Shown here: one piece after another, positions 1 to 64,000 of the stretch
Numbering within the stretch: position 1 is the first letter of the stretch
Layout of the letters: the number at the start of each line of letters is the position of its first letter
NCBI RefSeq assembly: GCF_009914755.1
Contig: NC_060929.1
Origin: the human T2T-CHM13v2.0 reference genome, Homo sapiens
Direction: 5' to 3' (one strand)
Length of the DNA: 64,000 nucleotides
Position numbers and translations under genes: made by a program
The notes under the pieces: model-generated
What the model was told of the DNA's origin: nothing
Databases searched by the model: none
Seen by the model: the letters and a program-made list of their open reading frames with translations, nothing else

Positions 1-138
1 GTCCCCTTTCCCGTCCCTCTGTTGACCTGTGGTAACTCAGGTGGGTGCAGGCTAAAAGTCTTAGGAAATCTGCTTGAAGTTAGATATAAACACATGCCTT
101 ACACCTTAGGAATTCTAGCACGCATGGGCATCTCCTGA

Positions 139-629
<491 letters not shown>

Positions 630-792
630 TGAACCTACTCTATGCCGGACACTTTTCTAGGCCCTGGTGATGTAGACAGATGGGGTTCCAGCTCTCTGGT
701 GACATATTCTGATGGAGTCAGGCAGTGAGCAGATACACATAACTCAACATCAGGGAGTGATTTTAAGTGCTGAGAAGAAAGAAGAGGGCAGA

Positions 793-1089
793 GGCTGGGC
801 GTGGTGGCTCACACCTGTAATCCCAACACTGGGAGGCTGAGGCAGGCAGATTGCTTGAGCCCAGGAGTTTGAGACAGCCAGGGCAACATGGCAAAACCCC
901 GTCTCTACAAAAAAATACAAAAATTAGCCAGGTGCAGTGGTGTGCGCTTGTCCTAGCTCCTTGAAAGGCCAAGGTGGGAGGATCACCTGAGCCTAGGGAG
1001 GTTGGGGCAGCAGTGAGCCATGATCGCGCCACTGCACTCCAGCCTGGGCAAGAGTGAGACCCTGTCTAAAAAAAAAAAAAAAAAAATTA
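793..1089 (+). mobile_element. Alu (AluJ-like) with TSD AAAGAAGAGGGCAGA
   Basis: GGCTGGGCGTGGTGGCTCAC...poly-A; identical 15-mer on both flanks. Confidence 0.95.
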
Positions 1090-1289
1090 AAAGAAGAGGG
1101 CAGAGTAAGCACAGGCTCCCCCGAGGAGATGACATTTGAAAATAGACTTAAGTAAGGGAGCAAGCCATACAGAGATGCAAAGGCAGAACCTTCCAGGTAG
1201 AACGGTAATTCATTCAAGTTCTCCAGCTGTTGAGTGGCAGAAAGTCAAGGGCTTTCCATACCTCCTCTGCTTTTTCTTTTACATGCTAT

Positions 1290-1700
1290 CTATAAGGGTG
1301 CTTTTTTAGCTGAAGTAGCAGAAAAGTGGACTAGAAGAGGTTTAAATAAGAGTTTTTTTGTTTTCATTTTTTTTCTCATGTAACAAGAAGACTGGAGGTA
1401 GCTTGCTTCTGGTGTTGGCTCAGCATCTCAAGGATGCCAGAGTTTTTATCTCTGCTCTCAACTGCACTTTTCCCTTATGGTCTCAGAGGAGTTCCCCCAG
1501 CTCCAGATGTTATGTCTGCACCCAGGACAGGAAGATGGGGTTGGGGTAGAAATGTTAGTGCCGGTGATGTGTGACCCTTTGATTATAAAACCAAAAGCCC
1601 CCTACCCCCCCAGCAGGCTTCTGCTTATTATCATCAGTCAGAGCAATGGTATATGGCCACCCCATGCCACAAAGGAGGCTGGGAAAGTGAAAGTAAGTGG
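1290..1700. mobile_element. Old MaLR/ERVL LTR fragment (MLT1-like)
   Basis: Degenerate motifs ctcatgtaacaagaag...ggaggtag and caaaggaggctgggaaagtga, typical of old MLT1/LTR33 copies. Confidence 0.4.
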
Positions 1701-1754
1701 TTAGGGTTAAAGGGAATCAGAATCCAACAAGGTCTACCTATTGCCTGTGGGCTT

Positions 1755-2013
1755 TCTTGAGACAGGATCTCATCCTGTTGCCCAGGCTGGAGTGCAGTGG
1801 TGCAGTCACGGCTCACTAAAGCTCAAACTCCTGTGCTCAAGTGATCCTCCCACCTCAGCCTCCTAAGTAACAGATTACAGTCATGAGCTACCACACCTGA
1901 CTAATTTTTTAATATTTTGTGGAGACGGGATCTCACTATGTTGCCCAGGGAACTCCTGAGCTCAAGAGATTTTCCTGCCTTGGGATAACAGGCATGAGCC
2001 ACCATGCCTGGCC
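1755..2013 (-). mobile_element. Alu (AluJ-like, internally deleted)
   Basis: Antisense Alu consensus with short deletions. Confidence 0.9.
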
Positions 2014-2258
2014 ACGTCCTTTATTTATTGAAGAAACTAGGTCATTTATTCTGTAGAATGCCCGCATTATGGATTGGGCTTATTGAATCATGTAACCTGT
2101 TCCTGGTATTTTCTGTAAACTGGTGGTTAGATCTGGAGCCTTGATTAGGCTCAGGGTCAGTTCTCTGGGCAAGAAGCATTCCTGGGTACTGCTGTGTGCT
2201 TTGTATTGTGTCACATTGAGAGGTACAGAACAACTGGCTTTCTTCGCTTTGAGATGCT

Positions 2259-2336
2259 CAGATGGATCACTGCGTTCAGGCAGGCAGATGGATCACTGCT
2301 TTCAGGCAGGCAGATGGATCACTGCATTCAGGCAGG
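2259..2336 (+). repeat. Tandem repeat, 3 x 26 bp CAGATGGATCACTGC[G/T/A]TTCAGGCAGG
   Basis: Three head-to-tail copies at 2259, 2285 and 2311, differing at a single position. Confidence 0.95.
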
Positions 2337-2719
2337 GGCAGCCTGTTCTATCTGTTAGGAAGTTTCCTGTCATTGCTGATTATTGTCTAGAGCCAGGATT
2401 TCATCAGTGGATGCACAAAGAGGATTTTTCTAATTCTCTTAGTCTTTCTGCATACATTCTTTGAAGTTATTCTATAAAACAGAACGTTGCCCTCATCAAC
2501 TATTTGGCTAGCTAGAAATACATTTTATACCAAGAAAAAAAGTCAGAGTAAGTGCATTCTCTTTATTTACCAATTTTCAGAATAATGAGTTGGTGGTGTA
2601 GGATCTTAAAGGTGTCCAACAAGGCTTGTTACTTGTTTTTAGGAAGTATCCTTATGAACTCATGGATCACTTAATGTATGGGATGTATTTCAATCACGGC
2701 TGTTATTAAAATGTTTTAT

Positions 2720-3548
2720 TCAGACAGCTTTATTGAGGTATAATCGACTTACAATAAATGTCACATGTCTAAAGTGTACAATGTGAAAAATTTGACATAT
2801 GTATACGTCCATGAAACCATCATCACAGCCAAGATCATGGATATCTACACCACACCCCAAAGCTTGCTCCTCCCTGTCCTTTCCGCTCTCCCTGGGCAGC
2901 TGATGATCTGCTGTCACTCTAGATTAGTTGGCATGTTCTAGCATTTTATATAGACAGAACCATACCATATGGACCCTAGTTTGCCTGCCATTCAGCATAA
3001 TTATCTTGAGAATCATCCATGTTGTTGCAGTGAGCCGAAATCGCGCCATTGCACTCCAGCCTGGGCGACAAGAGTGAAACTCCGTCTCAAAAAAAAAAAT
3101 TTAATGAAGCCTAATTTATCATTTTTCTTTTATTACTTGAGCTTTTTGGTGTCTCATCTAAAAAGATAATCTTTGCCTAACCTAAACTTACAAAGATATT
3201 CCCTTATGTTTTCCTCTAGAAGGTTTATAGTAAGTCTGGACATCAGATCCAAATTTGTTCTTTTTCACAGTTGCTTTGGCTGTTCTAAGTCCTTTGTATT
3301 TCCATATGAATCTTAGAACCAGCTTGTCAATTTCTACAAAAATACTTGCTGGGATTTTGATTGGAATTGAGTTGAATCTATGGATAAATTTGGGAAGAAA
3401 TGCCATCCTTACAATGTTGAATCTTCTGACCCACTAACATGTCTATATTTCCACATTTACTTTTGCTTTCATGTCTTCTTTAATTTCCCTCAGCAGTATT
3501 TTCAGTATATGGGTCTTGTACTTTTTTCTCAAATTTATCTCTAAATAT
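2720..3548 (-). mobile_element. Old L1 (L1M) fragments: 3' end (about 2720-3020) and ORF2 remnant (about 3101-3548)
   Basis: cagctttattgaggtataat L1 3' end signature. ORF 3188..3406(-) [19 protein letters not shown]...LRFIWK resembles the L1 ORF2p segment MAILPKVIYRFNAIPIKLP...KFIW. Confidence 0.85.
3024..3099 (+). mobile_element. Alu 3'-end fragment (about 75 bp)
   Basis: gttgcagtgagccga...gcactccagcctgggcgacaagagtgaaactccgtctc followed by poly-A. Confidence 0.9.

Positions 3549-3609
<61 letters not shown>
3549..3609. repeat. Compound microsatellite (TA)n(TG)n(TA)n
   Basis: Read directly; abuts the poly-T of the next Alu fragment. Confidence 0.95.
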
Positions 3610-3623
<14 letters not shown>

Positions 3624-3710
3624 GAGATGGAGTTTTGCTCTTGTTGCCCAGGCTGGAGTACAATGGCACGATCTTGGCTCACTGCAACCTCCACCTCCTA
3701 GGTTCAAGCA
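3610..3710 (-). mobile_element. Alu 3'-end fragment
   Basis: ttttgagatggagttttgctcttgttgcccaggctgg...ggttcaagc, then an abrupt end. Confidence 0.9.
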
Positions 3711-5934
3711 CCACCCCCCTGACACAGGGACACACACATAAAATGTAACAGAATGCAGCGTTCTGCCTTGGCCTTTTCCTCTTACTGTATCCTGGAGATT
3801 CCCCTGTGACAGTGTCATTTTCCCATCTAGCTGTATCACCCTCTGCGTTATGGGTGATCTGTAGTGTCCCCTTTGGCTGGATGTTTGGATGACCTCCCGT
3901 CATTTGCTATTACAGCTGGTGCTGTGGTACATAGCCTTGTGTAGATGTCAATTTATATTTTCACCTGGAGTTCACTGAGTGCTATTAATGGGCCAGGCCC
4001 TGCGTGACCCACAGGAGATTCAAGGACAAATCTGACCCAGCCCAGCAAGAGTGGAAGACCCTGCAGCCAGCCTGGGGCTGGGCCGGGTATAGTCCCCAGA
4101 GCCTGTGGAGACTGGGGAGCTGCCTTGGGATGGGGAGTGTGGTTTGTCTGGCCTTCCGGAAGTCAAGCAGTCAGATTTACTCTTCTTCCTCTTTGTCCAG
4201 ACTTGGTCTTTGTGGGAAGGAGGGGAGGGGAAAGGCCAAGATTTTGTGGTCAGAAAGGGTTATCACGGATGGGAGAGGTCACATGTGGAGATGATTGGGG
4301 TAGAAGTGGAGGCTGCTGGAGCTGGGAGGCCATGCCATGGGCACCAAGGTCTAGGGAGAGAGCTGCAGGGAGAAAACCTTATATGCGTTGGTGACATCAG
4401 CATTATGTGCTATGTAGACCAGGAGTCGTCACCCAGATTTCTCATAAATCCAGGCCTTCACTCCTTCACCTGCCAGCCTGTTTCCCTCTTCCAGGCAGGC
4501 ATGTGGCCCAGGGGTGAGAAGAATTGTTCTACTGCCAGACTGTGCCAGTTCAAGTCCTGGCCCTGCATCTTGGGCAAGTAAAACAGAAAGAATGCTACTG
4601 TCTACCATACAGGGTTATGAAAGTGATCCGAGATACTGAACGCAAAGTGTAAGCCGAGGCTTCGTGCGCAGTAAGCCCTCGCAAGGGGGGTAGCAGCAGT
4701 CATAGCTGTGATTGTTACTATTATATTATTATTATTATTCCTCCCTCAAAGTTGCTCCATCTGGGCTGGAGACAGAGATGGACCTTTTTTCCTTTGGACA
4801 GAGGGAGAGAGTGGTATGAACTCATCTTAGTAGTATGAATGTCAAGGTCAGGATTTGAGGGGGGCGATGAGAATGATTCTAGGGCTCCCTCCCGCCTGCC
4901 TCCACTTGGCTCTGGTGTGTTCATTTGCCTTCGTGCCCCCCAACACACATACACGCATGCACACACATACACTAGCACAGCCCCCGGGCCAGTGGTTCTC
5001 AGTAAGGTGGAGGGAATGAGTAGGTGAACAAACGAGTGAGTTTTTCGCCTCACTCCCTGGCACTCGGCACCGAGGGCTCCGACAGGCTGGTGGCCAGGGC
5101 TGACCAGCCAGAGTTTCATCTAAAAGCCTCGATGGCTATTTTTGGGACAAATGACCCACCACTTCCAATGACTTGCTCCGAAATGGCATCTAATTTCATT
5201 AAGCCTTGGAAACAGTGACATCACAAGTGCCTGCCCGGTAGCCGCCCACATATGGCGAACCACAGAGTGATCCGAGATTCGTCTGCAAGAACAGGGGAGA
5301 ACTAAGGTCCCAAGCAGCAAAAGTTAAAATAGCAAAGCTGAGGCATTCTGCTATGAAAAGAAATTACAGATGAAATCCATTAGTCAGACATTTCCAGCGG
5401 CAGTTTCCTTGCTTGGGAGCAGGGGAAGACGTGTTTATTCGGGGTTGGGCTCTGCAGCCATTCCTCACTCTGTAGGCAAGATGTGGCCCGGAAAGTGGGT
5501 TTCTGTTAAGGAAATCCTATGTTCTCATTGACTTTTAGCACCGACCTTCCTGTACATTCTCATGGAATTTGCTGTATCCTAAGGCGTGAGGAAGCTAGAG
5601 ACGTGGATTTGGCACCTTTTTGATTAACATAGTGACACTTGTACTTACCACGCCCTTACAGTAAGTCACAAAGTAAATTCAGATGGACTTCATCTTTTCC
5701 CTATGGGTTCCTTTGCTTTGTTTTTTTTCCAAGTGAGCGCTGCCTTCTCAGGCACAGAGCAAAAAGGGAGGGAAACACTGCCTAACTCCAGATTCTTGGT
5801 CTCCATGGAGGCCATCAAGGCGGTGGCTGTGACATCACCCATCGGGGGCAGGAGCAGCTGGAGGCCCCTCAGAGAGAGCATGGGATCAATGGGAAACCTT
5901 CTATGTGGGAGGTTTTATTCCGCACACAACAGAG

Positions 5935-6125
5935 CTTCCCAGCCTCAACCCTATTGACACTTGGGGCTGGTCATTCTTTGTCGTGGGGGGACCTTCTTGT
6001 GTGCCATGGAATGTTTAGCAGTACCCCTGGCCTCTACCTATGAGATGTCAGTAGCACCCCACACCCAGCGACGGCCCAAAAGACAAATGTCCACTGAGAG
6101 GCAAAACCTCTCCTTACATGAGCAC
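5935..6125. mobile_element. MER20 hAT-Charlie DNA transposon relic
   Basis: ctattgacacttggggctgg...attctttgtcgtgggggg...atgtttagcagtacccctggcctctacc...gatgtcagtagcacccc matches the MER20 consensus as recalled. Confidence 0.75.
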
Positions 6126-6138
6126 TAACAAGGATTGA

Positions 6139-6770
<632 letters not shown>

Positions 6771-7113
6771 TTTGTTTTTGTTTTCAATACTCTGAGTTTA
6801 ATTGCACCTTCAAGTGAGCAAGGCACACCTCTTCTTGAGGCTTTGGCTTTCTCTTCTGTAAAGCGAACGGGTTGGACACAGTGATCTCAGAATCCCTGAG
6901 AGAGCTGACCGTGAGGAGCGTTGAGGGCAGGGGGCCCTATGGGGTCTCTGTTTGGGTTCTGCCCCAGCAGGGGATAAACCGCGTGCCCAGCTAGCCCCAG
7001 TCCCCACTCCCATTCCCTTGACCCCTGGCATCCAGGTTAGTTTTTCTTAAGTCCAGTTGGTTCCTCTCTTGCTTTAATTTTGGCCCATTTTCCTTTTTAA
7101 AAAGTGAAAATGT

Positions 7114-7423
<310 letters not shown>

Positions 7424-9846
7424 CTAAGTATCCACAAAAGTAGAGAAAACGGTACAGGGACCACGGTGTACTCACCGCCCAGCTTCACCACTGCCCATCT
7501 TATCTTAGTCTCATGTTTAAGGCTATCCAGTGGGCCTTATGCTTGTGCAGATCCATTCATGGACTCAGTTCCCCAAGGGCCTAGACTGGGTAGCGAGGAG
7601 GGCAGTAGAGGAAAGGTCTGGGACCTGCCCTTGAGAACTCATACTCCAGTGGCCGGGGAGGGCTAGGAGGGAGTGTTTCTTAAATAATAAATATTTATTA
7701 TAATCCGTCCTTTAGCTTTCTGTGTTTGAGGCTAAGCAGTCCAAATCTTTAACTTTTCTTCCAAATATTTTCCACCCAAATGGGCCTGATTTGTCCCCAC
7801 ACTGTGGGGGAAAAGCAACAGGACCATAAATTAGATCTGGATTCAGATCTCTGCCGTGGCACTTCATAGGTGTGTGAGCCTAGCCAAGTCTCCAGCCTCT
7901 CTGAGCCTCATCTGTAAAATGGAACAATAATCCCTAATTTGCAAGTCAGTCAAGACAATTAGATGTGAACATGCTGGTCGAAGGCCTCTGTGGCCCTAGT
8001 ATATAGCAGGTTTGCTGTAAGCACCCCTTTCCCTCCTCCATTCTCTTCACCCTTTCCTCCACATTCTCTTGACGGAGAGCTGGTCACAACTGGTCACATC
8101 ACCGCAGCAAGGGACTGACTAATGTCAGCCAGGGAGGACGGCTCACTTCCTGGTCTGTCACATGCCTGGGGTTCTCACCAGCCTCCTGATAACCCATTTT
8201 CTTAGTGACATTCATGCTGACTCACTTGGCTTGTGGTCAGTTCTGAAACTAGGGTCTTTTTGAGCTCTCCCTTTACCCCACCACTGCTGCCCAGCGTGGC
8301 TCTGTGGCGTGGGAATGGAGTCAGTATTACAGTACGTAGTGTTGAGGTGGCCACTCCCAAGGAGCCAGAAGCTTTGCTAGATTGGCAGCTTCATGGGGTG
8401 GTGTCTGCCTTGATCACTTTCATTTCCCCACTGTCTAGAACACTGCCTGGTATATTAGGTGCTTAGCAAATGGCTGTTGAATGAATTAATGAATTTTGAA
8501 CTGGTCCCTGTCTTCCAGGTGACTCTCATCTGCTCTGGGGCAGCATCCTTGGAAAAGCAGATGAGCAAAACCATGAGACCTTCATCTGATTTACCAAAAA
8601 ATGAGCTCTAAACTGGTGATTCCCAGAGTACGGGCAGTGGAAGGACCATGCCCTGTGGACTCAGACTTGGGTTTGAATCCTAGCTCTGCCACTCACTGGC
8701 TTGGTGACTCTGAGCTTCCATTTTCTCCCTGGAAAAATGAGATATCAGTATTTTCCAGGGTTTTGTGAGAAATACATGCAAATATGTATGTCAAAGTGCC
8801 CAGCATAGAATGGAAGTGATTATGGTTAAGCATCATTTACTCTTTCCTTTGATTGCCTTCTGTAGCTTTGGTCCAAATCTCACCTCCCTCTTAGAGCGTC
8901 ATCATCGCCCAGCCTGCCTCCCTACCCCTGTCCCCATGCCCAGCAAAGACTTACTCTGCCTGACACCCAGGAGTCAGGGTTAAACCAGCACCTAAAATTC
9001 AGCACCTCAAATTCAGGTGCCTACAAGGACCAGCCATATGTGAAGACAACAGGCTAAGTGGGGTGGTGGTGATGATGATGATGATGATTACTATTAGAGA
9101 TGGTGGTCTCACTCTTTTGCTCAGGCTGGAGTACAGTGGAGTCGTCATAGCTCACTGTAGCCTCAATCTTCTGGTCTCAAGTGATTCTCCCACCTCAGCC
9201 TCCTGAGTAACTGGGATTATAGGCATGCTCTAAGTGTGATTAAGTGGCATCTCTGTCTTTCATGTTTTTTTAAATTTCCATTTGAAATACTTTTTTAACT
9301 TTTTGTTTTGAAATAATTTCAGACTTTTCCGCCAAACTGCAAAAATAGTACAGAGTTCCTGTATGCCCTTTACCCAAGCATCCCCAGATGTTAACATCTT
9401 ACATAATCACAATACCATGATTAAGAGCAGGAAAATCCATTAGACAGTGCTGCCGGCCAATCTGCAGATCGTACTCAACTTTCTTCAGGTGTCCCCTGAT
9501 GGCCTTTTTCTGATCCAGGATCTCATTGGATTTAGTTGTCATGTCTCTTTAGTCTCCTTCAATCTGTGACAGTTTCCCCATCTTTTCTTGTGCTTTATGA
9601 CCTGAGTGCTCTTGACAAATGCCAGCCAGTTTTTGTTTTGTTTTGTTTTGTTTTTTTGTAGACTGCCCCTCACTTTGGATTTGTTTGATGTTCTCTCATT
9701 GTTAGATTGAAGCTGTACCTTTTAGGCAGGATCCCCCAGAAGTGGTGCTGTGCCCTCCTCAGTGCGGCATATCAGGAGGCACAGGGTGCCGATGTGTCTC
9801 CATGCTTCCGGTGCCCACTGTCTTCACCTGGTTAAGATGATGCCTG

Positions 9847-10143
9847 GGCCAGGCACAGTGGCTCATGCCTGTAATCCCAATACTTTGGGAGGCCGAGGCG
9901 GGCAGATCGCTTGAGCCCTGTAGTTGAAGACCAGCCTGGGCAACATGGCAAAACCCCATCCCTACAAAAAAATTAAAAAATTAGCCAGGCATGATGGTGC
10001 ATCCCTGTAGTCCCAGCTACTCGGGAGGCTGAGGTGGGAGGATCGCCTGAGCCTTGGGAGGTTGAGGCTGCAGTGAGTCATCACATCACTGCACTCCAGC
10101 CTGGGTCACAGTGAGACCCTGTCCCTCCAGCCCCCATCAAAAA
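9847..10143 (+). mobile_element. Alu (AluJ-like) with decayed TSD AAGA(T/C)GATG(C/T)CTG
   Basis: Alu consensus; duplicated flank with two mismatches. Confidence 0.93.
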
Positions 10144-10391
10144 GACGATGTCTGCCAAATTTCTCCACTGCACAGTTACTCTTTCCATTTTGTAATTAAT
10201 AAGCGTTTTCTGGGGGAAGTGCTTTGAAGGTATGTCAATATCCTGTCTTTATCAAAGTTTTGATTTGTTCATTTCTTTATTTCTATGTATGTTTTATCCT
10301 TTCTGTTTTATCCAATGGCTTATAATCTGTGATGATTGTTATTTATTTTGATGCTCACATTGTCTATTCTTCGGCCAGTGGGAACCCCAAG

Positions 10392-10705
<314 letters not shown>

Positions 10706-11254
10706 TCTTCTTGTCCTTTTGACATGTCCTTTTCATTCTTTGAACACTTTCTTGGTTTCTGACATAAGAAGGTGCTCCAGGCCCATCTTGTATTTTTCCT
10801 GCCCAGCCTAGAATCAGCCATTCCAAGGAGCTCTGACTGCTTTAAGTAGAGAATAGTGATTAGAAGCCAAGGTTTGGGTGCTCGTTACACTCACTGCTAT
10901 TGGGCTGTTGCTGTTGCTGGATCTTCTCTATGGAAAGAGCTAGGAAATGTATGTATATATGATACGTATATATACATGTGCATATTTCAGTGTTTGGGTA
11001 TATTGAAAATGATTAATTCATACTGATATTTCCATTACCACTATAATACCATGTTTTCACCTCCCTTCCCTGACAGTGAGGCACCTGGCCCCACTATCCT
11101 TGTACATGTACATGTTTGACCAGTCTCTCTGTATGTAACAATCTCCTATCTCTCTCTTCCTCACCCTGACTGAACTTAGACACTCTGCCCCGAGCCACTG
11201 CTGCCTCCTCACCCAGAGCAGCCTCTGACTTCCAGTTTTGAAACAATGGTTCTT

Positions 11255-11580
11255 ATATTTTTTATTTTTTAATTTTTATTTTATGTATATTTTTGAGATA
11301 GGGTCTCACTGTGTGACCCAGGCTGGAGTACATTGGCACCATCTTAGCTCACTGCAGCCTCAACCTCCCAGGCTCAAGTGATCCTCCCACCTCAGCCTCC
11401 TGACTAGCTGGGACTACAGGCGCACACCACCATGCCCAGCTAATTTTGTTCATTTTTTTTTTGTGGAGATGAGGTCTCTCTATGCTGCCCAGGCTGGTCG
11501 CAAACTCCTATTCTCAAGCAGTCCTCCCACCTCAGCCTCCCAAAGTGCTGGGATTACAGGCAAGAGCCATCGTGTACAGC
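11255..11580 (-). mobile_element. Alu (AluJ-like)
   Basis: Antisense Alu consensus. Confidence 0.92.
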
Positions 11581-12769
11581 AGTTTCTGTATTTTTTTAAA
11601 CTGCGAGGCCCAGTTTCTGCTTGTCGGTCCCTGATGGTGACCTGGACAAAAGCTGGGCTGTTAGCCACCTGGGGTATCGAGCCCCAGGACACGGCTGTCA
11701 TGCTTTAATCTGCATGGGAACTTTTAGATCCCCTGTGCACCCCCTCATTTCATACTCAGAGAAGCTGAGGCCCAGCAAGGGCCAGGGATTTTCTGAAGGT
11801 CTAACACGAAGTTGGGGTGGAGTGAGGACGAGACCCCTCCCGCTGCAGCCCTTTCCTGCTGCCTCGCTACCTGCTGCTCATTTCTCCAGTCTTAGGAGAA
11901 CCCACATGCCCTCCCCACTGGCCCAGGCTGGCCTTCCTATGACACGAGGCGGACCACATCCTCTTCCAGCTCCGCAAGGCCTCTCCGCTCAAATGGTCAC
12001 CGCCTAGGCCCCAGGCCTCATGTCATCTGCAGACGCGTCTCATTTGTCCTGTAGAGTGTTGGCCCAGCATTTGAGAATGGTGAACTTCCATGTAAAATTC
12101 CACATTTTTGGCTTCTCTTGGACACTCAGAAGGTCTGGCCTCCTGAGCCCGCATCTCTACCTGGCAGGTGTCAGCTGGGGCTCGGTGATGGCCGCCTGCT
12201 GGTTTGTTTTCTCTCCATTCCCTCTCCCCACCCCTACCTCCCAAATTTGCTGACCTCTCACAGTCTCCCACAGTAGACCGCCCGCCGGCCCCCATCGACA
12301 CTTGGTGTGAGACTCCCTAGCCACAGCCTGGCCCTCAGGACCCTCTCCTCCAGCCCCGCCCCAGTTTTCCGTCCTCCTCTCCCTGCACATCGGGCTGTAC
12401 CCTGTGCCGGAGAGAGGACAGCGCCCAGCTTCCCAGATTCGGTCCTACTCTGTCTTTGCTTCTGCTCCTCTCCTTGCCTGGGCTGCTCTTTCCCTCCACC
12501 CATCCATCTTCTCCCCCTCCTGCTCTGTGCACACATCACCCCCTGTAGGAAGCTTCACCGAGGACCCCAGGCCAAGTCAGGTACCCCCTCCTGAGTTAAT
12601 CCAGCACCTCGTGATGAGGATGCCACTACCTTCTCCTTCCCTTTCTTTGCCTCTACCGCTAAACTACAAACTCACTGGGCCAAGGGTTGATTTTTATCTC
12701 CTTGCCTAAGGGCCTAAAAGAGGGGGTGTGTTAGTAGGCACTGCGTAAATGTTTGTCAAACAAGCGTTA

Positions 12770-13010
12770 ATAATAATAGTAACCACAAATATCCACGTGG
12801 CATTTCTGGGGTGCCAGGCTCTGCCTAAGTACTTTATATGTGCTCAGTCATTTGAGCCTCACCACCATGCTGTGAGATAGTTACTGTTGTTGCCCCCACT
12901 TTATAGACAAAGAAACTGAGGCACAGAGAGGTTAAGTGACGGTCCCAGGGTGGTACAGTAGTGGTCATAGTTGAGCCCAGGCATCTGATTCCACAGCACA
13001 TGCTCTTACC
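12770..13010 (-). mobile_element. MIR SINE (representative; similar MIR cores near 7830, 8640, 13640, 21480, 28100, 29810, 30580, 37090, 39300, 40510, 46120, 47340, 49790, 54840 and 59800)
   Basis: MIR core cccactttatagacaaagaaactgaggcacagagaggttaagtgac. Confidence 0.75.
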
Positions 13011-14309
13011 TCTCACACACCTCTCAGTGTTAAAGCGGCCCCCACTTTCTGACTAAGGGATATGAGTAAATATGGACAGGTGAGTTGCAGAGACCCCCAA
13101 CCTCCCGACCACACCCCAGCCCCAGCTTCTAGTACCCTCAGGGGCACAAGCACAGGTGACTGGGAGCTAAGCAGGCGGCAGAGAAAGTGGTACCTTTGAA
13201 CTTGGCAGCCCGCAGGAATTTTTCTCCCCTGAGGTCTTAGGAAACTGAGCATGTTTCACGTGTAATTAGGGTGAGCACACTGATTCAAGCATCGGCCCTT
13301 ACGCAAGGTTTCCAAGGCATTGCGTCGGGTTTAGCTGGGCATACTCTTGTTTCCCAATCACCAAAGAGGAACCGCACACCAGCCTGTCACCCCCAAGGGC
13401 TGGAGCCGCCGGCCTCTCCAGCAAGTCAAGTTCTGTCTGAGAGCTGGGATGCCGTGTGGACTAAGGAGGGTTCTGTCGATCAAACTCTGCTGTGGGAGAA
13501 CTGTCTGCTACGCAGGTTCAAGTGAAGGAAACGAAGCCAAGTGTGTGGGGAGCCTCCCCTGCGAGCTCTCTGCGTCACATCCTTTACAGACACTTCTTTC
13601 CCTCACTCCTTTCCGTGGCCTCACAGGGTCTAGTACTAATGGTCCCATTTTTACAAAGGAGGAAACAGGCTCCGAGAGGTGAAGTCGTTTGCTGAAGGTC
13701 ACATGGTGAACGAGAGGACCAGCCGAGATTTGAACCAGGGTAGTCTGATTCCAGGGTCTTAACTCTTAAATAGCTGAAGCAGAGCCAGAATTAAACCTGT
13801 GTCTGTCTGATTTCCAAAACCCTGAATTCTCCCACTACACCACACGATTTCCCTGTGCTCTGGTGGGATCCATAGGAAAGAAAGACATCTGTCTGCTTCT
13901 GTGAGGGAAAGAAATCACACAAGACAGGAACCAGAGCCATCACCAGCTGATGCTGAGACCGTGGGCTCCTGGCAGGACTTTCTGTTAACCTCATGCCTTA
14001 GCATTCTTAAGAAGAGTCTCCATGAGGCAGACAGCAGGAGCTGGGGGGTGCAGCCGGAGTGGAAACAGGAGGAGGCAGGAAAGGGAAGAGGGGGAGGAGA
14101 GGTGACGTGGAGCAAGAATGCAGCATCGTCACATAACTCGAGCAGGGCTGTGCGTTTCCTTGCTTCCTCTAGCGTCAGAGTCACCCCCGATTCAGGGGTT
14201 CCATACATTCCATAATTATCCAGTGCCTACTCTGCACCAGGCCCATGCTAGGGTTTGGGAACGTGGCAGGGAACAAAACCTAACTAGGCCCCTGCTCTCG
14301 CAGAAGTTA

Positions 14310-14639
<330 letters not shown>

Positions 14640-14861
14640 TTATGAAGAAGAGATGACAAGGGGATGTGATCTAAGGGTGTTGTGGGGAGCAGGGGTTCCA
14701 TCAGAGAAGCATCTTGGAGAAAGTGTCCTGAAAGAGCAGAAAAACTGTGGGAAGAACCATGGTTTGTTGAACCATGTGTCACACAAGCCAGCACCACTGC
14801 CTGCTGCCTTGAGACCCACCCTTTGTGCCCACCTCACTCCTGTTCCATTTGCTCTCCACAG

Positions 14862-14923
14862 GTTTGACATCTACAGGAAGGTGCCCAAGGACCTTACGCA
14901 GCCAACGTACACCGGGGCCATTA
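14862..14923 (+). CDS. ERGIC1: ERGIC1 coding exon 2 (62 nt): (R)FDIYRKVPKDLTQPTYTGAI(I)
   Basis: Pyrimidine tract plus CAG acceptor ending at 14861; donor A|GTGAGT at 14924. Translation matches the ERGIC1/Erv41-family N-terminal FD-Y-K motif. Phase 2 in, phase 1 out. Confidence 0.97.
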
Positions 14924-15152
14924 GTGAGTAGCCAACCTCTGGCCATGCCCTCTGCCCCATCTCCACTGCCTGTGCCTGCTCTCTCTGTGCAGATCATCTG
15001 GGCCAGGGAGGAAAGAAGGAAAGACAGGAGGGAGGAAAGAAATGCTGAGCATCTTGCGGGGGCCCTTCAAGCATTTCCTCACTTACTCTCTATCCTCACT
15101 GTAACCCCTCAAGGCACAGGCACCATCTGGAAGGACATGAAAGAAATTGTCA

Positions 15153-16760
<1,608 letters not shown>

Positions 16761-17606
16761 GCCACCTTGCAAACAGGGGATGCTTTCGCCTCATTTTCCC
16801 AATGAGAAAATGAGCTGAGAGAGGTGAGCTGAAATTTCACAGCTCACAGAAGATGGAGCCACGACTCATACTCAGGTGGGCCTCCTTGCACCCCACAAGC
16901 CCCCCTAGTGCCTGGTGTGGGAGAGGGAACTGCCCCCCTGATGGTCCCAGCCCTGCTGCCTGAGCAGGGTCCTGGGCCGGGCAGTCGGTCATATTGGAGT
17001 CCACTTCTCCCAGGTCAGGCCATTCTCAGTTGGGGGAGGACCTTGGGGATCCGGCTGGGCTTGTTGAAGCTGCAAGATGCCTTTGAGAGCCCTGAGGAAG
17101 GGACAGCACAGCCCCGTGGCAGGATGCATGTCACACAGGCTCTGTGTTCGGGCAGAGCAAGGTTCATCCTCCCATTTAGCAGCAGTGTGACTGAGCAAGT
17201 CACTCCCCTCTCTGAGCCTCAGTTTCCTGATCTGGGGATTAAATGTGTCCCGGGATGTGTCTTGTGCAGGGCACGTACTAACCCCTCAGTGCATGGATGA
17301 CTCTCCTTTTCTTCTCACTGTCCTCCCGGAGCCTGCAACACATGAGGGCCTGTGGCCTGAGAAGCTGTGCAGCTTTGTGCCTTGACTCCCGAGGAAAGGA
17401 TATGGAGGGGACCATGAGAGGAAAGAGCCTTGGTAGTTTATGAACCTGATCCAAAAAAATCAAATGAGGCTTCCTGCCCCATTCCTACCGTCCACCAGTG
17501 GCTCCATCCTCTTCCCTCTTCTCCATCTCTGCAGTCTCTCCCTTGTCTGGTATGTTTAACAGTCAGGTGTGTATTTTTCTAGAGTTTTAAAAAATATATT
17601 TAGGCT

Positions 17607-17906
<300 letters not shown>

Positions 17907-19256
17907 TAGGCTTTGATATACCTATATCACTGTTTGAAACACAAAAGGGAGCATACTCTGCACACTGTTCTTCCCCTGCCTTTCTTCTGCTGATACATCC
18001 TGGGCACCTTTCCTGCCAGCGGATAAACAGCCACCACATTCTTCTTTCCAGCTGTGTCACATTCTGTTATCTGGCTGACCTACGGGGCCTGTGGCCAGCC
18101 CCTGAGGGTAGACATTCCCCATTCTGGTTTGTTGGAGATCCTTGTCCATATCTTTTTGTATCCTTGTACAGTTATTTCTGTAAGGTAACTTCCCTAGAAG
18201 AGGAATTACTGGGTTAAAGAGTATGTTTTTTTTTTTTTTTTTTTTTTTTGAAACTTACAAGGTCCTGCCAAAGGGCCCTCCAGGGACATGGTCTGATAGA
18301 CAGTTTCAGCCACAGCACAGGAGACAGCAAATTTCCTTACACAAGAGGAAAGGCGTGAGGCATAGGAAGCCAGCCCTTAGCTACCATTTAGTGAATAAAT
18401 ATTTATTAACCAGGTCCTTGGGCCAGGCGCCATGCCAAGCCCTGGGACTGTGCTGATGAACGGGGCTTCCATCTTTGTCCTTGAGGAGCACACGACTGGG
18501 CAGGGCGGGCTGACTTGGACACACACCATTTCATTACTTTGTGATGGGTGCTATTAATAACTGAAGGAAAGATCAGGGCATTGGAGACTTACAGCTCAGG
18601 GTTTAAATGTTGCCTCCTCCACTTACGTGACTGTGTGACCTTGGACAAATTCCTTGACCTCTCGGAGCCTTGGGTCTCAGGTCCAGTGCCCCCTTTGGCT
18701 GGCCGTACCAGGTTTCCTACCATCAAGCCTTCTCCTGGGGTCACATTCCTACTGTCCGATGCCTGAGTCAGTTTCAGAAGAAGTCTGGAGTTAGAGAGCC
18801 TTAGAGTCTTGCCCAAACATGGACTGAAAAACCTTCATCAAGCCTTCAGTATCAGAAGGCCTTTCTGGTTGAAATAGTTTTTACCTCCTGTTGTGTTTTT
18901 TATTCATTCATTCAATAAATATTTATTTTATACCTTCTCTGAGCCAGGCACTGTGCTAGTCTCTGAGGCCACAGTGGCATTGTGACCTGGTCTCTGTCCT
19001 CCTCCTCTATCTGGGGTAAGGGTAACACACGCCATGAATGCGTGTGATCGGGACCTTTGGACCACTTGAGTCTCTGCCGAGTAGACTTGGCACTTATTGT
19101 GTCCACCTGCTGGGCTGACCAGGCTTAGTCCGAGCCTTGAAAAAGCACACAGATTTCAGGAGGCCTTTCCATCCCATCCCCCCAGCTCTGGTGCTCTGGT
19201 GTGGATAGAATTAGAACCCTGGGACACACGTCTACAAGCATGAACACGGAAAGTAG

Positions 19257-19609
<353 letters not shown>

Positions 19610-20028
19610 AACACTCCCTATTTTGTGCCTGTTCATCATTACAGCATCCAATGGGTTGTCGGGGCTTGGGGGAGGAGGGTGTAAAAGATTCTGAAATGTG
19701 GGTCCTATATGATCCTGGTCAGAAAGTTGCAAGCTTCCAAAGCAAGGATGTTTTGCCTGCTCAGTTTTCCAAGAGGTTTAATAGCCTCAGTTTGCGGGTG
19801 AGAAAGGGAAGAACAGGAGCCAGGAAATTTGGATTGATAGCTGATCTCTTCCAGTGGATTTGTTCAGCAGCTGGAGAAAACAATTTGAAATTTATCTCTC
19901 TGCCGTTCGAAAATGAAGGAAAACACGGCCACTCAGTAAACTGATGTGGAACCTGTTTCGACATAGATTGCTGAGTGAGCAAAGCACGGTGGAAAAGAGT
20001 GTGCCCATTACGCTGCTGTTCACTTAGG

Positions 20029-20133
<105 letters not shown>

Positions 20134-20255
20134 TTAAATGTCCATGGATGGACACATGAAACTGTAACAGGGAATCGGGGGCTGCAGATCAGGAGAGACA
20201 GACTCACTTTTTTTATACAGCTGGATTTTTTTTTTTTTATAATACGCATTGTTAA

Positions 20256-20672
<417 letters not shown>

Positions 20673-22226
20673 AACTTTTTCAAAGTTTGGGAGAAATTGG
20701 GAGTAATTCTAGTATCCCCCATGTCTCAGGGTGGTTGGAGAGACTCAGTGAGCAGTCTGGGGACATCCTGCCCTTCACTCGGAGCCTAAGTTCTTGAGGT
20801 TCCTTTTCTCAGGGCTTTGCCTCTAAAACATATGGCTTCCAGTCCTGCCTCTCCTGCCCCCACACAGTGAAGCCATGGGCCAGCCTCCTTGTCTCACTGT
20901 GCCTCCATTTCCACACCCTTAACATGGGCACCGCCCCCCTCAAGGTGGTGGGAGTGTGAAGTGACAGGACATCTGTTAATGCAGTCACAACAGGGCACAT
21001 AGTAAGTGCCCAGCAAACACTCTCTTTCTTCTCCCTTCCCTCGGAATGCATCTTTGGCTGTTTGTTTTGAAGACAGATAGATGGCTATTTGCTTTGAAGA
21101 TAGATCAATCAATCGATCAATGTTTGGCTGTTTGTTTTAGATAGGTAGATAGGCAGATCGATATATGTAAATAGATACAGACTAAGAAAAATAATAGAGA
21201 TAACTGGCTGTCACATCCGTGACGCTGGCTCTGCCAGTCCAGGTGCAGGCTGCGGAGAATGCAGCAGAATCAGCAAGAGGGATTGGGAAGTCTTCTTTGC
21301 AGGAAACTAAGGGTCAATCAATGTGTTGAATCACTTTCCCCAGATCACCAAACCCTTCCCACATCTCTCTGATGTAAGTCCTACTCATGAGCTGATGCTC
21401 AGGTAATTATTACCTGCCGGGCTCTGTTTCAAGCTCAATCCTTGTGTTGCTGAGATCCTCAGAGAAGCCCTATAAGGCAGGTACTACCATTGCTGCCATT
21501 TACAGGTGAGGAAGTGGAGGCACAAAGAGGTTAAGTAACTCACTTAGGGCCATGCAGCAGGTGAGCAGTGGGGCCCCAGCGCAGTCCTTAGTGAGCTCTT
21601 GCCCACTAAGTGCCTCTGGGATAAACTCAGGTGTGGCGTATTCAGCCCTCATTTTGTATCCTGGGAGCTGACTCTCTGCCGTACACAATACCTGTTAGGC
21701 CCCAGCCCCAGGCCAGGCACTGGAACTCCAGAGTATTTGTCTTTCTGGATATCAGTCTAGTGGGAGAAACGGCCACAGATAACCGATAAAATGTGGGACA
21801 TGTTCAAGCAGAGGCTGGGAACACAGACAAAAGAGTGACCAGCTCCACCTCTGGGAGTAGGGGAAGCTTCCCATCAAAAGGGACATGTGAGTCGGGCCTG
21901 GGAGGATGAGTAGGAGTTCAGCAAGCAGAGAGGATAACCATGGAGGAGGAGGGATGATGAGTCCAGGCAAAGGAACAGAAATGAAAGGCATATTTAGGGA
22001 ATAGCATGCAGCTCTCTGTGGGTGGGTGGTTAGACATTGTGGGGAGTGTCAGGAGATGGGGCTGGTGAGTGGAGTTGAGGGCCGGACTCTGGGGCACTTG
22101 TTATGTCCTGCCCCCAAGGAGTGACTCCAAGGTCCACAAACCCCAGTGTCTTTAGGTGCCAGGCAGATGAGAGAAAGACAACAGACATGGCCGACCCCAG
22201 AACTCTGTTCTACACTCTGCATTTTA

Positions 22227-22547
<321 letters not shown>

Positions 22548-23180
22548 TCACTTCCATAAAGAATTATTTCTTCTCTTGAAGCACCGCTGTCTATAGCCCC
22601 TTCTAAGGACAGGGGCACCGTGTGGATGGCACCACAGAGGGTGGTGAGAAACAGCCACAGACTCTGCCTCAGCCTCAGAACCAGAGAGGCAGAAGGGAGT
22701 GGTGGGGCCTGTGGCAAACTCATGGGCTCCGACCCTCCGTGGGAACAAGGGTGAGATGTTCTGGAGAAGCCAGAATGCTGGCCTTTTATGTGAAATCTGC
22801 TGACTGTTCAAGGTGGACTCCAGATTGTGAAATATGTTGTCACTCGAGCCAAACAGAACACATTTGTGGGCCACCGGTTTGCAGCCTCTACTTTTGGCTG
22901 GCCTTTGCATTAAAGAGCTCTCCTGGAAGGAAGCGGGGCCAGCCCCAGGAGGATTGCTCATGTCGGCAGGTTGATCCACACCTGGAGGCCAGACCAGTAC
23001 CCCAAAGGCAGGGGGTGGGGCTGCTTCATATTGAGGCTCGAGTCAGAAGGGGCTCTGGAGGGTCTGTGGGCACAGCCCCACACCCTTGTCCTGGGGCCTC
23101 TTTCCTCTTCCCTCTAGGCTGGTCTCCCTTCGTCAGTGCCCACCACCCTTAACAGTTTGCATTTCTGTTGTTTCTTCCAG

Positions 23181-23253
23181 TCTCCATCTGCTGCTGCCTC
23201 TTCATCCTCTTCCTCTTCCTCTCGGAGCTCACCGGATTTATAACGACAGAAGT
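23181..23253 (+). CDS. ERGIC1: ERGIC1 coding exon 3 (73 nt): [25 protein letters not shown], first transmembrane helix
   Basis: tttcttccag acceptor; GT|GTAAGT donor at 23254. Hydrophobic stretch that continues the exon 2 frame (A|TC = Ile). Confidence 0.97.
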
Positions 23254-23325
23254 GTAAGTCATACTTTCCCGATGGGGCATTCCAGGATGTTCTGGGACCC
23301 CAGACAAGAAGAGGGAGGGGTCTTT

Positions 23326-23724
<399 letters not shown>

Positions 23725-25487
23725 TTAAAGTGAAAGCAAAAGTGAATATTGCCTTGTTAAAGCTGAAGGGAACATTTTGGTTCCATTCCGTGGGGGTTCT
23801 CCTGGGCTCAAAGATGAACAGAAATAATTTGCACATCTCTGCCATCCCTTTGTTTGGCCAGTGGGCTTTTTTTCCCTCTGAATCATCACAGGGTCATTTG
23901 ATGTGAGAGCCGAAGAGTTCAGTGAAACTAATGGGTACAGCTTCCTACCGGAGGGGGCGAGGTTGCTGACATCAGCGCCCGGCCCCCTGGACTAACCCCC
24001 TTCCCATTTCTCAGGCCCACACTTGGTGAGGAATCGGTGCAGGCTTCCTGGCAGTGGCTGACGCAGAGTTAATCCATTCCTGATTCCTAGAATTATCTGT
24101 TGTCTGGATAACCTAGTAAACGCTCTGGGGTGTGTGTAACAGAATGCCATTAGAATTATGCAGTCACGACCTCATCGGACGCCCCTCTGTGATGGAATTA
24201 GACCCAGGAGCTTCCTGCCTTTGGCACTGGCTTGAGGCTTCAAAGCCTCTTCATTTCTGTGTTTACAGCCCGGAAAGTCATCACGGAGCTGGGCCCTGGC
24301 CACCCACTCTCCTGCTCAACACTGGAATTTTCTTTTTCACTAATGGGATTTCTTGGTTTCCTTTGCCTCCACTCAGCCACAAGACAATAGGAAACTAAAT
24401 ACATAGCTGCTTAGCCCAAGAAGACTCTCATTATACAAGCATTACCACCTTTAGTTCTCAAACAGCCTCAGGAGGGAGCTGCCCCCTCTTTACAAAGAGG
24501 AAATTGAGGCCCAGGGAGGTGGAGGGACCTGCCCACAGCCATACAGTTAGGAGCTGGCTCCCAGCCCTGCCTATCTCCCTAGCCCACATGTGTTTGACCA
24601 GCACACTGAAAGGCCTATGAGACAGGAGGGCTGGTCTCACCTTGTTTCTGGGTATACCTTTCAGCCCTCCCCTGGCATGGGAGAGTTTGCCTTTCCTGGT
24701 CACTCTGATCCTGTTTTAACCCTGATGGCGCCAAAGCCCAGGGGACCTTTTACAGTGGTGGGAAGAGTACAAGATAAGGCATTGGGAGACCCAGGGCCAG
24801 GTCTCTGCTTAATTACTACTTTGCTGTGTGACCCTATGCAAGTTGCCGAACCCCTCTGGGTCTCAGTATTGGTAGCCAAATGAAGGAGAGTAGACCAGAG
24901 TCAGAGCTCCCTTCCAGCTCTGGGAGAGGTTGGTCTGCTTCCCAAGACATGACCCTGTGGCCATGCAGGGTTCGAAGAAGGGGTTTTATTCCCCCCAGGC
25001 CTCTAATGGGAGATGGCCATGTCCAAGTCAAGCATCTTCCCCTCTGTACAACTCAGTCACTGGACATCTTAGGATCACCCTATCATGAATCAGAGCTCGA
25101 AGCAGGGAGAGCGGCAAGAGGTTGAGACTTGCTAATGTTATGAGGTACCTGTTGTATGCCAGGCACCCACTGGCCTCTGCAGGCTGTACCCCACCCTCTA
25201 GGAGGGGACCTGCTTGGCTTGGCAGGCCTGTCATGTTCTGAGCAAGGTGACAGAGGCACACATGTGTCATCTGCTGAGACCAGGCACCAGGCAGGTGGCT
25301 TTATGTGCTGTGGGCAGGACACCAGCAGGTGCAAAGGGCCTCAGGCAGGGATGACCTGGTGTATGTGAAGGCAGGAAGAAGGCCAATCAGCCAGGTCAAA
25401 GTGAGCAAGCGGAGAGGGTAGGAGGTAGAGCAGGCAGGACGGAGAGGGGCCAGGCCTTCTGAGCTGCCAGGTAGAATTGGGAGTTAC

Positions 25488-25797
25488 TTCTTTTTTTTTT
25501 TTTTTTTTTTTTGGAGACGGAGTCTCGCTCTGTCGTCCAGGCTGTAGTGCAGTGGCGTGATCTCGGCTCACTGCAAGCTCCGCCTCCCGAGTTCAAGAGA
25601 TTCTTGTGCTTTGCCTCCTGAGTAACTGGAATTACAGGCAAGCACCACCATGTCCAGCTAATTTTTGTATTTTTAGTAGAGACAGCCTTTCACCATTTTG
25701 GTGAGGCTGGTCTCGAACTCCTGACCTCAAATGATCCACCCGCCTCAGCCTGTAATCCCAGGCTGGGATTACAGGCGTGAGCCACTGCGCCTAGCCT
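25488..25797 (-). mobile_element. Alu carrying an internal perfect palindrome
   Basis: Antisense consensus except at 25748-25776 (see findings). Confidence 0.93.
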
Positions 25798-26601
25798 GGG
25801 ACTCACTTCTTGATGATGAGCTCGTGGAGCCCAGGGCTGGACCTGCACACTCACTGCTCTGTGGCTCCACACATGGAGGAGCTGAAAACGCCAGTGGTAG
25901 ACACAGTCAACAAGCAAACAAAACTAGACTGTATCGATCAGGGGCAAGTACTCCAAAGACAAGAACTAAAGCAGGGCAGGAGGTAGAAAATGAGATGGCT
26001 GCAGGTACATGATATTTTATGAGGATCAAACAAGATTATTTAGCTGAAAGCTAACTTAATATAGTGCGGCTATACTTTAATATCATAAGGTCCATATCTC
26101 TTCGTGCATTTATTCATTTCCTACATAGTCTGCATCTAACTCTAAAAAGGTTTTAAGGCCGCTCCGCACCAGGCATATAAGTACTCAGGGAATGTGAATT
26201 CCTTGTCCCCTCTTCCGCTTTGAGTTAAGAAGATGCCTCTCTTGCCTGCTGCTGACAGCGTGTGGGGTGGCATTCCCAGCTCATCCCACATGAGGTGGGG
26301 CACTGAGGCAATGGGCTGCCAACAAGTGAGTTTTGACGTCACAGCTTGAGGCTCGAGCAGGTGGGGCCCCACCCGCAGAATGCCCGGGAGCATTGGGGAA
26401 GGGCCCTTCCAGCAAGCCCAGACAACTCATGCAGCTTCCCAAGGGCAGGGCTGCTTCTTTCTGAAGAGCACAGTGTGTTCCCACTGCTCCCCATTCCCCC
26501 GTGCCAGGACTTCCTCTCCCTCTCTCCCAGCGGCACCCCGGACGCTCTGATCCCACCGAGTCCCTGGAGAGGTACAAAGCTTAGGGATGAGGGGAGGAAG
26601 G

Positions 26602-26909
<308 letters not shown>

Positions 26910-27762
26910 CATGAGGACATTTTTTGAGCATTTGCCTTGAGTCCAACCCTGTGCTAAGTCAGCGGCTGGAGAGAGGGAGGGAGGCAGAGATGAATAGAGA
27001 GATCTGTCCGGAGCTGAGGCCAGATGCTCCAGCTATGAAGATGCAGTGACCCTAATGTCCCCTTCCCTCCTTACTAAGGTATAGGAGTTGCCCGAAGGGC
27101 CTCCGCAGGATGAGCCCTAAGACTTACAGAGCAATCGAGAGGAGAAAGCATCACATCTTTGGGGTCTTCCAGTTGTCAGAAGCTTGTGGCCCCCAGGAAG
27201 CCCTACAGGTTTGGGAACAACTGAAGGTCACAGTTCTCGTCTTCTGGGTGGCTGGCCCTCTGTGGCAGGTTTGTGGCCACAGTGGGGTCAGTGCCCCCTC
27301 CCGCCACTATGAGATTGTAACTTAAGGAAATGAGGTCACCGTTGGTTGGATCAACATGGCTCCAGCCCCAGCCTGTGGTTATCAGTGACATAAGACGCTT
27401 ATTCTGGCCTGGGCCTGGTGGGGGGTGAGGGGGAGGCACATTTGTTTGGGTGGTTGGGCTCCAACCTGGCTTTGGACAGGCCGTTAATTATCCTTGGGAA
27501 AGAGGCCCCACAGAGTGTTCTGAAACTCCGTGTTTTCAGGGAGCAGGCCCCTCCTCAGGCAACCTGGCCACAGAATGTTCCAGCCTCTGACTGCCCAGTC
27601 TCTGACTGCTCTGAATAATTATTAACCTCATGAGGATTTATACTAATAAAATATAGTAACTGGAACTCTCCACTGATAGTTTATAATGTAATATAACTCA
27701 TGGTACCTTCCATACTATAACTCATGGATTTATAGTGTGCATGCCAACACCTAGGTCAGCAC

Positions 27763-28076
27763 TTTATTTTTATTTTTATTTTTTGTTTGTTTGTTTTTTG
27801 AAACAGGGCCTCATTCTGTTGCCCGGGCTGGAGGGCAGTGGCTCAATTATGGCTCAATGTAGCCTCGACCTCCAGGGCGATCCTTCTGCCTCAGCCTCCC
27901 GAGTAGCTGGGACTACAGGCATGAGCCACCATGCCTGGCTAATTTTTTAATTCTTTGTAGAGACAGGGGTCTCCCTGTATGTTACCCAGGCTGGTCTCAA
28001 ACTTCTGGGCTCAAGCAATTCTCCCACCTTGGCCTCCCAAAGTGCTGGGATTATAGGCATGCAGGCTGCCCCCGGC
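27763..28076 (-). mobile_element. Alu (AluJ-like) with TSD AGGTCAGCACTT
   Basis: Antisense consensus; duplicated flank within a MIR. Confidence 0.93.
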
Positions 28077-30003
28077 AGGTCAGCACTTCATGATGGTCAT
28101 CTCATTGGTCATCGCAGAACCCCTTGAGGCAACTACTACTGTTCACCCCATGTTACAGCTGGGGAAACTGAGGCACCAGGCGGCCAAAACCACATGAAGC
28201 AGTAAGTGGTGTAACTGGAGTCAAACACGGGTCTGTGATGCTGAAGCCCAGGCTCAGCACCTCCCCTCTGTTGTACCCCACTTCCCTGGCCCCAGCATTT
28301 CAGGGCCCCAGGCTCATGGGAGCCACTGCTTTTTGATCAGAATAGTTGACTGGAGGACTTGGATGCACCCTTCTAGGGTGAGGTGGCCAAACAGGCAGAT
28401 GGAAGCCTGGGAGGTGGGAGCTTGGAGGTCACCTGGAGGTCACGGTGTTCTCACAGGCTCCCCGTAGGAGGCCCGGAGTGGGGAGCAGTGGCTTAACCAG
28501 GAGGAGGAGCTGGAAGTCTCCAGGTTGCCTGCCTTGAGCCTGGGTTGTGAGCCAGGCTGGGTAGAGGGCCCCAGGCATCCCATTAAGGAGCATGAAGGAC
28601 ATTGCTCTTAGCAATAGGAGGCCTGAGGGCGTCTGAGTGTGGAGTGACGGGTTTATGTCTCAGACAGCTCACCCCTTGTGAAGATGGGTTTGGTGTGGGG
28701 CCACCCAGAGGCCAAAGCCCTGGTGGGAGCTGGGGGATGACCCAAGTCAGAGGGGCCGAGGGTGCTGGGACTTTGGCTTTGGAGCAGGGGTGGGCAGAAC
28801 CCGGTGACTGGCTGTCGAGGGATGTATTTTAGACATCCACCTGGTTGGTAATAGATGCACATACTTTTACCTGGACGACTCAGGATTTGAAACTCAAGGC
28901 TCCGGAGCGCGTGCTTGCAGAATCTCCATCCCTCCCTCCACCCCACCCCAAGCCCTTGCGGCAGGCCTCACCGCCGCCTAAGTTTCCATTCGATCAAATT
29001 TTGAAGCATAGAGGTCAGAGACTTCAGGCAGGAATCTGAACTATTTAAGGGCTCTTCAAAAAGCAAATAAAATTGTTTTGTATAGATGTCATCGAACTCA
29101 TGCCTCAGACTAGAATTTCAAGGCCCTCCACCACATTCCATTTACACTCCCCCCACCCACACCTCCCCAGGCCCTTGCGTACCTCTCCCTACAAGGCCAC
29201 TGTCCACCCACACCCCCACCCTCCCACGCACTCGCCTGACTCCCTGACGCCATCTGGCGTCCCCCACCTGGAATGTGCTCCCGACTGCTCCACCAGCGCG
29301 TGCCTTCCCTGCATCCTGGGAGTTCTGCTGAGGACTCCCTCCTCCACTCAGGCTCATTCCACTGAAGTTTGTGAGCACACGCTCTGTGCTGAGGCTCAGG
29401 GAGCCCTCGTCCTGGGGGTGTTGACGGGAGTGGGAGAGGCTTGTGGGACAGACGCAACTGGACCCCTAAGCACCCCTGTACCCTGCAGGCACCTGGGCCC
29501 TGGTGGGAGGGGACACACCTGAAGATTATGAAAAAGGACTAGGATGCCTGCATCACATGTCCACTGAGGGCCACCGGCCCCTCAGCTTTTCACCGATTCC
29601 CATCCCATCCAGGCAGTGCGATGCCTTGGAAAGAGCATGGGCTCTGGGCCCCCTGTCCCTGGGCTCAGATCCTGCCTCTGCCTCCTCTTGGTCCTATGAT
29701 CTTGGCCAGCCAGCTGTGCTCCTCTGAGCCTGGTTTCATCGACGTGAAGGGAGAATAGTACCCTTATTAAACACTGGATCAACTCCTTGAGCATCGATAT
29801 TAATAATAATGATAAAAACCATGGACATTTATTGAGCACTTACTGTTTACTAAGACCACACTTAGCATTGCTCTTGTTCTCATTTGATCTTCTCAGCAAC
29901 CCCATAGCAACCCCTATGATTGTCCCCATTTTACATCTGGGGAAACTGATGGATGGGAAGCCCCTTGCCCAAGTCAATCAGCCAAGAGGTGGCAGAGCCA
30001 GGA

Positions 30004-30072
30004 TTCGAACCCTGGTAGCCTAGGCTTTGAACCCTGGTAGCCTAGGCTTCGAACCCTGGTAGCCTAGGCTTC
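30004..30072 (+). repeat. Tandem repeat, 3 x 22 bp TT(C/T)GAACCCTGGTAGCCTAGGC, at a MIR head
   Basis: Copies at 30004, 30026 and 30048. Confidence 0.95.
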
Positions 30073-30137
30073 CCCTGCACTGCTGTATTTTCTTTACCAA
30101 GAAGGGTGTGGAATCGGCCCTCAAGAGAGAGATGAGT

Positions 30138-30140
<3 letters not shown>

Positions 30141-30177
<37 letters not shown>

Positions 30178-30205
30178 CACACTAACATACACACACTCAC
30201 TCACT
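30141..30205. repeat. (CA)n microsatellite
   Basis: Read directly. Confidence 0.9.
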
Positions 30206-31577
30206 CTCCTGCCCTGGGGCAGCCAACAGCTTGACTTGGCAGTCATCCAGCAGCCCTGTGAAGTAGACGGAATCTTTATCCTTATTTTCCTCTTTTTCTC
30301 TCCTTTCCTCTCTCCCTCCTTCCTTTCCTTTCTTATTTTCTTATTTTAGTGAGGTATGTGTAACTTACATACAGCAAAGCATACAAATATTAAGGTAGAG
30401 GCCTGATGAATTTTCACCTGTGTTTACACACGTAACCATCACTCTGATGAAGACATAATACATTCTGTCACCAAAGAAGGGTCCCTTGAGCCCCTCCCAG
30501 TCAGTAGCCCCCACCACTATTATTCTGACTTCCATTGCCATAGATTAATTTTGCTGATTTTCGAACCGATTGAAAGCTTTTCCAGTTTTACAGATGAGGA
30601 AACTGAGGCTCAGAGAGGTGAAGCAGTGTGTCCTAGGTCTCCCAGCTCCTAAGTGGCAGAGCCAGGAGGTGAGCCCACACCGGTCTGCCACTGCCCCCAT
30701 AGGCCTTCCCACTGCCCACACTGGTGACAGGGGAGTCAGGCCCATGGAAGTCCTCAAACCACAATGAATCCACAAAAAACATTTCCTTTTCTTCCAGGTG
30801 GGTTGATTTCTGGCAGCCCGTTGGCCTTTTAAAATCAGTTCAGCCCTAGCCAATGAAGTTAGTTAGCCTTGGCAGGCCCCTGCCATGGGGTGGTTGTGGG
30901 TGAGCTCGTGGCGCTGGCTGGGGTGGCAGGAAGCCAGCAGCCCTGGAACATTTGCCTTGGACACGAAGGCGAAGGCGGCTTTATTGACCTCATCAGGCAG
31001 CCCAGGTGATTGAATTGTGTTTATCTCACAGCCTGGGGCCCTCCAGGAAGGAGCCTGGGAGCAGCCAGTTCTGGCCTTACATAACCAGCCTGGCCAGAGC
31101 GCCTCAGGCCGTCCCTGCCCAGCACCGCAGCCCCCTTGTTCTGGGTGGCCCTCTAGCCCTGCGGAGCCTGTTCTCTGCTTATTCTGGTTAGGAAGACAGG
31201 GACCCACGCCTGGGAGAGGCTTCTTGGGGCCTTGTGGGTGAGCTCACCTTGGCGCCACACCTGGGATTCACTTTGCTCTTGGCTGAGGTCACCTCCAGAG
31301 GGTTGCCAGTGGATGACATCATCCCACAATCCCTCAGTGCTGTGCGGAGGCCCAGCCTCGCCAGGTGGGAAAGGTGAGTTGCTTCAAGGAAGAGTCTCAG
31401 GCAGCTTCCTGGCTGGGAAGGGAAGCCCAGGCTCTCCTTAGTTGACTGTGTGTTAATCACCCAGCAATTTCATTACTCAACAGCTCTCCAGAGTTGCACA
31501 TTACAGCTGGGGTAGAAATTGGGTGCTGAAGGCCAGGCAGAGCATTTGGCTGTAGGGAGGCCGATCCTCCTCGGGCC

Positions 31578-32270
31578 TGTTACCGGCGGGTCTTTGTTCT
31601 TAGACCTGGGGTTCTTGGCCTCACGGATTCCAAGGAATGGAACGTTGGGCCATGCGGTGAGTGTTACAGCTCTATTGGAAGCCGTGGGTCACGGAAGAGA
31701 ACTGTGGAACCCAGCGACTAGTGTGCAGCTCATTTAGGACAAACCCGGGCACTTAGCCACGCAGGAACAATGGCCAGCCTCTAGTCCGATCAGGAGCGGC
31801 AATGGGAGCCTCGCTGAATAAGCACAGCGGACACCCTGCCGGATCCAGAGGGGTGGAAGTCAGCGGTGGGTCTGTGACGACTGCGATCAGCACCACGAGC
31901 TAAAGCTCAGCTCGAGCCGGAACAAACACAGACCAGAAGAGTGTGTAGTTGCAAGACTTAATAGAGTGAAAACAGAACTCCCATACAAAGGAGGGACCAA
32001 AAGGGGGTTGCCCAATCCAGCTCGAATGCCTGGGTTTATATCCCCATCATTGTCCCTCCCCCTGTGCTCTCAGGCGATAGCTGATTTGACTGTTTCTTTA
32101 CCTCCTGCTTTTAGCCTAATTGGTATTTCAGTGAGCTCCCTTTACTACCTGATTGGTCAGGTGTGAGCTGAGTTAGAAGCCCGGTGTTTAAAGGTGGGAG
32201 TGGTCACCTTCCCCAGCTAGGGTTAGGAATTCTTATTTGGCCTAGGAAATCCAGCTAGTCCTGTCTGTCA
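31578..32270 (-). mobile_element. ERV1 solo LTR, LTR17/LTR30-like (HERV-W/HERV30 clade), about 693 bp
   Basis: Minus strand begins TGACAGACAGGACTAGCTGGATTTCCTAGGCC...GGGAAGGTGACC and ends ...GGTAACA (TG...CA). It has CCAAT boxes and a GATATAAA TATA box and closely resembles the HERV-W LTR. Exact subfamily not resolved by eye. Confidence 0.88.
31637..31656 (+). CDS. ERGIC1: Candidate alternative first coding segment (MERWAM-R), LTR-derived, splicing in frame to exon 4
   Basis: GGA-ATG-G Kozak context at 31637; second in-frame ATG at 31652; in-frame upstream TAG at 31601; donor GCG|GTGAGT at 31657. Phase 2 matches the exon 4 acceptor. Confidence 0.6.
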
Positions 32271-33442
32271 TAACCTCCTGGGCTCCTGTTTGCCTCTCTC
32301 CCTCCAGCTCCTTTGCTCTTGGTGGCCTCTGATTGGGGCCAACACTACAAGCAAGGTCAAGCGCAGGTCCGTGTCTCCCCTCTCCCATCCTAAGGCTTCC
32401 CAGGACCAGGGCCCTCCTTCATTTTCTTCCTTGACCCTGATGCTGAGGAGAGGGCTGGGAGGCAGCCTGAGCTGTGGAAAGGCTGGGTTGAGATTCTAGC
32501 TCGGCCATTTCCTAGCATGTGACTCCGGGGATGGGACACACCCTCTCCGAGCCTGTTCCCTGGTTTTAAGATGGGGCTCAGGGCATTTCACAGGCGCACA
32601 TGGGACAGCATGAATGCACGTAGTAGGCCTCCCCCAGCTTAACGAGTGGAGGCCCATCTGTTGCACTCTTGTCTCTGGGAATATCCTTGTGGGCCCCACA
32701 GAGAAGCCCCAGGTGTCTTTTCAGAGCCCACCGTTCCTTGTGAACAGCATCACACCGGGTGCTAGGGGCGCAAAGATGTGGTCTTAGTAAAAACGAAATT
32801 CCTTTGCCTTGGTCTGACTCATTCTTTCCCTAAGATGTGGCCATTTACAAAGCTCTCTTGGAGTCTTCATTGCTTAGATAGGGCAGTTCTCTTTTATTTA
32901 TAGCCTAGGGACTGGACCCAAGGGGCCTAATAAATGTTTAAAATAACCACAGCCCAGCCACCTGAAGCACTGCCCCTTCAGCCGCCCCCTAGGCCAGGCC
33001 TTTAGATTTGGTTCCCTCTGGGTGGGGGGCATTATCGGGGAATCAGATGCGGCCATCAGACATCCAGCAGCTACTTGGGGATGCCTCAAGACACCTGGGC
33101 TCAGCACAGCTTCTGGCACTCAGCACCTCTCCCTCCTGCTGGTCCTGTTCCTCTTCCAAGGGCTCTCAGCCCAAAGAATGGGTCCAGGAAGAAACACAGC
33201 AGTGTGTCTGCATTCCCCCCTCACCTCACCCTCCTCCGCCCAGTCCCATCCATCAGCAAGTCCCGCCTGCTCTACGTGGGTTCCTACAGCCCTCCTCCTC
33301 TCCATTCCCATCCCACCCCATCCAAGGCGCCGCCATCCCCTGCCTGGTCTCCCTCTTGCACAGCAGCCCCTCCAGTGGGTCTTCCTTGCAGCAGCCAGAG
33401 GGAGCCCGTGTGAGTGGGAGCCTGACCCCGTGGCTGTGCTCA

Positions 33443-33872
<430 letters not shown>

Positions 33873-34235
33873 CTACGCATCCCCCAGACCTCAATCACAC
33901 CTCAGAGAGGTCTTCCCAGCCCCTTCTCCCCAAAGGTCAGTGGCCCTGTAGTCCCTGTCATGGCCCCCTGCAGCTTTCTGTCAAGTACTAATCAGCGTTG
34001 GGGGTGGCAGCATATTTAGGGGCTGAGTGATGTCTGGTTCTTGTGTCTATAAGCTTGCAGAAGGTAGAGACAGCATCTGTCTGATTCATTGCTGCTTCTG
34101 GCTCCTGACAGGTAGTAGGTACTCAAAAAAGTATTTGTTGAGCAAATTTGGATTGCTAACAGATGCCAACACTGTGCTGCTGACAGCAAGGTGACATGGC
34201 TGTCTGTGGAGCCACCTGCCCCTAAATATGGCCGA

Positions 34236-35083
<848 letters not shown>

Positions 35084-35316
35084 TCAGGGAATTCCTGGCT
35101 TCCCGGCTGGGGGAAGGGGACCTCAGGAGAGGAGGCTGTAAGGTCCTCTGTGCCTGCTGGCGCCAGGCCCTGATCCCTTATAAGACCCCTATTTCTCATT
35201 TTAGTGTTCAAACCACCTTATTCGTAGTGGGTGGTGTTATCCCCACTTAACAGGTGTGTTCACAGAGGTGAGCATAGGAAGTGCCAGAACCAGAATTTGA
35301 ACTTGAATCTGTCTGA

Positions 35317-35817
<501 letters not shown>

Positions 35818-35894
35818 TGATCCCCGGCTGTCCCCCGCAGTTGAGATCTTTGCCGCCATCTCAACAAAGGTTCCTATACTTGTCTTTCCCCTAG

Positions 35895-35989
35895 TGTGAA
35901 CGAGCTCTATGTCGATGACCCAGACAAGGACAGCGGTGGCAAGATCGACGTCAGTCTGAACATCAGTTTACCCAATCTGCACTGCGAGT
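35895..35989 (+). CDS. ERGIC1: ERGIC1 coding exon 4 (95 nt): VNELYVDDPDKDSGGKIDVSLNISLPNLHCE, with an N-I-S glycosylation sequon
   Basis: ctttcccctag acceptor; T|GTGAGT donor at 35990. ORF track 35896.. shows the same peptide. Frame is continuous with exon 3. Confidence 0.97.
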
Positions 35990-36239
35990 GTGAGTACTCC
36001 ACGCAGCCCCTCCCTCCAGCAGGACACCTCCTTAGGGCAAATGTGTGTGTGCAGAAATGGCAAGATCTCCAGGACAAGCCAAGCCAACATATGGTTCTCC
36101 CCACTCTTTTTTGGAGGAGAATATAATTGCGTATGCATGCACTTGGAGGTTTTCTGGCATAATAAACACAAGACACTACTCATAGGGGTTAACCCTGGAG
36201 AGCAGCTGATTTGGTGCAGGGAGGTGGGATGTCTCTTAG

Positions 36240-36680
36240 GGTCATGTTACAGCTTCGCAGCAGAGCCTGAGAGTCTCATGCAAGTGACTTGTTGAGGGGA
36301 GGAAGCTGTAAGGGAGAAACGCAGGATAGGGCAGTACGACAGGATAAGCAAAGATGTGTGTTCAGCTGAAGTCCAAACTCAGCCTGATCTCACAGGATGC
36401 TGTGGGGTGTGAATGACACCATAGCATTTGTCACACCCAATAGCAATGGGACCAGGCTGTTATTATCCATGTCATTGGGTAATGGCTGCAGAGTGGTGTG
36501 CGTGGCAGGGGTCATATCACCTCCCAAGCATCTCAAGCAAGAAGACCTCCGTTCAGCCAAGAGTATTCATCTGGAGAAGGGCGCAGCTCTGAGTCATTGG
36601 CAGCTGACACCTAGAGAAGCTGGAGCGGTCCACCATCCATGAGAGAGTGCAGGACAGGGCTCAAGAGCATCTGCAACAGT
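36240..36680. mobile_element. Old ERVL LTR (LTR16-like)
   Basis: gcagagcctgaga...gcaagtgacttgttgagggg...tcagctgaagtc...cagcctgatctcacagg resembles the LTR16 family as recalled. Confidence 0.5.
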
Positions 36681-36740
36681 GAAGGGCTGGGAGATTCCCT
36701 TTTTGACTTCACACCTATTTTGTTTTAACCAAAAGAATGA

Positions 36741-37077
<337 letters not shown>

Positions 37078-38444
37078 TGAAGTCTGATTTGGAGTCAGAT
37101 CCTGGCTCCTTTGCTGGCTAAAACTGTGACCTTGGCTAGGGTGACCTCTCCGAGCCTCAGATTCCTCATCTGCAAAATGGGCTTAGTAATGTCTGTTGTC
37201 TGAGGTTCTTGGGAGAATCTAATGCCATGGTCCCTAGACTTGTCAGCGAGTGGACTGGGCGCCCTCTCCTGGACTGGGGTTCCAGCCGTCCCTCTGCCCA
37301 GCCTGGCACAGAGCCTGCTGCAGGCCCTTCTCTCCCCACCCCCTCTTCCTGTTAAAGGACACAGCTGAGAGAACACTGGGTGCATCTCCGGCCAGAGATA
37401 GGAAGAGTCTCAGCCCTGTCATTGCTTTTGGTGAGATTTACGTCACAATTTTGAATCCTCGCTGGGCCCCAAGCCAGGGAACCTGTTGAAATAGGTCGGT
37501 CTTATTTTTTGTTATTTTTTTTCTTTCACTTAGAAAAATAATTCATCTGGCAGATTCTCATTCAGGAGTGACTGTATCTCTGGAACAAGGAAATTCTTAG
37601 TCAGACCAGAGGACTGGGACAAGTGTGGTAGGAAAGGGAAGAGATGTGGTTCCAGGAGGGGCCAGGCAACCTCCACCCCATTCCCTGCCATGCCCTGCTG
37701 GATCTGTGGGGCTATAACCTGAACCCCCAACCCCCTCACCCCTGTTAGAGCCCAGCATTCTGGCTTTTCTTTAAAAGAACTTCACATTTTTATTATAGGA
37801 AAAAACGCATGCTCATCATTGTACTTCTGGAGAACACAGGGAAGCAAAAGAGATCACCCATAACTCTGCCACCCGACAGCAGTGTTGGTGACATTTTGAC
37901 ATCATTCTGTCCAGCTGGCCTTCCTTTCTGTGTTTCTGAACATAGCTGAGATCGTACTGCATGTATGATCTCATATCCTGCTTTTAAAAATAATATTCTT
38001 CATTATACAACTAATAGACTATATTTCAATCTTAAGACATACATTCAAAAATACAAAAATAATATGTTTTTTAAAAAGCAAAAGTACCCCTCCCCTGTCC
38101 CCCTTCTTGTCCCAGCATGCCATCTTCCCCAAAGGACACCTCTGCTAGCAGGTGGGGCCCCCGTTCCCTACCCCTACATGTGTGTGCGTGTCTGTGAACA
38201 TATATTGGGTTTGGGGTTGTTTTTGTTGTTATTGTTGTTTTTTCTTTTTACATAATTAATTGGGACCCTACCATATGGGAACCTTCTGGAGTTTCTTTTT
38301 TTTTTTTTTTCTAGCTAGTGTCTTGGAGCTGTTCTCATATTACTCATAATATGAGTAAAATAATAACAGCTGCCATTTATTCCATTCTTCCAGGCCAGGC
38401 CCTGTCCTGCGTCCTTTGGCTATATTAAATCCACTGGGATTTGA

Positions 38445-39304
<860 letters not shown>

Positions 39305-40173
39305 TAACCCTCACAACAAGCCTGTGATAGAAGAGGAAACTGAGGCACAGAGATTAGGTAACCTGCTCGAGGTCTCAGCGCTAGTAACTCAGCCACTGAT
39401 CTGCTCTGAGCCTCCTCCACGCACCTGCATTTAGCCCATTCTTTGTACCTGCCGCACGGCACTGGGAAGAGGGCTGTTCCACTGGCTCCAGTGACAAGCA
39501 GTTGAATTGCTTCCAGTTGCCACTATTTCAGATAAGGTTGCCTGAGCAGCTTTGCACACACATCTGGACACACATTGTGGATCTAGAGGACAGGCTGCCA
39601 ACATTGGAACTGCTGAGTGAAAAGCGGACCTGCTTGTGTTTTCTCTAAACTTCACATTATACCATTGGCATTTCCCATGTCCTGTGGACCCGTGAGGGTC
39701 ATTTCGAATGGCTCCAGCACGTTCCCTTCTATGGCTGGATCCTCACTTACTTCTCTGTCCTCATCGAGGAACACAGAGTTGTTCCCAATTTTCCCTTTTA
39801 AGGTTGTCCCTCTTTAAAATTGCTTCCAGCTGTTCTTCCTCTGTATGGCACCTCCTTTCTAGCGCTCCTGCCAGGGAAATTCCTACATTTCCATAGTTCA
39901 CAGGGATCATCTCACCACTGGCTACTTGGACCATCTCTGGGGATGCAGTTGGCATTGGCCTGCCCATTTTACAGATGGGGAAGCCATCTGAGTCCCAGTG
40001 AGGTGACAGAGGGCAGGGCCTATCTTTTCCCTTTGTGCATTCCTGGTGCTTATCATAGGGCTGGTAGCATAGGCGATGGGTAAAGGAAGGTGTGAATGAA
40101 TGAATAAGTGAATGATGGATGAATGGATGGGGGGCCTGAGCCTATTCACCCCATAAACCCAAAAACTCTCTGA

Positions 40174-40519
<346 letters not shown>

Positions 40520-40942
40520 TTATTAAGCACTTTCCACCTAGCGTTCATCAGACCCTAAGCATTTTCTACATCTATGAACTATTTGATCCCCATAATCTTT
40601 CAAGGAGGGTTCAATTATGGTCAGCCCCCCATCTTACAGAGAAAGAAACTGAGGCATCCAGAGGTTAAGTACCTGAGGCAGGACCCAGATTCAGAGGACC
40701 AGTATGGCAGACCCCAGGGTGGCCCCGGGACCCCTACTATGCACTGCCCCCCTCGCCTCACGTTTAGCGGAGTCATTGTCCTGTCCCCTGTAGTCTTTGG
40801 ACCCCAGACCATGAGCTCCTGGAGGTCCCCAGCCCGGCCTGCCCCTGCAATGGATGAATGAAGGCTCCCAGAGAGAACAGGCTGGCCCCCATCCTCCCGC
40901 GTCTCTGGGTTTGTGACTGTTGTCTCCCTTTGGCTCCTGCAG

Positions 40943-41067
40943 TGGTTGGGCTTGACATTCAGGATGAGATGGGCAGGCACGAAGTGGGCCACATCGACAA
41001 CTCCATGAAGATCCCGCTGAACAATGGGGCAGGCTGCCGCTTCGAGGGGCAGTTCAGCATCAACAAG
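40943..41067 (+). CDS. ERGIC1: ERGIC1 coding exon 5 (125 nt): LVGLDIQDEMGRHEVGHIDNSMKIPLNNGAGCRFEGQFSINK
   Basis: ctcctgcag acceptor; AAG|GTATGG donor at 41068. Carries the Erv41/46-type D-D-G and GC-G motifs. Codon 98 (40984-40986) reads GTG/Val. Confidence 0.97.
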
Positions 41068-41307
41068 GTATGGAAGCCCTGCCTCAGCCCTTTCTACCTG
41101 CTCCCCTTTCCTGCTGTCTCCCCGCTCCCTGGAAACTGGTTGTGGAGGCACTCACTCGACCTGACCCTGACACAGCCCCCAGCAAGCGAGGGTTTGTGTC
41201 CAGCTGCCTGGCCGTTCCTGCTGAGAATCTGGATGGGGGTCCAGGCTCCCTGGGGTTTTAAGCCCCTGATGGCTGGTTCAGGAAGGAGCTACTCTTCTCT
41301 CCAGTGA
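41068..41307 (+). CDS. ERGIC1: Candidate alternative C-terminus from read-through of the exon 5 donor (79 aa, VWKPCLSPF...SYSSLQ*)
   Basis: The exon 5 frame stays open to TGA at 41305-41307 (ORF track 40858..41307). Downstream intronic polyA hexamers at 41655, 44395 and 44540. Confidence 0.45.
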   Translation, partial: VWKPCLSPFYLLPFPAVSPLPGNWLWRHSLDLTLTQPPASEGLCPAAWPFLLRIWMGVQAPWGFKPLMAGSGRSYSSLQ

Positions 41308-42701
41308 GGGGGACAATGATGAGAAGACCTGAGGATTTGCAGCCCCCAGCCCTGGGTTCAAGTCCCAGCTCTACCCCTTCTTGGCCCCTACAAGTCACTT
41401 GACCCATCTTAGGCTGAGGGTGTGATGGCGATAATAGTATCACGATACCACCCACTTCACAAAGTTTGTGTGGGGATTAAATGAGCTAATGCAGATTCAT
41501 TCATTCAGAAAAATTTTTGAATGGCACGTTCTGTGTTCCAGGGTCGGTGATAGGCTCTGGGGCAGCGTTCCTGGGCTGGTGGGGCTCCCATTCTGGTAGA
41601 GGGAGACAGTCTACAAACCAGAAAGCATCAGGGATGCTAAGTGCAGTGATGAGGAATAAAGCCAAGGGGAGTGAGATGAGGTGGGCTTGAAAGTACCTTG
41701 TCCGCTCAGAAGGACCATTCAAGGTTCACTGTTGTTTTGTCCTCAGAACCAGGAGCTTCAGATCCTAAGTCAAGTGGGTGAACGCAGTGCCCTTGGGAGG
41801 GCCGAGGCACCCGGTGGCAGCTGGCAGGGTTTTGCTCAGCACGTGCCGGCCTTCCTCGAAGCTCGGTACTGTCACAGTGGAGCCTCTCAACAACGCTGTG
41901 AGGCAGCACCATTTGACAGGTTAGGATGCTGGGGCCCAGAGAGGTTAAGTGTCTTGCCCGAGGTCACACAGCTATCTGCATGTCCCACAACTCCCCTTCC
42001 CAGCCCCAGCCAAACTGAGCCACTGGCCACTCCTGGCTTCTCCTTGTCCCTCCTGCAGCCTCTGCTCAGAACGCCCTTCCTCCAGACCCTGACACCTGAG
42101 CTGGGGTTGCAAAGTCACTGGCCACATCCAGCCCAAAGATAAATTTTGTTTGTCCAGTATAGCATTTAACTGCATCAGAACCAGTATGAAAAGACCAGGA
42201 ATCCAGATTTCTGGCTTTTAAAAGTCAGAGGCTCTCACTACACTGGGTCCGTGTTCCCGCTATGACAATGACCTGGCACCAATGGGCAGTGTTCCCCTTT
42301 AGAGAGGGTGTGTGCTGTCCCTTCCCACAGTCCCTGGCAGGCGGCTGGAAGGCCAGGCCTGGTCATCTGTCAAGCAGGGTGGACTTCTTACGTGACAGTT
42401 CAGGGCTCCCTTAAGTGCTAAAGCAGAAGCTGCAAGGCTTTCTTAAGGTTTCGAGTGTTGCTGGGAGAAATCTGCTGCATGTTGTGGGTTAAAGGGAGTC
42501 TCTCACCAGCCCAGGCCCTCAGGAGGAGGAGATACCAGGAGGCAGGGATGCTGGGGGTCGTGGTTCACTGGGGGCTCTCTCTGCCCATGAGCTGCCACAC
42601 AGCACCTTTGCCATGCCCCGTAATTTGGATTTTATGGTGGTTGTGATGGAAAGCCATTTGAGGGTTTTGAACAGGGAGGCAATGTAATCAGATTTATGCC
42701 T

Positions 42702-42900
42702 TAGAACTGGACTATCCAATAGGTTGCCACCAGCCACATAAGGCTATTTAAATTAATTCAAATTAAATGTACAATTCAGTCACTCATTCTCATCAACCAC
42801 ATTTCAAGTGCTCAAAGCCACGTGCTGGCTAGGGGCCACAGCGTTAGACAGTGCAGAGAGAAAGCACTTCCATCGCTGAGGAAAGTTCTGCTGGACCGCA
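42702..42900. mobile_element. MER3-like hAT-Charlie relic
   Basis: ccaccagccacataaggctatttaaattaatt...ccacatttcaagtgctcaaagccacgtg...gaaagttctgctggac. Confidence 0.7.
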
Positions 42901-42923
42901 CACCCTTAGAAGGATGGCTCTGG

Positions 42924-43229
42924 TGGCCGGGCGCGGTGGCTCAAACCTGTAATCCCAGCACTTTGGGAGGCCGAGGTGGGTGGATCACGAGGTCAGGAGA
43001 TCGAGACCATCCCGGCTAACATGGTGAAACCCTGCCTCTACTAAAAATACAAAAAAAAACAAAATTAGCCGGGCGTGGTTGCGGGCACCTGTAGTCCCAG
43101 CTACTCAGGAGGCTGAGGCGGGAGAATGGCATGAACCCGGGAGGTGGAGCTTGCAGTGAGCCAAGATCGTACCACTGCACTCCAGTCTGGGCGACAGAGT
43201 GAGACTCCATCTCAAAACAAACAAAAAAA
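42924..43229 (+). mobile_element. AluY
   Basis: Y diagnostics: gagatcgagaccatcccggctaac and ggagaatggcatgaacccgggaggtggagcttgcag. Confidence 0.92.
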
Positions 43230-43621
43230 GGATGGGGCTGGGCTGGAGAGGGTGGCAGGCAGTGGTTGTGGCAGTGGAGCTGGGGAGATGTGGTCGGATT
43301 AGGGAGGTAGAATCAATAAGACTCAGTGAAGAATCGGATGTGGGGGTAAGGGCACATGTGGAAGCAAAGAAACCTTTGACGTCTTTGTCTTGACAACCGG
43401 GTGGTCCTGTTTCTAGACATGGAAGCTTAGAAAAGCCTGGAGTCTGTGGGAAGTAGGTAGGGCTGGGCACTGGTCATTCCACTCTGGTTTCCTTTGGGGT
43501 TCCCATTAGGTGTCTACAGGGAGAGGTGAAATTGGAAGTTGGAGGTGTGGAGAGTTCAGGAGAGGGTTCTGGACCACAGATGTTGAGGTGGGAGTCATTA
43601 GTGAATAGATGATGTTGGAAG

Positions 43622-43795
43622 TCATGGGTCCTCAGAGTGGGGGCTCCTTAAGCCTCCAGGCCAGCAGCATCAGCATCACCTGGGAGATTGTTAGGAATGC
43701 AGATTCTCAGGCCCCCCTAAGACCCACCGACTCTGTGCTAGAACAAGCGCCCCTCAGAGATTCTGATGCCACTGAAGTTTGAGGAGCATTGGTTT
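43622..43795. mobile_element. MER5A relic
   Basis: ccagcagcatcagcatcacctgggagattgttaggaatgcagattctcaggcccc...gattctgatgc...aagtttgag. Confidence 0.8.
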
Positions 43796-43825
43796 AAGCA
43801 AGATTACCTACGGAGAGGCTGTAGA

Positions 43826-44622
43826 TCCGTGTTCTAAACCTGGGGTCCACAGACACCCCCAAGAAGAGCGGATTGAATGCAAGAGATCTATGAAGTTGGA
43901 TGGGGGAAAAATTGACATCTTTATTTTTGCTAAACTCGATCTAAAGTTTAGCATTTCCATCTGCGATGAATGTAGGCCACAAACCACAGTAGTATTAGCA
44001 GTGCCTGGGACCTCCTCAACAACAGAAATTGCCGGTATTTATAGCACGTTACAGTTGTTGCAGATAATTTCCAGAGACTGTTTATATGCACCACTGTTTT
44101 AAAATTACGGTGATTGGCCAGGTGCAGTGGCTCACACCTGTAATCCCAGCACTTTGGGAGGCCAAAGTGGGTGGATCACTTGAGGAGTTCAAGACCAGCC
44201 TGGTCAACATGTCAAAACCCTGTATCTACAAAAAAATACAAAAGTTAACCAAGCCTATGCTTGTAGTCACAGCTACTCGGGAGGCCGAGGTGGGAGGGTC
44301 TTCTGAGCCCAGGGAGGTAGAGGCTTCAGTGAGCTGAGATCGCACCACCACACTCCAGCCTGGGTGACAGAGTGAAACCCTTAATCAATCAGTCAATAAA
44401 AATTACAGTAATTATTAGACCCACCACTAGGTCATCTTATTTGATGCATCAGTAAAGCAGCATATTCAAATGTGGATTTTTAAATATTTTAATTACTATT
44501 TAAATATCTCTTTACTTTGTAATCCTATGCATTTTACGCATTAAAACATTTTAAGCATTTAAAACGTAGGTATCATTAGACTGGCAAAGGATCATCCGTG
44601 GCACCAAAAGCCTTAAGAACCT
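43826..44622. mobile_element. Charlie4-like hAT element with a nested Alu (44116-44402, +, AluJ-like)
   Basis: Termini gttctaaacctggggtccac... and ...gactggcaaagg...gtggcaccaaaagccttaagaacc; the Alu is flanked by AAAATTAC(G/A)GT(G/A)ATT. Confidence 0.65.
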
Positions 44623-46840
44623 AAGGTCTGGAGAGAATTGCAGTTTGAGGACTGAGTTCTGGCGCCCCGCCCAGTCACTTCGAGGTGGGGAGATGCGGGG
44701 GTAACAAAAGGTGCAAGAAGGGGCAGTCGAACAGGAAGGAGGAAGCAAAGGCTGGGCGGAACCTGCAGCCTGGAAAAGAACATATGTATAGATATCAAAG
44801 AGCAGGGCTGGCGCTACCAGGCTCAGGAAGGCAGGCTTGGAATGGACAGTGATCTAAGTGCTGCAGAGAGTGCTCCAGAAAACGCTGATGATGAGGAGAG
44901 AAGGGGCCGCTGCAGGAGCCACGTCCTTACGAAGCAATGGGAGCCAGACGCAGGCCACAGTTGGGGGTTTAAGGCCTTGGAGAGGTTCACAGTGCCGGCA
45001 GGCAGGTGGGGGGTTGGTGGGGGACCTCTGCTGGGCCTCCATACCCTCCCTCTGTCCCCACCTCATCCTCTTGGGGAACCACTACTCACCCACAGGCCTC
45101 AGCTGATGTGGGTCCCTCAGGGGAAGTCCTCCCTCCCCTTCCCTGCCCACCCACATTCACTCCCCACCACGCCCCTCATCACGCTGCGGCTGCTGCCTGT
45201 GCCTCCTCCTTGACTTGGCCTCTCCCTTTGACCACTCCACTCAGGCTTTCGTGCTATTGAGCATCCACCTCACGCCTGGCTCTGTGCTTGGCGCTGGGCT
45301 GCAATGGGAGAGAAACAGCCATGCTCCCCGCCGTTGGTGGCCCATGTTCTATAACGGGGGGACAGCCAGTGCTCAGGTAAACAGGAAATATGTGATTTTG
45401 ATAAAGCAGCCGTGAAGAGAATGACGGGGTGCTGTGGTGGAGAATGAAGGAGGAGACCCCTGAGGTTACAAAGGAAGCCCTGTCTGAAGACTGAAGATGA
45501 AGATGCACAGATGAACAGACGTACACGCACACCTCCTCACTGTGGGCCCCCCGCCCCCGGGGAGATGCAACCACCTGGGCTGAAAAAATATATGTACCCC
45601 AGATGGTGACCAAGAAGGGATCGTGCTTATTCAAGCACCTGGAGTGACAACCCACGAGACAGCCCTGCCACCAAGCCCTCCCACCTCTTGGCAAACACGC
45701 CCAAGACTGCAGTCTGCTCCCCTTAGAATGGGCTGTGCTGGAGCCCCCAGCCAGCTCTGGGTGAACTTGTCCTTTGGGGTCAGACAGACCTGTGGTCAAG
45801 GATCCCGGCTACCGTGGTCACTGGTTGAATGACTCTGGGCAGTTTAGCTTCTCTGAGCCTCAGGTTCCTCATCTGTAGAATGGGGATAATAATACCTCAC
45901 AGGCTGTGAAACATGAACAAACTCTGCAGTAGAGACTGGACAAGCATCCTGGCCTGCCTCATCTCCCGTCAGTGCAAAGTTTCCATGACCTCATCAGCTG
46001 GCACCCACCTTACAAGTGCGCCTGTGGAAGGCACATGGAGGGCGTCCAAGAAATGGGCCTTCTCTGGTCAGGGGAGTGCCAGGGAGTCTTTGAAAGGCTC
46101 ACACCAGCCTTTCTTAGACCCGCGTTATGGCTGCCACGTACTAGGTTCTTACCCAGCCCTTTCCACATATTAGCTCCTTTAGTCCTCACAGTAGCCTGGA
46201 GGAAACTGAGGCACAGGAGGTTAAGTGACCTGGTCAAGGTCACGCAGCCAGGATTTTAACACAGGCAGCCTAGCACCAGGGCCCTGGCCCTCTGAGCTCA
46301 CTGCCTGTGGCTGCTTCTCCCAACATCTTGGTTACACATGTCATGACCAGCTGTGTCTGTGTGCCCCAGGTCACAGCCTAGGGCACCCTCTGCCCCATAC
46401 TCCTGGAGGGAGTAGAGACCGTCCCCCACCCCAGCCCAGCCACTTTCCCTTTGAGGAACCGCCCATCAAGAGGTGCTCAAAGAAGCCACCAGGGTCCATG
46501 TGCTGTGATGGCAAGGTCAGCAGCCAGCCCCCGCACCTCTCTCCCAGCATCAGGCTGAGACTTGTCCCATGGCCTCCTTATCCGACCCCCAGGAAGTTGA
46601 CCAGCAGCCAGATGTCAGAGTTTGCGTGTTTTGAGCAGCAGCGGCAGCCTCACCAGAGACCCCACAGTGACCTCGTTTCATCAGCCAGCCCCGCAGGAGG
46701 AGGACAGGATGGGGTGAGGGGTATGGGGCCTGGCTCCAGCTATATGTTTTTAAAATCCATCAGAGACACTGACGTAGGTTCCTAAGTCACAGGCTCTAAA
46801 AGCGTTGCTGTTTCTTTCTTCAGCCCAGCATGTGCTGGCA

Positions 46841-46953
46841 TGAGTCAGCCACCTGTGATGGATTTGGTGTGGAGGGGGAGTGGGTTCCTGAGTCACAGCC
46901 TCGCGCGGCCCGGCAGGGGTGGCAGGTGCTGAGGGGACAGCCTTCTTGACTCA
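46841..46953. promoter_or_regulatory. Cluster of three AP-1 heptamers (candidate intronic enhancer)
   Basis: TGAGTCA at 46841 and 46889, TGACTCA at 46947. Confidence 0.45.
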
Positions 46954-48539
46954 CTTCACTCCCGGAGCACGCGGCCCAGGCCCCAATCCCAGTTCTGAAC
47001 TCTGCCATGGCCCGATCTGCGGAAGGCCCTGTGTCACTGCGTAGAAAAACTCTGGGAGGACACACGCCTTATGGCTGTGGGTTTCTTACTCCCAGGGGTG
47101 GTCAGCAACAGGGTCTTTAGTCTGACTGGGTCTCATGACTGTTTTATCATGAAAATGTACCCAGGCATTATTTTTATCGGTGAAAATGAGGCATAAATGT
47201 TAAAACCCACAGTGGGCTTTTCCTCACGCCCTGCCTGTGAGTGTTCCCTCTTCCGGGAGGGCCCTTCTTGGTTGGCTCCGATGACAAACATGTTCACCCT
47301 ACAAACCCGATCTGAGGCCAGCTGCGGGCTGCTTTGTATGCATCACCTCAATGAATCCTCCCAGTAATCTTCTGGCTTTACGCCCATTTCGCTGATGGAG
47401 AAACTGAGGCATGGAGTGGTTACTGACCTCGCCTAAGGCTCCCCAGCTAGGAAGTGGGGCTGGGCTTGGGGCCAAGTGTAGAACTCAGAGCAACCGCTCT
47501 ACTATGGGTTATTGGGTCCCTGAAGCAGGCGATGCTGTCCCTCGAGGGAGATCTTGCCACGCCTTTGTTTCTGCTCCACTCCTGACCCAGCAAGTGTCCC
47601 TTCTCCACTGTAGCCTGCAGCTCGCTCCACTGCGAGTTTGCTGAGGCCGAGGCTACAGGCTGTCAGCTTGATGCCTCCCCTGTCAGCCACAGGCTCGGGC
47701 CCTGCTGAAGTAGGAATATTCCTGCAGGAAGTCCCCAACTTTGTGTTTGAAACAGACATGCTTACAAAATCAGACTTTGATGGGCTGCTGCACGATAAGC
47801 TATATTCCCTCCTCGGACAGAGCTCGCACAGTCTTCTTCATTGGGCTGGAATAAGGTAACCCCCGAGTTTTTCAGTGTGGCATCTGGGGACCTTTGATAA
47901 ACAGCCCCAACTCCTCCCTTGTGCCTCTTTGTTTCCTGCTGCTGCCAGCACCGCCACCTCCGTCTCATTTGGAGTTCAATAATACCAGACTCTTAGTTCT
48001 TAGACAGCCCACATGCTGGGAAGTTTCTGTCCTCTGCACCTGTTCATGCTGTTCCCTCTGCCCAGATGCCTTTCGCTCTCTTCCTGAGTAATGCAGACTC
48101 ATCTTCAGAGCCTTAACACAGGATGTCCTTCCCCCTGGGAAGCCCTCCCTGAATACAGCCTGCACCCTCAATTGAGCCGGGGGCCTTCCCTGTAACCCCC
48201 ATGGTCTGCAAATTCCTCTGGGCCAGGGTGGATCCCACAGAGTCTCATTGTCTGTTCCAAGTCTGTGTCACAGGGGCTTGGCCAAGGCCAGATTCTTGTC
48301 TGCTCATCTCCCCAGTTCCGGCATCTCCTGAAGGACTGGCGCCATGTGGCCATCAGCCCAGGCTGCGGAGGTAGATGGCATCCAGGCATCAGAGGAGGGA
48401 GCAGTGCGTCCAACAGACGTGAGCTGAGACTGCAGCTCTCGACATGTGACCTTAGCAAGTTTCTTCACTGCTCTGAGCCTCCATTTTCTTTTCTGTAAAA
48501 TGGGAATTATCAGATGACAAAGTCAAAGGATTCAGTGTT

Positions 48540-49300
48540 GTTTGTTTAGTCATTCATTCATTCAAAAAGTGTCTATTGAGCACCTGCTATGTGTCGGAGT
48601 CTGGGGAGCACAGCAGGGCGTGGACATGCTAATGGGAGGAGGCAGACGAGAACAGGATGGGTATGAGATGGCAGGTGATCCCAGAGGCTGTAGCAGGTAA
48701 GGGGATGGGGAATGGGGGCCAGGGTGCTCTTTTGCACAGGTGGACGTGGAGGGCCTCTCTGTTGGGCCCTGAGGGTCCGAGGGAGGGCCATGTGGAAGAG
48801 GGTCCCAGGAAGGGGTGCAGGCACAAAGGCCTAAAATGGGGCCACACTGGATGCTGTTCCCGGCACGGCAGGAGACCAGACAGGAAGCAGCAGAGGACAC
48901 AGCAGCAGGAGGCCAAGCGGTGGGGACACGATGCTTGGCCAGCGGCCAGATGTGGCCTGTGGGCCACCACGAGGACATGGACCTGGACTCTGAGAGAATA
49001 GAAGCCGTGGAGGGTTCTGGGCAGAGGAGTGATGAGATCTGATGTAGGGTTTAAAAAGATCTTAACAGTCATTATTGGGAAAAGGCCCAGGCTGTGGGGA
49101 ACATGGAAGCTGGGAGCCCAGGGAGGAGCCTGCCATTGTTGTCCATGAAGAGACGACCTTGGACCAGGGCAGCAGAGAAGAGGTCAGGCGCCAGGTGTGT
49201 TTGGAAGGTGGAGCTAACAGGGTTTCAGCTGATGGATGGGACGTCGGGAGTGAGAAAGGGGGGTTCCAGGATCATACCAAGGGTTCTAGTCTGAGCCTCT
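48540..49300. mobile_element. L2 LINE fragments (others near 8370, 18900, 33770, 50860 and 57420)
   Basis: L2 3' end signature cattcattcattca...tattgagcacctgctatgtg plus internal L2-like purine-rich stretches. Confidence 0.6.
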
Positions 49301-49446
49301 AGGAGGAGGAGGAGGAGGAGGGTTCCAGGATCATACCAAGGGTTCTAGTCTGAGCATCTGGGAGGAGGAGGAGGGTTCCAGGATCATACTAAGGGTTCTA
49401 GTCTAAGCATCTGGGAGGAGGAGGGGGAGGAGGGGGAGGAGGAGGG
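49261..49446 (+). repeat. Minisatellite: three 40-bp cores separated by variable (GGA)n tracts
   Basis: GGGTTCCAGGATCATAC(C/T)AAGGGTTCTAGTCT(G/A)AGC(C/A)TCT at about 49261, 49320 and 49373. Confidence 0.93.
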
Positions 49447-50060
49447 ACTTCGTGCTGAAACAAGGAGAAGCTGCAGTGGCTCCTGCCACATGGTTGTCAC
49501 CAGCATCCTTTGTTCTGTAAATACTCATCCAGCACCTCTTGCTGGCTTGGCTCTGCGAGGGCTTGAGACCCAGGGAAGAGATGAGGCTACCACAGTCTGT
49601 CCATCAGGGATCCCCCGTCTAGGGCACTGGGGCAAACTTGGGTAGGAAATGATAGGGGTTTGGAGTCTGAGGAATCCCCATTAGTCTGCAGGCTCAAAGG
49701 TCATCCCCCAGCTGACTGTGGGGTCAGCCGCCCAGAATCCACAGAGCTGGAGGGGGAGCAGCTGCCATGAGTCCTGGCTTTGTGCCCGTCGCCCAGATGG
49801 GCACTTCACATGCACCCTCTCACCAGATAGTCCTGGCAGCCCCCTCGGAAGCTATGGTAGTGCCCCCATTCTGCAGATGAGGAGCCTGAGGCCCAGAGAG
49901 ATGGGGTGACTCCTTTGCACAGTTGAAAATGATACAAGCAGGATCCAAACCCAGATCTGCCTGATTCCAGTGTCCTCCCTGGATCACACAGGGTGAGGCC
50001 CCAATGTTCCGCCCCCTGGAGAAGTCAACCAAACTCCTGAAACTCACATTTCTCCCCCAG

Positions 50061-50165
50061 GTCCCCGGCAACTTCCACGTGTCCACACACAGTGCCACAG
50101 CCCAGCCACAGAACCCAGACATGACGCATGTCATCCACAAGCTCTCCTTTGGGGACACGCTACAG
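50061..50165 (+). CDS. ERGIC1: ERGIC1 coding exon 6 (105 nt): VPGNFHVSTHSATAQPQNPDMTHVIHKLSFGDTLQ
   Basis: tctcccccag acceptor; CAG|GTGAGC donor. Conserved GNFH and H-I--LSFG motifs of the Erv41/Erv46 family. Confidence 0.97.
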
Positions 50166-51011
50166 GTGAGCAGGGGACACTCGAGATGGCATGGCCGGGG
50201 GTGGGCCTTCAGGGGCTCTGTCACCCAGTGCCCTCTGCCCTCTCTGGGCACTAGGAAGAGTTACCGTTAAGGTGACATCTAAGCCAAGCCTGGAAGGGTA
50301 AGAAGGGTTTCACCAGGAACAGAACAGGGAAATGGGTCCTAGGCAGGGGGCGTCTCAAACATCACCTCTCTCCTAGAGCGCCCAGCTGGTGGTTTTCATG
50401 TGAAAGACCCTCAAGGTTACTTTCAGAAAAATGGATCAGTAAGCGTATGTGACACGGCATGTTCTGTGCCGAGATGGTCCAGGGCACAAGGGCTCGCTTG
50501 GCAGCTGAGAGGGCCCAGAGCACTTGCCTGAAATGGGAGCCGGCAGGTGGGGTGTGTGGGGTGCGAGAGACCCGTGGTAGACTGAGGAAGGTGGAGACTG
50601 AAGGTCTGGTTGGTGACTCAGAGCACCCATCTGCAATGAGGAAGATGGACCCAGGAGGCAAGACTATAGGCAGGGAGGTGAGGGAAGGGCCCAGACCGAG
50701 GCAGGTGGAGGGGAGAGGAGCAGCGGTCTCGCATTGCCACGTGCAGGGGCAAAACAGAAGGACACAGAAACTACAGTCCCAAGTTTAGTCATTAGTGGGG
50801 TGGAAATCTGATTTTTTTAAAAAAATGTACAGAACTTAGCTTAGGGCCCATCCATCCATTCATTTTCTGTCCATCCATCTATTCAACAAATATTTACAAA
50901 GTACCTACCGTGTCCAGGCCTTGCATACCTTGGTGAGGACAAACATGGTCCCTGCCCACCTGGAGCTTCCAGTCTAGGGGGGAAGACAGATGTTGATCAA
51001 ATAATGGTACA

Positions 51012-51352
<341 letters not shown>

Positions 51353-52564
51353 TCACATGACAATGGAAGAGAACATTCTAGCCTTCTTGTCTCTGTAACC
51401 ACCGTTCTCATGGGTTAGAAACGAAGCCTTCACACGGTCAGTCTCAAGACAGCAAATAGACAAACTTCCTTTTCCTTGTTGAGAAATTGCAGTTCCTTCC
51501 AGTTGTTGAGGAATTGCTTGTTGAGAACATGCAGGTGTGTTAAGTGCTCAGTAAACATCAGCCGCCTGAGACCAGGATCAGGGATTATGCCACCCCGCTG
51601 CTGCCCACTGCTCCTGGAGTGGCCACAGAATCATGTCCCCACCTACCTCTCCGATGTCTCCTCCTTCCTTCTATTCAAACACCTCACTCTCCTTCCTCCT
51701 GGGGGCCACGTGGGCCTGTCTCCATACTTAAGCCTTTGTACATGCTGCTTGCCAGTTTAACTTCCCACTTTCCTCCAGATCTTGGTGTCAATGTCATTTC
51801 CTCCAGGAAGGCCTCCAGGGTGTCTAGCTCGATAACCCCTGTTAACCATGCCCATGGTAGCATGCTCCATTTACCAGGTATGCCTTGTCCTTCTTTAGAT
51901 GTTCCTTGAGGCCAACCTGGTTTCCCATTGTCCTCAGAGAAAAGGTGAGATGTGGTTTTCAGCCCCACTCTACAGCAGCCCACCCCACTGCCCGGAGGAG
52001 GGTTTTCTTCACATCTGCTATACGTTCTCTGCAGCAGACATGATGGGGGGCCCACAGCTCTGGGGCATCCCTGCCTGGACTCCTCTATGGGCCTTTCAGA
52101 GGACCCTGGGATCTCAGGAGAAACTTTCTGGGACCCAGAATCCATGTTCACTTGAATTTTCTGTGTGACTTCATGGAAAGAGTCCAGCTTAGTGTCAGAC
52201 AGACCTGATTTCAGAGTTTAGCTTAGCCACTTACCAGCCGGGCAAGTTTTGGTGTCTTTCCAAGCCTTGATTTGCTCTTCTGTAAAATGGGCCCAATAAT
52301 ACATCATTAGGGGCATGAAATGAAATTATATGAAGGGGCCAGGATGGAGCAGCACATAGTAGGGGCTAGAGATGGGAAACAAGCTTGTGCCTACTGTGTG
52401 CCAGGCCCCTGCTGCCTCTTGCTCCCCACAAATCCGCTGGAGCCCCCTTTTACACATTGGTAGGGTTCCTAGACCAGGTGGTACCTGGCCATCCCCCACA
52501 ACCAGGGCCAGGCCTGGAGGTGGAGGTGTCCTGGGGACCATCCCCTCACTGCATTTTTCCACAG

Positions 52565-52625
52565 GTCCAGAACATCCACGGAGCTTTCAATGCTCTCGGG
52601 GGAGCAGACAGACTCACCTCCAACC
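52565..52625 (+). CDS. ERGIC1: ERGIC1 coding exon 7 (61 nt): VQNIHGAFNALGGADRLTSN(P)
   Basis: tttttccacag acceptor; C|GTATGT donor at 52626; frame continuous with exons 6 and 8. Confidence 0.96.
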
Positions 52626-53557
52626 GTATGTATCCCTGCTGGGAACAGCCTTCTGCTCCAAGATGCCCAGTACAGCAGGCAGGGAGGGGGAGGGCAGAGA
52701 GGTGGGGGTGCCTGTCCAGCACCCACTCCAAGGCAGGGAGGCTGCTGCTCACACTCCATTCCCACAGCTAACCAGTGGGAAGGTGGACCCAGCCCCGTCC
52801 AGACCCAGACCCTGACGGAGAAGGAAGAAGGCTTGTCCCGGGGCACAGCAGACGCACGCACGCAGTGGATACCAGCTATTACCATTATTGTTGCTCTCAT
52901 CACAGCCACATCATCATCCTTAGTGGAACTAATTACCTAAGATCCCACAGGGAGCTATGGCAGAACCAGGATCTGTTCTGCCTCCAGGTCGCACCGTGAG
53001 AACAGGTCTGTGGGTGGCCCAGTCAGCTGTGACCACATGGCTGCCTCCCCCACACCTCACTCTCCTCCTGCTCAGACTCCTCCCATCGACAGTGGCTCCT
53101 CCTAGAGTCCTCGCCCTCCTTAGCTCCCTGGCACCTTGGCCCAGATCAAAGAGAACCGCACATCTCCACACGCAGACAGGAGAGCACGCATACCTTTCGT
53201 GCACACCAACACACATGAGCTCACATGGCCCCAGACACGTGCACAGAATGGGCCCGGGAGGCCTGTGTGCTCAAGCAGACCCGCAGACCCACTGCTGCAC
53301 AGGGTACCTGGATTTTTCTTATTTCCTCACCTGAGCTCACCTTTTAACCCACATCTTTTCTTATTATTTCCTGAAATGCGTTTGCTCTCCCATTGTCAGG
53401 GATCCAAGGCAAAGAAAACATCCCTCTGTGACCTGCCCCCCCGACAAATCGAACCTCATTTTTCTGTGTCCCTGTGAGTCCTTGTCCATAAGCAGAACTC
53501 ACTTTTCTTTTTTTCCAAGGCATGGATTGCAGTTTACCGTCTGCTTTTTGTACTTGA

Positions 53558-53886
<329 letters not shown>

Positions 53887-55185
53887 TCTGCTCTGCTTTT
53901 CTAAGTCATTGTCTTCTCACCGAAAGTGTCTGTCATTTCCTGTGTTTCACTGTGGCAATAATGCCTCTGATATGTACAGGGTTGGCGCTCTGTTACCCGA
54001 TTGCTTTCCAGCTGTGTCTGGTTCCCATTCATGCTGCCTCCAGCAACGGATAAGTATACGGCAGCACCTCCTTATTTGAGTGCAAATGTCCGGTTGTAAT
54101 AGAGGTAGATGATTCTTGGTGTGGTGCCGTGGTCATTGTCGTTTTGTGTCATGGTAACATGTCATCCGACGTCGGCCGTCCACAAATGTCTGCAGCTACG
54201 ATGGACCCTCAGCTGCTGGACAGGAAAGAGGATCAAGCTAAGAAGGCCCAGAGTGTGCAAGCAGAGAGAGGGTGTGGACAGAAAACCTTGCCTTCTCCAG
54301 GGCTAGTGGCGAAAGCTATCTCAGGCTGGCTCAAGTGGAGAGAAAAAAGCATGAGATCAAGCAATGGACAGCTGGGGAAGGGCTGGCTTTTATTTCCTCA
54401 GCTCCCAAGCTCAGTCCCTGGCACTGGGCCGTTGCCTTTGTAGGTCCCTCTGTGCCCAGGTCTTGCTATGGGGGTTGTTTCTTGGCATTAAGGTCTCAGT
54501 TCAAACGCCACCGTCTCCAAGAAGCCCTCACTGGTCACCCTATCTAAAGTAACCCTCACTCCTAAGGACAAACCTGTTTTTTCTTCCTAGCATAGACCAC
54601 TCTCTGAAATCACCTTGTTCTCCCAGTCATCTGCTGCCCTTGGCTGTTGCGCCAGCTATAACATGGCACTCTGCCTTGCCCACTGCTTTGTCCCCAGGAC
54701 CCAGCCCTGTACCCAGGGTATGGTAGGTATAAGAGGCCTGGAGGCCACTATGGAAGAGCTCCTGCCAGATGGTGGTGGAGTGCGGTCATGAGGACCTCGG
54801 CCTCCAGTGTCCCCCTCCACTCTTTCCCAGCCCTGTGGTCTTGGGAAAGTCATTTAACTCTGCTAAGCCTCAGTTTCTGCATCTGTAAAGTGGGAAGAAT
54901 CCTCTCCACCTTAAGCCTTGCTATGAGGATTAATGAGATGCGTGTACAGAGTTTAGTACACGGCCTGCCACATTGTGAGTGCTCAATAAATGTTGGCCGT
55001 TCTCTTCATTATCGTCAGCAGCTAACTTCAGGAACGAGATCCCCTAGGGCAGAATCTAAGGAGAAACTTTCCTATATCAAATTGTATCTTGTATTGTGGT
55101 ACTGAATTGTTTAACTGGTCCTGAATGATATAACTGGAATGAAACCAGCTTGTCATGTATATGTATACACATAATATGGGCTGTC

Positions 55186-55219
<34 letters not shown>

Positions 55220-55952
55220 ATATAAGTATACACACACATACATATATATGGGCTGCTGGTTTTAAGAATGCAGATTCTGGGCCCCACTCCAGTGGCGGGA
55301 TAGGGATGAAACAAGATTGGCCATACGCTGGTAATTGCTGAAGTTGGGAAATGGGTACGTGGGAGTCCATTATACAATTCCCTATGTTTTAGGTTTGAAT
55401 TTTTCTGTAAGAAGATTTTGCGGGTAGGGGAGGAGGAGTGAGCTTGAAGGGAATGTGGGCTGGCCTAGACCAGGTTGGAGCCAGCAGTCTCTAGGAATGG
55501 TCAGCTCACAAGGAATCCACATGGGTGTAATTAACTGCAGTGTCTCCAGTGGGCATTTGGCAAATTGTATCAAAGGCCTTAAAAATGGTCATTGCCTTTG
55601 AGTCATCAATTGTACTCATAGGAGAGTAAGCTAAGGAAATAATTAAGAGAGTGTACAAAAATCTAGGAAAATAATGTTCATTAGGTCATTGTTTATAAAA
55701 TTGAAAATGAGGAACCACGTCAGTGTCCAGCCATAGGGGGTTGACTGAGCATGGTAACTGCCCAAGATGAGCGAGGTGTGTCAGGACCTTACTGGCAGTC
55801 AGGCAGCAAAGATTTATTGAGCACCTACTATATGCTGGGCATTGGGCTAGGTTCTGGGGATAGAGAGATGAATAAAACAAACTCTGCAGAGCTTATGTTC
55901 TGTGTCTTAGACCTGAAAAGTTGATCATGATGTTCAGTTCTTAGAAAAAGAT

Positions 55953-56251
55953 GGCTGGGCGCGGTGGCTAACGCCTGTAATCCCAGCACTTTGGGAGGCC
56001 GAGTCGGGTGGATCACGAGGTCAGGAGTTCAAGACCAGCCTGGCCAAGATGGTGAAACCCCCATCTCTACTAAAAATACAAAAAATTAGCCAGGCGTGGT
56101 GGCAGGCGCCTGTAGTCCCAGCTACTCAGGAGGCTGAGGAAGGAGAATCACTTGAACCCAGAGGGTGGAGGTTGCAGTGAGCCGAGATCGTGCCACTGCA
56201 CTCCAGCCTGGGTGACAGAGTGAAACTCCGTTTCAAAAAAAAAAAAAAAAA
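55953..56251 (+). mobile_element. Alu (AluSg/Sc-like)
   Basis: Consensus with ggatcacgaggtcaggag; poly-A tail. Confidence 0.95.
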
Positions 56252-56404
56252 GATACGGTATGGTCCTATTTTAGGAAAATACAAATATATGTATAAACAT
56301 GTCTGGCAGTTTATATGTGAGACTGTGAACCATAGTTTTCTGAGGATGGTGAATTTATGGTGATTTTTTGTTTTGTCCTTGGTGATCACCTGTGTTTTGT
56401 ACAA

Positions 56405-56690
56405 TTTTTTTTTTTTGAGATGGAGTCTCGCTCTGTTGCCCAGGCTGGAGTGCAGTGGCAGCTCACTGCAACCTCCACCTCCCGGGTTCAAGCGATTCTC
56501 CTGCCTCAGCCTCCCTAGTAGCCGGGACTACAGGTGTGTGCCACCAGGCTTGGCTAATTTTTGTATTTTTAGTAGAGATGGGGTTTCACCATGTTGGCCA
56601 GGTTGGTCTTGAACTCCTCACCTCAAGTGATCCTCCCACCTCGGCCTCCCTAAGTGCTGGGATTACAGGCGTGAGCCACCACATCCGGCC
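56405..56690 (-). mobile_element. Alu (AluS-like) with TSD TTGTACAA
   Basis: Antisense consensus; duplicated flank. Confidence 0.95.
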
Positions 56691-57858
56691 TTGTACAAAT
56701 TTTAACAAGAAATATTACAGGGGTGATTTTGATAAGGCATTCACTTTTTCATTCCTTCAAGTTTTTAACCTAGGGCAATGGGCGTTTGGACACCACTATC
56801 AAGCGTGGTCTTGGGCTCTTGTTTTAAAAATGCAAATTATGAGCTCCACCCTTGACCCATTTGGCGGGATGCTCCTGGAAAGAGGTCCAGGTGTCTTTTT
56901 ATTCCAAATGATTCGACTGCTTCTGACATCTGAGAACCATTACAGGGTTGAACAGAGGGATGTTGGAGTCTTCATGGACTGGGCTCTGCGGCTGCAGGAC
57001 TTTTCTCGGGTTTTCAGAGGAACCTACTCAAAACAATTCAAGAAGCACTTCCTTTGCTTACTGAGATATGGCTTTGGCAGGAAGGGGCAGGGAGGGAGTG
57101 TCAGGGCAGTGAATGCTGTCTGCATTCCCAGCCTTCTTACAGAAGAGGACTGACTCGACTCTGCGACCAGGCTTAGAACCCACAGGCCTAAATTTCTGTG
57201 TTATTTTAGCTCTGTAGTCCGTGACCCGAGATTGTGGAAGGCCCATGAGCTTCCTGTAAGCATCCCAGAAGGCCCAGGAGAGTTCATACCTTTCCTGAGT
57301 GATATTTGGCAGCTCTGGGCCAGCATTCTATCAGCCCAGCATTGGACTCCAGTTACCTCACGCTTATCAGCAGCTGATTCATCTGTGCTTTCATTCATGC
57401 CCCTGTCCAGTCATCCTTCCATCCGTTCATTCATTCAGTAAGCATTTGCCACGGTCCACTTGGTACCAGGCCCTGCACGGGGCTCTGGGGACACAGAGTT
57501 GAGTAAGGCTCCATCCCTGCCTTCAGCAGCTCCCCCATCCAGGAAGAACTGATCTGCCGTTGATTTCTTTCCCCATTCTCAGTTCATCAGTGCTTCATTG
57601 GTGCAGTTTTTCTGGTTGATAGGCTCTTTTCTTTTTAATACTGAAACCTAGTTTGTTTTAAAAGTAAAACTATTCAGACAATGTCAGAGGATGTACAATG
57701 AAATGGGATCTTTCTCAAATCCTGCCTTCCTCCCCAGAAGCTAAAGCTGCCCGTGGTTCCTTGGGCATCTTTCCAGATAATTCTCCTATATATTTACATG
57801 GATACAGAGTGTCTCCTCCTCCCCCAATCCATGGACACATGTGTATCCTGTCCCATGA

Positions 57859-58209
<351 letters not shown>

Positions 58210-58486
58210 AACACTCACTCTTTCATGGTTGCTCTATTGATGGACATTTGGGTTGTTTCCAGAATTTTAATGATGTGCACAGTGCAGGAGGAAAGATCCT
58301 GATGGATAGAGTCTCCCAATTCCCGGTATCCAAGGGGAGAAGATGAAGAGCAGTTGGTTGGTGGTAAAACTGGGGAATGAGCCCCCTGCCGTGCCCAGGG
58401 AATTTAGGCTTAGGATTGAAATGACATAGAGCTGTCAGCGGGCAGTGCCCGTCCCCCTGCTTCATTCTGCTGTGTCCTTCCCGCAG

Positions 58487-58587
58487 CCCTGGCCTCCCAC
58501 GACTACATCCTGAAGATTGTGCCCACGGTTTATGAGGACAAGAGTGGCAAGCAGCGGTACTCCTACCAGTACACGGTGGCCAACAAG
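58487..58587 (+). CDS. ERGIC1: ERGIC1 coding exon 8 (101 nt): PLASHDYILKIVPTVYEDKSGKQRYSYQYTVANK
   Basis: ccttcccgcag acceptor; AAG|GTGCGC donor. Family motif Y-LKIVPT-Y...QY. Confidence 0.97.
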
Positions 58588-58621
58588 GTGCGCGGGCGGT
58601 GGCTGGGCCGAGCTGTGTGCG

Positions 58622-58640
58622 GCGGCGCCCTCTGCTGACG
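58622..58640 (-). promoter_or_regulatory. CTCF-like motif TCAGCAGAGGGCGCCGC
   Basis: Close match to the CCAGCAGAGGGCGC core consensus in a CpG-retaining patch. Motif only; no binding data. Confidence 0.5.
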
Positions 58641-61238
58641 GAGAGCAGAGATGACAGGCGGCTGCACCGACGCACTTTCTTCTGATTCCTTTCTGGAGGC
58701 CTTTCCTGGGGGTTAGCTTGGGCCAGGCGCTGTCCCTGGGTAAAATTGAAAAGCCCAGTCCCTGCCATGTGGCAGTCTCAGAGTCAAGGAGAACAGATCT
58801 AACCAGGAGATAGGGTGTGATGCGTTTGACAAAGAGCAGGTAGTCTCTGTCCTACAAAGGTCCTGATGGTTGCAGGTCTCAAACAGCCCTGCATCTGGTC
58901 CGAGTCCTTCAGACACAGACCCCTGGGTGCTCAACACAGACAGACACTCCTGCTCTCAGGGCACAGGCACTTTACCCAAACTCATGAGGCTACTGAGTCA
59001 CACCAAGATGGCTGTTGATTAATTTGCTGTTGATTGACAGGGGTGTCCCCAGGACCCCAACACTCAAAGTCATGGAGAAGACGCCAGGCCTTAGTGGGCA
59101 GCAGAGCATGGTCAGAGTCTGCAGAGTGGGATGACCCAGCAATTAGTGGTCTCAAGACAAGACAGCCTTGGGCTTCCCTGGGGGTATCCCACCAATGGGA
59201 CATGAATACTTGAAACCTGTTGGTTGAAATGCCCCTGCTAGACCCTGGCGGATGGGTTTTTCCCACTTACCACCAGGACTGTCCTTTTTCTTCTGTTCCA
59301 AGGCTGCCCAAACCCCTTATAAGTGATACCTGTTTAGCTCAGTTAATTATAACAACAGTAGGAGGCATAGCTGTCACTCATTGAGTACTTCCTGGGGGCT
59401 AGACATGCTAAGCTCTCTTCTTCCGTCTTCTCAATCATCATGACAGCTCTGATGTTGAGACTGTTATTGAGCCCATTTTGTTGATTTGACCATTGAGGCA
59501 CTGAGAGGTGGTTGTAGAGCTATAAAGTGGCTGAGTGGGGATTAGAACAGGTTTTCCTTGGGCTCCAGAGCCTGGCTTCTTGATCACCTCACGCCTCGGT
59601 CTGAGGAAGGGGCTGTGAGTCTGCCCACCTGCGAGCTGCTCTCTGTCCAATGACTTAGTCCCTCTGTTCTGACTCACCCTAAATTGATGTTCCCGGGAGC
59701 CCTGTTTCTTTTATTCACTGTTTCACAGGGGGCATCTCATTGTAACCCTCACATGCTCATAGCAGCTAACAGATGGAGAAGCACAGATGCAAGCTCAGGA
59801 CCACGCTGCAGTTCAAATTCCAGCTCAGTCATTCACTAGCTATTGACCCCGGACATGTCACATAGCCACTGTGTGCCTCAGTTTACTCATTCATAAAATG
59901 GAGATGATACTTTATAAGAGTGCTGTCACATGAGGCAATGTTTTCAAAAATGCCTAGCCCACCAAAAAAAAAAAGCCTTTAGGTAAGTGATACTGACTGC
60001 TGCTATTTTTCACTCTTTTTCTCTGTCCCTCAGCTCTGGGTTGTGACCCAGACAGTCATCCTGCCCCAGCAGCTCTCCTGGAGAAAGCTGGTCTTCCCTT
60101 GCACAAAGCTCCTTTTCCCAATGCTTTGGCAAGGCCCAGCAGCCAAATACAGCTTGCTTAGCTTCTCTATGGCTGCAGCCGCACTCTGCCCTGGGAGCAG
60201 GCAGCAGCGACCCAGCGGGAGGTCAGGGCTCAGTGTTACTTACCCCCGGAGTGGCCTGGGCTCCTCAGGCTCAGCATGTGGGGTTGGGGGTACCCCAGTG
60301 GTTCAATTTGGCCTCCAGTTGTTGCAGACTTTAGCACCTTGAAGTGCCCAAACTGGAGAGATCCCAGGGATCATCATCCCAGGCCCATCCGTGTTTAGAT
60401 GGGGAAGCCAAGTCCCTGAGGGAGGGAGGGGCTGGCCCAAGGATGCACTGTTAGCTCAGCCTCGTAGTATCCTTAGTCCCTGCTGTGTGCATTCTCAGGA
60501 AGGTTGGTGGCAGGGCGGGGCCTTCTGGCTTTGCAGTTCAGTCTATTCCTCTGAAGAAGCTAGCCCACTCCCCACGTGGCATTTACACCCATCACACACA
60601 CACACACACTGGGACTCCTGCTTATTCATCATGTGTGGCTCAGAATGTCCCCTCCCCAGTCTCCCAGATGCCGCCCGGGAGAATGGGTCATTCATTCATT
60701 CCCCTCAACTCTCCATGTTCCTCCATCCCACATGCGTGATGTCACAGTGTTAGGGATATTCTTATGTCTTCCTCCTTCTGCAGACTGCGACTCCCTCTGG
60801 GTAAAGGGCAGGACTTGCTCACCTCGGGGTCCCCAGCAGCCAGCCATGGGCCACCACAGTGGAGGCGTTCAGCAAACCATTGTTGAATAAATGAATGGAT
60901 TTCGCGTGGCCCAGAGGTTGAAGGAGGCAATAGCCAAAAATTGCACTTTTCCTTTTACAGCTCTGCTTTCTAATTTATTTTCTGATTCTGGTGCTGCTTG
61001 CAGCTCACTTGGTCAATTTCTAAACAACCAAGGGTATCAAAAATGCCCAGCTGTGCACGGCAGAGTTCAGGGCCTCCAGGGGAAGGGATGTGAGAGAGGG
61101 AGTGGGGGAGTCTGGCTTCGTGGGGCAGAGAGGGAGGAAAGCCCTTTCTGGAGGGTTGCTGGGGGGCCCTCTGCAATCCAGTCCCCGCCCCCCCTGAGAC
61201 ACAGTTTGTACTTCTGATTCTTATATCCTCTACCCCAG

Positions 61239-61361
61239 GAATACGTCGCCTACAGCCACACGGGCCGCATCATCCCTGCAATCTGGTTCCGCTACGACCT
61301 CAGCCCCATCACGGTCAAGTACACAGAGAGACGGCAGCCGCTGTACAGATTCATCACCACG
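61239..61361 (+). CDS. ERGIC1: ERGIC1 coding exon 9 (123 nt): EYVAYSHTGRIIPAIWFRYDLSPITVKYTERRQPLYRFITT
   Basis: ctctaccccag acceptor; ACG|GTGAGT donor. Family motif P-I-F-YDLSPI-V. The final exon (TM2 and di-lysine tail) is not in the window. Confidence 0.97.
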
Positions 61362-62189
61362 GTGAGTGGCCTGGGGCAGTGGGTGGGGCCCTGAGCCAGC
61401 CACCCTGCGCCTGCTCTGGGCCCCTTTCCTTGGCACCCCTCACCTGTTCTCGCTGAAACAGGAGGCAGCCTGCAGGGCTAGGGGCTCTGGCTGGGCACAG
61501 GAGGCTTCGACCCCAAGGATGCTGAGAAATGTTGTCAGAAACACATCAGTATCGATGACGTTTTGTCTAGAAAGTATTTTCCAGAGGGGAATGCCCTGAA
61601 ATCCATTTAATTCCTGAAGCAAATCTCCATATGGTTCCACTAGATGTTTAGGATTTTCTCCAGCTTTTTATTGTTATGGAAATTATTCTTAGCAGAGTTT
61701 ATCCTTTAATGTGTAAATTTTGCACCAAAGATTGAACTCATTTTTTTTTCCAGGTCTAATTTCCAGTTATAGCTGCTGATAGGGTCCGATTTTTCCCTTT
61801 CCTTCCTCTCTGTTCTCTCTTTTTTGCCATGGTCTCTACCACATCCAGTTTTCTCTAGGGCAGATTCAAGCTGATGTTAGTTTTCCTTTATGCTGATTAT
61901 TTCTATCATGTCTACTGTTTCCTGGCCTCCCATTCAGAAGGTCCTTAGGGTCAGAACAGGAGGGTCAGGGTGCCCTTCTTCACCCAAGAGGCCCAGGAGG
62001 TACTGAAGAAGCCAGAGTTAGCTGAGGTGGAAGAGACAGGGTGGCTATCCCTACTTCACAGATTTGGAAACTGAGACCTAAAGATAAATATGGCATTGGG
62101 AGGCCCTTATGCTTCTGTACTTCTTCATGCTTGTAATGATGGTTCAAGATCAAGGGCCTTGGCTCTTTCATTTCCCGCAATAACTAGGT

Positions 62190-62625
62190 CAGTATTAGTC
62201 AGGACTCTGTTACCGAAGATCCAGAACCAGACCTTGAGCTGGCCTGAGGAGTAGAAGGCCTCAGGCATGGCTGGATCCAGCCTCCAACATTGCCAGGAGT
62301 AGGTCTCTATCTTCGGATCTGCTTTCCGCTACACTGGCTTCATCTTCAAGTAGAATTTACCAGTAGAAATGGCCTCTTTCTCAGTCATTCTAACCAAGTC
62401 CTAGATAGGACAGAGCTCTCACTGGCCCAGCTCAGGCCTCATGCCATCCTTGTGGCCTGGGAAATCAAATGCTCTGGTTGGCCAGGCTTAGGCCCTGTAC
62501 CCTCTCTGGTGTCAACCCCATCCAAACCGCAGGGACACAGATTGTGAGGAATGAGGTTTCTCAAGAGAAAAGGCAGGGGCCAGCTACTGGAAGAGGAAAG
62601 AGTGGGTGCCAGGAGGCAGAACAGT
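62190..62625. mobile_element. Old MaLR LTR (MLT1J/K-like)
   Basis: gtattagtcaggactct...caggcatggctggatccag...gctctggttggccaggcttagg...accccatccaaacc. Confidence 0.55.
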
Positions 62626-62766
62626 GGGATGTTGTGACAGGGTCTCTGCCTTCTCATCTGTGAAGTAAGAACGATCATCTCTGTTCCTGCCACCTCCCAG
62701 GGCCTTGTGGGACTCAGAGGAGATTGTGAAAGGAGAAGCTGTTTGCAGATGTGAAAAGCCAAGTAG

Positions 62767-64000
<1,234 letters not shown>

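What the first reader, a model, noticed from the sequence alone, without database searches (positions are those of the whole stretch)
31578..31662. Antisense ERV LTR donates a start codon and splice donor in frame with ERGIC1 exon 4
Seen in sequence: on the gene's sense strand, the U5 end of the antisense LTR17/LTR30-like element reads GGA ATG GAA CGT TGG GCC ATG CG|GTGAGT (ATG 31637, donor GT 31657). The ATG has G at -3 and +4, there is an in-frame stop upstream (TAG 31601), and I see no other ATG between about 31320 and 31636. The donor is phase 2, exactly what exon 4 (T GTG AAC GAG) needs, giving MERWAMR-VNELYVDD.... Inference: an alternative first exon starts in unique DNA upstream and is completed by the retroviral LTR. 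It would replace residues 1-52 (cytosolic tail and TM1), giving 245 aa with normal downstream splicing. Without TM1 the normally lumenal domain has no obvious route into the ER, so topology and function would change, and the isoform would be limited to primates carrying the LTR. I recall a short annotated ERGIC1 isoform that may correspond to this but cannot verify it, so the transcript may be catalogued even if its LTR origin is not described.
Basis: partly seen in the sequence, partly recalled or inferred. Interest (0 to 1): 0.85.

Follow-up and report, generated by a model that had tools for sequence, protein, structure and literature searches.

The report
Antisense HERV-W LTR cryptic exon cassette
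A solitary HERV-W repeat (LTR17) lying backwards in ERGIC1 intron 3 carries, like most of its sister copies, an ATG followed by a good splice donor that happens to be in frame with exon 4, but nothing I could reach shows that the cell uses it, so it is most likely an ordinary unused cryptic site.

Summary
The sequence facts are correct. ATG 31637 has G at -3 and +4, a second in-frame ATG sits at 31652, the donor is GCG|GTGAGT at 31657, TAG 31601 is in frame, and splicing to exon 4 (35895) is in frame, giving MERWAMR-VNELYVDD.

The element is a minus-strand solo LTR at 31578-32270. It belongs to the family that flanks the syncytin-1 gene, that is HERV-W/LTR17.

The ATG-plus-donor cassette is not special to this locus. 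In 55 other copies ATG1 is present in 53, GTGAGT in 51, and the intact open cassette in 45. Such in-phase cassettes also arise by chance: intron 3 has 3, simulations average 1.09, and 69% of simulated introns have at least one.

I found no evidence of use:
- The supplied RefSeq table has no exon here.
- Upstream DNA is unique and CpG-poor, with no TATA-like motif.
- A pan-cancer and normal-tissue table of TE splice sites lists no LTR17-ERGIC1 site.

That table does show the homologous antisense LTR17 acceptor and donor forming an internal exon in LINC01320. A 53-nt frameshifting cryptic exon (31604-31656) is therefore an equally good rival. RNA data could not be queried. Interest is low.

The parts
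31578..32270 (-). Solo LTR of the HERV-W family (LTR17), 693 bases, antisense to ERGIC1. It lacks roughly 75-87 bases of the CCAAGATGG-type repeat region that other copies carry near the U5 end.
   Evidence: Other copies are 81-87% identical over 31593-32270. First-look candidates numbered 792, 600 and 763, with 40 scored each time. Other copies carry the extra repeat block and end in the same TGTTACC motif. The window LTR is 82.4% identical over 699 columns to the LTR directly 3' of the syncytin-1 ORF.
31637..31656 (+). 20-base ATG...CG stretch (MERWAM + 2 bases) with Kozak G at -3 and +4. It includes a second in-frame ATG at 31652.
   Evidence: It is family-wide: ATG1 in 53 of 55 other copies.
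31657..31662 (+). Candidate 5' splice site GCG|GTGAGT. This is the reverse complement of the conserved ACTCAC of the LTR U5.
   Evidence: GTGAGT is present in 51 of 55 other copies. The same intronic hexamer is used by the real donors after 14923, 35989 and 61361.
31604..31656 (+). Rival reading: a 53-base cryptic internal exon bounded by the LTR's antisense acceptor TTTGTTCTTAG|A and the same donor. Inclusion shifts the frame and gives a TGA five bases into exon 4.
   Evidence: The homologous acceptor (consensus position 754) and donor (position 625) are listed as used in LINC01320, class Normal. Forty of 54 other copies keep the acceptor motif, with would-be exons of median 110 bases.
31601..31603 (+). 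In-frame TAG upstream of the ATG. Its AG (31602-31603) is also the candidate acceptor.
31371..31379 (+). Perfect consensus donor AAG|GTGAGT in unique DNA 283 bases upstream. It would compete for any transcript starting further upstream. With ATG 31313 it gives a 21-residue out-of-frame peptide.
31150..31577 (+). Unique, CpG-poor intronic DNA in which the proposed transcription start would have to lie. It overlaps RefSeq enhancer features 30328-31285 and 30766-31969.
   Evidence: Only a self match in the genome. CpG o/e is 0.22-0.27 here and there is no TATA-like motif in 30800-31640. The enhancer features come from the supplied annotation.
35895..35989 (+). ERGIC1 exon 4, the acceptor exon. 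Its first base completes a codon.
23181..23253 (+). ERGIC1 exon 3, encoding the first hydrophobic (transmembrane) segment that the proposed isoform would lose.
   Evidence: maximum Kyte-Doolittle 2.61.

Best explanation
A solo HERV-W LTR (LTR17) inserted in antisense orientation into ERGIC1 intron 3 in a catarrhine ancestor. The antisense strand of the U5 region of this family carries three ancestral features: a pyrimidine-rich AG acceptor, one or more ATGs, and a GCG|GTGAGT donor. The ATG-plus-donor cassette at 31637-31662 was therefore inherited from the retrovirus, not shaped at this locus. Its agreement with the phase of exon 4 is a 1-in-3 coincidence. A local deletion of the CCAAGATGG repeats removed the upstream ATGs that other copies have. 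At this locus the cassette is most likely silent, or used only at noise level. It does not define an established ERGIC1 isoform. Shown here: the sequence facts, the family membership, the family-wide presence of the cassette, and the chance expectation. Inferred: the lack of use.
For: - The cassette is family-wide. ATG1 is present in 53/55, GTGAGT in 51/55 and the intact open cassette in 45/55 other copies.
- The family was identified through the LTR next to the syncytin-1 ORF. Its size and copy number agree with the 780-nt consensus and the roughly 800 LTRs reported in PMC5016936.
- The chance expectation is high: 3 in-phase cassettes in intron 3 against 1.09 expected, and 69% of simulations have at least one.
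- The supplied RefSeq table has no exon here.
- Upstream DNA is unique, CpG-poor and without a TATA-like motif.
- A stronger donor lies upstream at 31374.
- There is no LTR17 row for ERGIC1 in Table ST3 of PMC10614793, a study of 10,257 cancer and 3,088 normal samples whose TE library includes LTR17.
- ERGIC1 does not occur in the held supplements of PMC12999487 (2 files) or PMC12587700 (1 small file).
- Five of the literature searches pairing ERGIC1 with LTR or promoter terms returned nothing relevant to human ERGIC1.
- PMC1794541 reports that splicing within antisense ERVs is down-regulated (passages).
Against: - The donor matches the consensus as well as real donors of the same gene (ACG|GTGAGT after 61361), and the Kozak context is good.
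- The homologous donor and acceptor are demonstrably used in LINC01320 in normal tissues, so the sites are competent.
- This copy's deletion leaves 0 upstream ATGs in the LTR-derived leader, whereas 39 of 40 other copies have at least one.
- RefSeq enhancer features overlap the region, and intragenic enhancers can initiate sense transcripts (recalled, not tested).
- All negative evidence comes from annotation and catalogues of limited sensitivity. The rTea reference copies had to be under 5% diverged, and Table ST3 lists only exonization-type events.
- No RNA-seq junction, CAGE or Ribo-seq data could be queried.
Confidence: 0.7

Rival explanations
1. A sense transcript starts in the unique DNA just upstream, perhaps driven by the intragenic enhancer. 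It uses the LTR donor at 31657 and splices to exon 4. Translation from ATG 31637 gives a 245-aa catarrhine-specific ERGIC1 lacking the cytosolic tail and first transmembrane segment.
For: - In-frame join, good Kozak context, upstream in-frame stop, and no upstream ATG from 31314 to 31636.
- A strong donor whose homologue is used elsewhere.
- A locus-specific deletion removes the upstream ATGs found in 39 of 40 other copies.
- RefSeq enhancer features at 30328-31285 and 30766-31969 (supplied annotation).
Against: - There is no exon in the supplied RefSeq table of 8 transcripts.
- There are no promoter-like sequence features.
- A start upstream of 31374 would meet a perfect donor first and give an out-of-frame product. 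The start would therefore have to fall in a window of about 260 bases.
- No ERGIC1-LTR17 event appears in the TE-fusion table, and no paper mentions one.
- The product has no signal or anchor for the normally lumenal domain, so even if made it is likely misfolded. This last point is inference.
Confidence: 0.1
2. The LTR end acts as a cryptic internal cassette exon (31604-31656, 53 bases) between exons 3 and 4, using the LTR's antisense acceptor and donor. Inclusion shifts the frame and creates a TGA five bases into exon 4. Such transcripts would be non-productive and degraded by nonsense-mediated decay.
For: - Both sites are family features. They are listed as an acceptor/donor pair 107 bases apart in LINC01320 in normal tissues.
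- 40 of 54 other copies keep the acceptor motif, with would-be exons of median 110 bases.
- This reading needs no new promoter.
- The frame consequence was computed.
Against: - The pyrimidine content of the tract is 0.67, against 0.78-0.83 for the eight real acceptors.
- The deletion shortens the exon to 53 bases.
- It is not in the RefSeq table and not in Table ST3.
- NMD would hide it from catalogues, so its absence is weak evidence.
Confidence: 0.15

Closest known systems
Antisense LTR17 exon in LINC01320 (Table ST3 of PMC10614793; supplement passages seen)
   Same: It involves the same repeat family, the same antisense orientation and the same two sites. The acceptor is at consensus position 754, which corresponds to window 31604. 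The donor is at position 625, within 2 bases of the position homologous to window 31656 by my count on the consensus shown.
   Different: There it is an internal exon of a non-coding RNA with read support in normal tissues. Here no use is documented, the exon would be 53 rather than about 107 bases, and the host is a coding gene.
Cryptic splice sites of intronic ERVs/LTRs and their antisense bias (van de Lagemaat, Medstrand and Mager 2006, PMC1794541; passages seen)
   Same: It concerns an intronic antisense LTR carrying predicted strong splice signals. The paper reports that such sites exist on either strand and are mostly not used in antisense elements.
   Different: In the passages I saw, that paper treats families statistically and does not describe this locus or the LTR17 U5 cassette.
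TE-derived alternative promoters and first exons, or onco-exaptation (mentioned in PMC10614793, passages; otherwise recalled)
   Different: In the known cases the LTR supplies the promoter in sense orientation. Here the LTR is antisense and only 59 of its bases lie upstream of the ATG. The promoter would have to be host DNA, and the LTR would give only the ATG and the donor.
Antisense Alu exonization, including one in this gene
   Same: The kind of event is the same: an antisense repeat offering a donor. Table ST3 lists a cancer-specific antisense AluSq2 donor joined to ERGIC1. It fits the Alu at window 36751-37045 and its CAG|GTG at 36886/36887.
   Different: It is a different repeat class and a different intron (intron 4, joined to exon 5). 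My mapping of its position to the window is approximate, off by about 11 bases.

Membership tests
LTR17 (HERV-W LTR), solo copy | Full-length homology to the LTRs that flank HERV-W proviruses | tested here: met
   The window LTR aligns at 82.4% over 699 columns to the LTR directly downstream of a 540-codon env ORF on contig C7. That ORF matches PDB Syncytin-1 8ouh_D at E 2.4e-295. The names HERV17/LTR17 = HERV-W come from PMC1794541 and PMC5016936.
LTR17 (HERV-W LTR), solo copy | TG...CA termini and a length near the 780-nt consensus | tested here: met
   TG at 31578 and CA at 32270. The length is 693 bases. It is shorter because the CCAAGATGG repeat block seen in the other copies is missing.
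LTR17 (HERV-W LTR), solo copy | 4-base target-site duplication | tested here: not met
   The flanks read GGCC (31574-31577) and TAAC (32271-32274). Decay over 25-40 million years, or LTR-LTR recombination between different proviruses, could explain this. It does not affect family assignment by homology.
LTR17 (HERV-W LTR), solo copy | No adjoining proviral internal sequence | tested here: met
   The upstream 428 bases are unique in the genome. Alignments to other copies stop at 32270-32298.
Alternative first exon of ERGIC1 | An annotated or read-supported exon ending at 31656 and joined to 35895 | tested here: not met
   It is absent from the supplied RefSeq table of 8 transcripts. It is absent from Table ST3 of PMC10614793. 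Primary RNA-seq and GENCODE could not be queried.
Alternative first exon of ERGIC1 | A sense transcription start upstream of the ATG | not testable with these tools
   Only sequence proxies were available: no CpG island, no TATA-like motif. RefSeq enhancer features overlap the region (supplied annotation). CAGE or 5'-RACE is needed.
Alternative first exon of ERGIC1 | Translation initiation at 31637 | not testable with these tools
   The Kozak context is favourable. No Ribo-seq or proteomics was available.
Cryptic cassette (poison) exon from an antisense LTR | An acceptor and a donor in the right order and at a usable distance | tested here: met
   AG at 31602-31603 with 0.67 pyrimidines, a donor at 31657, and a 53-base exon. 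The homologous pair is used in LINC01320.
Cryptic cassette (poison) exon from an antisense LTR | Observed inclusion in transcripts of this gene | tested here: not met
   There is no such row in Table ST3 and no such exon in the RefSeq table. NMD may mask it.

The most novel reading that the evidence does not exclude
Sense transcripts initiating in the enhancer-marked unique DNA between about 31375 and 31636 use the antisense LTR17 donor. They produce a catarrhine-specific 245-aa ERGIC1 without its N-terminal tail and first transmembrane segment, so that the normally lumenal domain stays in the cytosol or is only tail-anchored. The isoform became possible because a local deletion stripped the LTR leader of its upstream ATGs.
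Probability: 0.06. Interest if true: 0.5.

Novelty: already known. Interest (0 to 1): 0.14.

Why it matters
If the isoform were real, it would be a lineage-specific, retrovirus-completed coding first exon that changes the topology of a cargo-receptor-like protein of the early secretory pathway. As things stand, the locus shows something more ordinary. Antisense LTR17 copies carry a ready-made acceptor, ATG and donor module, present in most of the 55 copies sampled. About one in three of those lying in the sense orientation of an intron will look in frame by chance. Sequence-only calls of LTR-donated start codons therefore need transcript evidence before they count.

Tried and rejected
- Naming the family through a provirus on contig C4 failed. 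That provirus has pol (RT, RNase H, integrase, MLV-type C-terminal domain) but no usable env. I moved to the syncytin-1 locus on C7.
- To inspect the LINC01320 LTR17 copy directly, I asked for 200 kb of contig C2. 
- Phrase searches across table cells of the supplement found nothing. Of the 18 LTR17 mentions in Table ST3 I saw only the 3 rows for LINC01320, so I cannot say how often position 625 is used elsewhere.
- Literature searches:
  - ERGIC1+LTR17: 0 papers.
  - ERGIC1+alternative promoter+transposable element: 0.
  - ERGIC1+LTR+chimeric transcript: 0.
  - ERGIC1+endogenous retrovirus: 3 papers. I read the two human ones and neither bears on the LTR. The third, a mouse-liver methylation paper (PMC7349295), was seen in the search listing only.
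  - ERGIC1+alternative promoter or alternative first exon: mouse papers only. I read one of them, which reports a shorter Ergic1 isoform in mouse brown fat and so cannot involve HERV-W.
- The DNMT1-dependent region listed for ERGIC1 in PMC7076959 maps, by my rough arithmetic, near window 5.6-6.1 kb and not to the LTR.
- No MaxEnt-type splice scores were computed because the models are not on the machine. Strength was judged by match to the consensus and by comparison with the gene's own sites.
- No primate alignments were available, so the presence of this particular insertion in other species was not checked.
- Supplementary PDFs and bioRxiv supplements could not be read and may hold further lists.

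Full report
**Observation**

Reading the window and a script confirm each stated base.
- ATG at 31637 has G at -3 and G at +4.
- A second ATG at 31652 is in the same frame.
- The would-be exon ends at 31656 and is followed by GTGAGT.
- TAG at 31601 is in frame.
- The only plus-strand ATGs in 31000-31700 are 31313, 31637 and 31652.

The 20 coding bases end in phase 2, and exon 4 (35895-35989) begins with the third base of a codon. The join therefore reads MERWAMR-VNELYVDD and stays open through all downstream exons in the window. The canonical frame shows a hydrophobic segment in exon 3, [19 protein letters not shown], with a 19-residue Kyte-Doolittle mean of 2.61. The proposed product lacks it and has no window above 1.6 in the part encoded here.

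**What the element is**

A search of the window's own genome found hundreds of copies. First-look candidates numbered 792, 600 and 763, with 40 scored each time. Pairwise alignments to 36 fetched loci run from 31593-31595 to 32270, at 81-87% identity.

To the left of 31593 the other copies carry a further block of CCAAGATGG-type repeats and then end in TGTTACC. The window copy has the same TGTTACC at 31578 but lacks the repeat block. The LTR is therefore 31578-32270 on the minus strand. It is 693 bases long, with an internal deletion near the U5 end. No 4-base target duplication is visible (GGCC against TAAC).

A first attempt to name the family through a two-LTR provirus on contig C4 gave only pol domains. 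I then located env genes with Pfam PF00429. One was an intact 540-codon frame on contig C7, and I fetched it. It matches PDB Syncytin-1 (8ouh_D) at E 2.4e-295. The LTR immediately 3' of it aligns to the window LTR at 82.4% over 699 columns.

The family is thus the HERV-W LTR, called LTR17 in Repbase terms (PMC1794541 and PMC5016936, passages seen). PMC5016936 gives a 780-nt consensus, about 800 LTRs in hg19, and integration in Catarrhini from about 40 to 20-25 million years ago. It also places R-U5 at consensus positions 256-780.

**Is the cassette special?**

It is not special to this locus. In 35 copies picked by similarity to the cassette-bearing end, which is a biased sample, ATG1 is present in 35, ATG2 in 32, GT in 34, GTGAGT in 31 and the whole 20-base cassette in 30.

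A second sample was picked by the opposite (U3) end of the LTR. Of its 29 loci, 6 were duplicates of the first sample and 3 were truncated before the cassette. In the 20 new copies ATG1 is present in 18, ATG2 in 19, GTGAGT in 20 and an open 20-base cassette in 15. The start codon and donor are therefore ancestral features of the antisense strand of LTR17.

Only the phase relative to exon 4 is local, and that is a 1-in-3 matter. Intron 3 contains 6 GTRAGT sites on the sense strand, and 3 of them are preceded by an open ATG in phase 2. First-order Markov simulations of the intron give 1.09 on average, and 69% of 300 simulations have at least one.

One feature is truly local. The deletion removed the upstream ATGs that 39 of 40 other copies carry between the acceptor motif and ATG1. 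This is why the leader here looks clean.

**Evidence for use**

I found none.
- The supplied RefSeq table lists eight transcripts and no exon between 23253 and 35895.
- The DNA upstream (31150-31577) is unique in the genome.
- That DNA has CpG o/e of 0.07-0.37 and no TATA-like motif.
- It also contains a perfect AAG|GTGAGT donor at 31374. A transcript starting further upstream would meet this donor first. With ATG 31313 it gives a 21-residue out-of-frame peptide.

RefSeq enhancer features (30328-31285, 30766-31969) overlap the region, which leaves room for enhancer-initiated transcripts, but this is not evidence of a start site.

In the literature, ERGIC1 together with LTR17, with LTR plus chimeric transcript, or with alternative promoter plus transposable element gave no paper. 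Other pairings gave nothing that bears on the LTR, or mouse work. PMC7349295, was seen in the search listing only.

[quoted passage not shown] The study covered 10,257 cancer and 3,088 normal samples, and its TE library includes LTR17. The table has a single ERGIC1 row, a cancer-specific antisense AluSq2 donor in intron 4, and no LTR17 row for ERGIC1.

ERGIC1 does not occur in the held supplements of PMC12999487 (2 files) or PMC12587700 (1 small file). These are catalogues of limited sensitivity. PDFs and bioRxiv supplements were not readable.

The same Table ST3 lists three rows for an antisense LTR17 in LINC01320, all in class Normal. Two are acceptors, at consensus positions 754 and 732. 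The third is a donor at position 625, 107 bases downstream of the acceptor at position 754.

I counted along the published consensus shown in the supplement. Position 754 is the first base after the AG that corresponds to window 31602-31603. The donor corresponding to window 31657 follows position 623, within 2 bases of the listed 625.

So the antisense U5 end of LTR17 is a ready-made internal exon. Forty of 54 other copies keep the acceptor motif, and their would-be exons have a median of 110 bases.

In ERGIC1 the deleted copy would give a 53-base exon (31604-31656). Its inclusion shifts the frame and produces TGA five bases into exon 4. Its polypyrimidine tract is weaker than those of the gene's real acceptors, 0.67 against 0.78-0.83. 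There is no evidence of use for this exon either, although nonsense-mediated decay would hide it.

**Verdict**

The inference that this is a real alternative first exon is unsupported.

The most likely reading (about 0.7) is an ordinary antisense solo LTR17 whose inherited cryptic splice and ATG module happens to be in frame and is silent or used at noise level. One junction query would settle the matter.

Those have no in-frame ATG before the Met of DIQDEM in exon 5. This is inference, and I did not check the recalled UniProt isoform.

Noticed in passing
window 36751-37045 (donor CAG|GTG at 36886/36887): An antisense Alu in intron 4. Table ST3 of PMC10614793 lists a cancer-specific antisense AluSq2 donor (hg38 172910664) joined to ERGIC1 at 172914710. 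This fits the Alu and exon 5 (40943) to within about 11 bases by my rough offset.
   Followed up: partly
window 31371-31379: A perfect consensus 5' splice site AAG|GTGAGT in unique intronic DNA, 283 bases upstream of the LTR donor. With ATG 31313 it would give a 21-residue out-of-frame peptide if spliced to exon 4.
   Followed up: partly
window about 5600-6100 (rough estimate): PMC7076959 lists a conserved DNMT1-dependent methylation region for ERGIC1 at chr5:172306505-172306903. I did not see which assembly is meant and took it to be hg19. By rough arithmetic it falls near the RefSeq enhancer features at 3639-5590, far from the LTR.
   Followed up: no
window 23233-23253: A RefSeq alternative transcript has a 21-base first exon inside exon 3. 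Such a transcript has no in-frame ATG until the Met in exon 5, which would give about 198 aa.
   Followed up: no
L069 (G000:C4:8399500-8409400): A two-LTR HERV-W-type provirus of about 7.5 kb. It has a 638-codon open pol stretch (RT, RNase H) and integrase pieces. Little room is left for env between the integrase and the 3' LTR.
   Followed up: partly
L023 (G000:C8:61587192-61590355): Two LTR17 copies in the same orientation, about 1.36 kb apart. This could be a heavily deleted provirus or a tandem arrangement.
   Followed up: no
window 31600-32000: The LTR body keeps a CpG o/e of 0.62-0.65, against 0.07-0.37 in the flanking intron. It overlaps the RefSeq enhancer feature 30766-31969.
   Followed up: no
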